Of a DNA stretch of 64,000 nucleotides, positions 1 to 64,000 are shown piece after piece; position 1 is the stretch's first letter; each line of letters starts with the position of its first letter. The notes beneath the pieces were generated by a model. That model was given only the letters and a program-made list of their open reading frames with translations. It did not search any database and was not told the DNA's origin. This stretch comes from an uncultured Anaerolineaceae bacterium. Lineage in GTDB: Bacteria > Planctomycetota > Phycisphaerae > FEN-1346 > JAACEH01. The position numbers and the translations under genes were made by a program. The stretch is taken from NCBI GenBank assembly GCA_964500225.1, contig CAZCOA010000001.1, positions 15,978-79,977 on the forward strand. The letters run 5' to 3'.

Positions 1-232
1 GCCGCCGCGAATCACCATCATATCCATACAGCGAATCGCTCCAATTGGGCGCCAGTGGAATCTGCTCTACGGCCGCTAGCCTACAAACTGGGCCGCGAGT
101 TTGCAAGCGTGTGGGCTGCATGTGTTATCATGGAGTCGTCGGCAACTCTGGAACCCGCCCGTGCGGGGCGCATCCAAGATATACGGCAGCGGACAGAGTA
201 AGCTCGTGTTTCCGACCGAAAGGAGGCAGACG

Positions 233-1684
233 ATGATGCGATGGACGACGATTTTGGTGTGCAGCCTCGTGTGTGTTGCGGCGGGTGTCTCGGTCGCCTG
301 GGGCCAGGGGGAGCCGGGGGTAACCGTGACGGTGTACAACCAGGGATACGCGGTGGTAAAAGAGGACCGCGTGGTCGAGATTCCCGAGGCCCAGTCGGTG
401 ATCAAGTTCACGGACGTGGCACAGCGGATCGACCCGACGAGCGTGTATTTCAAGAGTCTGACGGACCCGGACGGGACCGGGGTGCTGGAGCAGAACTACG
501 AGTATGACCTCGTCAGCGCCGACAAGCTGCTGGCCAAGTACATCGACCGGCCGCTGAGCGTGTGGACCACAAACGGCAAGAGATATGAGGGGACGCTGCT
601 GTCGTTCGACGCGGGGCAACTGGTGCTGAAGACGCCCGAAGGGATCGCGATGGTGCAGCGGGCACAGAACGTGCAGGACATTCAGTTCGCGGCGTTGCCG
701 GAGGGGCTGCTGACGAAGCCGACGCTGGTGTGGAAAGTCGCGGCGGGACGGACCGGGAAGCACCTGGTGCGGATGGCGTACCAGACGACAGGTATGGAGT
801 GGCGGGCCGACTACAACGTCGTGACCAACAAAGACGACACGAAAGTGGACGTAGCCGGTTGGGTGACGGTGACGAACAACTCGGGGGCGACATATAAGGA
901 CGCGAGGCTGAAGCTGATCGCCGGAGACGTGCGGCGGGTGGAGCCGCCGGCGCTGCCGCCGATCACGTATGAGGGGGCCCGCAGGGCCACAGCGGCCATG
1001 AACGCGGCTATGCCGGAGGAGAAGGCGTTTTTCGAGTATCACCTGTACACGTTCCCGAACCGGACGACGCTGGCCGACAGTCAGGTCAAGCAGCTTCAGT
1101 TGTTGAATGCGGCGGACGTGGGTGTCGAGAAGGCGTATGTGTACGAGGCCCAGACGGGCCGGTACTGGGGCGGCACATACACCGACCGCAACTACGGGCA
1201 GACGGGCAACAAGAAAGTGAAAGTGATGCTGGAAATCGCGAACACCAAGAGCAACCACCTGGGCATGCCGCTTCCGGCGGGGAAGGTGCGGGTGTTTAAG
1301 CGCGACGAGGCGGACAATTCGCTGGAGTTTATCGGCGAGGACCAGATCGAGCACACGAAAGATACGGACACGGTGAAGCTGTACGTCGGCAACGCCTTTG
1401 ACATCAACGGCGAGCGAGAAGTGCTGGATTTCAAAGTTGAGACGGGGCGAAAATGGATGCAGGAGAAGGTACGGATCACGCTGACCAGCGCCAAGGACGA
1501 AGCGGTAAAGGTAAAGGTGGTGGAGAAGATGCTTCGAGCGCTGACGTGGCGAGTGACGGACAAGAGCGACAACTTCACGAAGGAGAATGCCTTCACGGCG
1601 CATTTCGACGTAGAGGTGCCGGCGAAGAAGGGCGACGAGCCGGGCAAGAAAGTGATCGAGTACACGGTGGAGTACACGTGGTAG
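233..1684 (+). CDS. Secreted DUF4139-family protein
   Basis: In frame with track ORF 101..1684. ATG at 233 is preceded by aggagg 7 nt upstream and followed by a Sec signal peptide MMRWTTILVCSLVCVAAGVSVAWG. Family call from recalled DUF4139/DUF4140 architecture. Confidence 0.65.
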   Translation: MMRWTTILVCSLVCVAAGVSVAWGQGEPGVTVTVYNQGYAVVKEDRVVEIPEAQSVIKFTDVAQRIDPTSVYFKSLTDPDGTGVLEQNYEYDLVSADKLLAKYIDRPLSVWTTNGKRYEGTLLSFDAGQLVLKTPEGIAMVQRAQNVQDIQFAALPEGLLTKPTLVWKVAAGRTGKHLVRMAYQTTGMEWRADYNVVTNKDDTKVDVAGWVTVTNNSGATYKDARLKLIAGDVRRVEPPALPPITYEGARRATAAMNAAMPEEKAFFEYHLYTFPNRTTLADSQVKQLQLLNAADVGVEKAYVYEAQTGRYWGGTYTDRNYGQTGNKKVKVMLEIANTKSNHLGMPLPAGKVRVFKRDEADNSLEFIGEDQIEHTKDTDTVKLYVGNAFDINGEREVLDFKVETGRKWMQEKVRITLTSAKDEAVKVKVVEKMLRALTWRVTDKSDNFTKENAFTAHFDVEVPAKKGDEPGKKVIEYTVEYTW

Positions 1685-1964
1685 GCGGCGATGCTCGGGA
1701 CATCGGAAGAAGGCACGATGCGACCGCCCGGGGCGCGAGGCTCCGGGTGGTCGCGTTACGCGGGGGGCGGCAGGGTGTCCCCCGCGCCCGCGGGGGTCGG
1801 AAAAGGCTGCGCGGGGCTGGGCGGAAATCGTAAAGGTTCTTGAAGCATCTCTCTGAGTTGGGCACAATACAGATCTGCGAGAACGGCACAGGGGGCTGCG
1901 CCGATTTTCCTGCATGTGTAGAACCCCTCGCCCGGGTGGGCGTCTAAGAAAGCGACGGTGAGGC

Positions 1965-2558
1965 ATGGCTCGTGTGGATGCTCAAGGTTGGCCGGCGGAC
2001 GGCGAACTGGTTGAGCAGTGCCGCAACGGGAAGGCCGAGGCGTTCCAGGCGTTGGTCGAGCGGTATCAGGACCGCGTGTACAACACGGCGTATCGGATGG
2101 TCGGCCTGGAAGAGGACGCGCGCGACATCGTGCAGGAAGCGTTCCTGAAGGCCTATGAAAACCTGGGGCGATTCCGTGGCGAGTCGGGCTTCTACACCTG
2201 GGTGTTTCGCATCGCTGTGAACCTTTGCTTGAGCTATCGCCGCAAGGCGCAGCGCCTTCGGCTGGTGATGCCGAAGGACGATCCCGAGGGCCTGCTGGGC
2301 CAGTGGGCGCACCAGGCGCAGTCGCTGGTCAGTCCACCGGAGGCGGCCATGGAAGCCGTGGAAACCGAGCGACGCGTCAGCCAAGCACTGCTGCGTCTGG
2401 ATACGGATCATCGCGCGGCGGTGGTGCTTCGCGACATCGAGGGGCTGGACTACCAGACGATATCGAGCATTCTGGACATTCCTCCGGGAACGGTGAAGTC
2501 TCGGATACACCGCGCGCGGATGATGTTGCGGGACGAGTTGAAGGACCTGATCGCGTAG
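1965..2558 (+). CDS. ECF-type RNA polymerase sigma factor (sigma-70 regions 2 and 4)
   Basis: 197 aa. Region 2 (YRMVGLEEDARDIVQEAFLKAY) and region 4 HTH (LDYQTISSILDIPPGTVKSRIHRAR). Directly followed by a zf-HC2 anti-sigma gene. Confidence 0.9.
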   Translation: MARVDAQGWPADGELVEQCRNGKAEAFQALVERYQDRVYNTAYRMVGLEEDARDIVQEAFLKAYENLGRFRGESGFYTWVFRIAVNLCLSYRRKAQRLRLVMPKDDPEGLLGQWAHQAQSLVSPPEAAMEAVETERRVSQALLRLDTDHRAAVVLRDIEGLDYQTISSILDIPPGTVKSRIHRARMMLRDELKDLIA

Positions 2559-2590
2559 TCGAGGGCGGCAGTTGCAGCGAGGGCCCAGAG

Positions 2591-4576
2591 ATGTTGTGCG
2601 ATAAGATACAGGACAACCTGTCGGCATATATCGACGGCGAAGCCGGGCCGGAACTGGCCGCGGAGATCGAGCGTCACGTGAGCGAATGCGAGCAGTGCCG
2701 CGCGATGCTCGGACAGTTGCGCAAGGTGGCGGGGCTGGTGGGGTCGATGCCTCAGCACGCGGCACCGCTGACACTGGCCGAGGACGTTCAGAGCCGCCTG
2801 GAGCGGCAGATGCTGATGGAGGCGGGCGGCGAGCCGGAACCGGCCGCGGTACAAGCAGATCGGCGGTTGCCGCAACGTCGGCCGGCGATGTGGCCGCGCG
2901 TGGCGGCGGTGGCGGCGTGTCTGGTGCTGGTGGCGGGGATCGCGGCGTTGCTGGCGCCGCAGGGAGGTCTCAAGACGGAGTATGCGGCCGGGCCTGCGGC
3001 GCCCGTGGATCGCATCGCGGCAAGCAAGGTCAATGGGCCTGCCAAGATGGACTGGGACTCGGCGACGACTCCCATCGCGCGGGCCGATGAGGACAAACTC
3101 GGCGCTGTCGGAAAGGCCGACTCGACAGACGGACAGATGCAGCGCAGCCTGCGCGGCCGGGACCCGGAATTCCACTCGAAGATCGCAGCCGGCGCGGCCG
3201 GGAACGTCGGACGAGAGTCGCTCGGTATGGAGTACGAAGCCGAGCGCTATGTGACAGAGAAGGCCCATGACGAGAGGCTTTTGACGGACGTTGAGATCGC
3301 AAGGAAAAACACCAACATAGATGAGGCTTCGGATGCGGCATGGCTTGCATTCGAGGGACGCCGGACGTCCGGGGCGAGCGAGAACGAGCTGTTTCTGGTG
3401 GCGGCGGACGTGGAGTCGGGCGAGCGGGCGGTCCAGGACGCGCTGGTCCAGGCGGGCGTGGTGAACGCGACGTTGAACCGCGCGGTGGTGACGCCGGCTC
3501 GGTCATCGACGTTCGGGTTTCGCTCGTCGCAGCAGCCGGAAACGACAACGGCCGCCAAAGAAGGTGTGGCCACTGCAACGGAAGATGCCGAGGTGCTGGA
3601 GATTGTGACCATCGAGGCGCGGGTGGCCCCGTCGCAGGCGGCGACGTTGAATCTGCTGGTGGCCAACAGCGACGCCCTGACGGTGAGCGAAGCAAGCAAC
3701 GGCGTTTTCGCCCAAGCGGCGCAGACGCAGCAACTGATGCGGCAGGTGCCGGCGGTGGCGCGGAACCGGGCTCTGGCCGACAATCGGATTGTCCAGAGCA
3801 ATCTGAAGATGCAGATGCAGCGGGCGAACCTCTCGCAAGAGATGCCGCGACAGGTTGCCGGCTTCCAGCGGAGAGGCGAGGGCCGTGACGAGAAGCGGGC
3901 GGCGGAGGCCGCCATCGACCAGGCGGTGAACAAGCCCGCGGAGGAGCAGGCTCCTGCGGGGAATGCGCCCGCGACGCCGGCGGTGGGGCAGACCGCACCG
4001 GCGTCGGGTGACCGGCCGAAGGAACTCGACGGCGGCAGGCAACAGGACCTGCCCGTGCGGCTGACGGAGGGGGCGTCTGCGACGAACGACGACGTGACAC
4101 CGGCGTCGGCGGCGCCGGAGGCATCCCCTGCCCCGGCGGCGGCCCCGGAACCTAGTGCGGCGCCGCAGGTGCAGACGAACGAGGGGACACGGATGTACCG
4201 GGATGCGGCCGAGGCGAAACAGGCGGTGGCGGCGTCGCAGGCGGCCGCAGCAACGACTGCGGACGGCGCGGGGCAAACGCCGGCGGCCGCCGGCGTCAGG
4301 GGGATATCGCAAAGAGCCATCCCGGGCGATGCGGCGGGCCAGTTGGAGGGAGGCGTTGTCGGCGCCCCGGCGGGCGAGGCGACGCTGCCGATCGTGATTC
4401 AACTGGTGGTGCGTCGGGGTCCGTCGCAGGCGGCCGCGGCAGCTTCGGTGCGTGATGTGTCGCAGAAAGCCGCGACGGAGACGGAGCGGCCGGAGGCGTT
4501 GCGCGAGGAAACACAGGCTGCGCCATCCCCCCTGCCCTCGGAGAGTGGTCCTCGGGAAGCGCCGGCGCAGCCGTAG
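2591..4576 (+). CDS. Anti-sigma factor (zf-HC2 motif, single TM helix, long disordered periplasmic tail)
   Basis: Internal ATG 2591 in ORF 2225..4576. HxxxCxxC motif (HVSECEQC). TM helix WPRVAAVAACLVLVAGIAALLA. Ala/Gln/Pro/Glu-rich tail of about 450 aa. 33 nt downstream of the sigma gene. Confidence 0.8.
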   Translation: MLCDKIQDNLSAYIDGEAGPELAAEIERHVSECEQCRAMLGQLRKVAGLVGSMPQHAAPLTLAEDVQSRLERQMLMEAGGEPEPAAVQADRRLPQRRPAMWPRVAAVAACLVLVAGIAALLAPQGGLKTEYAAGPAAPVDRIAASKVNGPAKMDWDSATTPIARADEDKLGAVGKADSTDGQMQRSLRGRDPEFHSKIAAGAAGNVGRESLGMEYEAERYVTEKAHDERLLTDVEIARKNTNIDEASDAAWLAFEGRRTSGASENELFLVAADVESGERAVQDALVQAGVVNATLNRAVVTPARSSTFGFRSSQQPETTTAAKEGVATATEDAEVLEIVTIEARVAPSQAATLNLLVANSDALTVSEASNGVFAQAAQTQQLMRQVPAVARNRALADNRIVQSNLKMQMQRANLSQEMPRQVAGFQRRGEGRDEKRAAEAAIDQAVNKPAEEQAPAGNAPATPAVGQTAPASGDRPKELDGGRQQDLPVRLTEGASATNDDVTPASAAPEASPAPAAAPEPSAAPQVQTNEGTRMYRDAAEAKQAVAASQAAAATTADGAGQTPAAAGVRGISQRAIPGDAAGQLEGGVVGAPAGEATLPIVIQLVVRRGPSQAAAAASVRDVSQKAATETERPEALREETQAAPSPLPSESGPREAPAQP

Positions 4577-4583
4577 TATGGTT

Positions 4584-5654
4584 TCAGCGAGCGACGTGGG
4601 ACGGTGGACGACGAACGGGCGTTGCGCCCCCATGGGCCAAGGCGGCCAGACGCGGCATCGAGGGACCGGGATCGGAACGGTATCCAAAGAGCCGCACCAG
4701 GGCGCCCACGGCCACCGGGCAGAATTGTTTTCCGGAGTTGGCGAGAATTTCCTCCACTGAACTCTGCGGCGACCGCTGCGGCCGATAGGGCCGTTCCTGG
4801 GTCAGCGCGACGAAGGCATCGGCAACGCTGATGATTCTCGCTCCGAGAGGGATGTCCTTGCCCTTGATGGCCATGGGATATCCCTGGCCGTCATAGCGTT
4901 CATGGTGGTGCTTGACGGCGGCTGTGACCTCCCTGTTCAGGAGTAGATTGTGGACGATCTTCTCGCTGACCGAGACGTGGGAGTGCAGGTGCTCGATTTC
5001 GTCGTGGGTGAGTTGTTCCCGCTTATTGACGATCTCGTCGCGCAGGGCGACGCGTCCCACGTCGTGCAGCAGTGCGGCGACGACCACTTCCTTGGTGTTC
5101 TTCGGCGGCAGCTTGAGCACCTGGGCCAGCTTGCTGGAAAGCAAGGCCACTTCCTTGGAGAACCCGGCGAGGTATTTTTCCTTGGCCTCGACGGCGGCAA
5201 TCAGGGCGTGAATGCTCCGCAGGATGGCCGGATTGGTTCTTTCCTGGCGGACCAGTTCCTTCCGCCAGATGGCGTCCCAATGGATGGCGGCCTGCACGAT
5301 ATCGACAGGACCATAGGGCCACAAGAGCACGTCCCGGACGCCGGCATGCATCAGCTCCTGCAACATCTTCTCATCGGTACGCTTGCATAGGACAATCAGG
5401 ATCGGGCCGGCGTGGACATGGCGAAGCGTCTGCATGCCCTCGAAGATCGAGCGGTCGGGCAGCGGGATTTCGGCGAACTCGGCCGAATCGACGAAGACGA
5501 CGCCAGGCTTGATGGGCGTCGAAAGGGTGACGGCCTCGGCCAGCGATCCTGCGACGAAGCATTCCCACTCTTGTGCTCGAAAAGCTTTGTCGCAGGTTCG
5601 TCGGAATGATTCGGTAGGCGCTACAACAAGGACGGCACGCTTCGGGCTAGCCAT
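4584..5654 (-). CDS. HD-GYP domain protein with N-terminal degenerate receiver-like domain (putative c-di-GMP phosphodiesterase)
   Basis: HD motif (LLHDVGRV) and HHERYDGQGYP motif. The N-terminal REC-like fold lacks the acidic pocket (LVVAPTE instead of DD). Confidence 0.8.
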   Translation of the reverse strand: MASPKRAVLVVAPTESFRRTCDKAFRAQEWECFVAGSLAEAVTLSTPIKPGVVFVDSAEFAEIPLPDRSIFEGMQTLRHVHAGPILIVLCKRTDEKMLQELMHAGVRDVLLWPYGPVDIVQAAIHWDAIWRKELVRQERTNPAILRSIHALIAAVEAKEKYLAGFSKEVALLSSKLAQVLKLPPKNTKEVVVAALLHDVGRVALRDEIVNKREQLTHDEIEHLHSHVSVSEKIVHNLLLNREVTAAVKHHHERYDGQGYPMAIKGKDIPLGARIISVADAFVALTQERPYRPQRSPQSSVEEILANSGKQFCPVAVGALVRLFGYRSDPGPSMPRLAALAHGGATPVRRPPSHVAR

Positions 5655-6060
5655 GGGGTGACTCCGGCTTCAGGCGTACCCGGCAGACCGCGACATGGGC
5701 CGATGCAGTATGCCCTGCGTATCACAGCCGATGCGGACAGGCACCACAGCGAGCCCTTGGTTTTGCCTGGCACGGTTGCCCCCCGAGCAATATTCGTGCC
5801 CCCCATGGTACACATATCGGCACTATGGTTTATCAACTTAAACGAAGTGGTGTTTTTTGTTCGTATGAGCCTCTATACCACATGCACGGCTATCGGCCCG
5901 ACTTAGGAATCGGCCGGGCATGCACGTCGGCCCGAAAGAGTCGTAAAGCTTCATGTCGTCCAGTGGGTTACTATATATAGGGTACGATACGGGGCTGCCG
6001 CACCGGGCAGCCCAGTAGAAATACCAGGCCGGGTGTGCGTACGACAGGGCGGAGGAACTC

Positions 6061-7455
6061 ATGGCAATGGGTCGGCACGCGGCGATTCGAGGTATTCTGG
6101 CGGTTCTGGCGGCGGCATGCGTCGGCGCGACGAGCGGCGGGCGTGCGGCCGCCCAGGAGATCGACTGGGGCAACCCGGCCGACGACAACCGCCGGCTATC
6201 GCCGGAAGACCGTGCTTACGTTGAGGCCGCAGAGCATGCGCTGGAACAACTGCCATTTACGGTGCAGCGCTCGGACACACTGCCTGAGATGTTGCGCGGC
6301 ACGGCGGCCATGGTGCCGATGGGCGACAAGAGCCTCGGGCTGCGGGCGTGCCTGTATGTGCCGAGCTACTACGATCCGGTGCGGCCGTGGCCCCTGCTGG
6401 TCGAGGGGCGAGGGCGGTTCCTCTCGCCCCTGGCGTTGGCCGAGTTTCATCGGCACGCAGAGGATCACGGATTCCTGTTCCTGGCCGTCGAATACTCCTA
6501 CTTCCGGGGGCGCAACACCGCCAAGGTGGAGGTCTGGACGCGGCAAGGCGAGAGCACGATTCAACCGAAGGAACGGGCAGGCACGGACTTTCTCCGCGAT
6601 ATGACGGCCGACCAGGAGCGTCTGGTGTCGTTGCTGCGGGAGATTCGGTCGAAGTATCGTGTGGATCCACAGGCCGTCGGAGCGACGGGGTTTCTTCATG
6701 CGGCGGTCATGGCCTACCGGCTGGTGCTGAACCGGCCGGAGCTGTTCTGCACGGCCATCGCGCGCAGCGGGAACTTCGATGCATTCTTCATGCCGCGGGT
6801 GTCGGGCCCGGGCAAATTGCGGCCGATCTACATCGTGTATGGGGAGAAGGAGGAGGCTACGCTGTCGGACAGCCTGGAGGCGGCCGAGTACTTTCGTCGG
6901 CGGGGGTTCACGGCGGTGCAGTCGGAGCGGATACCGAATTCGGGAGTGGATTCGCGTCCGGAGATTGCGGCAAACTACTTCCACGGGACGGTGCAGGAGT
7001 CGCTGGGGGCGGATCGTGCGGAACTGCACCGTCTGTGCGATCTGGCGGTGCGGTCCCTGGACGACAAGCTGCGTGACGTTCCGGCGGGGACGGCCGAGCA
7101 GGTCCACACGCCGGCAAGCATCCTGGCGTCCCTGTCGGAATTCGGCGAGAAGCACACGGAACCTTCACTGGCGGCCCCATGCCGGCTGATGATGGCACGG
7201 CTGATGGCCGAGAAGCTCGGGCAGCGGGACCGGGCCGAGGCGGTCCTGCGCGGGTTCCTCGATCAGCCGCTGGCGGCCGAGGCCGTGGCGCCGGAGGCGC
7301 TAGTGTACCTGGCCGAGAAGGTGCTGGACCCGAGAACGCAAACAAAGGAGGCCCTGGCCGCACTGAACAAGGTGGTAACGCGTCAAGACGTGTTGCCGGC
7401 GACCATGCAACGGGCCAAAGCCCTTCAGGAGCAACTACTGAAGGGCCGCCGCTGA
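6061..7455 (+). CDS. Secreted alpha/beta-hydrolase (esterase)-like protein with C-terminal helical domain, paralog 1
   Basis: GGAGG 5 nt upstream. Signal peptide. Esterase-family elbow region reads ATGFLHAAV with no Ser at the GxSxG position. 40-50% identity blocks with the next gene (YVPSYYD..RPWP.LVEG, ERIP.SGVDSRPEI..NYF, C-terminal FLMAR helix). Confidence 0.75.
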   Translation: MAMGRHAAIRGILAVLAAACVGATSGGRAAAQEIDWGNPADDNRRLSPEDRAYVEAAEHALEQLPFTVQRSDTLPEMLRGTAAMVPMGDKSLGLRACLYVPSYYDPVRPWPLLVEGRGRFLSPLALAEFHRHAEDHGFLFLAVEYSYFRGRNTAKVEVWTRQGESTIQPKERAGTDFLRDMTADQERLVSLLREIRSKYRVDPQAVGATGFLHAAVMAYRLVLNRPELFCTAIARSGNFDAFFMPRVSGPGKLRPIYIVYGEKEEATLSDSLEAAEYFRRRGFTAVQSERIPNSGVDSRPEIAANYFHGTVQESLGADRAELHRLCDLAVRSLDDKLRDVPAGTAEQVHTPASILASLSEFGEKHTEPSLAAPCRLMMARLMAEKLGQRDRAEAVLRGFLDQPLAAEAVAPEALVYLAEKVLDPRTQTKEALAALNKVVTRQDVLPATMQRAKALQEQLLKGRR

Positions 7456-7751
7456 TCAACGTGCACCGACGCACGGCCTCGGCGAGTCGGGCGTCCACCC
7501 GGTCAGGCATTCGGAACGGTCCGTCCGTCTTTGTGGCTGGAAGGAGCGCCATTCCCCGGCCGCCTCCGTTGGCCCAACCTGCACGTCGCGGATCAGCGGA
7601 GGCGAAGAGGCATACACTGGACAACGGGGCGGCTTGCCCGTACATTGCTGGCACATATGAGGGGGCCGCCCGGAAACGTGGCCGGAGGCGACAGTGCGCG
7701 AGACAAGCTGAAGCGATGCGGGGAATCGCGACAGACAAGGAGAAGGGAACC

Positions 7752-9308
7752 ATGGGCATCGGAACTCGAGCTATCGCGTTGTCATTGATACTGACGTGGC
7801 TGGGTGCCGGGGTGGCGTGTGCCCAGGTCGATCCGTTCGCTCCGCGCGTGCCGCCCAAGAACGGTGCGCAGCAGGAGAAGAAGGAGGACCTCCCGAAGCC
7901 GCCGCGGCCGGACGAGATTCTGGCCTCGCTGACGTTCGAGGTGCGGCAGACGGAGGAGATTCCGGGCGATCTGCGGGGTTCGGCGGCCATCTTCCCGATC
8001 GGCAAGAAGGATTTCGGCTTTAGCGGCGCGGTCTATGTGCCCAGCTATTACGACGCGGGTCGTCCGTGGCCGGTGCTGGTGGAAGGACAGTTTAAGCGGT
8101 ATTCGCCGTTGACGTTGAAAGAATTCGCCATCGAGGCGGAGAAGCACGGCCTCATTGCGGTGTGCGTGGAACTGACCTACGCCGGCCATGGGACTCGGGT
8201 GTCGCAGTCTCAAGCGTGGAATCGCGAAGGCGGCACCACGGTGACGCAAACACAGGCGTTCATTCAGGATTACCTGGTGAACATGGCCGTGGACGAGAAG
8301 AACATCCTTGGGGTCCTGAAGGAGTTGGGCCAGAAATACAACGTGGCGACGGATGCGGTGGGGATTACCGGGTTCCTGTCGTGCGGCCTGATGTCGTACC
8401 GGATGATGTGCAAGTACCCGGACACGTTCCGAGTCGCCATTTCACGTACCGGCAGTTTCACGGACAAGCTTCTGCCGGAGGAGTACGAGAAGGGCCGGAA
8501 GAACTATGTGTTCGTTGTCTACGGCGAGAAGGAAGACGCGCAGATTCAGGCCGGGAGCCTGGCGGCGGCGGAGTTCTTCAAGAAGAACAATTTCTCGCGG
8601 CTGCAGGTGGAGCGTATACCGTACTCTGGGGTGGACTCGCGTCCGGAGATCGTGGGCAACTATTTCCGCGGCGCGTTCGAGGAAATTCTGGGTGAGGAGA
8701 AGAGCGAGTTCTTCCGGATTCACAAGATGGCGGTTCAGTGCCTGGAGGGGGTCAAGGACGTCACGCCGAAGAACGACCCGAAGAAGGAGGCCAAGGGTGC
8801 CCCGAAGAGCGGGGACGAACAAACCGACGACAGCCAGAAGAAGGCGCCGGCTTCGGGCGAGGATTCCGGTGAGCGTACGGAGCCGAAGCACGCGCAGGGC
8901 CCTGTAAAGGGGCCGGGGGCGGCCCCTGCGGCGCCGCCATCGCCCACGACGGTGATGGCGGCCCTGAGTCAGTTCGACGAACACTATCCGCGGTCGGCAT
9001 TCAAAGGGTCGTGCCGGTTCCTGATGGCCCGCGTGGCGATGGAGAAGCTGGACGACAAGGCGAATGCGGAGAAGTGGTTGCGTGAGTTCGTCGATCCGCC
9101 GCTGTTGTCGAGCCCTCTGGCGCCAGCGGCTGTACTCTACTTGGTGGAGAAGGTGATCGACCAGGACGCGCATCGTGACGAGGCCATCCAGTGGCTCGGC
9201 AAGACGATGAATCGCCGCGAGGCCTCGGTGGAGGTGCGCAACCGGACGCGGGAGCTTCGCAAGAAGCTGCTGGAGCAACGCGACAGCGCGGCCAAGGCGC
9301 AGCCGTAG
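7752..9308 (+). CDS. Secreted alpha/beta-hydrolase (esterase)-like protein, paralog 2
   Basis: Internal ATG 7752 (aggagaaggg RBS) in ORF 7179..9308. Signal peptide MGIGTRAIALSLILTWLGAGVACAQ. Elbow reads ITGFLSCGLM. Lys/Glu-rich linker, then C-terminal helical domain. Confidence 0.75.
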   Translation: MGIGTRAIALSLILTWLGAGVACAQVDPFAPRVPPKNGAQQEKKEDLPKPPRPDEILASLTFEVRQTEEIPGDLRGSAAIFPIGKKDFGFSGAVYVPSYYDAGRPWPVLVEGQFKRYSPLTLKEFAIEAEKHGLIAVCVELTYAGHGTRVSQSQAWNREGGTTVTQTQAFIQDYLVNMAVDEKNILGVLKELGQKYNVATDAVGITGFLSCGLMSYRMMCKYPDTFRVAISRTGSFTDKLLPEEYEKGRKNYVFVVYGEKEDAQIQAGSLAAAEFFKKNNFSRLQVERIPYSGVDSRPEIVGNYFRGAFEEILGEEKSEFFRIHKMAVQCLEGVKDVTPKNDPKKEAKGAPKSGDEQTDDSQKKAPASGEDSGERTEPKHAQGPVKGPGAAPAAPPSPTTVMAALSQFDEHYPRSAFKGSCRFLMARVAMEKLDDKANAEKWLREFVDPPLLSSPLAPAAVLYLVEKVIDQDAHRDEAIQWLGKTMNRREASVEVRNRTRELRKKLLEQRDSAAKAQP

Positions 9309-9542
9309 GCACGGACCGGCTGCGTTCGGACGGCAAGAAGCTGATGCGAGGATGTCGTTGGCGGCTCGATGCAACGCCGCGAGGGGCGTTTTGCCGATCT
9401 GTGCGACAGGCGGGGTTGCGGCGGAACCTCGCTCACCGGGATTGGTTTACTGAAGTGCCGCGGCGGGGGCGGATCACGTCTGCGCGGCCGGAGAGCGGTG
9501 CGGGCGACGTGCCGGCGACGTTCCGGAGAGTCGATAACGAAC

Positions 9543-12500
9543 ATGTTACGTCTGATTCTATTCGCGGGAATGGTTCTGTGGGGTCCAGGGCTGGCGAGGG
9601 CCGTGGCACAGGACGATCAGCCGCCCAGTCCGATGCGTCCCATCGAGTCGAACATAGCGTTGGCGTCCTGGGGCGCCGAAGCCACAGGTGACGGACAACC
9701 GTTCAACCCCGGGTATCCGGCGGCGCAGGCGATTGACGGGACGGAGCGGTCGGCGCTGTTCGGCAGCAAGCCGAACGGGCTGGTGGGCGGCTCGATCAGC
9801 ATTGATCTGGCGATGGTGACGGAAGTAACGGCGATCGTGCTGACGCAGGCGTCGTACGGCAGCCACTGCGACCGGGCGCGGGAGGTGCAGATCCATGTGG
9901 ACGGTCGGAAGGCGGCCACGGTGACGCTGGAGAATATGCCGGGGGTCGCGCAGCGTTTTCCTCTGGCGGCACGCGGCCAGACGTTCCGCATCACGGTGAT
10001 GAGCCAGTACGACGATCCGCAAACGGATTTCGGCGGGTGGAACGAGATTGAGCTGATCACGGAAGAGATACCGGAGGCCAAGTTCGCATTGCCGGAGAGT
10101 TTCCTGCCTCGCGGACCGGCGTTGATCCAGCGGTGCGGTCCTGTGTCGCGGCAGGCGCAGGGCCGGCCTCGTCGTACACGGGGTCACCCGCGGACGCTCT
10201 GGACGGCCGATGAATTGGCCGAGCTGAAGCAACGGGCGGAGGTGGACTCGAATGTGGCAGCCGCCGTGCGACGTCTGACGGCACGGGCGGACGCGCTGTC
10301 GGCGGCGATGCCGTCGATCCCGCAGGCCGGGGCGTCGCCGAGCGCCGAGAACCGCGCGCGGCACCTCGCGGCGGCGCGGGCGGTGGTGGACCTGGCCCTG
10401 GCCGAACGGTTGACGGGCCAGACGCGGTACGGCGATGCGGCGGTGGAGATTCTGTCGCGGTACGTCGAGACGTTCGGACGTTCGACGGCCATCGGCGGGA
10501 GTGTGGCCTCGGGCCTGACAGGCGCGTTTGACGAGCGGAGCGATCTGGCCACGTGGGTGATCTATGTGGCGTACGGGTACGACCTGCTGCACGGCCGCCT
10601 GAGCGCGCAGCAGCGGAGCGAGTTGGGCGACCGGCTGCTTCGTCCGGCGGCGCAGGAGGCGGCCGGGCGCGATCGGCCCTGGGATCCTGTGGGACCGCAG
10701 GCGGCAATCGTGTGGGCGGCGGTGCTAACGGCCGGCTATGCGCTGGACGATTCGGGGCTGATCGACTGGGGCCTGAACGGCCGCGACGGCCGTGGGGGCG
10801 CACCGGCTCTTCTGGAAGAGGGTGTGACCGAAGACGGACTGTGGCGGACACGTCCCTGGCATGGCGCTGCGGATAGCGCGACGGAAGCGATGCTGGTCAT
10901 GGCCGAGTGCGCCTGGCGTAACGGCAAGGATCTGTACAGCCACGGGAACGGGAAACTGCGGCGGCTGCTCGACGGGCCGCTGGAGGTAGCGTACCCGACG
11001 ATGGCGTTGCCGTCGCTGCAGGAGTCCGAAGGTCGGACGCTGCTGTCGCCGCACGTGCCATCGCTGTACCGCTGGGGCTTTACGCGGTACGGCGACGTGC
11101 GGTATCAATGGCTTGCGGCTCATGCATCGGCGGACGTGTCGATACGTCCTGGCGAACTTCTGCCGGGATGCTTCGTCGAATTGCCGCAGGTTGTGGAGGC
11201 CGAGCCACACGGGCCGACCCATCAGGAAGATGAAGGGGTGGTGGTGGTGCGGAGCGGACCGGCAACCGGGGCACATCAACTGCTTGTGTCGTACGGATCG
11301 CGACGGAACGACAACCGCCAGAACCTGCTGGGATTCGACCTGTTCGGATTCGGGCAGTCGCTGATGCCGATGCCCGGTTCGTCGTATGGCAATGATCCGC
11401 GTCGGGAGCGGTGGTATCGCACGCCTGTGGCACATAACACGGTGGTGATCGACGAGCGTCGGCAGGTGCCTGGGCGGGCCTCGTTGATGACGCTGGGAAG
11501 CACGGAGGAGGCGTCGGTGGTTCGGGCGTGGACGGACCGGGCGGCTCCGGGCGTAGGGCTGGACCGGACTCTGGTGCTGACGCGGGACTACGCGATCGAC
11601 CTGACGGCGGCTTTCAGCCGGAATGAACGAACGGTGGACGTGGCCTATCACGGATTCGGCGAGTTGGAGACGTCGGTTCGCCTGTCGCGTCCGTGGGGAG
11701 ACTGGGGCAGCAATCGGCCCGGCTACAGCGAGTTGCGGGACGTTCGGCGCGGGGCGACGGACCTCGCATGGAAGGCCGTGTGGCGGCAGGCGGGCCGGCC
11801 GCCACTGGTGCTGACGGCGCCGGCGTCGGCGGGAACGACGGTGATCACGGCAACGGGATGGAAAGGGACGCGTGCCGTGCCACTGGTGATTCAACGTCGC
11901 CAGGGGCGCGAGGTGGCGATGGCGGCGGTGATCAACCTGAACGCCGATCCGGACTTTGTGACGTCGGTGTGCTGGCTGGAGACCGACAGCGTGAGCACCC
12001 GTGCCCTGAAGATCGAGACGACGCGCGGAGCGGACTACCTGCTGGTCAACTACGCTCCGGGGTTGCGGAGCACGGGAATGATGCGGACGGATGCGTCCCT
12101 GGCGCTGGTTCGGACGCGGAAAGTCAGTCCGGTGTCGTTGCAGGGCGTTTCGGGCGGACTGGACGGCATTTACATGGCGGGCGGCTCGACACTGGAGTTG
12201 CTGGGCGGCCGCATCGTCATCGACGGGGCGGCGCTGGTGGCCGTGGAGCGGACCGAGAACGGGCACATTCTTGTGCGGAACCTGGCCGGCAACAAGGCCA
12301 CGGTGCGCGTGACGGGTCTGGATCTGCCGCCTCTGTGGCAATGCAAGGACATCGGCCGCAACATCCTGGCCGTGGACGAGGCGGGACATGCGATGCCGGC
12401 GGGCCACCGGCTGGATTTCGGTCCGGACTCGGTGTCGATGGTTCTGGAGGCCGGCCAGGGATTCGAGTTCGGGGAGGTGGGCGACTCGGTGTTCGCGCTG

Positions 12501-13094
12501 CGTGCGAAGCGGGACGCACACCAGCGTCTGACGCTGCTGAATCGCGTGCTCCTTCAGCGCATGGTGGCCGAGCAGCAAGCGGATCGCAGCGAAGACGAGG
12601 CGATGCGGAATCCGGTGACGCCGGGGACGGCCGTAGTGATCGAAGCGGAGGCGTTCTCGAGCCAGGGCGGCGGCGCGGTAACGGTGTCGGAGAAAAAGGT
12701 CGGGGCACGAGGCGGAAAAGCCTTCATGGGGTGGGACGACGAAGGGCACTGGATCGAGTGGCTGGTGGAAGTTCCGGAGAGCGGCTACTACCAGATCCTG
12801 GTGAGACATTGCAGCAACGGGGATCAAGCCCGCCGCGGCATCCTGATCGACGGAGTGGCTGAAGGGCTGCCGATCGGGGAGTTTTTTCTGCCGGCCACGG
12901 GCGGCTGGTCGAACACTCGGGACGACTGGCGGCTGACGGCACTGGAGGACTGGCGAATCGGCCGTCGGGCCCTGTTCTACCTGAAGCGGGGACAACACAC
13001 GATTCGCCTGACGAACTTGAGCAATTCGGTGAACCTGGACTATCTGGTACTGGCCTCTCCGGACGTGCCGGCGAATCGGGATGAGTTTCAGTAG
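9543..13094 (+). CDS. Secreted heparinase II/III-like (alginate-lyase superfamily) polysaccharide lyase with N-terminal discoidin-like domain and C-terminal CBM6-like domain
   Basis: Internal ATG 9543 with signal peptide MLRLILFAGMVLWGPGLARA. Central (alpha/alpha) toroid plus HNTVVID beta-sandwich typical of heparinase II/III. C-terminal WIEW..YQI carbohydrate-binding-like segment. Domain calls from memory. Confidence 0.65.
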   Translation: MLRLILFAGMVLWGPGLARAVAQDDQPPSPMRPIESNIALASWGAEATGDGQPFNPGYPAAQAIDGTERSALFGSKPNGLVGGSISIDLAMVTEVTAIVLTQASYGSHCDRAREVQIHVDGRKAATVTLENMPGVAQRFPLAARGQTFRITVMSQYDDPQTDFGGWNEIELITEEIPEAKFALPESFLPRGPALIQRCGPVSRQAQGRPRRTRGHPRTLWTADELAELKQRAEVDSNVAAAVRRLTARADALSAAMPSIPQAGASPSAENRARHLAAARAVVDLALAERLTGQTRYGDAAVEILSRYVETFGRSTAIGGSVASGLTGAFDERSDLATWVIYVAYGYDLLHGRLSAQQRSELGDRLLRPAAQEAAGRDRPWDPVGPQAAIVWAAVLTAGYALDDSGLIDWGLNGRDGRGGAPALLEEGVTEDGLWRTRPWHGAADSATEAMLVMAECAWRNGKDLYSHGNGKLRRLLDGPLEVAYPTMALPSLQESEGRTLLSPHVPSLYRWGFTRYGDVRYQWLAAHASADVSIRPGELLPGCFVELPQVVEAEPHGPTHQEDEGVVVVRSGPATGAHQLLVSYGSRRNDNRQNLLGFDLFGFGQSLMPMPGSSYGNDPRRERWYRTPVAHNTVVIDERRQVPGRASLMTLGSTEEASVVRAWTDRAAPGVGLDRTLVLTRDYAIDLTAAFSRNERTVDVAYHGFGELETSVRLSRPWGDWGSNRPGYSELRDVRRGATDLAWKAVWRQAGRPPLVLTAPASAGTTVITATGWKGTRAVPLVIQRRQGREVAMAAVINLNADPDFVTSVCWLETDSVSTRALKIETTRGADYLLVNYAPGLRSTGMMRTDASLALVRTRKVSPVSLQGVSGGLDGIYMAGGSTLELLGGRIVIDGAALVAVERTENGHILVRNLAGNKATVRVTGLDLPPLWQCKDIGRNILAVDEAGHAMPAGHRLDFGPDSVSMVLEAGQGFEFGEVGDSVFALRAKRDAHQRLTLLNRVLLQRMVAEQQADRSEDEAMRNPVTPGTAVVIEAEAFSSQGGGAVTVSEKKVGARGGKAFMGWDDEGHWIEWLVEVPESGYYQILVRHCSNGDQARRGILIDGVAEGLPIGEFFLPATGGWSNTRDDWRLTALEDWRIGRRALFYLKRGQHTIRLTNLSNSVNLDYLVLASPDVPANRDEFQ

Positions 13095-13106
13095 CGGCGG
13101 GCGAAG

Positions 13107-14372
13107 TCAGGCTGCGGGGCCGTTCGGGCCGGCCGGTCGATGACTGTTGGCCATGGCCCTGGCGATGTCGCCCTCGAAGTAAACGGTCGTCGTGGGGAAG
13201 GCTATGCTGAGGCCGCGAGCCTTGACGGCCCGCATGAGAGCCAGGTTGATGCGTTCAACCACCTGGGTGTGCAGATCGTAGGACGTAGGCTTGGTGAAGT
13301 ACTGAACCAGAATGTCGAGGCTGCTGGCGCCGAAGCCGAGAAAACGGACGAGGCAGGCATCGGGAACCAACTGGCTGTCGGCGGCCAGGATCGCCTTGAA
13401 ATCTTTCAGAAGCTCCTCCATCTGATCGGCCGTGGTCTCGTAGGTGACGCCGACAGTCATACGAACGCGACGGGCGGGCATGGCGGCCTTGTTGTCGATG
13501 ACGCTCTTGGCGACCATGCTGTTGGGAAGCGTCACGAGCGATCCGGTGAAGGTGCGGATTCTCGTGGAACGGAACCCGATCTGCTCGACGGTGCCTTCGA
13601 TCTGGTCCACTTGGACCCAGTCGCCGACGCGGAACGGGCGGTCGGCGAAAATGACGATGCCTCCGAAGAGGTTGCTGAGGGTCTCCTGGGCGGCCATGGC
13701 CACGGCCAGACCGCCGATGCCGAGGCCGGCCAGGAGGCTTCCGACGGAGTAGCCCAGCGTCTGGAGAATGGCGATGAAGACGAGGATGCCGACGAAGGCC
13801 TTGAGGCTCTTCTTGATGATCGGCACGAGTTGGTCGTCGAGCTTGCTGTCGGTGCGGGCGGCCGCGGACAGCAGATAGAAGGATAGGACGTCCACGCCGC
13901 GAAACAGGAGCCACAGGAAGTCGACGGCCGCGGCGACCTTGAGCAGGAGCACTGCGGCGGCGCGGACTTCGGGTGTGGCGACCTGGAGCCCGATCAGGGC
14001 TATGGCGCCAAAGATGCCGACCAGCAGGAGGGCAACGCCCAGGGGCTTGTAGATGGCTTCGAGGATCAGATGGTCGAACTTGAACCGGGTCTTCCTGGCC
14101 GCGGGCAGAAGGTAGTGCTCGAAGACGAAATCGGACACCTTCCTGGCCGCGAGGCCGAGCAGGATGCACACGAAGGCGGCAATATACTGCCAGTACTCGA
14201 TGCCGAGGAACCGGCCGCGAAGCGACTCGGGTGCGTAGGTGCTGACGGCTTCGAAGAGCCTGCGGCCGGCAAGCTCCCAACTGTCGGGCGTCGGCGCAGG
14301 GGCAGCGGGCAGAATCGGTTCGGACTGAGCCAGTACCGAAGCAAACCACAGGCTCACGGGCGGAACCCCCAT
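13107..14372 (-). CDS. Small-conductance mechanosensitive channel (MscS family)
   Basis: TM helices followed by the MscS beta-domain motif (GSVLTLPNS, FRVGDWVQV). Start placed at MGVPPVS (GGAGG 7 nt upstream) rather than the track start 14420. Confidence 0.85.
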   Translation of the reverse strand: MGVPPVSLWFASVLAQSEPILPAAPAPTPDSWELAGRRLFEAVSTYAPESLRGRFLGIEYWQYIAAFVCILLGLAARKVSDFVFEHYLLPAARKTRFKFDHLILEAIYKPLGVALLLVGIFGAIALIGLQVATPEVRAAAVLLLKVAAAVDFLWLLFRGVDVLSFYLLSAAARTDSKLDDQLVPIIKKSLKAFVGILVFIAILQTLGYSVGSLLAGLGIGGLAVAMAAQETLSNLFGGIVIFADRPFRVGDWVQVDQIEGTVEQIGFRSTRIRTFTGSLVTLPNSMVAKSVIDNKAAMPARRVRMTVGVTYETTADQMEELLKDFKAILAADSQLVPDACLVRFLGFGASSLDILVQYFTKPTSYDLHTQVVERINLALMRAVKARGLSIAFPTTTVYFEGDIARAMANSHRPAGPNGPAA

Positions 14373-14533
14373 CACACCACCTCCATAGATTGGACCGTCG
14401 GGCCGCTGTTGCAGGTGCATCCTCTTATAGCGGATTGCTCCGGCTGGGTCAACCGTCGCCCGGTGTGGGTTCCGCGGGGTGCCGCCGCGTTGTCCTTGCC
14501 GGTGGACGTTTGAGCGGCTAAGATAGTCGGCCT

Positions 14534-15658
14534 ATGCGTGAGCTTCGGGTGGTACTAATCATCGACGCGCTGAACGAGCAGGAGTCGGCGGGCAGGCAGT
14601 TGTCGCTTTTGGCGAGCCGCCTGGACCGCAGCCGCTTCGTCACGACGGTATGCGTACTGGGCCGCGGCAACGACGCCCTGGTCGCCAGGCTCCGGCAGTC
14701 GGCTCTGACGGTTCACGTCTTCGACCGGACCCACGGACACGACGCGCGCGTCCTGTACCGCCTGAAAGAACTGCTGGCCTCGAACCGGACGGATATTGTT
14801 TGCACCTGGACACCCGGTGGCGTGTTGTGGGGCCGCCTGGCGGCACTGTGGGCTCGCGTGCCGGTGATTGTGGCGACGGAGGTGGAGACGGCGCCGCGAT
14901 CGTTCGTCGAACAGCGGTTGGAGCGGGTGCTCGCACGGCGGACCGCGGCGATAGTCGCCGACAATGAAGCGACAGCCTCGCGGGCTCGGCGCACGTGTGA
15001 CGAGGACGGCCGCGTGCGGCTCATTCGGCCCGGCGTGGATGTGGAATCGTTGGAGGCCGCCGCGGCGACAGGGCCGTCATGGCCGCTGCCGGAAGTGCCG
15101 CCGGGCTGGAGTGTGGCCGTGACGGCGTGTCCGCTGGTACCGTCGATGGGACTGCTACACCTGGTGTGGGCCCTGAGCATTCTGCGTTATGCCGATCAGC
15201 CGCTGGATCTGTGGATTGTCGGCGAAGGTCCGCAGCAGAGCCGCCTGGCGGAAGAGGCACAGCGGCTCGATGTGGGATCGCGGGTGCATTTTCTGGGATG
15301 GCGCAAGGATCTTACGGCAGTGCTGCGGCGAGCCGATGTGTTTGTGTTGCCCAGCCGGCGAGGTGAATCGAGCTTCGCGGCCCTGGAGGCGATGGCGTTG
15401 GGTGTACCGGTGGTGCTGCCCGACGTCGAGGGGTTGCGGCACCTGACCGACGGCGGCCGCTGCGGGCGACTCATCGAACCGGGGTATCCCAAGAGCATCG
15501 CCGCCGGGATGTTCCAGTCGATTCGCCATGCCGATCAGTCGCGACAGATGGCGGCGCTGGCCAAGGCACACGTTCGGGAGCATTACGCCGCAGACCGGTT
15601 TGTTGCACAGTACGAAGACCTGTTCGCCGCGCTGGCCGAGGCACGGGGTCTGGCCTGA
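14534..15658 (+). CDS. Glycosyltransferase family 4
   Basis: GT-B fold with E-x7-E motif (RGESSFAALEAMALGVPVV). Confidence 0.85.
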   Translation: MRELRVVLIIDALNEQESAGRQLSLLASRLDRSRFVTTVCVLGRGNDALVARLRQSALTVHVFDRTHGHDARVLYRLKELLASNRTDIVCTWTPGGVLWGRLAALWARVPVIVATEVETAPRSFVEQRLERVLARRTAAIVADNEATASRARRTCDEDGRVRLIRPGVDVESLEAAAATGPSWPLPEVPPGWSVAVTACPLVPSMGLLHLVWALSILRYADQPLDLWIVGEGPQQSRLAEEAQRLDVGSRVHFLGWRKDLTAVLRRADVFVLPSRRGESSFAALEAMALGVPVVLPDVEGLRHLTDGGRCGRLIEPGYPKSIAAGMFQSIRHADQSRQMAALAKAHVREHYAADRFVAQYEDLFAALAEARGLA

Positions 15659-15697
15659 TCCGGTCGATCAGAGCAAACACAACAGCAGGAAGGGTGT

Positions 15698-16843
15698 ATG
15701 AGGGTCAATCGCAAGCGTCTGGTGGCCGACCTGTCCCGCCTGGTTCAGATTCCGAGTTGGGAAGAATGTGAGACGATCGCCCGCCACGCGGCCGCGGCGT
15801 TGCGCGAGGCCGGGGCCGTGGAGGTCCACATCGACAAGGCGGGCAACGTGATCGGCTCGCTGGGTCGGGGGGGGCCGGGGCTGCTGCTAAACGCCCATCT
15901 GGACACGGTGCCGCCGGGAGACTATGGGGGCGACCCTTTTAGCGGCAAGCTCTCGGCGGGCAATCTGCTGGGTCGCGGCTCGTCGGACGATAAGGCGGGC
16001 GTGGCGGCAATTCTGGAAATCGTTCGCCATCTTGCCGGCCGGCGGCTGAGGCAGCGGGTGACGTTCGCGCTGACGGTCTGGGAGGAAAGCACCGGCCGGG
16101 GCGAGAACGGTGCGTACCGTGCGGCTCGCGAGTGCGAAGCGTCGCGGTGCATCGTGCTGGAAAGCACGATGCGCAGCTCCAGAAGCATGAACGTCCACGT
16201 CGGGTGCAAGGGCATCGTGAACTTCGCGGTGACGGTACACGGCAAGGCATACCACTCGGCGCATCCGGACAAGGGCGTGAACGCGGTGTACCGAGCGGCG
16301 CGCGTCATCCAGGCTCTGGAGAAGGCGTTCGATCCGGCCACGATGCGGCGGAAGACGTACACCGTGTGGAACTCGCAGGTCGAGTTGTCGGATCTGGCGA
16401 CAGTGACCGAAGTGGAAGCGCGCCAGGGCGTAAACGTGATTCCAGGACGGTGCGAGGTGCTGATCAACTGCCGCCTGCTGCCGGACGGCGACAGTACGGA
16501 GCTGCGTCGGCGGATGGACCGTCTGGCAAGCGAATTGCCGCAGGGGTGGGTGTCCTGGGAGCCGCAACGCGAGATCGTCGGCCACGTGTGCGAGGACCGC
16601 GAGTTGATCGGCGCCTGCCGCGATGCCGTTCGGGCCACGGGGATGCGGCCGACGTGCGAGATTCTTCATGCCCGGACCGACAGCACCATTTTCCACCACG
16701 TCGGAGGGATCCAGTCAGTGGTCATGGGGCCGGGGGACATGGGCATGGCTCACACGAAGAACGAGCACGTGAACATCGAGCACCTGACGCTGGGCACGGA
16801 GGCGGTGCTGCGCGCCGTCGAGGGGTTGGCCTTGGCCGAGTGA
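15698..16843 (+). CDS. M20-family metallopeptidase (ArgE/DapE-like deacylase)
   Basis: HLDTVP, GRGSSDDKAG and HSAHPDKGVNA metal-binding motifs. Confidence 0.8.
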   Translation: MRVNRKRLVADLSRLVQIPSWEECETIARHAAAALREAGAVEVHIDKAGNVIGSLGRGGPGLLLNAHLDTVPPGDYGGDPFSGKLSAGNLLGRGSSDDKAGVAAILEIVRHLAGRRLRQRVTFALTVWEESTGRGENGAYRAARECEASRCIVLESTMRSSRSMNVHVGCKGIVNFAVTVHGKAYHSAHPDKGVNAVYRAARVIQALEKAFDPATMRRKTYTVWNSQVELSDLATVTEVEARQGVNVIPGRCEVLINCRLLPDGDSTELRRRMDRLASELPQGWVSWEPQREIVGHVCEDRELIGACRDAVRATGMRPTCEILHARTDSTIFHHVGGIQSVVMGPGDMGMAHTKNEHVNIEHLTLGTEAVLRAVEGLALAE

Positions 16844-16884
16844 ACGGGAACGGCGTCCAGGGGCCACGATGCCAGGGTGCTATC

Positions 16885-18564
16885 TCAGATGTCCTGCCTG
16901 TAGCGTTGAGCGATGGGCATACGTCGGCCCATGCCGAAGGCACGGCTGGTGACCTTCAGGACGGGAGCGGCCTGGCGGCGTTTGTACTCGGCCCGGTCGA
17001 TCATCCGCACCATGCGGCGGGCGGTCTCGGCGTCGATGCCGGCAGCCAACAGCCCATCGAGCGGTACCTGCTGCTCGACATACAATTCCACGATACGATC
17101 GACGACGTCGTAGGGCGGCAGGGTGTCCTGATCGGTCTGATTGGGTTTCAGTTCGGCCGTGGGGGCGCGGATCAGGATCGACTCGGGGATGATCTGGCGG
17201 GTGCGGTTAATATAACGTGCCAGGTCGTAAACCATAAGTTTGGGCACGTCGCCGATGGGAGCCAGGCCGCCGCACATGTCGCCGTAGAGGGTGCAATAGC
17301 CGGTGGCCAGTTCGCTTTTGTTGCCGGTGGCCAGGAGGAGCCAGCCGAACTTATTGCTGAGGGCCATGAGGATGGCGCCGCGAATGCGGGCCTGGACGTT
17401 TTCCTCGGCGGCGTCGGGGGCCAGGCCGGAGAAGATGTCGTGCAGCGTCTGCTCGTAGGCGCGGTGGATGGCGTCGATGGGGATGGTTTCGAATCGGACG
17501 CCGAGGTTGGCGGCCAAGCACTTGGCGTCGGCCAGACTCTGAGCGCTGCTGTAGCGTGAGGGCATGGCAACGGCGGTGACGTGGTGGGGTCCGAGGGCCT
17601 CGGCGGCCAGGCAGGCGACCAGGGCCGAGTCGATGCCACCACTGAGGCCAAGGACGACATCGGTGAAGCCGCACTTTCGGCAATAGTCGCCAAGGCCGAG
17701 GACAAGGGCGGCGTGGAGCGACGCGACGCCCTCGCGCGGCAAGGCCTCTGCCGGTACGGCATCGGCGGGGGCCGCAGTCTGCCCTGCCCCACGGCCCGGC
17801 CTCGGCAGATCGACGACGGCCATGTCTTCCTCGAAGTCGCGGCACTGGGCCAACAGGCGGCCGTCGGGGGCGACGGCCATCGAAGCGCCGTCGAAAATAA
17901 GTTCGTCGTTGCCGCCGACCTGGTTGCAGTAGAGGACGGGCAGCCCATGAGCGGCGGCCTGGAGCCGGACGAGACGGAGCCGCGTGGCGTGCTTGCCGAG
18001 GACGAATGGCGAGGCGGAAATGTTGACGACGGCCTGAGCCCCCGCGCGAGCCAGTTCGCGGATGGGGTCTTCCCGGTAGAGGTGGACCATGTCGGGGTCG
18101 TCGGGGTTCCAGATGTCCTCGCAGACGCTGAGCCCAAGCCGAACCCCGTCGATCTCGACGACGACGGCGGCGGGACCGGGCTCGAAATAGCGCGTCTCGT
18201 CGAAGACGTCGTAAGTCGGCAGCAAGGTTTTGAACTTGCGCTGGACGACGCGTCCATCGTCGAGCAGGGCCAGGGCGTTGTGGAGCGGCCGCCCGACGCC
18301 GGAGGCGTTGCGATCCACGTAACCGACGACGGCGGCCATGCCGTGGGTTTCGGCGGCCAACGACTCCAGTGCGGCAAGGTTGGCCTCGACGAGTCCGCCC
18401 TTCAGGAGGAGGTCGCGGGGCGGATAGCCGACCAGGGCCAGTTCGGGAAAGACGACGAGTCGCGCCCCCTGGCGGCGGGCGCAGGCCATGTGGCGGCGGA
18501 TCATCTCGGCGTTGCCGGGAATGTCGCCGACGGTGGGGTTGGTCTGGGCCAGTGCGATCTTCAT
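16885..18564 (-). CDS. nadE: Glutamine-dependent NAD+ synthetase
   Basis: N-terminal CN-hydrolase domain (MKIALAQ..FPELALVGYPPRD) followed by an NAD-synthase PP-loop domain (GLSGGIDSALV). Start at MKIALAQ. Confidence 0.9.
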   Translation of the reverse strand: MKIALAQTNPTVGDIPGNAEMIRRHMACARRQGARLVVFPELALVGYPPRDLLLKGGLVEANLAALESLAAETHGMAAVVGYVDRNASGVGRPLHNALALLDDGRVVQRKFKTLLPTYDVFDETRYFEPGPAAVVVEIDGVRLGLSVCEDIWNPDDPDMVHLYREDPIRELARAGAQAVVNISASPFVLGKHATRLRLVRLQAAAHGLPVLYCNQVGGNDELIFDGASMAVAPDGRLLAQCRDFEEDMAVVDLPRPGRGAGQTAAPADAVPAEALPREGVASLHAALVLGLGDYCRKCGFTDVVLGLSGGIDSALVACLAAEALGPHHVTAVAMPSRYSSAQSLADAKCLAANLGVRFETIPIDAIHRAYEQTLHDIFSGLAPDAAEENVQARIRGAILMALSNKFGWLLLATGNKSELATGYCTLYGDMCGGLAPIGDVPKLMVYDLARYINRTRQIIPESILIRAPTAELKPNQTDQDTLPPYDVVDRIVELYVEQQVPLDGLLAAGIDAETARRMVRMIDRAEYKRRQAAPVLKVTSRAFGMGRRMPIAQRYRQDI

Positions 18565-18927
18565 GCAAGTCTGCCTTTCGGGGGGCAATCTTAAGGTCCG
18601 TCGGGGAGAGGGTCAAAGCAATTTGTCGGTCCGGCCGGACAGGGGCCGCGAACCCCCTGCCTCAGTCGCGCAAGACCGTGTCGGGGCCGCGAAAAGCACG
18701 TCGAAAACCTTTGCAAAAAAAGGGGTGTTTTGATAGTCTGTAAAGATGGTTTTTCGCGAGGGCGCCGCCCGTAGGGGACCTCGGAAAACAAGGGTATTTT
18801 CTGCCGATCGGGACCCACAGCCGAGATCCTTTCGGCCACGCGTCTTGGCCCCTTCGACGAGCGCCGGACCGGACATGGTCCGGAGGGGCGCGCCTGATTT
18901 CTGCCACCAGGGAAGGCGAGGACAGTC

Positions 18928-21480
18928 TTGGCGGACATTCAACAACTGAACAACAGCGATAACATCCAGGAATTGCACATCGAGGAGGAGTTGAAGGACT
19001 CGTACTTGACGTACGCGATGAGCGTCATCGTCAGCCGAGCCCTTCCGCGCGTGGAGGACGGGCTGAAGCCGTCGCAGCGCCGGATTCTGGTGGCAATGAA
19101 CGACCTGGGCCTGTCGTCGCGCGGGCGGTTTCGCAAGTGCGCGAAGATCGCCGGCGACACGAGCGGCAACTACCACCCCCACGGCGAAAGCGTGGTGTAC
19201 CCGACGCTGGTGCGGATGGCCCAGAGCTTCAACATGCGTTACCCGCTGGTGGACGGCCAGGGGAACTTCGGATCGATCGACGGGGATCCGGCGGCGGCCA
19301 TGCGGTACACGGAGGCCCGGCTGACGCGCATCACCGAGGCGATGCTGGACGATCTGAAGCTGGACACGGTGGACTTCACGCCGAACTACGACGAAACGAC
19401 GACCGAGCCGGAGATTCTGCCGGCGAAGTTTCCGAACCTGATCTGCAACGGCTCGCAGGGCATCGCGGTGGGGATGGCCACGAGCATTCCGCCGCACAAC
19501 CTCGTCGAGGTCTGCAATGCCATCAAGCACTTGATCGACCATCCGGACTGCACGGTGCGCGACCTGATGAAGTTCATCAAGGGACCGGATTTCCCGACGG
19601 GCGGCATCATCTGTGGGACCAAGGGGATCGTACAGGCCTACGAGACGGGCCGGGGCAATATCACGCTGCGCGCAAGGCTGCACACGGAGGAGGGTCGCGG
19701 CGGCAAGCAGAGCATTGTGGTGACGGAGATCCCCTACGGCTTGCTGAAGACGCGGATCATCGACCGCATCGCCGAGTGTGTGAAGGAGAACCTGATTCCG
19801 GGCATCGCCGACCTGCGCGACGAGAGCGACCGCGAGGGCATGCGCCTGGTGATCGAGACCAAGCGCGGCGAGGATACCAACGTCGTCATCAACCAGCTTT
19901 TCGAGTTCACGCCGCTTCAGTCGAACGTGTCGATCATCAACATTGCGCTGGTGAACAACCGACCGCGGACACTGACGCTGAAGGAGATGTTGTACTACTA
20001 TGTCGAGCACCGCAAGACGGTGATCCGTCGCCGGACGAACTTCCTGCTGGCTCAGGCTCGGCGTCGGGAGCACGTGCTGATCGGGTTGCTCTACGCGGTG
20101 GCGAACATCGACGAGATCATCGAGTTGATCAAGAAGAGCCCGGACGTGCCGACGGCCAAAGAGCGGCTGATGGCAAAGAAGTGGCCGTTCGCGTTCCAGA
20201 ACCTGACGGGAAAGAAATCGGACCCGAAGAACAAGTTGCTGCTGGAGGTGTTGGCCGAGCCGCTGCACTATACGAGCGGCCAGGCGGACGCCATCCTTGG
20301 GATGCAGTTGCAGCGTCTGACGGGTCTGGAGATCGAGAAGCTCCGCGACGAGTGGGCAACCGTGCGTGAGGAAATTGAAGGGTACGAGGCCATTTTGCGC
20401 GACGAGCGTCTGGTGCTGGACATCATCGTAACGGACCTGGACGAGATGTCGGAGAAGTTCGGCGACGCGCGTCGGAGCGACCTGACGAACGAGGTGGGCG
20501 ACTTCGACATCGAAGACCTGATCGCCGAAGAGAATGTCGTGGTGACGATCAGCCACGGCGGCTATATCAAGCGTACTCCGGTGACGAGCTATCGGCGCCA
20601 AGGTCGGGGCGGCCAGGGCGTGATCGGCAGCGACACCAAAGACAACGACTTCATCGAGTACCTGTTCGTGGCTTCGACGCACGATTACATTTTGTTCTTC
20701 TCGAACATGGGGCGGTGCTACTGGCTGAAGGTGTACGACATACCGCAGTTGTCGCGTCAGAGCCGCGGGCGGGCCTTGATCAACGTGCTCGAAATGCGCA
20801 AGGACGAGACGGTGGCGGGGATGATACCGGTGCGAGAGTTCGACGACCGGCACTTGATGATGGCGACGGCGGGCGGGACGGTGAAGAAGACGCCGTTGGA
20901 GGCGTACAGCCGGCCGAAACGAGGGGGGATCATCGCGATCAACCTGGAAGAGGGCGACCAGTTGATCGCATGCGAGTTGACGCACGGCAACGACGAAATC
21001 GTGGTGGGGACGCGGGACGGGTTGGCGATCCGATTCCACGAGAAGGAATGCCGGCCCATGGGTCGTGCGACGCAGGGCGTTCGGGGCATCAAGCTGCGCA
21101 AGGGCGACCGGGTGGTCGGCATGACAGTCGTCAACGACAGCGCGTCGCTGCTGACGGTGTGTGAGCAGGGCTACGGGAAGCGGACGGCTTTCAGCGAATA
21201 CCGCCTGCAGGGTCGGGGCGGCCAGGGGATCATCAACATCCGGGCGTCGGATCGCAACGGCAAGGTCATCGCGATGATGACGGTGCGTGACCAGGACGAC
21301 CTGGTGATGACGACGAGCCACGGGATGATTCAGCGGATCGCGGTGAAGGACTTGCGCATCATCGGCCGTGCGACGCAGGGCGTTCGGATCATCCGCCTGA
21401 AGGAGGGCGACAAGCTCCAGGCGGTGGCTCGCGTGGCGCCGGAGGAGGAAGGCAGCGACGAGAACGGACAGGATCAGTAG
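18928..21480 (+). CDS. gyrA: DNA gyrase subunit A
   Basis: TTG start. N-terminal topoisomerase IV/gyrase A domain with active-site region (AMSVIVSRALPRVEDGLKPSQRRIL...HPHGE). C-terminal beta-pinwheel repeats (QGRGGQG). Confidence 0.95.
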   Translation: MADIQQLNNSDNIQELHIEEELKDSYLTYAMSVIVSRALPRVEDGLKPSQRRILVAMNDLGLSSRGRFRKCAKIAGDTSGNYHPHGESVVYPTLVRMAQSFNMRYPLVDGQGNFGSIDGDPAAAMRYTEARLTRITEAMLDDLKLDTVDFTPNYDETTTEPEILPAKFPNLICNGSQGIAVGMATSIPPHNLVEVCNAIKHLIDHPDCTVRDLMKFIKGPDFPTGGIICGTKGIVQAYETGRGNITLRARLHTEEGRGGKQSIVVTEIPYGLLKTRIIDRIAECVKENLIPGIADLRDESDREGMRLVIETKRGEDTNVVINQLFEFTPLQSNVSIINIALVNNRPRTLTLKEMLYYYVEHRKTVIRRRTNFLLAQARRREHVLIGLLYAVANIDEIIELIKKSPDVPTAKERLMAKKWPFAFQNLTGKKSDPKNKLLLEVLAEPLHYTSGQADAILGMQLQRLTGLEIEKLRDEWATVREEIEGYEAILRDERLVLDIIVTDLDEMSEKFGDARRSDLTNEVGDFDIEDLIAEENVVVTISHGGYIKRTPVTSYRRQGRGGQGVIGSDTKDNDFIEYLFVASTHDYILFFSNMGRCYWLKVYDIPQLSRQSRGRALINVLEMRKDETVAGMIPVREFDDRHLMMATAGGTVKKTPLEAYSRPKRGGIIAINLEEGDQLIACELTHGNDEIVVGTRDGLAIRFHEKECRPMGRATQGVRGIKLRKGDRVVGMTVVNDSASLLTVCEQGYGKRTAFSEYRLQGRGGQGIINIRASDRNGKVIAMMTVRDQDDLVMTTSHGMIQRIAVKDLRIIGRATQGVRIIRLKEGDKLQAVARVAPEEEGSDENGQDQ

Positions 21481-21546
21481 GACGTCCCGTCGGAGCCGTC
21501 GCGGCGACGGCTCGGCGGCAATGACCATCAGTGAATCGGCGTCGCT

Positions 21547-22140
21547 ATGACCGAGCCAGAGGCAAGGACGGACGAGCAGTTGATGCGGGCCTGCGCAGCT
21601 GGCGATCTCGGGGCCTTCGAAATTCTGCTGGGCCGGTACGAGCGCCGTATTCTGAGCTATGCGTACCGTTTTCTGCACGACTGGGATGCGGCCCGCGACA
21701 TTTACCAACAGACGTTCCTGAACATTTTCCAGAAGCGTCGGCAGTACCGCGAGACGGCCCGTTTCTCCACCTACGCCTATCGGATCGCCCACAACCTGTG
21801 CCAGAACGAACTGCGCCGGGCCGAGTACCGCCGCACGACGAGCCTGGAGCGCGGCGTCAAGGTTGGAGACGAAGCGGCCGGTGCCGCGCAGTGGCTCAGC
21901 GACGGCGGCGACGGACCGCTGGAACCGCTGTCGCGTCAGGAACAGGACCGGCTGCTGCACGAGGCCGTCGCGGAGTTGGATCCGATGTACCGCGAGGTGA
22001 TTGCGCTGCGGATCTTCGAGGGTTTGGCGTTCAAGGAGATCGCCGAGATCGCGGGCGTCGGCGAGAGCACGATCAAGAGCCGCATGCGCTACGCTCTGGC
22101 GTATCTGGAACGTGCGCTTCGGGGGCGTGTGGAGCCGTAA
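21547..22140 (+). CDS. ECF-type RNA polymerase sigma factor
   Basis: Sigma regions 2 and 4 (FEGLAFKEIAEIAGVGESTIKSRMRYAL). No canonical anti-sigma downstream. Confidence 0.9.
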   Translation: MTEPEARTDEQLMRACAAGDLGAFEILLGRYERRILSYAYRFLHDWDAARDIYQQTFLNIFQKRRQYRETARFSTYAYRIAHNLCQNELRRAEYRRTTSLERGVKVGDEAAGAAQWLSDGGDGPLEPLSRQEQDRLLHEAVAELDPMYREVIALRIFEGLAFKEIAEIAGVGESTIKSRMRYALAYLERALRGRVEP

Positions 22141-22165
22141 TATCGTCACGAGCAAGGAGCCGCGG

Positions 22166-23971
22166 ATGGAACTCCGACTGAAGGATCGCCTGGGCCCGAT
22201 GGTGGCGGAGATGCTGGAGCGCTACGACGAGGGCCAGACATTCGACTGGGGGTACGCCCTGTGGCAGAGCGACCGGGAATCGGACTACACCGCATTCGCT
22301 CGGACGGCGCGGTACGCCGCGGGACAGTTGCGGGAGATCGGTGTGCAGGACGTCGAGATCGTGCCCTGCCCTGCCGACGGTCGGACGCGGATGCAGGCGT
22401 GGACCATGCCGCTGGCATGGGAAGCCGACGAGGCGACGTTGCGCCTCGTGGAACCGCAGAAGGAGTTGCTCTGCGATCGCAAGGCCGAACCGTTGTCGTG
22501 CTGCATGTGGTCCGAACCGACACCGCCGAACGGAATCCGCGGGCCGCTGGCCATCGTGGACGATCCGGAAACCGTGACGCCTGAGCAGCGCCGGAGGCTC
22601 CGCGGTTCCTTCATTCTGACGTCGTTGCCGGGCCGCGGTCCGATGAAGGTGTTCGCCCGGGAGGTCGGCGCGCCGGTGCTGATCAGTTCGCACGTATTCC
22701 ACAGCGACCGCCACCCGGACGCCCTGGGTTGGAGCAACGGCTGGTCCGATGCGGCCGACGGGTGGGCCCAGAAGGCTTCGGATTGCCGCATGACGGGATT
22801 CCAGGTCACAGCGTCCACGAGCCGGCGTTTGCGCGAGATGGCCGCCGCCGGCCGCGTGATGCTGGAGGCCAAGGTGACCGGGCGACTCGGCAAAGGAACG
22901 CTGCCAGTGGTCACGGGCGTTCTTCCGGGCGAGACCGATGAGGAGGTGCTGCTGGTCGGGCATCTGTACGAGGTGGGCGTGCTGGACAATGCGTCGGGGT
23001 GTGCGGCAATGATGGAGGCGATGCGTCTGATGGCCTCGATGCCTCGGCCGCGGCGCGGTGTGCGCATCCTGCTGACGAGCGAGTGCTACGGCACGTATGC
23101 GTTCTACACGATCCGTAACGAACTCCTGAGACGGACCGTAGCGGGGTTGAATCTGGATTGTGTGGGCGAAGCCGAGACGCCGGATCGGCCTGCTCAGTAC
23201 CATCGCACAAGCGAGGCGTCGCCTGCGGCAGTCGATACGCTGGTTCGGTGGGCGATGAAGCTGACCGAGAACGTCGAAGGCGTCTTGCCGGCCCGGGAGC
23301 TGGCGCACTCGCTGAGCGACAATGCCATGTGCGACCCGGCGGCCGGCGTGCCGACGGTCTGTTTCATGAAGGCGCCCTATCACTGGCACACCAATATGGA
23401 CGACTGGTCGTGCCTGGATCCGTCGGCGATGCGTCGGGCAACGGCGGCCGTGGCGGCCGCCATGCGTTGGCTGGCCGAGGCAGGTCCGGAGGACGGCAAC
23501 GCCCTGGCCGAGGCGACGGTGGCGGCGGCCTTGGCGGATTTCCCTGAGAACGGCGACCTGTCACCTGAGCGGCGGACGTTCTTCCTCGACCGCTGGCGAG
23601 CCCGCGCGCTGTGGACCGCCAAGCTCGGAGCCAGCGAGACGGAAGCCGTGGCGGCACGATTGCCGTCGCTGGATCTGGCATCGCTGGTGCGCCCCGAAGA
23701 CGGCGGTCAGGAGGAACGGAGCACGGTGCCGGTGCGGAAGTTCTGGGGCGCGCCGACGTTCGACAATGTGCCGCCGAAAGACCGCGACGGCTTCGAAGAC
23801 CCGCGGTGGCGGATACCTTACGTGACGGCTTGCTACTGGGCGGACGGCGTGCGTTCGGTCGCCGAAATTGCGGCACTGGTGCGGACCGAATTCAATCAAC
23901 CGATGGGCGACCTGTTGCGATTCTTCCGCGTCTTAGAGCGCGGCGGCATGGTCGAGCTGCACAAGAGGTAG
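22166..23971 (+). CDS. DUF4910/M28-aminopeptidase-like domain protein
   Basis: Internal ATG 22166 (aggag RBS) in ORF 22001..23971. Aminopeptidase-like core; family call from memory. No signal peptide. Confidence 0.55.
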   Translation: MELRLKDRLGPMVAEMLERYDEGQTFDWGYALWQSDRESDYTAFARTARYAAGQLREIGVQDVEIVPCPADGRTRMQAWTMPLAWEADEATLRLVEPQKELLCDRKAEPLSCCMWSEPTPPNGIRGPLAIVDDPETVTPEQRRRLRGSFILTSLPGRGPMKVFAREVGAPVLISSHVFHSDRHPDALGWSNGWSDAADGWAQKASDCRMTGFQVTASTSRRLREMAAAGRVMLEAKVTGRLGKGTLPVVTGVLPGETDEEVLLVGHLYEVGVLDNASGCAAMMEAMRLMASMPRPRRGVRILLTSECYGTYAFYTIRNELLRRTVAGLNLDCVGEAETPDRPAQYHRTSEASPAAVDTLVRWAMKLTENVEGVLPARELAHSLSDNAMCDPAAGVPTVCFMKAPYHWHTNMDDWSCLDPSAMRRATAAVAAAMRWLAEAGPEDGNALAEATVAAALADFPENGDLSPERRTFFLDRWRARALWTAKLGASETEAVAARLPSLDLASLVRPEDGGQEERSTVPVRKFWGAPTFDNVPPKDRDGFEDPRWRIPYVTACYWADGVRSVAEIAALVRTEFNQPMGDLLRFFRVLERGGMVELHKR

Positions 23972-23978
23972 CCGACGG

Positions 23979-25301
23979 CTACGCGGCCGACGGGGTATCG
24001 GCGACAGATAGTGTCCTCCGTGCGGCGCCGAGCAGGATCGTCAGCAAGACGGCCGCCAGACCGGCCAGGGCCGCGCCCGTGCTAAAGGCTACTATGGGGC
24101 CGAGACCGGGACGCACTCCTTCGCAGTATTTCCAGAGCAGGCCGAAGACCAAGCTGGCCGGCAGCGCAGCGATACCGACGGCACCGTGATAGATGCCGTA
24201 GGCGGTGCCCCGGAACCGGCTGGGTACAAAGTCGGCCACAAGGGCTTTCTCCGCACCCTCGGTCATTCCGTAATAGAACCCATAGATGCCCACCAAGAGC
24301 CAGAGGTGCCAGGCCGCGTCGGCCCGCGACAGGCCGAGGTACACCAGGGCATAGACCAGCCACCCGGCGACAATCACCGGCCGTCGCCCGATGCGATCCG
24401 ACAGGACGCCGCCGGGGATGCTGAAGACGACCTTCGACACGTGCAGCACCATCCATAGGGCCATAACTTCGAGAATGCTGAAACTGAAACTCGCCCGGGC
24501 ATAGTAGAGAAGAAAATAGTCGCTGCTGTTGCCGAGGGCGAACAGCGTGGCGATGGCGACGAACGCATAGAAGCGGCCGGGTAACCCGGCTGCAGACTTG
24601 TCTGCATCGCGCGACAGGGGTTCGGCCCTGGGCGTCATCTCGCGGACCTTCAGCACCAGCGCCGCCATGGCCAGGATGCCGGGAATCAGCGACACGGCGA
24701 ATAGCCACCGCAGGGCTCGCATTTCGTCGCCGGTGGCCTGTTCACCGTGGCCGCGCCACAGAATGTTGCCGAGCATGGCATAGAGAATCGCCACGGCAAC
24801 GACCGGGCCGATGATGGCGCCGATATGGTCCATGATACGGTGGAAGCTGAAGGCCAGGCCTCGGTGTTCGGCGCCGACGGAGTCGCCGATCAGGGCGTCG
24901 CGCGGACTGGTGCGGATGCCTTTGCCGACGCGGTCGGCGAACTTCAGCCCCAAAACGTGCCAGCCTGCCCCGGCCAGGCCCGTCAGCGGACGGCACAGCG
25001 ACGACAGCCCATAGCCGAGCACGACCAGGGCCTTGCGTTTGCCGAGGCGGTCGCTGATGCGTCCGGAGAAGATCTTGAGCAGGCTGGCCGTGGTTTCGGC
25101 AACGCCTTCCATCAGTCCGACGTACACGGCCGCCCAACCCACCGGAACCAGACCCGTGATGAAGATCGGCAACAGCGGATTCACCATCTCGCTGCCGGCG
25201 TCGGTCAGCAGGCTCACCAGACCCATGGCCAGGACGTTGCCGCGCACGGCGTCGCGCCAGGATCGTCCGGCGGACGGCACGGAATCGGACGGTTTGTCCA
25301 T
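23979..25301 (-). CDS. MFS transporter
   Basis: 12-TM organisation with an MFS motif between TM2/3 (GRISDRLGKRK). Confidence 0.85.
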   Translation of the reverse strand: MDKPSDSVPSAGRSWRDAVRGNVLAMGLVSLLTDAGSEMVNPLLPIFITGLVPVGWAAVYVGLMEGVAETTASLLKIFSGRISDRLGKRKALVVLGYGLSSLCRPLTGLAGAGWHVLGLKFADRVGKGIRTSPRDALIGDSVGAEHRGLAFSFHRIMDHIGAIIGPVVAVAILYAMLGNILWRGHGEQATGDEMRALRWLFAVSLIPGILAMAALVLKVREMTPRAEPLSRDADKSAAGLPGRFYAFVAIATLFALGNSSDYFLLYYARASFSFSILEVMALWMVLHVSKVVFSIPGGVLSDRIGRRPVIVAGWLVYALVYLGLSRADAAWHLWLLVGIYGFYYGMTEGAEKALVADFVPSRFRGTAYGIYHGAVGIAALPASLVFGLLWKYCEGVRPGLGPIVAFSTGAALAGLAAVLLTILLGAARRTLSVADTPSAA

Positions 25302-25325
25302 GCGTGTTCTCCTGCGGCCGAATCA

Positions 25326-27245
25326 TTACGACCGGTTGTTCAAGAACTGATTCAGCACCAGAAGCGAATAAAGTCGCGGACCATGGTCGGCGCGACGGCT
25401 CGTGTGCTCATCAATGTAGCGGTGCAGGACGGCGCCGTCAACCAGCCCCGATGCGGCCAAGGGCCCTCCAACGAGTTGTTCGCGCATCCAGGCCGCCTCG
25501 GGCCCGGCGAGCCAAGACGACACCGGCACGCCAAAGCCCATCTTCGGCCGAGCGAGAATCTCCGGCGGCAGCAGCCCCGCCGCCAGGCGTCGCAACAACG
25601 TCTTCTGCCGTCGCAAGCCCACGTGCCGGCCGAGCGGCAGCGAAAGCACCCGTTCGGCCAGAAGATGGTCCAGCAGCGGCGAACGCACCTCCAGGCCGTG
25701 GGCCATCGAGGCTCGGTCCACCTTGGTCAGCACGTCGCCGGGAAGGTAGGTGGCAACGTCCAAGGCCCTCACCTGTTCGGTGAACGGCAACGAGGCATCG
25801 CCGGAAAGGCACCATCGCATATAGCCCACCGCAGCGCGCACCGGATCGCCGGCATGGTCCACATTAGGTCCGGCAATCGCCCCCACATCCGCCTCATGGA
25901 ACGGCGAAACCCACCGCAGATAGCGTGTCAAGGGATCGGCGGCCAGGGCCTCAGCAAACCGCCGCAGTCGCGACCGGCGGCTCTTGAGATCATGCCCCCG
26001 CGGCACGGTCCTGCCGACGAACGTCAGAAGCGACCTCAGCGGACCGGCGCCGTCCAGATGCTGCGCCAGGGCGACCGCGCGATAGCGGTCGTAGCCGCCA
26101 AACAGTTCGTCGCCGCCGTCGCCCGAGAGGGCCACGGTCACGTGGCGTCGCGCCTCGCGGCAAAGCAGGTATGTCGGGATCGCCGACGCATCGGCAAACG
26201 GTTCACCAAACGCCCTCGCAAGGGTCGGAAGGAGTTCCCGCAGTGACGCCGGAGGGAGTTCCAGCCGCGTGTGCTCGGCACGGATATGGCGTGCGACGTG
26301 TTCGGCGAATTGAGACTCGTCGTAGCGGGCGTCGGGGAAGCTGACGGAGAACGTCCGCAGGGGCCGATCCGGGCACGCCTGCCTGGCCAGGGCCGCCACC
26401 AAGGACGAATCGAGTCCGCCGGACAGGAAGAAGCCTAAGGGTACGTCGGCCTCCAGGCACACAGCCACGGCGTCGCGCAGGGCCTCCGTCAGTGCAGTCT
26501 CGTCGGCGACGCCCGGGGGCTCGTCCCTGGCGTCCCGCGAGGGTACGGGGACGGTCCAGTATGGCGACGGCGCCAGCGCGTCCCACCCCGAGGCGTCCAG
26601 CGGTACGACCAGACGGCTCGCCGGCGGCAGTTTGCGAACACCGCGGTAGATCGTCCACGGCGACGGGACGTAACCGAGCACCAGGTAGAGGCCGATCGCC
26701 TCTCGGTCGAGGTCGCACGATACGCCGGGCACGGCCGCCAAAGCCGGCAACTCGGACGCGAAGGCCAGGCATCGGTCCGTCACTGCCCAATAGAGCGGCT
26801 TCTCTCCGAAGCGATCGCGAGCCAGCACAAGCCGCCCACCAGGACCGTCGTACAGTCCAAAGGCGAACATGCCGCGCAGACGCTCCAGCATAGCATCGCC
26901 GCACTCGGCGTAGAGCGGCAAGAGGACTTCCGTGTCGCTGTGGTCGCTGAGGAATCGCCGCGCGCGTGCCTGGAGTTCTCGTCGCAGGTCGCGATGGTTG
27001 TAGATTTCGCCGTTGAAGACAACCGCCCGCCTTGGGTGGTCCGGATCGGTCATCGGCTGGCGTCCGCCGGCTGCGTCGAGCACGACCAGCCGCGCGTGGG
27101 CCAGACCGCACGACGGCCGCTCGGGGTCGATCCATATGCGCTGCTCATCGGGACCGCGATGGGCCAGCGCGGCGGCCATGCGTCGCAATAGGCCGGCGTC
27201 CACTGGTGAACCGTCGCGAGTCATGAGGCCGGCGATGCCGCACAT
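25326..27245 (-). CDS. asnB: Asparagine synthase (glutamine-hydrolysing)
   Basis: Start MCGIAG (N-terminal Cys nucleophile) followed by the asparagine-synthase PP-loop (SGGLDSS). Confidence 0.9.
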   Translation of the reverse strand: MCGIAGLMTRDGSPVDAGLLRRMAAALAHRGPDEQRIWIDPERPSCGLAHARLVVLDAAGGRQPMTDPDHPRRAVVFNGEIYNHRDLRRELQARARRFLSDHSDTEVLLPLYAECGDAMLERLRGMFAFGLYDGPGGRLVLARDRFGEKPLYWAVTDRCLAFASELPALAAVPGVSCDLDREAIGLYLVLGYVPSPWTIYRGVRKLPPASRLVVPLDASGWDALAPSPYWTVPVPSRDARDEPPGVADETALTEALRDAVAVCLEADVPLGFFLSGGLDSSLVAALARQACPDRPLRTFSVSFPDARYDESQFAEHVARHIRAEHTRLELPPASLRELLPTLARAFGEPFADASAIPTYLLCREARRHVTVALSGDGGDELFGGYDRYRAVALAQHLDGAGPLRSLLTFVGRTVPRGHDLKSRRSRLRRFAEALAADPLTRYLRWVSPFHEADVGAIAGPNVDHAGDPVRAAVGYMRWCLSGDASLPFTEQVRALDVATYLPGDVLTKVDRASMAHGLEVRSPLLDHLLAERVLSLPLGRHVGLRRQKTLLRRLAAGLLPPEILARPKMGFGVPVSSWLAGPEAAWMREQLVGGPLAASGLVDGAVLHRYIDEHTSRRADHGPRLYSLLVLNQFLNNRS

Positions 27246-27264
27246 GGTCTTCCCCGGGTAAGCG

Positions 27265-28236
27265 TCACGAACGCGAGGTCGCTTCGGCCAGACGGCCGAA
27301 CTGGTACACGGAATGGCCCGCGTGCCGCAGGCGGCGTGCGATGACAGCGGCAAACGGGCTGCTCGCGACCATCAGGAACCCGATGCCCGTCAAGTGCCCC
27401 TCGTCGGCGGCCTCGACGGATTCGGGCAGATCCAGCGCCGCCATCAGCGGCGAGTACGATCGTCGGGGCTTGGTGCGGCGAACCTCGAACCGACCGGCCG
27501 TCAGGCGTTCCAGTGCTGCCGCAAGGCCGTCGGCCTCGACCGGCGTCATGGCGTGGACGACGCGCTTGACGTGGTACTGTCGCAGGACCTGCTGAAGGCT
27601 GCCGGCCAGGACGGGGGCGGGCCGCACCAGCGCATCGGCCGCCGTGTAGGCCAGGTCGCCCAAGGGCTTGTCGGGGTCGGCCGTCCGCAGCCTCTCTCGC
27701 ACAGGACCAAGCGTGTCGGGCCACAGGCGGTCGCTGCCGATCGCCAGCACCACATCGCCCGGCTCGAAGCGGCGAACGTCCATCATGCGGCTCTTTTCGA
27801 CGACGCCGGTCGCCGCGGCCATGACGGTCAGCGACTCGCCCCCGCCCTGCCCTGTCTGGGCAGGCGACAGCTCGTCGATGAACGCGCAGTCGGCCGCCAG
27901 ACACGCCTCGGCGATGCCGTCGGTCGTTCGTCGGGCGTCATCGCCCCGGCCGCCGCGGACGATGGCCTGAAGCATGAGCGGCTCCGCGCCTTCGGCGGCG
28001 ATGCGGTTGAGTGCCCTCGCCGCCACGTCGGCACCGAGCAGTTCGAACGCCCCGGCCCCCGCCCATCGCGCCACATCCTCGGCCTCGGCCGTCGCTGCCG
28101 CGGCAACCAGCACCGGGCGGCGATAGTTGCGACGGAACAACGTCTGCTCGTAGTCCAGCGACAGCCGGACCGCCAGCTCGTTTCCGCCCGGCAACACGCG
28201 CAACCCGTGGGTCCGCCTGGATCGTGGTGTGGTCAT
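27265..28236 (-). CDS. purM: PurM-like protein (phosphoribosylformylglycinamidine cyclo-ligase homolog, divergent N-terminus)
   Basis: The 3' 323 codons of the long track ORF. Blocks align to E. coli PurM (IAEACLAADCAF~IAEGCLQSGCSL, TGVVEKS, GDVVLAIGS). Immediately downstream of purF. Confidence 0.65.
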   Translation of the reverse strand: MTTPRSRRTHGLRVLPGGNELAVRLSLDYEQTLFRRNYRRPVLVAAAATAEAEDVARWAGAGAFELLGADVAARALNRIAAEGAEPLMLQAIVRGGRGDDARRTTDGIAEACLAADCAFIDELSPAQTGQGGGESLTVMAAATGVVEKSRMMDVRRFEPGDVVLAIGSDRLWPDTLGPVRERLRTADPDKPLGDLAYTAADALVRPAPVLAGSLQQVLRQYHVKRVVHAMTPVEADGLAAALERLTAGRFEVRRTKPRRSYSPLMAALDLPESVEAADEGHLTGIGFLMVASSPFAAVIARRLRHAGHSVYQFGRLAEATSRS

Positions 28237-28358
28237 ATCGGCCCTCTGTCGGCGATCGTCGGCGCTGAGAGAGTATAGACCGGCTGCGCGATGACGGCAA
28301 GCGGCATCCGGCAGCACTACGCGATACCGTGGAAGCTGTTTGCCGCCGCCACGCCCTT

Positions 28359-29771
28359 TCAGAACATCGAGAGCTGGTAACGTTCCATGGCGTACTTGCC
28401 GGTGTGGGCGCCGATGGGAACGGGGTAGCGACCGGTGAAGCAGGCGGTGCAGTAGTGGCTTGGCGGACGGCTGACGCAGGAGAGCATCCCCGGCACCGAG
28501 AGGTAGCCGATGGAGTCGATGCCGAGGAAATCGGCCACTTCCTTGGGCGTGCGGCCCGAGGCGATCAGCTCGTTGGACGTCGGGAAGTCGATGCCATAGA
28601 AGCACGGGTGACGAACGGGCGGGCTGCTGACCCGAAGGTGAATCTCCTTGGCGCCGGCGGCGCGCAAGGCCTCCATCTTGCCGCGCGTGGTCGTGCCGCG
28701 AACTACGGAGTCTTCGATCACGACGAGCCGCCTGCCTTCGACGACCTCGCGCATGATGTTCAGCTTTACCTGGACGCTGGAGGCCCGGTCGGCCTGGTTG
28801 GGCTGGATGAACGTGCGGCCGACGTAGTGACTTCGGATAAAGCCGATGTCGAGCGGAAGGCCGCTCTCGAGGGCGTAGCCGACGGCGGCCGAGTGGCCGG
28901 TGTCGGGGATGGCGACGACGACGTCGGCCTCGGCGGGTTGCTCGCGGGCGAGTTGGCGTCCGAGGTTGCGGCGGACGGCGTGGACCGAGTCGCCAAAGAC
29001 GTGGGAATCGGGCCGTGAGAAGTAAATATGCTCGAAGATGCAGTGCGACGGCCGGATGCGTTCCGGGTGGCAATAGGTGCTCGACCGCAGGCCGGTGTCG
29101 GTGATGTGGAGAATCTCGCCGGGTTCGATGTCGCGGACGCGCTTGATGTTGAGCATGTCGAAGGCGCAGGTTTCACTGCTGACGGCGTAGGCGTCGCCGA
29201 GGCGTCCGAGCGACAGCGGCCGCAGCTTGTAGGGGTCGCATGCGGCAATAAGACGGTCGGGGGCAAGGATCAGGAGGCTGTAGGCTCCTTCGAGGCGGTC
29301 CAGGACGTAGGCGTACGGGTCGGCCAGGTTCTGCGAGGCCACGCCGGCCAGCAGGTGGACGACGACTTCCGTGTCGTTGGTGGTACGGAAAATGGAGCCG
29401 CGCGCCTCGAACTCGTCACGCAGGAGCCGCGCGTTGGTCAGGTTGCCGTTGTGAGCGACAGCCACGGGTCCGCGGCTGTAACGAACGACCAAGGGTTGGG
29501 CATTCTCGATGCGGCTGGAGCCGGTGGTGCTGTATCGCACGTGGCCGATGGCGGCACGATTGCGAAGGGCCTCCAGGTCGGCCCGGGTGAAGACGTCGCG
29601 CACCAGCCCCATGCCGACGTGGTGCTTGATGGTCGAACCGTCGGTCGAGGCGATGCCGGCGCTTTCCTGGCCGCGATGCTGAAGGGCGAACAGCCCCAAG
29701 TACACCCGCTCCACGGCGTCCGGGTGTCCGAACACCCCAAACAGTCCACAGTACTCTTTTTTGTCGGTCAC
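28359..29771 (-). CDS. purF: Amidophosphoribosyltransferase
   Basis: N-terminal CGLFGV (Ntn Cys) followed by the PRTase domain. Confidence 0.9.
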   Translation of the reverse strand: MTDKKEYCGLFGVFGHPDAVERVYLGLFALQHRGQESAGIASTDGSTIKHHVGMGLVRDVFTRADLEALRNRAAIGHVRYSTTGSSRIENAQPLVVRYSRGPVAVAHNGNLTNARLLRDEFEARGSIFRTTNDTEVVVHLLAGVASQNLADPYAYVLDRLEGAYSLLILAPDRLIAACDPYKLRPLSLGRLGDAYAVSSETCAFDMLNIKRVRDIEPGEILHITDTGLRSSTYCHPERIRPSHCIFEHIYFSRPDSHVFGDSVHAVRRNLGRQLAREQPAEADVVVAIPDTGHSAAVGYALESGLPLDIGFIRSHYVGRTFIQPNQADRASSVQVKLNIMREVVEGRRLVVIEDSVVRGTTTRGKMEALRAAGAKEIHLRVSSPPVRHPCFYGIDFPTSNELIASGRTPKEVADFLGIDSIGYLSVPGMLSCVSRPPSHYCTACFTGRYPVPIGAHTGKYAMERYQLSMF

Positions 29772-29934
29772 GGACGGTCAATCCTCGTCGCAGGCCAGTG
29801 CCGCTGGCATCGGCCAAAGGATGTCCCGGGCAGGCATCGGATCGGCCACAGATGCGGCACATTGTATCGGCCCCCGGGCGGGCGGTCAACGCATCCGAGC
29901 AAGAGATTCCACCCCGGTCTTCCCCTCGGACCGC

Positions 29935-29974
29935 AAAAAAAACACTCCGCCACGGCCCGAAAGCCCCGGCGGAG
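29935..29974 (-). terminator. Rho-independent terminator downstream of the SBP gene
   Basis: On the minus strand: CTCCGCC-loop-GGCGGAG followed by UGUUUUUUUU. Confidence 0.6.
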
Positions 29975-30020
29975 CAACTGGAATACGTCAGGAATCGCGC
30001 CGAAACGTTCCTTCACGTTC

Positions 30021-31004
30021 TCAGCGTCGATCCTTGGGCCTGTCGGGATAGACCGGAACCAAGGTCGCCCCGCTCTGGATCGATTTGACCTTCTCGGTCA
30101 TCTTTTCCATGTTGGTGAGGGTGACAACATCGGGGTCCACGGTCATGATCTCGGGGAACAGAGTCTTGCGACGGGCCATATCGTCGAGCACCCGCACAGC
30201 CATCTGGGCCATGGCAGCCATCTGAGGCGCCACGACGATTTTGTTTTCATCCACGACCTTCATGCCGGCGACGCTGCTGGCCAGAAGCACAACACGCGCC
30301 GCCCCGAGCTTGGCCAACGGATTGCTGTCGCCGGTCGGCTCAGCGGCCGGATTGATGAGAATCCAGCCGGCGATGCTGCTCTCTTCGGCCATGACCTTGT
30401 CGATGGCCGCCTGCACGCCGCCCTCACTGACGTTGGCCCGCTCGGGTCCCTTGACCGAAAACGTGGGCTGATCGAGGAACTGAAGGATCCCCTGCTCCAA
30501 GGCCGCCTGCGTAGGCGTCTCGGGAGTGCTGATGACTGCCACCAGGCCGCCGTCCGGGCCGATCTTTTCGACCATCGTCGCGGCAATCTTACGTCCGACG
30601 TAGGTCAAATCGGTACCGATGAAGGTATTGCGGCCGATGCCGCCGACAGGCGGGCAGTCGCTGTAGAACGTCACCACGGGAATCTTCTTCGCAGCCAAGG
30701 CGGCGATGGCGGCGGCCACCTCGGGCGTCGCGACGGCGTCGATGGCCACACCGTCGGAGGTCTCGGCCTCCTTCAGGGCGGCCACCTGTTCTTCGGCCGT
30801 GGCGCCGGAAACAATCTTGATCGACGTGCCCTCCAACTTGGCCTTCATGGATTCGGCGGCCGCTGTCACTTCGTTCGGCGCATAGCGGGTGATCACCACG
30901 AAACTTTTGGCTTCGGGCTTCGCAGCCGGGGGCTGCTTCCGTTGACAGCCGACCGCCGCAACCACCAGCATCACCACCGCACTGACACAGGCGAGAAATC
31001 GCAT
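30021..31004 (-). CDS. Periplasmic sugar-binding lipoprotein (LacI/ribose-binding-protein fold), orphan SBP
   Basis: Internal ATG 31004 with AGGAGG 6 nt upstream. Lipoprotein signal (VVAAVGC). Type I periplasmic binding fold. Confidence 0.75.
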   Translation of the reverse strand: MRFLACVSAVVMLVVAAVGCQRKQPPAAKPEAKSFVVITRYAPNEVTAAAESMKAKLEGTSIKIVSGATAEEQVAALKEAETSDGVAIDAVATPEVAAAIAALAAKKIPVVTFYSDCPPVGGIGRNTFIGTDLTYVGRKIAATMVEKIGPDGGLVAVISTPETPTQAALEQGILQFLDQPTFSVKGPERANVSEGGVQAAIDKVMAEESSIAGWILINPAAEPTGDSNPLAKLGAARVVLLASSVAGMKVVDENKIVVAPQMAAMAQMAVRVLDDMARRKTLFPEIMTVDPDVVTLTNMEKMTEKVKSIQSGATLVPVYPDRPKDRR

Positions 31005-31152
31005 TGCCGTCCTCCTCTTGCGTGAGCGTCTGTCGGCCCCCGCTGGGGCGCGTAACACCGTATTACAGCTACACCTGCAAGCAAGCAGTGTACGGCGTCC
31101 GGCCCCGTTTGGCCAGAAAAAAAGGTTCTCACCGCCCCGCAGGCTCAACTGG

Positions 31153-31998
31153 CTACGCCGCCGGGGTCCGACGGCCATTCCAGCCGGCAATCACCTCGCG
31201 CAACTGATCCAGAATCCGCTCCGTCCGATCCACATGGTGCCCGTCCACGGTTTTCTCACGCCGCAGCGTGCGACCATCAAGGGCATGGCGGCTCAAGAAA
31301 AAATCGAACACGGCGTGCTCGTCCACACCGTCCAGCAACGGCAGGCCGCTCAGATACGACAGACAGGCCATCAGCCCATAGACGCCCCAGTTTGACGTCG
31401 TCGCCACAATGAGGTGGGTCACCCGGACGACACAGGGCCGTATCTCCAGGCCGGCCAACGCGTCCAGCACATTGCCCATGCCGATTTCGTTGCCGCCGTC
31501 GCCAATGCCGATGGTCAGGCACTCGGCTTCGTCGAACAGGACGCCCAGTTTGGCAGTGTAATCGCTGATGTCCTCGTGAGCCATGTTGTAGCACCGCCCG
31601 TCAGCGGCGTGGCCCGGACGTTCGATCGAAATCATGGCCACGGGCTGCCGAGCAGCAAGCAGCTCCCGCGCCGGGCGGAGGCTCTCCTGCATGCTCAGGA
31701 TCGGGAACTCGATTACACGGTACCGCTCGGCCAGGACATGGGCAATGGGCGGCGCGGCGACAAAGTGCGGCTGGAAACCCAGTTGCGCCAGGGCGTCATA
31801 CAATCCCACAGCGGCAATCGGTCCGTCCGTCTCGTACGTGCCCCGGACGGGAAACCCTGTGGCCAGCAGGACGCATCCGCGCGGACAGGCCCACAGCGCC
31901 TCGGCGGCACGCAGGCAATAGTTCGCAGGCAGACAGGCGGCCGCGCGCTCGATGCCGCGGTCGCCGTGCTGGAGAATCACCTCTTCGATGGTTCGCAT
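31153..31998 (-). CDS. DUF4392 (D-glutamate cyclase-like) family protein
   Basis: 281-aa C-terminal part of track ORF 31153..32973; the upstream part is Arg-rich antisense artefact. Family call from memory. Confidence 0.5.
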   Translation of the reverse strand: MRTIEEVILQHGDRGIERAAACLPANYCLRAAEALWACPRGCVLLATGFPVRGTYETDGPIAAVGLYDALAQLGFQPHFVAAPPIAHVLAERYRVIEFPILSMQESLRPARELLAARQPVAMISIERPGHAADGRCYNMAHEDISDYTAKLGVLFDEAECLTIGIGDGGNEIGMGNVLDALAGLEIRPCVVRVTHLIVATTSNWGVYGLMACLSYLSGLPLLDGVDEHAVFDFFLSRHALDGRTLRREKTVDGHHVDRTERILDQLREVIAGWNGRRTPAA

Positions 31999-32069
31999 AG
32001 TCCCACAGCATAGGCGCCCAGCGGCCACTCTGGCAACGGAAAACAGCCATCCGGCGCAGGCATGCCGGC

Positions 32070-34022
32070 TCAGACTCTCTGCCGTGTTTGCTGGTCGAAG
32101 GTAGCGACCATGGCTTTCATGCGGAACCAGGCGAACAGGGCATAGCCGGCGGCGGCCACCAGAACGCCGACGTGAACGCCGACCACACGGTACACGTCGT
32201 ACCAGATGCCCTGGGCATCGTAGCCTTCCTGGAACCGCTCGGGCATGATGCAGGCGTACATGGCCAGGAAGGGGCTGACCACGGTGGCGGCGTAGCCCAC
32301 CAGGGGAATCCAGGCCGTGATGCCGCAACAGCAGGTGATGGAGGCCGAGAAGCCGAGGACAACCAGGGCGGAGTACATGGCGGCCATGCCGCTGGACTTG
32401 GCCTTCAGGCTGAAGGTCATGCCGACGGTGACCATGGCGGCGGCGGCCGATCCGGCAACAAGCAACGGGTGCAGGATCGAGATCCACGGCCAGTTGCTCC
32501 AGGTGGCGCCGCCCCCGCCGAGGATCGGGCCGCCGCTGGGCTTGATGCGGTCCACCCAGGCCTGAGGCACCAGGTCGCCGAAGTATTGTTCCACCGGGAG
32601 CCGCGCGATCAGGAACGACCCGAGCGTGACGACGAGCATCATCACCAGGAACAGGCCGAGGTAGCGGATAATGCCGAGGGCCTTGCCGACGATGAAGTAG
32701 TGCGGCGTGATAGGGGTGGAGAGCATGATATCGAGGGTGCCCTGCTCGCGTTCGTAGCTGATGCACGAGGCGGCGAGCGTGGCTCCGACGGTGAGCATGA
32801 CGAACGTCTGGACCATGGCGACGACAAGAACAAACAGTCGTGCATCCTCGGCGCGGAAATGCGTGACCTTCATGACGAAGACGACGTAAACGGCCATCAC
32901 GCTCAGGAGGATGTAGAGGAACTGCACGAGGTTCCTTCGCGCGGTGGCGGTGCGTGTGGTGCGTTCGCGCCACGCGATGGGATTGTCCCAGACAGAGTGC
33001 GGCTTGCGGTGCCGCTTGAACTGGAAGAAGACGATGCCGACGGCGACGAGGCCCAGGATCATGGCCAGGACGACCAGCCCCTGAAGCGTCCCGAGGCGCG
33101 AGGTCAGCAGATAGCCGCCCAACGCCGTCAGCGCGGCTCCGGCGGCGATACCGAGGCCCATGGTAATCCGTTGGGCCAGCCGCCCATAGCCGCGCGCCAC
33201 GCGGCGGACCAGCACGGCGGCGAAGATAATGATGGCCAGGCTCAGCACCGAGCTGTAGACCAGGTAGCCGTACTCGGGATAGTGGACCCAGAACTCGCGG
33301 AACGTGACGTCGGCCAGAAGGGGCCGCTCGGTCTGCCCGGCGGCCAAGGTGCGTTGGATGGCCCCGACGGGGTTGATCCAGTCGAGCGATCCGGCCGCGT
33401 GGGCGCCGCCGGTCATGAGCGGCAGAACGTTGTGGTCGAGGGCATAGGTGCCGACCAGGTAAGCGACGATGAAGAGGAAAAAGCCGACCATCACGCGGCG
33501 GGTGCCGGTATAGAGGATGCCGATGGCGATGGCGACCGCACCGGTCAGCATGGCGGTGGCGGCGGCAATGCCGTAGCTGAGAAAGACGTCGCGCAGCTCG
33601 AAACCGCCGAAGTAGTAGAGCAGCGCGAAGAGCGGCAACGTGGAGAACAGAATCGCGAGCACAAAAAACAGCCGCGACAGGAGCGACCCGAGAACGATCT
33701 GGAGGTTCGACAGCGGCGTGGCAAGCAAGACGCTGAAGGTCTCGCTGTCGCGTTCCTGGGTGATGGCCCCGACGGTGTAGATGGGAGCGAGTATGAGGAT
33801 GAGCACGAGCTGCGCGTAGCTGACGGCATGGAAGAGCTTCTCACCGAGCTCGGCCAGAGCGGCTGTGCCGCCGAGGCTGCTGCCCAGTTCGCCAAGCAGG
33901 ATCACGACGAGCGTGGCCAGCATGACGACCAGGTAGCCGGAGCGCACCCAGACGTGTCGCGACCGGCGTCCCGACATCGTCAGGACACGAAGGAAAATCG
34001 GGTTGACTTCCGGGAACCTCAC
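32070..34022 (-). CDS. ABC-2 type transporter permease (large, polytopic)
   Basis: 650 aa, more than 12 predicted TM helices. Downstream of and almost contiguous with the ATPase gene. Confidence 0.7.
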   Translation of the reverse strand: MRFPEVNPIFLRVLTMSGRRSRHVWVRSGYLVVMLATLVVILLGELGSSLGGTAALAELGEKLFHAVSYAQLVLILILAPIYTVGAITQERDSETFSVLLATPLSNLQIVLGSLLSRLFFVLAILFSTLPLFALLYYFGGFELRDVFLSYGIAAATAMLTGAVAIAIGILYTGTRRVMVGFFLFIVAYLVGTYALDHNVLPLMTGGAHAAGSLDWINPVGAIQRTLAAGQTERPLLADVTFREFWVHYPEYGYLVYSSVLSLAIIIFAAVLVRRVARGYGRLAQRITMGLGIAAGAALTALGGYLLTSRLGTLQGLVVLAMILGLVAVGIVFFQFKRHRKPHSVWDNPIAWRERTTRTATARRNLVQFLYILLSVMAVYVVFVMKVTHFRAEDARLFVLVVAMVQTFVMLTVGATLAASCISYEREQGTLDIMLSTPITPHYFIVGKALGIIRYLGLFLVMMLVVTLGSFLIARLPVEQYFGDLVPQAWVDRIKPSGGPILGGGGATWSNWPWISILHPLLVAGSAAAAMVTVGMTFSLKAKSSGMAAMYSALVVLGFSASITCCCGITAWIPLVGYAATVVSPFLAMYACIMPERFQEGYDAQGIWYDVYRVVGVHVGVLVAAAGYALFAWFRMKAMVATFDQQTRQRV

Positions 34023-34055
34023 GGTGCAATCCTTTCCGGCAGGGTATCGAGAACC

Positions 34056-34982
<927 letters not shown>

Positions 34983-34995
34983 CTCGCTCTCCCGC

Positions 34996-37197
34996 TTAGT
35001 CCAGGCCACGAATCCCCGGAGGACCACCAATCGGAATCACCTGCCGAAAAACCACCAGGTGATCCTTTGCGTCGCAACGGGCCTTGCGTCCGTTGACGAT
35101 CAGCCCGTCGGGCAACTCCAGGTCGGCCACGCCGACCAGGACGGCATAGCCCGCGTCCAGCACATGCGTCAGGTCCATCGCACGCACGGACGCCTCACGA
35201 CCGATCACGCCGAGCACCAGCATCTGGAACCTGTCACGGGCGGCCTCCACCGGATGACGCCGGTACCGCTCGTAGAACGACGCCAGACAGATGTCACGGT
35301 ACACCTTGTTGGAGATCCCCTGTGCCGTCACGTCTTCGAGGTTCCCCGGCGACACCATACCGAACGTCGTGGCCTCGTCCAGGTACCAGCGCGCCCATTG
35401 CTTCAGCAACTCGGACGTCTCCTGACGGCGCACCGTGCCGACGCTCACGGTTTGCCCCGCCTTGATACCTTTGGGAAACTCGTAATAGGTCCCGTCGGCC
35501 ACCAACACGGCTTGGCGGATGTCTCGGTTGCCGCCGATGAGCGATCCCGACAGCGTGTTGCCCCAGAGCCGGATGTCGGCCGTCACGGGCGCAGACGCCT
35601 CGGCCCGCCACTGGCTGGTGAAGTGCCGCGACTGGTTGCTCTTGACGGCCAGCCGCTCGACGGCCAACAGCGTCGGCGAATGTCGGAATCGTTGGGGCGT
35701 CGTCGGCATCACGTCGAACCCCGCCGTGTTTCGCCGCAGCGCAATGGCGCCGCGCCGGGCTTCCAGTTCCACGTCGTAGAGCGACGAATCGGGGAACCGC
35801 AGGTGATGGAAGCTACGCCCGACCATCGCGCGGCCGTCACACGGAAAGTCCACCACCGTCAGCGTGCGGCACTGGGTGTCGCGGTTGCGCACTGCCGAGA
35901 CCACGGCAAAGCTCAGTCCCGCGACCGCCAGGCTCAGTCCCATGTACGCCGGCCACGACCAGTGCAGCCGCTGTATGCTGCGAAGCACCAGGTGCAGCAG
36001 CGGCCCGGCAACGACAATGTAGCCAAGCGTCATCAGGAGGATCGCCCAGACGAAATGAACCGACCCGTAACGGCCGCCCGGGATGATGAACTGGTCGGGC
36101 TGCCGGCCGACCACAAAAGACGACATCTGGACGTCTTCCGGAGGAATCGGCTGCTCCTTCAACCGATGAATGGCCACCTCCAGCGCAGGCGCCGCCGGCC
36201 ATTTCTGGAGCGTCTCGCTCTCGCTGTCGAGCCCCACCAGCACGACGCTTCCCATGCCGACCGCGCGACGCAGGATGACCGGGCGCCCGCCGCAGGCCAG
36301 CTCGACACGGCACTCCGGACCGGCGGGAACCATCGCCGGCACGAACAGCTCGCCCTGGATGGCCGGCGCCCCTTCACCGGCCATGCGCCGCAGCGGCTCG
36401 GTGTCCGCAATCGGCGCCAGAGGCCCGAGCGTCGCGGGCAGAATCTCGGCCAGGGGACTTCCGGCTACCTCCTGCCAGTTGCGGTTCACGAAGAATACCA
36501 GACGCCCCCCCTCCTCGACGAACTGGATGATCGCCCTCACCTGGTCCTCGCTCAGGTCGCGCTCGATACGCGGGTTCAGCAGCACCAACACATCGATGCC
36601 GTCGTACCCGATGGCACGGTTCGGCAGTTGCCCCGTCGCGATGGGGACAGCGTCGTAGTAGTGCGCATAGGGCCTGTACTCGCGCCCATCGGCCAGCTTC
36701 TGACGGTGAAGGATTGCTGCCTGGAGCCCCAGCGGCCGGCCCGAAGGACCATACGCGACGAGAACAACGGTCGCCGAATCGCTCAGCGGCTTGCTGCTGC
36801 CGCCCATGGCCTGGCGGTCGAACAATTGCACCCCACCGGGCCCGTCCAGGTACGCCGACGCACGGAACGGCCCCGCGCCCGGCCTCACGTAGAGCCAGAA
36901 CCGTTCGCGCTCGCCGTCGGCGCCGCTCGAGGTCAGCGTCACCGGCGTGCGATACTCGCCCGGCTCAGCCCCCGCGGCGCCCTCCGGATAAATGACCGCC
37001 TCGCCCTGGAACTGCATGTCGAGGGCCGACTCGATCAGCACCGGCGTCCAGCAATGCGGCCGAGCACGGTCGGCGAACCCGTAATGAATCTCCAGCGGCG
37101 GACGCTGCGCGTGGACCCTGCCCTGCCCGACCGCCGACGCGGCCAGCACGGCCAGCGCCGTCGCCACACACTGATACCACTGCCCAGATCGTCCCAT
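34996..37197 (-). CDS. Secreted/membrane auxiliary protein of the ABC-2 system (GldG-like, amidotransferase-like fold)
   Basis: Signal peptide, two internal TM helices. Stop overlaps the ATPase start region. Confidence 0.5.
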   Translation of the reverse strand: MGRSGQWYQCVATALAVLAASAVGQGRVHAQRPPLEIHYGFADRARPHCWTPVLIESALDMQFQGEAVIYPEGAAGAEPGEYRTPVTLTSSGADGERERFWLYVRPGAGPFRASAYLDGPGGVQLFDRQAMGGSSKPLSDSATVVLVAYGPSGRPLGLQAAILHRQKLADGREYRPYAHYYDAVPIATGQLPNRAIGYDGIDVLVLLNPRIERDLSEDQVRAIIQFVEEGGRLVFFVNRNWQEVAGSPLAEILPATLGPLAPIADTEPLRRMAGEGAPAIQGELFVPAMVPAGPECRVELACGGRPVILRRAVGMGSVVLVGLDSESETLQKWPAAPALEVAIHRLKEQPIPPEDVQMSSFVVGRQPDQFIIPGGRYGSVHFVWAILLMTLGYIVVAGPLLHLVLRSIQRLHWSWPAYMGLSLAVAGLSFAVVSAVRNRDTQCRTLTVVDFPCDGRAMVGRSFHHLRFPDSSLYDVELEARRGAIALRRNTAGFDVMPTTPQRFRHSPTLLAVERLAVKSNQSRHFTSQWRAEASAPVTADIRLWGNTLSGSLIGGNRDIRQAVLVADGTYYEFPKGIKAGQTVSVGTVRRQETSELLKQWARWYLDEATTFGMVSPGNLEDVTAQGISNKVYRDICLASFYERYRRHPVEAARDRFQMLVLGVIGREASVRAMDLTHVLDAGYAVLVGVADLELPDGLIVNGRKARCDAKDHLVVFRQVIPIGGPPGIRGLD

Positions 37198-37241
37198 TGA
37201 CCCGCTCCTTCAGGAGACCGTCAGGCGCCGATGGGTGCCCC

Positions 37242-39902
37242 TCACGGGGCGGCACTTGCGGCCGGCGCTGGCTGAGGTTCGGCCCGCGGCCACACATTGT
37301 CCGGACCCGGGTAGCGGAACACCCAGTAATCGGGGTCCAGCTCGACACGCAGCGGCTTGAACTCAAGACGCACGACCACGCGGTTCACTTCCTCTTCCAG
37401 AGGCACACGGCGCTGGATGTGCTCGGCGCCGTCGGCCCCGTAGAAGGCAATGTCCAGCGGCATCCGCCACGGCGATTCCGTGCCGGGCACCTCCTGCCGC
37501 ACCGTCAGCACATACTGCCCCGGCGTCGTTTCGTCGGCCGCCAAGTCGGCCACGACATAGTGCGGCAAATCCTTCCGCCGCAGCCACTGGTCGAAGAACC
37601 ACCGCATGTCCTGGCCGCTGACCTCGTCGGTCAACCGCCGCACGTCCTCGATGGTCGAGTGTTTGCCTTCGTACTCCGTCGCATAGCGCTGCAACACCGC
37701 AAAGAACTTCTCGTCGCCCAGGACATATCGCAGCGCGTGCAGAACCAGCGCCCCTTTCTCGTACACTGTCTGTCGGTAGAGCGGATTGTTCATGTAGCAC
37801 GAGGCCGGCGGCTCCACCTGCCGTGGCAAATGCACCAGGCCCTCGAAGTAGAAGAGGCCGTACTTCTCCAGGTGTCGCGTTAGGAATTCACGCCCGTGGA
37901 GCTTCTCGTTATAGAGGGCGTCGCAGTAGGTCGCGAACCCCTCACTGAGCCACATGCTGTAGCCCTTCTCGAACGAGATCGGCACATGGTTGCCCCACCA
38001 CTGGTGCGACAACTCGTGGGCCAGCAGACTCACCGGTACGTCGTCCGCAGGCAAAAAATGCTCGGCCAGCATCATCATGCCGGCCGGGCCGATGCCGCCG
38101 AGGATGACCGGCAGCCTGTCGATGGTAATCGAGATGCGCGGCTGCTTCAGCTTACCGAACTTTCCCTCATAAAACGTCAGGATGTCGCAGGCACGGTCGG
38201 CCAGCTTTTCGCCGTAGTCGCGCCTGGCTTTGTCCACGTAGGCGACCACCGTGCGGCCATCGGTCCACGGCCGCTCCACGGCCGTCCACGGACCATAACT
38301 AAAATAGAGACCGAAAATCGGCGTCTGCGACACATACCGCCGCACAGTGCCTTCGCCGCTCGGAAACGTCAGTTGCCCCGCGGCCGATACCTCGTAGCCC
38401 TCATCCGGCAGCCGGAACGTCACGTCCGTCGTGTACATGTCGCCGTAGATGGTCAGCGGGTACCACAGCCCCGCGCCGATCGCGTAACCGGTCGGTCCCA
38501 CGCGGACGCGCATGTCGCCGGTCATCGTCTGCACGATCTGCTGCATCTGTTCGTCACTGGGCGACTCGCCGGCGGCCAGGTTCACCCCCTCGGGCACCGA
38601 TTGCGGCGCCTCGAACTTGCCGGCCGCCTTGAAGGTCAGCGTGCCGCCCTGCCCCGTGGCCAGAGTTTGCGGCAACCGGATGCGCACCACCTCGCGTTGA
38701 CGCGTCGCCGGCGACACGACCTCGGCCGCCCCACCGCCGAACTTCAGATTCTCCAGCGTCATGCCGGCGTTGAACTGAAGCAGCAGCTCCGCCGTCGCCG
38801 GGCCGTTATTCACCAGCTCCATGGCACCGGCCACTTCCAACGTCCCGTCGGCCGGCACCAGACGCACCTCCATCGTGTAGCTGATCGTGTCGAGCTTCTG
38901 GGCCAGAAGGTCCTCGAACTCTTCCCACGGAAACGCCTTGTCCAGGGCGGCGTCGTAGATCGGCGCACCGTAGTAATCCTTCTCGTACCGGCGATCCTTC
39001 TCCTTGAGTTGCTTCTGCTGCGCGCTGTCGGCCTGCTGCGCGTAACGAGCCCCCTTGGCCGTGCCCGGGTGGCGCTGGGCAATCTTGCGGGCCATCTCGG
39101 CCGCCCGCTCCTCATCGTTCAGCTTCTTGGCGTAGATCTCGTATTGCCGTTCGTTGGCCCGGTCCACGTACTGACTCTGCGGAAATTCCTCCGCCAGACG
39201 CTTATACATGGCAATCGCGTCCTGCGGCATCTCGGCCTCCTCGAACCAGCGGCCCAGTCGGAACAACGCCTCGTCGGCGTACTTGCCCTTGGGAAACTTC
39301 TCCAGATACCGCCCCAGACGCGTCTTCACCTCGATCGGCGGATCCTGAAGCTGATCCTGCCACAGCCGCGCCGCTCGGATCAGGTCTTCCTCCACGCGAG
39401 GGCTGTCCGGGTGCTCCTCGACGAACTTCTCGCGCAGGTCCACGGCTTCCTTGAACAGTCTCAAGGCCGCTTCGCGATCCGCCTTCTCGGCCTGACCCAG
39501 TTCCTCGCACAACTCCGCCATGCGATGGATGACGGTTTCGGCCTTGTCGCTGTCGGGGTGATGGGTCATCAGGTCGCGGTACCGCTGAAGCGCCCCGGCC
39601 TTGTCCTTCAGCAGCTCGTCGTAAATCTCGGCCACGCGCTGCCGCGCGTCGTCGTGGAACCCGTCGTCGGTGAAGTCGGTCCAGACCCGCTCGTACTGGC
39701 CGATAATCTCCTGGCGACGGGCGGCAAGCTCCTCGCCCGCCAGGTCGGCCGCCTCGGCCTGGAGCTTCACCTCGGCCTGCTGCGCCCGGCGATACTGCTG
39801 TTCGGCCGTCCGCGGTTGCATCAGGTACCACGCCAGACCGGCCGCCGCCCCCAGCGCCGCCACGACTACCACGACCATCCAGAGCTTGCCTTTCATCGCC
39901 AT
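37242..39902 (-). CDS. M1-family zinc aminopeptidase with N-terminal membrane anchor and TPR region
   Basis: HELSHQWWGN...WLSEGFATY (HExxH-x18-E). TM anchor at the N-terminus. Start MAMKGK with GAGGAG RBS. Confidence 0.85.
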   Translation of the reverse strand: MAMKGKLWMVVVVVAALGAAAGLAWYLMQPRTAEQQYRRAQQAEVKLQAEAADLAGEELAARRQEIIGQYERVWTDFTDDGFHDDARQRVAEIYDELLKDKAGALQRYRDLMTHHPDSDKAETVIHRMAELCEELGQAEKADREAALRLFKEAVDLREKFVEEHPDSPRVEEDLIRAARLWQDQLQDPPIEVKTRLGRYLEKFPKGKYADEALFRLGRWFEEAEMPQDAIAMYKRLAEEFPQSQYVDRANERQYEIYAKKLNDEERAAEMARKIAQRHPGTAKGARYAQQADSAQQKQLKEKDRRYEKDYYGAPIYDAALDKAFPWEEFEDLLAQKLDTISYTMEVRLVPADGTLEVAGAMELVNNGPATAELLLQFNAGMTLENLKFGGGAAEVVSPATRQREVVRIRLPQTLATGQGGTLTFKAAGKFEAPQSVPEGVNLAAGESPSDEQMQQIVQTMTGDMRVRVGPTGYAIGAGLWYPLTIYGDMYTTDVTFRLPDEGYEVSAAGQLTFPSGEGTVRRYVSQTPIFGLYFSYGPWTAVERPWTDGRTVVAYVDKARRDYGEKLADRACDILTFYEGKFGKLKQPRISITIDRLPVILGGIGPAGMMMLAEHFLPADDVPVSLLAHELSHQWWGNHVPISFEKGYSMWLSEGFATYCDALYNEKLHGREFLTRHLEKYGLFYFEGLVHLPRQVEPPASCYMNNPLYRQTVYEKGALVLHALRYVLGDEKFFAVLQRYATEYEGKHSTIEDVRRLTDEVSGQDMRWFFDQWLRRKDLPHYVVADLAADETTPGQYVLTVRQEVPGTESPWRMPLDIAFYGADGAEHIQRRVPLEEEVNRVVVRLEFKPLRVELDPDYWVFRYPGPDNVWPRAEPQPAPAASAAP

Positions 39903-39984
39903 GTCTCCTCCAGATTCCGTGCGACAGGCCGGTGCAGCCCACATCAGGCAACCTCGGTTCGATGTGGACAATCCGGATAGGCTC

Positions 39985-40275
39985 TTACTGCTTCGTCGGG
40001 CAACGACACGGCGTGGCCCGGCAACGCGGGCACCCGCCGGCGTATTTCGATACGACGTCCTCCATCCGCACGCCCGACAGGCTCGCCAGCGTCGTCAACC
40101 ACGCCAGACAATCCGCGAATTCCTCGTGCTTCGAGGCCGCGTCGCCCTCGCGCAGCGCCGTGGCCAGTTCGCCCACCTCTTCGATAAACCACAGGAACGT
40201 GCCCTCCAGCCCGCGGCTGCGGTCACGTTCGTAGTAGATGTCCTCGATCAGCTTCTGATACTCGCCCAGATGCAT
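39985..40275 (-). CDS. MazG-like nucleotide pyrophosphohydrolase (small)
   Basis: 96 aa. EEVGELA...EEFADCLAWL divalent-cation motifs. Confidence 0.7.
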   Translation of the reverse strand: MHLGEYQKLIEDIYYERDRSRGLEGTFLWFIEEVGELATALREGDAASKHEEFADCLAWLTTLASLSGVRMEDVVSKYAGGCPRCRATPCRCPTKQ

Positions 40276-40294
40276 CCGACCGTCCCTTCCCGCG

Positions 40295-42229
40295 TCATGC
40301 GATCCGCCGATGATACACGTACCACTCCGCCGCCAGCACCGCCAGCGCCGCCAGAGTGACCCAGAACCAGACTTCCTCCGTGCCGCCGGCCAGGCTGTCG
40401 CGGCCCCGGATGGTTTCGCCGGCCAGACCGCGCAGCTCCGCCTGCGGCGCCGCATTGGATTCCCGCACGCTCGCCAGGTTCATGGCGAACCCCAGCGGCC
40501 CGTCGGGCAACGACGCTTCGTAGAATCCTACCTGGTGCGTATCAGCCAGGTCGGCCAGCCCCTGCGCCGCCGTCACGTCCACCGTCGTGCCGTCGGGCCG
40601 CCGCACGGGGATCGTCGTTCCGGCCGGCACGGCGCCGAACGACCACAGCCGCCCGCTCTGGCCCACCAGGGCCTGCCCCAGCCGCTGCGCGCGCCGGGCC
40701 TCGTCCAGCAGGTTGCCCATCATCAGCACAAACGACACCTTGCCCGGCCACGTACTGCGGTCCAGCCGGAATCCCACGCAGTAGTGCCGCACGCCGGCCT
40801 TCTCCTCGTAGCCGATCAGGGCCGTGTCCTCCGACCACACCAGGGGCACGATCCGCGGGTCCGGCTCCATGGCCAACGCACTTTGCGGCGCGAGGCGAAC
40901 GTCGGCAAACGTCACGAATCGCATGACCGGATCGTCGCGTTTCCAGTCGAGGATCCGCGGCCGCTCCAGCACGCCCAGCGGACGAAACGCTCCAACCCCT
41001 CGCTCGGGGGCCAGAACCAGAGTCGTCCGGTTCACCGGCAGCGACGGGGGAACGAACCCGTCGAAGATATAGAGGTCCGCGTCGCCGGTGGCCGGATCGT
41101 ACTGCTCGGGCGCGACATGGGCGTAAACACAGTCGGCCGCCGCAAGGAACCGTTCCACGGGGCCCCCGCTGCCGCGGGCGACCAACAGCACTTTCAGCAA
41201 CCGGTTCGGGCCGATGACGACAAACGCCCGGTCGTCCAGCGTCAGGACGTCGCGGCCGTCGAGGCTCACTTCGTATTCCCCCGCGTCGAAATCCCGGGCA
41301 AAGGTCACGCCCGACGACGTTCCGGCCGCCAGTGTCAGCTCGCGCGCATCGATCGGCGTGTGGTCGCCCCGCCGCTTCAGCGAAACCAGCAACGTCCGGT
41401 CGTTCCTGGAAAAGTTGCCAACGCTGACGAACAATTCCGCGGACTCCGACAGGCGGCCGCCGCGGTCGAACTGCAGGCCGAGAATGCCCGCATTGTCGCC
41501 GCCGGAGCCGACCGTCAGGTAGGTCAGGTCGTCGGCCAGGCGGGCAAGGTCGCTCGACAGTTCCAGCCCCGCGCCGTCGCTGATCAGGTAAATGTGCCCC
41601 TGGAGCCTTGCGGCCGAAGCCGCCGCCTCCGCATCCGTGGCTGCGTTATTGGCGCCGGCAGCCGCATCATCCTCATCTGTCTGACCGACCGTCAATGCCG
41701 TCTGCGCCAGTTGCAGACCGGCAGCCACGTCCATCTCGGCCTCGCGCGGTTCGATGCGGTCCAGCGCCCGGTGCAGCAGGCTCGCCTGCTCGATGAATCC
41801 GTCCGTGACCATGCGGTCGCCCGCCAGAATCATCATCCGCTGCCCCTTGGCGAGACTGTCGATCAACTCGGAGGCCAGTTCCCGGGCGCGTTCGAACCGC
41901 GTCGTGCCGCCGGGACCGTCCGTCGCGAACATCGACGCCGACACGTCCACCACGAGCACGTTGCGATCCGCCAACCGGTAGGTCGAGGGCATTGCCAGCC
42001 GCATCAGCGCCGCCACCAGCAGCGCCAGCACCAGCATCTGGAGAATCAGCAGCAGGTGGGCCCGCAACCGCTGAAACGGCACGTTCGCCTCGACGTCCTT
42101 GATGGTCTCCTGCCACAGAAGCGTCGAAGAGATGACCTTCTCCTGCCGCTTCATCTTCAGCAGATAGAGCAGCACGATGGGCACCGCCGCCAGGGCGGCC
42201 AAAGCGAACAAGGGTGCAAGAAACGTCAT
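40295..42229 (-). CDS. BatA-like VWA domain membrane protein
   Basis: N-terminal double TM (BatA_N). VWA MIDAS motif (VVDVSASM). Confidence 0.8.
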   Translation of the reverse strand: MTFLAPLFALAALAAVPIVLLYLLKMKRQEKVISSTLLWQETIKDVEANVPFQRLRAHLLLILQMLVLALLVAALMRLAMPSTYRLADRNVLVVDVSASMFATDGPGGTTRFERARELASELIDSLAKGQRMMILAGDRMVTDGFIEQASLLHRALDRIEPREAEMDVAAGLQLAQTALTVGQTDEDDAAAGANNAATDAEAAASAARLQGHIYLISDGAGLELSSDLARLADDLTYLTVGSGGDNAGILGLQFDRGGRLSESAELFVSVGNFSRNDRTLLVSLKRRGDHTPIDARELTLAAGTSSGVTFARDFDAGEYEVSLDGRDVLTLDDRAFVVIGPNRLLKVLLVARGSGGPVERFLAAADCVYAHVAPEQYDPATGDADLYIFDGFVPPSLPVNRTTLVLAPERGVGAFRPLGVLERPRILDWKRDDPVMRFVTFADVRLAPQSALAMEPDPRIVPLVWSEDTALIGYEEKAGVRHYCVGFRLDRSTWPGKVSFVLMMGNLLDEARRAQRLGQALVGQSGRLWSFGAVPAGTTIPVRRPDGTTVDVTAAQGLADLADTHQVGFYEASLPDGPLGFAMNLASVRESNAAPQAELRGLAGETIRGRDSLAGGTEEVWFWVTLAALAVLAAEWYVYHRRIA

Positions 42230-42337
42230 GGGCTATGGTCTGCGCCTGTTCCCGGAAACCGCCAAACAGTCGTGAGTGTAGCCGCCGCACGCGGCAAATG
42301 CAAGGTTCCCTCCTCGCGCGAAACTTCAGAGACCATC

Positions 42338-42367
42338 TTGCATCGCGCAGCCGAAGGTGGCTATAAT
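42338..42367 (+). promoter_or_regulatory. Candidate promoter TTGCAT-N18-TATAAT for the Cys-rich/DUF58 operon
   Basis: Would give a leader of about 83 nt. The leader contains an 8-bp hairpin (42404-42424) followed by a U-rich tract. Confidence 0.4.
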
Positions 42368-42456
42368 TGTATTCGTCATCCCACAGTCCATCCTGTGACA
42401 CCGCGTTCGCCCCCAAGGCGAACGTGTTCTCGTGTTTGAGTAATGGAGAGCTCCTG

Positions 42457-42747
42457 ATGCCGTACTGTTGGAAATGCAAGGCCCCCTACACGGCCATGAA
42501 GAAGATGCCCGGTTTCCACGACACGTGCGACACGTGCCACAACTACTGGCACTCGTGCTGCAACTGCCAGCATTTCACGGGCTATCCGACGGCGAGGTGC
42601 CTGTTGCCGGACACGGATGCGGTGCATGACTTCGAGGGCGCCAACTTCTGCGACGAATTCAAACTGGCCGAGACCCCGCCCGGTCAGCGCAACGCGCCCG
42701 GCCCGGACGACGCCCGCAAACGGTGGAACGACCTCTTCAAGGACTAG
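42457..42747 (+). CDS. Cys/His-rich zinc-ribbon protein (unknown function)
   Basis: GGAGAG RBS. 96 aa with paired Cys motifs (CWKC, CDTC, CCNC, C..C). The stop lies 4 nt before the DUF58 start. Confidence 0.6.
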   Translation: MPYCWKCKAPYTAMKKMPGFHDTCDTCHNYWHSCCNCQHFTGYPTARCLLPDTDAVHDFEGANFCDEFKLAETPPGQRNAPGPDDARKRWNDLFKD

Positions 42748-42750
42748 CCG

Positions 42751-43719
42751 GTGACCGACGAGAGCCCCTCCTTCGACTTCTTCGATTCAGCATTCCTGCG
42801 TAAGCTGGAAACCATGGCTGTCTTCAGCCGGCGGGCCTTTGCCGGGCGGCTTCGCGGCGAGCAGCGGAGCAACAAACACGGCTCCAGCGTCGAGTTCGCC
42901 GATTTCCGCCCTTACAGCCAAGGCGACGACTTCCGCCGCATCGACTGGAATGCCTACGCCCGATTCGAGGACCTTTTCGTCAAGCTCTTCATCGAGGAGG
43001 AGGACCTATTTGTTTACCTGCTGCTGGACCGGTCGGCCAGCATGGCCTTCGGCGAGCCGACGACGAAGTTCGACCTGGCCCGACGCCTGACCGCCGCCGT
43101 GGCGTACATCGCCCTGAGCCACTTGGACCGCGTCACGGTGCAGTCCCTGAGCTGCGAAGGCCCGTCGGCGCCCGGTCCGCTCTCGGTGTCCGTCGAGGCG
43201 TCCCCCGCGCCGCCGAACGGTCGCCCGCCGGAGAATCATCTGGCGTTCGTCCGCGGCAAGGGGTCTATCTTCACGGTGTTCGACTTCCTCCGCCGCCTGC
43301 GTCCCGAGGGCAGCACCGACCTGGGCCGCAGCGTGCGCGAATTCCTCATGAACCATCACCACAAGGGCGTGGCCCTGCTCATCAGCGACTTCCTCAGTCC
43401 CGGCGGGTACCAGGACGCCCTCAAGCAACTCGGCTTCGCCGGTTTTCAGCCGATGGTCATCCAGGTACTCGCTCGCGAAGAATTGGAGCCCGACCTGTCC
43501 GGCGATTTCCGCCTGATCGACAGCGAAACCGGGAACCCCGTGGACATCTCCACCACGCGACGCATGATCGACGGCTACCGCGACCGCGTGCGGCGATTCA
43601 CCGGCGACCTCGAACAGTTCTGCAAGAAGAACAACATCGCCCACCTGATGACCACCAGCGACACGGCGGCCGAGGATCTCGTCCTGCACGCCCTCCGCCG
43701 CGCGGGCATCGTCAAATAG
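42751..43719 (+). CDS. DUF58 domain protein (MoxR-system-associated)
   Basis: VEFADFRPYSQGDDFRRIDWNAYAR hallmark motif. Confidence 0.8.
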   Translation: MTDESPSFDFFDSAFLRKLETMAVFSRRAFAGRLRGEQRSNKHGSSVEFADFRPYSQGDDFRRIDWNAYARFEDLFVKLFIEEEDLFVYLLLDRSASMAFGEPTTKFDLARRLTAAVAYIALSHLDRVTVQSLSCEGPSAPGPLSVSVEASPAPPNGRPPENHLAFVRGKGSIFTVFDFLRRLRPEGSTDLGRSVREFLMNHHHKGVALLISDFLSPGGYQDALKQLGFAGFQPMVIQVLAREELEPDLSGDFRLIDSETGNPVDISTTRRMIDGYRDRVRRFTGDLEQFCKKNNIAHLMTTSDTAAEDLVLHALRRAGIVK

Positions 43720-43952
43720 GCCTTCCCCGCCGGTCGCCGGCCGCCACGCACAGACGGCACAAACGGAACATCCCGCACCCCAGGCCGCAGACCTTCCCCA
43801 GATTGCCAACGATATTTCCGTCCCCGGCGGCGAATGTTTGACCCAAGGCCCCGTGTGGGCTATATATGTGCGGCGGAAGCGATCACCGCAGCCGGTGGGG
43901 ACCGGCCGCGCGTCGCCAGGTCGCTTCGCCTGCCACGATTCAGGTTGTGCAC

Positions 43953-45728
43953 ATGCACCGAACGACTCGGACAACCGCGGCTTTGGTCGCCCTGTGCCTG
44001 CTGGCATTTCTGGCGGGCTTGGGCTGTCGTAGCGTTTATGCCGGAGGCTCCTACGCGCGGCTGGGAACGGTGCGGCTCGATCACCTTCCGAGCGACATTC
44101 GCCAACGGATCGAATCGCTGGTCAAAGATCATCCGGACGCCGCCGCACGCGGCCAGGCCCTCTGGACTCAAGGCCGCCAGTTCGAGACCGAGGCCAACCT
44201 GATCGCCGCCCTGGCCACTTACCAGGAGATTTCCCGTACCGGAGCCCTGCCCCCGGCGGACCTCGACGAACGCATCCGCTGGTGCCGCGCCAGGATTGCC
44301 GTCGATACTCGCTGGGCCGACGACAAACTGCTTGCCTCGGCACGCGCGATGCCCCTCGAACAGGGCCTCGGCCTCTATCGGGAGGTCGTACGGAGCGTGG
44401 CCGACAACTACGTGGACCCGGTCGGCTACGCCCGGCTGCTGGCTAATGGAATGACCAATCTCCGCGCGGCCATGGCCAGCGATGCTTTCCGCACCCGTCA
44501 CGGCATGGACGACAACGCGGCGGCACGCGCTGAGTTCCTGGCCGGCCTCGACATCATCGCCCGCAAGATCGGCGAGGAGAAGACGCTGACGAGTTTCACC
44601 GCCCGCTACTACGTCCGCCTGGTCTGCGAAGAAAATGAACGGACGGTGCGCCTGCCCTGCGGCGTGGTGATCTCCGAGATGCTCTTCGGCGCCACCGAGC
44701 ACCTGGACGACTACACCGCCTTCCTCACCCACGACATGTACGACGAGGTCAAGTCGGACATCAACGGGCAATTCGTCGGTCTGGGCGTCGAAGTGCGACA
44801 GGACGAAGGACGCATCCGCATCGTCAGCGTCTTCGAGGACGGGCCGGCCTGCCGCGCGGGCCTGCTCCCCAACGATATTCTCTTGGCCGTCGGTGCCGAG
44901 AGCATGAGCGGCAAGAGCCTGAGCGAGGCAGCTCGCCTGATCCGCGGTCCGCGCGGATCACAGGTCACGATCACCGTGGACCGCGGCGGGCAGCAGTTGA
45001 CGCTCACAGCCACACGCGACACGGTTCACGTGCCGAGCGTTCGCTGCGCCGCCCGCCTCGGCGAGGGCGGCCGCATCGGCTACGTTCGCCTGGCGGCCTT
45101 CCAGAGGAGTTCCGCGCTGGAGATGTCGCAGGCCCTGGACCGCCTCGCCCATGAAGGACCGCTCGACGCCCTCGTGCTCGACCTGCGCGGCAACCCCGGC
45201 GGCTTGCTCGATGCCGCCGTGGACGTGTGCAACCTGCTTCTGGACAAAGGCGTCGTGCTGACGACGCGCGGCCGCGGCTTTGGCCAGACCAGCACCTTCC
45301 GCGTGGGCCACTGGCGCTACAGCTATCACGACCAGCCGCTGGCCGTACTGGTGGACGGCCGATCGGCCAGTGCCAGCGAGATCGTAGCCGGCGCACTGCG
45401 CGACCATGGCCGTGCAACCCTTGTCGGCAGCCGCACTTACGGCAAGGGCATCGTCCAGAGCGTCCTGCCCGTCGAAGGCGGACGGAGCGCCCTTTATATC
45501 ACCACGGCTCGCTTCTACGGCCCTCGCGACGTGTCGTTCCACGGCATTGGCATTCCGCCCGACGTGACGGTCGAGGCCGATGACGCAACTGCCAGCCCCC
45601 TCGCCGACGCGCCCGACCCGGCCGCCGACGCCGCGCTGCGCCGCGCGATGGACCTCCTCGCCGAGGCGGTGCGTCCCGCCGCCGTTGCCCGCGCCGACAC
45701 CGCCGCCGCGACGCTGACGATTCCCTGA
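43953..45728 (+). CDS. S41 C-terminal processing peptidase with PDZ domain
   Basis: Internal ATG 43953 with signal peptide. PDZ domain, then DLRGNPGG and Ser/Lys dyad (SASASE...TYGKG). Confidence 0.85.
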   Translation: MHRTTRTTAALVALCLLAFLAGLGCRSVYAGGSYARLGTVRLDHLPSDIRQRIESLVKDHPDAAARGQALWTQGRQFETEANLIAALATYQEISRTGALPPADLDERIRWCRARIAVDTRWADDKLLASARAMPLEQGLGLYREVVRSVADNYVDPVGYARLLANGMTNLRAAMASDAFRTRHGMDDNAAARAEFLAGLDIIARKIGEEKTLTSFTARYYVRLVCEENERTVRLPCGVVISEMLFGATEHLDDYTAFLTHDMYDEVKSDINGQFVGLGVEVRQDEGRIRIVSVFEDGPACRAGLLPNDILLAVGAESMSGKSLSEAARLIRGPRGSQVTITVDRGGQQLTLTATRDTVHVPSVRCAARLGEGGRIGYVRLAAFQRSSALEMSQALDRLAHEGPLDALVLDLRGNPGGLLDAAVDVCNLLLDKGVVLTTRGRGFGQTSTFRVGHWRYSYHDQPLAVLVDGRSASASEIVAGALRDHGRATLVGSRTYGKGIVQSVLPVEGGRSALYITTARFYGPRDVSFHGIGIPPDVTVEADDATASPLADAPDPAADAALRRAMDLLAEAVRPAAVARADTAAATLTIP

Positions 45729-46269
45729 TTTCTCATCCGTCATCCTTGTTCGTCGCACGCAATCCGACGGCGCACCGCGCGCCGACAATACCCCTGACGA
45801 CGCACCCGCGCACCGCGCTCGCCGTCGTCACGCCGACGGCACCCCGCCTGTCGTCGCGCGACGACGACGCGCAACGCGCGGAGGAAAGACACATGTAAAA
45901 AAAGTGACGATTGCGTCCATCCCTAGCGCGATTTCTGTTGCACTCGGTCGCCGATGAAGCGCATTATGAACAGCCATGAGAGGCAATTCGTCTTAAGTTA
46001 AGTTCGCTGATGCTCCGATGAGTTGTAGCAGGATGAGTTTGCAGCACTGATAAGGTCGAATGTCGGAGACGCTCGAAGAGTCGGTCATATCCTTATCAAC
46101 TACTGTTGTGCTTGAGCTGTTCACGTTGATGCTTGTCGCGGGAAATTCACGGTCGCCGAGGGGCGGCACTCGTGAGAAACGATAAGGCAACATGAAGTCG
46201 GCGTCGGCTTCAACAGGACTTGGAGAGATTCGAGCTGTCTTTCATGACCCTTTGAAAGGAGCGAACACG

Positions 46270-46392
46270 ATGGCGAAGGCGAAGAAGAAAGTCGCGAAGA
46301 AGAAGGTGGCCAAGAAGGTCGCGAAGAAGAAAGTCGCCAAGAAGGTGGCCAAGAAGAAAGTCGCCAAGAAGAAATGCTGCGGCAAGAAGTAG
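46270..46392 (+). CDS. Lys/Ala-rich histone H1-like (Hc1/BpH-like) small basic protein ending in CCGKK
   Basis: aaaggag RBS 7 nt upstream. 40 aa: MAKAKKKVAKKKVAKKVAKKKVAKKVAKKKVAKKKCCGKK. An intrinsic terminator follows. Confidence 0.6.
   Translation: MAKAKKKVAKKKVAKKVAKKKVAKKVAKKKVAKKKCCGKK
46291..46371 (+). repeat. 3 x 27-nt tandem codon repeat (VAKKKVAKK units) inside the small Lys-rich ORF
   Basis: Direct reading of the nucleotide sequence. Confidence 0.85.
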
Positions 46393-46447
46393 CTCCGTCG
46401 GCCGAGGCCGTTCCGAAGTGGAGGCTCGGCACATCGTGCCTATTGCG

Positions 46448-46481
46448 GGACCGGAAGACGCCTTCCGGTCCCGTTTTTCTT
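46448..46481 (+). terminator. Rho-independent terminator after the Lys-rich ORF
   Basis: 10-bp stem ggaccggaag/cttccggtcc, loop acgc, followed by tcccgTTTTTcTT. Confidence 0.65.
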
Positions 46482-46489
46482 CGTCGGCC

Positions 46490-46518
46490 TTGCCCGTCGG
46501 CTCTCCAGCCCGTATAAT
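46490..46518 (+). promoter_or_regulatory. sigma70-like promoter (TTGCCC-N17-TATAAT) driving a leaderless parA
   Basis: The -10 TATAAT ends 7 nt before the ATG at 46526. No SD motif. Confidence 0.5.
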
Positions 46519-46525
46519 CCGGCCC

Positions 46526-47623
46526 ATGCGAGTGATTGCCATCGTCAATCAGAAGGGCGGCGTCGGCAAAACGACCACCACCTGCAACCTGGGAGCGGCC
46601 CTGGCCGCCCTGGGCCGCCGCATCCTCATGATCGATCTGGACGCCCAGGCTCACCTGACGTTTCACCTCGGCGTGGACAACTCGACCCTCGAACGGTCCA
46701 TGTACGAGGTCATGACCGGCCGGGCCTCGATCGCCGAGACCCTGGTGCACCGCGCCGAGCGGCTCGACCTGGTGCCCAGCCACATCGACCTGGCCGGCGC
46801 CGAGATCGAACTTGTGTCGCAACTGGCCCGCGAACGGATCCTGGCCGACGCCCTAGCCCCCTGCCGCGACCGCTACGACTATGTGCTGATCGACTGCCCG
46901 CCGTCGCTCGGCCTGATGACGCTCAACGCCTTGGTGGCCGCCGATGACATCCTCATCACCCTTCAGCCGCACGTCCTCGCCCTGCAAGGCATCAGTAAGC
47001 TCATCGAAACGGCCGGCCTGGTGCACAGCCGCCTGAATCCGCGGCTGCGGATCATGGGGGTGGTCTTCTGCATGTTCGACGGACGCACAACCCTGTCGAA
47101 CGAGGTGCTGGCCGACGTGAGCGGCTACTTCTCGCGTGCCTGCGACGGGCAGACGCTGATGGCCAGCACGCGCGTGTACGAGACCCGCATCCGTCGCAAC
47201 ATCAAGCTGGCCGAGGCCCCCGGCTTCGGCCAGACGATCCTCGAATACGACGCCTCCAGCCACGGCGCCGCCGACTACCGGCTCCTGGCCGACGAGTTTC
47301 TCGCTCACGAAGCGGGCAAGGTCGCAGCGCCCGCCGCAGCGGCGGTGCCGCCGGCCGACACGGTCGCACCGTCCATGGCCACCCCGCCCATCGAGTCGCC
47401 GTCGAGCAATACGCCGCCTGCGGCCGAAGCGACGGCGGCCCCGCACGAAGCGGCTCCTCCGGCAGAGACGCCGCGGCCAACCGACGCCTCGGTCGTCGCC
47501 GACCCGTCGGTCGTTGCCGTTCAGTCGGTGTCCATGGCCGCCGATGCGACAGCGGCGCAGAACAGCCCGGCGACGGCCGGCACCACGAGCGAGGACGCCA
47601 GCCATGGCCCGATGGCTGTCTAG
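46526..47623 (+). CDS. ParA/MinD-family ATPase (orphan, no parB nearby) with ~110-aa Ala/Pro-rich C-terminal tail
   Basis: Deviant Walker A KGGVGKTT. ParA fold to about residue 260, then a low-complexity tail. Confidence 0.85.
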   Translation: MRVIAIVNQKGGVGKTTTTCNLGAALAALGRRILMIDLDAQAHLTFHLGVDNSTLERSMYEVMTGRASIAETLVHRAERLDLVPSHIDLAGAEIELVSQLARERILADALAPCRDRYDYVLIDCPPSLGLMTLNALVAADDILITLQPHVLALQGISKLIETAGLVHSRLNPRLRIMGVVFCMFDGRTTLSNEVLADVSGYFSRACDGQTLMASTRVYETRIRRNIKLAEAPGFGQTILEYDASSHGAADYRLLADEFLAHEAGKVAAPAAAAVPPADTVAPSMATPPIESPSSNTPPAAEATAAPHEAAPPAETPRPTDASVVADPSVVAVQSVSMAADATAAQNSPATAGTTSEDASHGPMAV

Positions 47624-48053
47624 TCGCCCCCTGGCCTGGGGCTGCGCGATTGCGTACCTCGTCCTGCTGTTTGTCCTCAGCCACCATAGCCTTCGCGGCA
47701 TCCGCATCCCAACGTTCCGATTCAGCGACAAAGCCGCCCACGCCGTCGCATACGCCGGCCTGAGTGCCGCACTGTACTGGGCATTCCGGAGTCTGAACCG
47801 CGGATGGCTGTTTCGCTGGGCGACGCTGTCGGCGTTCGTGGCGGCAAGTCTCTACGGTATCAGCGACGAGTGGCACCAGAGCTGGGGACCCGGCCACCGC
47901 TCGCCCGACGTCTGGGACTGGGTGGCCGACACGGTCGGGGCGGCGGCTATGATGACCGGCGTGTTTCTTCACAACCGCAGACGCCGTGTTCAGGCACCGA
48001 ACCAGCCCGCCACCGCCTTCGACAACCCCGACTTCGAGAACACGCACTCGTAG
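47604..48053 (+). CDS. VanZ-like family membrane protein
   Basis: Start overlaps the parA 3' end by 20 nt. Four TM helices with the VanZ motif (ISDEWHQ). Confidence 0.7.
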   Translation: MARWLSSRPLAWGCAIAYLVLLFVLSHHSLRGIRIPTFRFSDKAAHAVAYAGLSAALYWAFRSLNRGWLFRWATLSAFVAASLYGISDEWHQSWGPGHRSPDVWDWVADTVGAAAMMTGVFLHNRRRRVQAPNQPATAFDNPDFENTHS

Positions 48054-48853
48054 GCCGTCCAGGCCAGAAACGCCGTGAACAGGGCCCGCACGAAGCGGTC
48101 GGGAAGCTGGTGCGTCAGGTGGCCGCCGAGGTACGCCCCGACCAGAGCCGACGGAACCAGCAGCGCCGCCAGATGGATCGGGGCCCAGTGCGTCATGCCG
48201 TCGGGCAAGGACACCGTGACGTTTTTCACCACAGCGGCGATGGAACAGAAGATGACCATGGTCGCCGCGCTGTTGGCGATGGCGTTCTTCTGGGGCATAT
48301 CGAGAAAGATCTGCTGGCCGGGCACGCTGTATGTGCCGCCGCCGATGCCGAGCATGCCGGCCAGGAATCCCGTGGGGACAGCCACGGCCGAGACGCGCGG
48401 CAGGGTCACGCGCAGCGACGCCAGATCGTCGGCCGCATCGAGGGCCACCGGGTGCCCGCGCCCGAAGAGCTTGCGGACGTTGTCATAGACCATAAAGCAG
48501 ACCACCGCCCCGAAGACGCCCCAGAGCACCTTGTCCAGTCCGTGGCGACCGAGCGTGTTGGCGGCCAGCACGCCGCCTATGGCCGCCAGGATCCCCAGCG
48601 GAAGCACCTTCTTGACGACGCTTACGATGACGCGGCGATTGCGATAATGGCCGACCGCGCCGCCCAGACCGACGAAGACATTGCAGATCAGCGCTGCCGC
48701 CGCGAACACGTTGTACGATGCGTCCGGAAACACCCGACCGAGAATCGGCAGGAAAATCACCGAGCCGCCAATCCCCAGCATGCCGCCCCCGATGCCGGCG
48801 ACAAGACCGGCGATGATCAGCACAGCGACTCGACCGGCGGTGAACTCGAGCAT
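47990..48853 (-). CDS. TauE/SafE (DUF81) sulfite-exporter-family permease
   Basis: Two internal repeats, each with a GxGGG motif. aggag RBS. Confidence 0.8.
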   Translation of the reverse strand: MLEFTAGRVAVLIIAGLVAGIGGGMLGIGGSVIFLPILGRVFPDASYNVFAAAALICNVFVGLGGAVGHYRNRRVIVSVVKKVLPLGILAAIGGVLAANTLGRHGLDKVLWGVFGAVVCFMVYDNVRKLFGRGHPVALDAADDLASLRVTLPRVSAVAVPTGFLAGMLGIGGGTYSVPGQQIFLDMPQKNAIANSAATMVIFCSIAAVVKNVTVSLPDGMTHWAPIHLAALLVPSALVGAYLGGHLTHQLPDRFVRALFTAFLAWTAYECVFSKSGLSKAVAGWFGA

Positions 48854-48902
48854 ACTCCTGCCATCCCTGCCGACACCTGAGCAACGAGGTCCGGCTCGGC
48901 AC

Positions 48903-49142
48903 TCACTTATGATAGCCCAATCCCTTGAAAACCTCGAACAACTCGCCCAGGGTGATGAATTTGCGGCCGTGAGCGATCTTGTAGGCGTCCACCGCCTGGG
49001 CAAATTCCCGCGCCTCCGGCGACAGGTCGGCGTATGAATCGGCAAATTGCCGTCGCTCGGCCCCGCCCGAACGGCCCACCGCCTTGCGGCGGTCGAAAAA
49101 CTGTTTGTCCCAATCGACCATGACCGACTCCTCCGACTGCAT
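48903..49142 (-). CDS. Hypothetical small protein (79 aa)
   Basis: Start 3 nt after the ugd stop codon (49142 vs 49146), suggesting translational coupling. No recognisable family. Confidence 0.45.
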   Translation of the reverse strand: MQSEESVMVDWDKQFFDRRKAVGRSGGAERRQFADSYADLSPEAREFAQAVDAYKIAHGRKFITLGELFEVFKGLGYHK

Positions 49143-49145
49143 GCC

Positions 49146-59002: not shown

Positions 59003-59533
59003 TCAGCGCCGGTAGAGCGACCGACCGTGCGAGTCGATGGCCACCAGGGCGGGAAAGTCCACCACGGTGAGTTCGCGCAACGCCTCGGGACCCAGGTCCT
59101 CGTAGGCCAGCACGCGCTGGGCCGTGATGCACTTGGCCAGCAGCGCGCCGGCGCCGCCCGTGGCTGCCAAATAGACTGCCCCGCACCGCTTCATCGCCTC
59201 GACGACCTCGGCCGAGCGGTCGCCCTTGCCGATCATCGCGGCCAGGCCCTGCTCGATCAGCATCGGCGCGTAACGATCCATGCGTCCGGCCGTAGTCGGC
59301 CCCGCCGCGCCGAACACTTGCCCCGGCCCGCCGGGCGTCGGCCCCACATAGTAAAGAATTGCTCCCCGCAACACAAACGGCAGCGACTCGCCTGCTTCCA
59401 GCGCCTTGACCATCCGCGCGTGCGCCGCGTCGCGCGCCGCATACACCGTGCCCGTGATCCGGACCTCGTCGCCGGCCACGAGCCCACGCACCACGTCCAT
59501 GCTCAACGGTGGATGAAGACTCACTGTGCCCAT
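59003..59533 (-). CDS. Class I fumarate hydratase / Fe-S hydro-lyase beta subunit
   Basis: Start MGTVSL. Fumerase_C-type domain (RITGTVYAARDAAH...GAVYLAATGGAGALL). Confidence 0.8.
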   Translation of the reverse strand: MGTVSLHPPLSMDVVRGLVAGDEVRITGTVYAARDAAHARMVKALEAGESLPFVLRGAILYYVGPTPGGPGQVFGAAGPTTAGRMDRYAPMLIEQGLAAMIGKGDRSAEVVEAMKRCGAVYLAATGGAGALLAKCITAQRVLAYEDLGPEALRELTVVDFPALVAIDSHGRSLYRR

Positions 59534-59761
59534 GGCGTCGTAGGGTAGCAGATACGGCCCCGGGTGGCAAGACGACACACGCAGACGAGTCACTCAGCCT
59601 CATGAAGTGCCGCGCGGGCCCGAGCCCCCACACGCTGTGCTTGCTGCTTACATGGGGTGCCGCCCTTCGGCGGCCTCACCGAAAGGCCGCGACATCGTCT
59701 TGCCGCGCCGGGCTCGGCGGGTACAATGGCGGACTGTCGCGAATCGAGGCGGAGACGAAGC

Positions 59762-60604
59762 ATGCGAACCGTATCTGTCCGCGCTGTGGCCGATGCCCTG
59801 TACGATTGCATCGGCCGGGCGAGTGTCAATCTGGGCGAACGCGAAACGGCGGCGCTCGAGACGGCCCGCCGCACGGAAACCAGCCCCACCGGCCGGGCCG
59901 TGCTGGATCAGTTGCTTGAAAATGCACGCATCGCCCGCCAGGAGCGGCGACCGCTGTGCCAGGACACGGGCCTGGCGGTCGTCTTTCTCGATATCGGCCA
60001 ACAGGTGATTCTCGACGGCGGCGACCTCGTCGAGGCGATCAACGACGCCGTGGCCCGGGCCTGCCGCGACTTTCACCTCAGGACGAGCGTGGTCGGCCAT
60101 CCGATCGACCGCCGCAACACCGGCGACAACACCCCGGCCGTGGTCCATATCCGCCTGGTGCCGGGCGACCGCGTCCGCCTGCGGTTTGCGGCCAAGGGCG
60201 GCGGGTGCGAGAACATGTCGCGTCTGGCGATGCTCACGCCGTCGGCGGGCCGCGCGGGCGTCGTCGAGTTCGTGGTCCGGACCGTGCGTGAGGCCCTGGC
60301 GAACCCGTGCCCGCCGGTGGTGGTCGGCGTGGGCCTGGGCGGCAACTTTGAGATGGCGGCCCTGGCGGCGAAGGAAGCGCTGCTGCGCCCGCTCGGGGAT
60401 GCGGCCGCCGACCCGCGCGACGCGGACCTCGAACGGGAACTCCTTGCGGCGATCAACGCCACCGGCGTCGGCCCCATGGGCCTGGGCGGCGCGAACACCG
60501 CTCTGGCCGTGCACGTCGCCTCGCTACCCTGCCACATCGCCGCCCTGCCCGTAGCCGTGAACCTCGATTGCCACAGCCACCGCCACGCCGAGGCGGTCCT
60601 CTGA
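59762..60604 (+). CDS. Class I fumarate hydratase / Fe-S hydro-lyase alpha subunit
   Basis: Start MRTVSVRAV. Conserved CQDTG Fe-S ligand region. Confidence 0.8.
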   Translation: MRTVSVRAVADALYDCIGRASVNLGERETAALETARRTETSPTGRAVLDQLLENARIARQERRPLCQDTGLAVVFLDIGQQVILDGGDLVEAINDAVARACRDFHLRTSVVGHPIDRRNTGDNTPAVVHIRLVPGDRVRLRFAAKGGGCENMSRLAMLTPSAGRAGVVEFVVRTVREALANPCPPVVVGVGLGGNFEMAALAAKEALLRPLGDAAADPRDADLERELLAAINATGVGPMGLGGANTALAVHVASLPCHIAALPVAVNLDCHSHRHAEAVL

Positions 60605-60656
60605 CAAGCGCCCCCTGCCGCCGCGCCGTTTTGTCCTCCGGCGCATCGCCCGCACC

Positions 60657-61772
60657 TCAGTCCCGCACGGTGCAGACGTAGAGGTTCGGGTTCATCGCCA
60701 CTTCGCCGGCCTTGATCTGCGTGCCGCCGGTTTCGCCGCAATAGAGTCGCCCGTCGGGGCCGCAGACCATCGTGTGAATCCGTTCCCCCGCGACGCCCTG
60801 CTCGGCCGACACAATCGGGCCGATTTCCTCGATCCGTTCGGTGCGCGGATCGTAGCGGAAGATGAACGCACTGCGGGTCTGGTAGGCCCGCCCGCCGCCG
60901 GCCGCGCCGTACAGGCACCCGTCGCCGCGCCAGGCCAGCGCCGGCAGCCGCGGACCGCCACCCGGGCACCCCAGCACGTCCAGCGTCAGCGTCGCCGGAT
61001 CGATGCGCAGCAGGTCGCCGCGCTCCCACGTGCCGGCGTACAGTTTGTGGTCCGGGCCGCGAACAAACGAGTCGATCCGCTCGGCCCCTTCCGGCAGCCG
61101 CATCGCCGTCGCCTCCAGCACGTCGCGCCGCGGGTCGTACATCCAGATGTGCCGGTGCAACCCGCTGCCGAACACGCGGCCGTCGTCGTCCGTGCAGCAC
61201 TGGTGGCACGGGCCGCTGTCGCCCCAGGTCTTCGCGGGCGGCTGGCCCACGACGCGCATCGACCCTCGCTTCAGGTCCACCCGCACCACATGGTTCAGCG
61301 GGTACGTCATCGCGTACAGGTTCTCGCCCGCCGGGTCCATGGTCAGGTTAAACAGCCACTCGTGCGGGCACGGCACGCCGAGGTCCTCGGAGGCGTCGCG
61401 CTTCGGGTCGTAAATGAATACGTGGCCGCCCTCGTCGCGGTCGGTGTAGAGCCCGGCGATGCTGTAGTTCTGCCCGGTCGCCCCGGCGATGCGTCCGTCG
61501 GGCAACGTCTCCAGTGCGTGGTGAATCTTCCCGGGGATCGGGTTGCCGCTAAAGCTGATGATGGGCGGCGCGCTGACCACGCGGTCGCCCAGGTCCACGA
61601 ACCGGCCGCCGCGGCCGCCGGGACCCGTGCCCAGCTCGTACCGGAAAAACAGGTGTCCGTGCGCGCCGGTCATCCCGCCGTACAGCCGATCCGGGCCGCC
61701 CACCGTCAGACTCACCACCTCCAGCGCTCCGACGATCGGCGACCGATCCACGTAGACATCCAGCCTGCTCAT
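60657..61772 (-). CDS. Beta-propeller repeat protein (hypothetical)
   Basis: Repeated Y..D.....G.LY blade-like motifs. No signal peptide. Confidence 0.55.
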   Translation of the reverse strand: MSRLDVYVDRSPIVGALEVVSLTVGGPDRLYGGMTGAHGHLFFRYELGTGPGGRGGRFVDLGDRVVSAPPIISFSGNPIPGKIHHALETLPDGRIAGATGQNYSIAGLYTDRDEGGHVFIYDPKRDASEDLGVPCPHEWLFNLTMDPAGENLYAMTYPLNHVVRVDLKRGSMRVVGQPPAKTWGDSGPCHQCCTDDDGRVFGSGLHRHIWMYDPRRDVLEATAMRLPEGAERIDSFVRGPDHKLYAGTWERGDLLRIDPATLTLDVLGCPGGGPRLPALAWRGDGCLYGAAGGGRAYQTRSAFIFRYDPRTERIEEIGPIVSAEQGVAGERIHTMVCGPDGRLYCGETGGTQIKAGEVAMNPNLYVCTVRD

Positions 61773-62128
61773 TCGAAACCTTCCCTTCTGCTCGTGCGCG
61801 ACCTGCTCCGCCGCCCTCGACGGCCGCTGCGGATCCCATTACGATACGCCGCGCGCCGCCCGACGCAACTGCTTTCCACCCACACAACGCACGATCCGCT
61901 TGCACAATCCTATGACCCGTGGCAGCGCGACATCAAACACCTCGAATCACTCTATAGAAATGTCCCCTTCAGGATGAACCTGCGGCAGGGGTAGTCGGCT
62001 GGTGGCTTGCAGGGCTGATGCAGGGAGCCATCTATGAACAAGCCGTAGTCAAGCCGATGATGGCACGAGTTCGGGGTTTTTCCAACCATCTGTTCGGCGT
62101 CATGCCGCCGGCAGCGCCACGCATCGGT

Positions 62129-63580
62129 TTACGTCGGTCGGCCCAAGTCGCCGCGGCGCATCGCAAAGGCGCGGCGGATGAGCTCCACGCGCGGACTCTC
62201 GTCGGGCACGTGGGCGAAGTGTATCTGGTCGCGGCTCTCCAGGCCGCGGGCCAGGCCCACCCACGCCCGGTTCATCCCGTGCACGAACGTCGCCGTGCTC
62301 AGCGACCGCGTCCGCCACAACGTCCGCAGCGTCCGTCGCCAGACCCAGTTCTCCCGCGCCGCCGCGCGGCGAAGCTCGTAGATCGTCTCGTCCAGTCGCT
62401 GCGCCGTCATCCGCGTCGGCCGGTACACGGTCTCGATGAACGTGTACCGCTCCCAATCCTTCGGGTAATTCGTCGCGATGATGCGTCCCTGCTCCAGGAA
62501 ACGGTCGTAGAGCTTCGTGCCCGGCAACGGCGTGAGGTTGGTGATCTGGATGATGTCGATGCCCAACTCGACCGCCTTCAGGGCCGTATCGGCCACGGTG
62601 CTCTCGTCGTCCTCGTCGGCCCCGATCACGAAGCAGCCCAGCACGGCGATCCCCGCCTTGTGGAAGCCCGCCACCAGATCGCGGTACCGGTCCACGAGCT
62701 TCAGGTTCAGCCCCTTGTGCATGTTCTTCAGAGTCTCAGGGTTGAACGATTCGAGGCCCACAAGCATGCACCGGCACCCCGCCTCGTAGGCCAGGCGGAG
62801 CCCCTCGGCGTCGGCGCCCATGTTGATGCTCGTCTGGCTGAACCAGAGGCGCCGCTTGCCGCGTTTCTTCACTTCGCGCAGGAACTCCTTGGCCCACTCG
62901 GCGTGCTTGGGGCCCACGCCGTAGAAGTTGTCGTCCACGACGAACAGAAACCGGCTCGTCGTGCGGTTCCATTCGTCGATCACCGCGTCGATGGGCCGGC
63001 GGCGGATCGTGTTGCCGTTGAAGCGCGTGACGCTGCAATAGTCGCACCCGACGGGGCATCCGCGCGAGGTCTGGATGCAACTGCACGTGTAGCGGCCGTT
63101 GACGGGCTGAAGCTGCTGAGCGGCGGCGCCCATCGCGCCGGTCAGGTCGGCCAGACGCCCCTCGTACCGCTTCTGCAATCGTCCCGCCGCGGCGTCGGCG
63201 ACGATCTGCGGCCAGATTTCGTCGCACTCGCCCACGGCCACCGAATCGAAATGCGCCGCCGCCTCGTCCGGCACGGCCGACGCGTGAGGCCCGCCCATGA
63301 TGCACGGCAATCCCCGCTTGCGGCACAGGGCCGCCAACTCATACGCCCGCGTCGCGCCGCTGGTGTAGCCGGTCATGCCCACCAAGTCGTACCGGTCCCG
63401 CGTCAGCAACCGCTCCGTCGCGTCCAGCCCGAAAATCTCGTCGATGATCTCCACCGTGTGAGGCTGCGGGACCAGCCGCGCCAGCACCTGGAGTCCCAAC
63501 TGCGGAATCCGCGTACCGATCGTGTGGTACCCCTCGCAGTCGCGGGCCACGGGGTTCACCAGGACAATTCGCATGGACAC
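62129..63580 (-). CDS. B12-binding-domain radical SAM protein (class B)
   Basis: N-terminal B12-binding Rossmann fold (MRIVLVNP) plus radical SAM CxxxCxxC (RGCPVGCDYC). Confidence 0.85.
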   Translation of the reverse strand: MSMRIVLVNPVARDCEGYHTIGTRIPQLGLQVLARLVPQPHTVEIIDEIFGLDATERLLTRDRYDLVGMTGYTSGATRAYELAALCRKRGLPCIMGGPHASAVPDEAAAHFDSVAVGECDEIWPQIVADAAAGRLQKRYEGRLADLTGAMGAAAQQLQPVNGRYTCSCIQTSRGCPVGCDYCSVTRFNGNTIRRRPIDAVIDEWNRTTSRFLFVVDDNFYGVGPKHAEWAKEFLREVKKRGKRRLWFSQTSINMGADAEGLRLAYEAGCRCMLVGLESFNPETLKNMHKGLNLKLVDRYRDLVAGFHKAGIAVLGCFVIGADEDDESTVADTALKAVELGIDIIQITNLTPLPGTKLYDRFLEQGRIIATNYPKDWERYTFIETVYRPTRMTAQRLDETIYELRRAAARENWVWRRTLRTLWRTRSLSTATFVHGMNRAWVGLARGLESRDQIHFAHVPDESPRVELIRRAFAMRRGDLGRPT

Positions 63581-64000
63581 TGCACGCCTTTCCGACTACG
63601 GCCGCCCGCGCCCGGCGACCGAACGTCGCCCGCCGCACGACAAGCAAAAGCTCATTATAGCCGCCTTCCGTTCCACGCCTTCATGAAAACCCACGAACCG
63701 GGGCACACCGTCCTGCCGTGGAGGAAGGCTGCCGCGCGACACTACCCCCATGGAGCAAGGGCCGGCGACCCCTCGGTACGCCGGCCCGACTCCACATCAC
63801 GGGAAGCAGGACAACAGGAGGACAGTACTGCAAACGTGGCGGCCGTGTGCGGCGAAGGGCGACACCACTGACTCGCCCCCTTCCGCACGAGACGGCATCG
63901 GCAAGACCCATTACGGCGGCGGCATGTGTTGCACTCTCCAAAAGAACACCATCGCTCATGCCGGAAGGCCGGCACGCGGCTGGCGGCCAAGGCTCGCGCG

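What the first reader, a model, noticed from the sequence alone, without database searches (positions are those of the whole stretch)
46270..46392. 40-aa Lys/Ala-repeat histone-H1-like peptide with CCGKK tail as an independent transcription unit
- **Signals:** the ORF has a strong RBS (aaaggag) and its own hairpin/U-tract terminator.
- **Protein:** it encodes MAKAKKKVAKKKVAKKVAKKKVAKKVAKKKVAKKKCCGKK, built from 3 x 27-nt tandem repeats.
- **Homology (from memory):** the repeat chemistry is that of bacterial H1-like nucleoid proteins (Chlamydia Hc1/Hc2, Bordetella BpH), which fits a PVC-superphylum genome.
- **Unusual tail:** the Cys-Cys tail is not typical of such proteins and could allow metal binding, disulfide multimerisation or acylation.
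- **Annotation risk:** short repetitive ORFs like this are often missed by gene finders.
Basis: partly seen in the sequence, partly recalled or inferred. Interest (0 to 1): 0.6.

Follow-up and report, generated by a model that had tools for sequence, protein, structure and literature searches.

The report
Conserved tiny polylysine gene, structured leader
The 40-codon lysine-rich reading frame is a real gene conserved in relatives of this Planctomycetota (Phycisphaerae) bacterium; it encodes a nearly pure polycationic mini-protein that most likely coats DNA or another polyanion, but it is not a demonstrable relative of the chlamydial or Bordetella histone-like proteins, and its Cys-Cys tail is a local peculiarity.

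Summary
In detail: ORF 46270-46392, SD GAAAGGAG, 27-nt x 3.2 repeat and a strong hairpin/U-tract terminator are all present. No other frame in the window approaches its lysine density.

Synteny through the downstream parA recovered 12 further orthologs. They are 18-96 aa, 55-74 % K+R and contain no Asp or Glu. All share the same SD-ATG-GCN-AAR start and a GC-rich hairpin after the stop. In the leader-bearing loci a conserved promoter then precedes a leaderless-looking parA.

So this is a genuine, separately terminated micro-gene that evolves by in-frame repeat gain and loss.

It is 97-99 % identical to the nearest relative, against ~90 % for flanking genes. It has no Rfam match and moderate covariation support, and a hairpin buries the SD and start codon.

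Similarity to Hc2 or BpH is compositional only (E > 0.3, far below cut-offs), and there is no flanking domain.

A cysteine tail occurs only in the window's clade. There it is hypervariable (CCGKK, TCCKK, PGCKK, VGCKK) but always keeps at least one Cys.

Best reading: a domain-less, H1-tail-like polycation under translational control. Function is inferred, not shown.

The parts
45936..46269 (+). Conserved low-GC non-coding leader (probable 5' UTR) of the polylysine gene
   Evidence: - It is 97-99 % identical to L002, against ~90 % for flanking CDS and 68 % just upstream.
- It aligns in 11 of 13 orthologous loci, and nhmmer finds it nowhere else in 136 loci plus the window.
- No ORF is conserved on either strand, and there is no Rfam hit.
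- For the RNAalifold structure, 90.6 % of cells are paired against 80 % when shuffled. 14 pairs change on both sides, matched by 2 of 500 shuffles.
- The single-sequence MFE z-score is only -0.28.
46193..46212 (+). 8-bp hairpin with tetraloop inside the leader (UGAAGUCG-GCGU-CGGCUUCA)
   Evidence: It is present in all leader-bearing loci. In L126 and L127 a different stem of the same geometry replaces it (AGGCCGAG-CGUC-CUCGGCCU). MAFFT puts those two out of register, so this is read directly from the sequences.
46234..46274 (+). Hairpin enclosing the Shine-Dalgarno sequence and start codon (GCUGUC 46234-46239 pairs with GAUGGC 46269-46274; in this clade UCUUUCA also pairs with the SD)
   Evidence: - The outer helix is 100 % paired in 7 distinct sequences. 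The two varying positions, C->U and A->G, both keep pairing.
- Local folds are -10 to -17 kcal/mol in all 10 leaders.
- The 3' arm is fixed by the ATG-GCN codons, so changes on both sides are impossible.
46254..46261 (+). Shine-Dalgarno sequence GAAAGGAG, 8 nt before the ATG
   Evidence: GAAAGGAG is invariant in 11 loci. L130 and L004 carry a GGAGG-type SD instead.
46270..46392 (+). Polylysine micro-gene, 40 codons plus TAG
   Evidence: Twelve further syntenic orthologs of 18-96 aa all start MAK[AKR]K, and none has any D or E among their ~665 residues (705 including the window's 40).
46285..46371 (+). In-frame tandem repeat (27 nt x 3.2; sub-units VAKKK and VAKK)
   Evidence: TRF result. The length differences from L002 (+30 nt) and L046 (+15 nt) fall inside this array and keep the frame.
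46375..46383 (+). Hypervariable tail codons TGC TGC GGC (Cys-Cys-Gly) before the final Lys-Lys
   Evidence: The same three codons read ACC TGC TGC in L002, CCG GGC TGC in L046 and GTC GGC TGC in L124. The L002 and L046 leaders are 99.7 % identical. No Cys occurs in the other nine orthologs.
46445..46484 (+). Intrinsic terminator: 13-bp GC-rich hairpin plus U-tract
   Evidence: Every ortholog has a hairpin of -23 to -36 kcal/mol after the stop. Most share the core GGG(A/G)CCGG...CCGG(U/C)CCC with changed inner stems.
46490..46518 (+). Promoter of the neighbouring parA (TTGCCC-17-TATAAT); context, not part of the gene
   Evidence: It matches 10 of 12 consensus positions. The CTTGCCC...TATAAT box is conserved in L002, L046, L047, L048, L050 and L052 and ends 6-8 nt before the parA ATG, which suggests a leaderless mRNA.
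46526..47623 (+). Orphan ParA/MinD-type ATPase, the persistently linked neighbour
   Evidence: Pfam AAA_31 at 1e-61. No NCBIfam family is above its cut-off. No ParB is adjacent, and the gene overlaps a vanZ-like ORF.

Best explanation
This is a genuine small gene with its own terminator. Its product is a domain-less polycation of (V/A)AKK(K) units: 55 % Lys here, 55-74 % Lys+Arg in orthologs, and never an acidic residue.

**Shown**
- The gene is conserved in relatives.
- Its translation signals are invariant.
- Its length changes by whole in-frame repeat units.
- Only its charge and composition are conserved.
- A hairpin follows it in every relative. In the loci that carry the conserved leader, a separate parA promoter follows the hairpin.
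- A ~330-nt leader precedes it and is under stronger constraint than the neighbouring coding sequence. The last 40 nt of that leader fold over the Shine-Dalgarno sequence and the AUG.

**Inferred**
- The peptide works electrostatically, as the C-terminal tail of linker histone H1 or the pentamer repeats of chlamydial Hc2 do. It would bind and neutralise a polyanion, most likely chromosomal DNA, and so compact or bridge the nucleoid.
- Such a peptide would be harmful in excess, so its translation is gated by the leader. The trigger could be temperature, a ligand, a protein or the peptide itself, and it is unknown.
- The cysteine tail is an add-on specific to this clade. It could link two peptides through a disulfide or a metal and so double their valency.
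For: - **Conservation by synteny.** Lys-rich ORFs lie directly upstream of parA orthologs with 42-88 % identity.
- **Translation signals.** Eleven loci have GAAAGGAG, 6-8 nt, then ATG GCN AAR. The two most distant have a GGAGG-type SD.
- **Selection on charge.** There is no D or E in any ortholog, although GAR is one transition away from AAR. K->R changes are fixed, including 7 CGN codons.
- **In-frame length change.** L002 is +30 nt and L046 is +15 nt, and one of the few substitutions is synonymous (GTG/GTA).
- **Codon usage.** Lys codons are 88 % AAG, against 87 % in the adjacent ParA genes.
- **Terminator.** Present and strong, and hairpins are conserved across orthologs.
- **Separate parA promoter.**
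- **Leader.** Its constraint and structure are.
- **Wider occurrence.** Monocistronic (VAKKK)n mini-genes occur in unrelated low-GC contigs, one with an 11/12 sigma-70 promoter.
- **Literature.** Lys-rich repeat tracts bind DNA, or DNA and polyphosphate, in Hc2 (PMC2848022), AlgP and PhaF (PMC9239181), Streptomyces TopA (PMC5714199) and mycobacterial Ku (PMC3553676). No histone homolog had been found in planctomycetes, and only two divergent HU proteins had been reported in Gemmata, as of PMC3440768.
Against: - There are no expression or binding data of any kind.
- Profile matches to Hc2 and H1-like families are insignificant.
- HMMER cannot establish homology for such low-complexity sequence, so orthology rests on synteny alone.
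- AAG-rich DNA is open in all three frames, so ORF length by itself proves nothing.
- The gene is absent from some close relatives: L125 with ParA 72 % identical, L001 with 63 %, and L131. It is therefore dispensable.
- An 18-aa ortholog (L130) is short for a chromatin protein.
- The leader shows no thermodynamic signal (z = -0.28), and no promoter was found upstream of it.
Confidence: 0.55

Rival explanations
1. The peptide is an accessory of the adjacent orphan ParA-type ATPase. Its basic N-terminus (MAKKK...) could stimulate the ATPase, or it could tether a cargo or the nucleoid to it, as the basic N-terminal peptides of ParB, MinE and McdB do for their ATPases (established knowledge of ParA/MinD systems).
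For: - The polylysine gene stays immediately upstream of parA even where the left neighbour changes. In L130 the left neighbour is trigger factor on the opposite strand, and L004 belongs to Sedimentisphaerales.
- No ParB is adjacent, and this ParA fits no specific NCBIfam family.
Against: - The two genes are separated by a conserved terminator and a conserved parA promoter, so they are not co-transcribed.
- Known partners lie downstream of the ATPase in the same operon. Here that place is taken by an overlapping vanZ-like gene.
- ParA orthologs in L125, L001 and L131 lack the peptide.
- (VAKKK)n genes occur elsewhere with no visible parA within short contigs: 225 nt of downstream sequence in L132 and 138 nt in L135.
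Confidence: 0.12
2. The polycation targets a polyanion other than DNA. It could bind RNA or ribosomes as a chaperone, a translational repressor or a condensate former, or it could bind polyphosphate granules as AlgP does.
For: - Hc2 binds RNA more strongly than Hc1 does, and it represses translation (PMC2848022).
- AlgP's Lys-rich tail associates with polyP granules and spaces them (PMC9239181).
- A long structured leader would suit autoregulation by an RNA-binding product.
Against: - Nothing in the sequence discriminates between polyanions.
- There is no match to the tiny basic ribosomal proteins or to any NCBIfam model.
- A length range of 18-96 aa argues against a fixed structural site on the ribosome.
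Confidence: 0.15
3. The frame is not translated. The AAG-rich repeat is an RNA or DNA element, for example an A-R-N repeat that would bind the distal face of Hfq, or a slippage-prone simple repeat. On this view the ORF is incidental.
For: - AAG repeats are free of stops in all frames.
- Homology searches find nothing significant.
- K->R changes through AGG keep an A-R-N pattern.
- The leader shows that the locus is constrained at the nucleotide level anyway.
Against: - An SD at the right spacing, followed by ATG-GCN-AAR, is kept in all 13 loci.
- The stop codon always sits at the end of the Lys tract.
- All repeat units are multiples of 3 nt.
- Seven CGN Arg codons and the many GTN and GCN codons break an A-R-N pattern but keep the peptide's character.
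- The tail changes keep a Cys codon in the reading frame.
Confidence: 0.07
4. It is a lysine-sensing leader peptide. Ribosome stalling on 22 Lys codons would control the downstream terminator and so control read-through into parA.
For: A run of one codon type followed by a hairpin terminator is the classic layout of an attenuator.
Against: - parA is not a lysine gene.
- parA has its own conserved promoter, which ends 7 nt before its ATG, and it has no SD. A read-through transcript would therefore translate it poorly.
- The terminator lies 52 nt beyond the stop codon.
- ORF lengths of up to 96 codons are unlike known leader peptides.
- No antiterminator alternative was looked for, so that point is untested.
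Confidence: 0.03

Closest known systems
Chlamydial Hc2 (HctB; Pfam PF07382, NCBIfam NF038052)
   Same: - Both are built of consecutive Lys-rich pentamers with Ala, Val and Thr as the other residues.
- Both lack acidic residues in the repeat region.
- Both vary in length between strains by in-frame gain and loss of repeat units (PMC2848022).
- Both belong to the PVC superphylum.
   Different: - Hc2 is 165-237 aa, with a conserved 24-aa N-terminus and a conserved C-terminal part. Its pentamers carry two basic residues.
- The peptide here is 18-96 aa with no flanks and three Lys per pentamer.
- The profile score is 8.7 bits, E = 2.3, against a cut-off of 40.
- The resemblance is one of kind, not demonstrable descent.
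BpH1 / Burkholderiales histone H1-like protein (NCBIfam NF038053)
   Same: Both have Lys/Ala-rich pentamer repeats that cause size variation (PMC2848022).
   Different: That family is ~180-200 aa. The score here is 8.5-9.8 bits against a cut-off of 80. It belongs to a different phylum.
AlgP and PhaF KPAA-repeat tails of Pseudomonas
   Same: Both are disordered Lys-rich tandem repeats that bind DNA or polyphosphate and vary in repeat number (PMC9239181).
   Different: The Pseudomonas tails are Pro-containing KPAA units attached to a folded N-terminal domain, in proteins of ~350 aa. The peptide here has no proline periodicity and no domain.
C-terminal tail of eukaryotic linker histone H1, and protamines
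   Same: The composition (K, A, V), the very high charge density and the expected disorder match the H1 tail. A Cys added to a polycation recalls the cross-linking cysteines of mammalian protamine P1 (my own knowledge).
   Different: There is no winged-helix globular domain. The peptide is Lys-based rather than Arg-based. Cys is present only in one clade.
Lysine-repeat tails of actinobacterial DNA proteins (TopA, HupS, Ku, HBHA)
   Same: These are low-complexity Lys/Ala repeats that raise DNA affinity (PMC5714199, PMC3553676, PMC10665949).
   Different: They are always appendages of a folded DNA-binding or enzymatic domain. Here the repeat is the entire protein.
SD-sequestering 5' leaders (RNA thermometers, riboswitch expression platforms) and sRNA control of chlamydial hctA by IhtA
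   Same: The start region is buried in a hairpin with a U-rich anti-SD, and a condensing protein is kept under post-transcriptional control. The IhtA case is from my own knowledge.
   Different: There is no match to any Rfam family. The ~330-nt length is far above that of known thermometers. The trigger is unknown.

Membership tests
Hc2 / HctB (PF07382, NF038052) | Significant match to the family profile | tested here: not met
   PF07382 gives E = 2.3 at 8.7 bits against a cut-off of 40. NF038052 appears only for the L002 ortholog, at E = 8.2.
Hc2 / HctB (PF07382, NF038052) | Consecutive Lys-rich pentamer repeats without acidic residues | tested here: met
   VAKKK and VAKK units are present. 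TRF reports periods 15 and 27, and there are no D or E residues.
Hc2 / HctB (PF07382, NF038052) | Conserved non-repeat N-terminal and C-terminal segments; size 165-237 aa | tested here: not met
   The whole protein is repeat, at 18-96 aa. The family description is from PMC2848022.
Hc2 / HctB (PF07382, NF038052) | Binds and condenses DNA | not testable with these tools
   This needs a peptide or an expression experiment.
Hc1 / HctA | Conserved N-terminal dimerisation domain followed by a Lys-rich tail | tested here: not met
   Pfam returns no Hc1 hit at E <= 10, and there is no non-repeat N-terminus.
Burkholderiales H1-like protein / BpH1 (NF038053) | Profile match above cut-off | tested here: not met
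   E = 0.86-2.1 at 8.5-9.8 bits against a cut-off of 80.
Eukaryotic linker histone H1 | Winged-helix globular domain | tested here: not met
   There is no Pfam hit, and 40 aa of repeat leave no room for one.
Tiny basic ribosomal proteins (bS22, bL37 and similar) | Match to the NCBIfam naming model; fixed length | tested here: not met
   No such hit, and length ranges from 18 to 96 aa.
Amino-acid attenuator leader peptide | Run of codons for the regulating amino acid, followed by a terminator | tested here: met
   22 Lys codons are followed by a terminator at 46445-46484.
Amino-acid attenuator leader peptide | Downstream operon for that amino acid which depends on read-through | tested here: not met
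   The downstream gene is parA, which has its own conserved promoter and leaderless layout.
Intrinsic (Rho-independent) terminator | GC-rich hairpin immediately followed by a U-tract | tested here: met
   A 13-bp stem with 9 GC pairs is followed by TTTTCTTCGT. The fold z-score is -3.4, and a hairpin follows the stop in every ortholog.
Any described RNA family (Rfam 15) for the leader | Covariance-model match | tested here: not met
   Nothing is credible at E <= 10 in the window's leader, nor at E <= 1 in six orthologous loci.

The most novel reading that the evidence does not exclude
The locus could be a previously undescribed regulatory module made of two parts. The first is a new structured leader RNA that senses a signal and releases translation. 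The second is a free-standing polylysine 'bacterial protamine'.

In the window's clade the hypervariable cysteine tail would cross-link that peptide, through redox or a metal. The peptide would then reshape the nucleoid surface on which the adjacent orphan, leaderless ParA ATPase operates. This would couple chromatin state to ParA-driven positioning in Phycisphaerae.
Probability: 0.12. Interest if true: 0.8.

Novelty: new variant of a known kind. Interest (0 to 1): 0.5.

Why it matters
- **Planctomycete nucleoids.** Many Planctomycetota have strikingly condensed nucleoids. No histone homolog had been detected in planctomycete genomes, and in Gemmata only two divergent HU proteins had been reported (PMC3440768). 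A family of polylysine micro-proteins is invisible to BLAST and HMMER and is usually missed or mis-started by gene callers. It is therefore a concrete, testable candidate for a compaction factor, at least in Phycisphaerae.
- **Method.** Composition-only micro-genes can be validated by synteny when homology searches fail.
- **The leader.** It is more conserved than the surrounding genes, so it is a candidate new cis-regulatory RNA in its own right.
- **Caveat.** If the peptide proves to be just another dispensable H1-like polycation, the result is a modest addition to a known class.

Tried and rejected
- **Sequence homology.** phmmer-type searches with the 40-aa and a 69-aa ortholog returned only the window's own gene call and a few generic (VAKKK)n proteins. 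The exhaustive search of 1.84 billion representatives returned two hits. Low complexity defeats these tools.
- **Protein family libraries.** Pfam, NCBIfam and PADLOC gave nothing significant.
- **66-aa JGI start (ATG 46192).** Rejected. The extension is not open or not ATG-initiated in L124, L048, L052 and L126, and that ATG lies inside a conserved RNA hairpin.
- **Coding potential of the leader.** No ORF is conserved on either strand.
- **Known RNA families.** None match.
- **Thermodynamic signal for the leader.** None, z = -0.28.
- **AAG over AAA bias as evidence of selection for translatability.** Rejected. A first comparison with six long ORFs suggested a bias, but the adjacent ParA genes show the same 87 % AAG.
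- **Column-wise covariation test of the 46193-46212 hairpin.** MAFFT puts L126 and L127 two columns out of register, so I did not run the test and describe the stems directly.
- **Replication origin or centromere reading of the low-GC region.** There is no turn in cumulative GC skew. The repeated GATAAGG motif is explained by an intra-leader helix in the single-sequence fold, and only the first copy is invariant across orthologs.
- **Structure prediction of the peptide.** Not run, because it would be uninformative for a polylysine repeat.

Full report
**1. The observation**

The region reads exactly as described.
- GAAAGGAG lies at 46254-46261 and the ATG at 46270.
- Forty codons give MAKAKKKVAKKKVAKKVAKKKVAKKVAKKKVAKKKCCGKK, ending with TAG at 46390-46392.
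- Tandem Repeats Finder reports a 27-nt unit, 3.2 copies, 91 % matches at 46285-46371. It also reports periods 15 and 42 for the same array.
- The only terminator-like site in 45700-46700 is a 13-bp, 9-GC stem at 46445-46474 followed by TTTTCTTCGT.
- That 3' region folds at -51.4 kcal/mol, z = -3.4.

The lysine density is far outside the background.
- The densest 20-aa window has 12 Lys. The maximum is 6 in any other stop-to-stop segment of the 66 % G+C window.
- The neighbouring ParA has 5 Lys in 365 residues.

**2. Is it a gene?**

Homology searches are useless for this composition.
- The 40-mer finds only its own locus (called by JGI as a 66-aa 'hypothetical protein') and one 42-aa fragment.
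- The exhaustive search of 1.84 billion representatives gives two hits.
- The exact 40-aa product is in no collection.

I therefore used synteny. The downstream gene (46526-47623) is a ParA/MinD-type ATPase. I fetched its relatives from genomes and metagenomes and through exact-protein look-ups.

A Lys-rich ORF lies directly upstream of parA in 12 further loci.

| Locus | ParA identity | Peptide length | C-terminal tail / note |
|---|---|---|---|
| L002 / L045 | 88 % | 50 aa | ...KKTCCKK |
| L046 | 88 % | 45 aa | ...KKPGCKK |
| L124 | 72 % | 69 aa | ...KKVGCKK |
| L052 | 72 % | 37 aa | no Cys |
| L048 | 65 % | 26 aa | no Cys |
| L047 | 63 % | 59 aa | no Cys |
| L126 / L127 | 63-69 % | 91 aa (L126) | no Cys; the L127 ORF is interrupted by an assembly gap |
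| L050 | 62 % | 96 aa | no Cys |
| L128 | 60 % | 72 aa | no Cys |
| L130 | 58 % | 18 aa | no Cys |
| L004 | 42 % | 62 aa | Sedimentisphaerales MAG; no Cys |

All begin MAK[AKR]K. Eleven have GAAAGGAG 6-8 nt before ATG-GCN-AAR, and the other two have a GGAGG-type SD.

Across the 11 fully read orthologs and the window's own peptide (705 residues) there is not one Asp or Glu. This is despite GAR being a single transition from AAR. Lys-to-Arg changes are fixed, including seven CGN codons.

Length differences among near-identical relatives are whole in-frame repeat units: +30 nt in L002 and +15 nt in L046. One of the rare substitutions is synonymous.

Lys-codon usage (88 % AAG) equals that of the adjacent ParA genes (87 %). 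This is consistent with coding but does not discriminate.

I conclude that the frame is translated and that selection acts on charge and composition rather than on sequence.

The gene is not universal. L125 (ParA 72 %), L001 (63 %) and L131 lack it.

**3. Transcription unit**

Downstream, every ortholog has a hairpin of -23 to -36 kcal/mol after the stop. Most share the core GGG(A/G)CCGG...CCGG(U/C)CCC, with different inner stems and loops.

Beyond it lies a conserved CTTGCCC-N17-TATAAT box, which matches 10 of 12 consensus positions in the window. It ends 6-8 nt before the parA ATG, and parA has no SD. parA therefore seems to be transcribed separately and as a leaderless mRNA.

On the 5' side no sigma-70-like promoter was found, so the start site is unknown. 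Two observations argue for an own promoter.
- In L130 the left neighbour is on the opposite strand.
- An unrelated (VAKKK)n mini-gene in L135 has an 11/12 consensus promoter ~95 nt upstream.

**4.

The ~330 nt before the ATG (45936-46269) have ~50 % G+C in a 66 % genome.
- They are 97-99 % identical to L002. Flanking coding sequence is ~90 % identical and the stretch just upstream is 68 %.
- The element aligns in 11 of the 13 loci.
- A nucleotide profile finds it nowhere else in 136 loci plus the window.
- It has no conserved ORF on either strand.
- It matches no Rfam family, in the window or in six orthologous loci.

The evidence for structure is mixed.
- The single-sequence fold is no better than shuffles (z = -0.28).
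- The RNAalifold consensus has 90.6 % paired cells, against 80 % in shuffles and 32-48 % when partners are slid.
- It has 14 pairs with changes on both sides, matched by 2 of 500 shuffles.
- The structure was derived from the same alignment, which inflates these figures.

Two local elements are clearer.
- **Hairpin at 46193-46212.** This is an 8-bp stem with a tetraloop. In L126 and L127 a different stem of the same geometry replaces it.
- **Helix over the start site.** GCYRUC at 46234-46239 pairs with GAUGGC at 46269-46274 and encloses the SD and AUG. It is 100 % paired in seven distinct sequences. The only variable positions change C->U and A->G, which keep pairing.

Local folds of this start region are -10 to -17 kcal/mol in all ten leaders. 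A U-rich strand pairs with the SD or its flank. Translation is therefore probably gated, by an unknown signal.

**5. The cysteine tail**

Cys occurs only in the window's clade and in L124. The three codons before the final Lys-Lys read as follows.

| Locus | Codons | Residues |
|---|---|---|
| window | TGC TGC GGC | C C G |
| L002 | ACC TGC TGC | T C C |
| L046 | CCG GGC TGC | P G C |
| L124 | GTC GGC TGC | V G C |

The L002 and L046 leaders are 99.7 % identical, yet their tails differ at 5 of 9 nt.

The tail is thus a local hotspot that always keeps at least one Cys near the C-terminus. It is not a property of the family, since nine other orthologs have none. A role in dimerisation by disulfide or metal is possible but purely inferred.

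**6. What it most likely does**

The product has no room for a fold, a net charge of +22 in 40 residues, and only its composition is conserved. The best-supported mechanism is electrostatic binding to a polyanion.

By analogy that polyanion is most likely chromosomal DNA. The analogues are:
- the Lys-rich pentamer repeats of Hc2, which also vary in repeat number (PMC2848022);
- the KPAA tails of AlgP and PhaF (PMC9239181);
- the lysine repeats of TopA and Ku (PMC5714199, PMC3553676).

Tight translational control fits a product that would be harmful in excess.

Rivals:
- It may be an accessory of the adjacent orphan ParA. Linkage persists when the left neighbour changes. However, the two genes are separately transcribed, and the operon partner of parA is an overlapping vanZ-like gene.
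- It may bind RNA, ribosomes or polyphosphate instead of DNA.
- It may be an untranslated AAG-repeat element. The invariant start signals and the codon patterns argue against this.
- It may be a lysine attenuator. This is contradicted by parA's own promoter and by ORFs of up to 96 codons.

**7. Comparison with known families**

It works like an H1 tail or like Hc2, but membership fails.
- The HC2 profile scores 8.7 bits against a cut-off of 40.
- The Burkholderiales H1-like model scores 8.5-9.8 bits against a cut-off of 80.
- There is no Hc1 hit and no winged-helix hit.
- The conserved flanks and the size of those families are absent.

All characterised bacterial lysine-repeat tracts that I could find in the library are tails on folded domains or parts of much longer proteins. 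A text search for 'VAKKK' found no relevant paper.

Similar free-standing (VAKKK)n genes exist in unrelated low-GC contigs (L132, L135). One has its own promoter and both have their own terminator, and gene callers again over-extended them. The kind is therefore wider than this lineage.

**8. Verdict**

This is a real, conserved and under-annotated micro-gene for a domain-less polycation, carrying a conserved and undescribed leader. It is a new variant of the known class of H1-like lysine-repeat proteins. Function and regulation remain to be tested.

- Interest: 0.5.
- Novel reading: a leader-gated 'bacterial protamine' that acts together with the orphan ParA. I put this at about 0.12.

Noticed in passing
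window 53430-53633 (+): A cobalamin riboswitch (RF00174) scores 112 bits with a full-length match. It is the only Rfam hit above gathering score in the window.
   Followed up: no
window 46490-46528; also L002, L046, L047, L048, L050, L052: parA appears to be a leaderless mRNA. A conserved TTGCCC-17-TATAAT promoter ends only 6-8 nt before the ATG, and there is no Shine-Dalgarno sequence.
   Followed up: partly
window 42751-50468; L124-L128: A gene block is strongly conserved: DUF58, S41/PDZ peptidase, polylysine gene, parA, vanZ-like (overlapping parA), TauE, a 79-aa ORF without a family, and UDP-glucose dehydrogenase. No parB is nearby.
   Followed up: partly
window 47242-47541 (ParA residues ~240-340): The Ala/Pro/Thr-rich C-terminal extension of ParA diverges much faster than its ATPase domain. 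It is 77-83 % identical to L002 at the nucleotide level, against 96-98 % for the 5' part of parA (46542-46841).
   Followed up: no
window 46192-46269; proteins P0001, P0123, P0125, P0126: Gene callers systematically extend these polylysine ORFs to upstream in-frame start codons. This gives 66-118-aa 'proteins' whose real start is the internal MAKKK.
   Followed up: yes
L001 1388-1700: In this relative (ParA 63 % identical) the space upstream of parA holds tandem copies of a Pro/Leu/Ala-rich unit (…PLLPSPLPLKPPALPGDAVV…) instead of a polylysine gene.
   Followed up: no
L132 386-580 and L135 616-768: (VAKKK)n mini-genes of 64 and 50 aa occur in unrelated low-GC metagenome contigs, each followed by its own terminator hairpin; L135 also has a near-consensus promoter. 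The one in L135 follows a D-Ala-D-Ala-ligase-like gene end (my reading of the translated fragment, not checked against a family library).
   Followed up: partly
protein P0128: A 414-aa protein contains seven stretches 87 % identical to the polylysine repeat. It was the only hit other than self in the exhaustive search.
   Followed up: no
window 45905-45935 and orthologous positions: A conserved A-run, ~30 nt of spacer and a T-run (AAAAAAA...TTTTTTGTTG) lie immediately before the leader. This could be an UP-element with an unusual promoter, or a bidirectional terminator. The transcription start is unresolved.
   Followed up: partly
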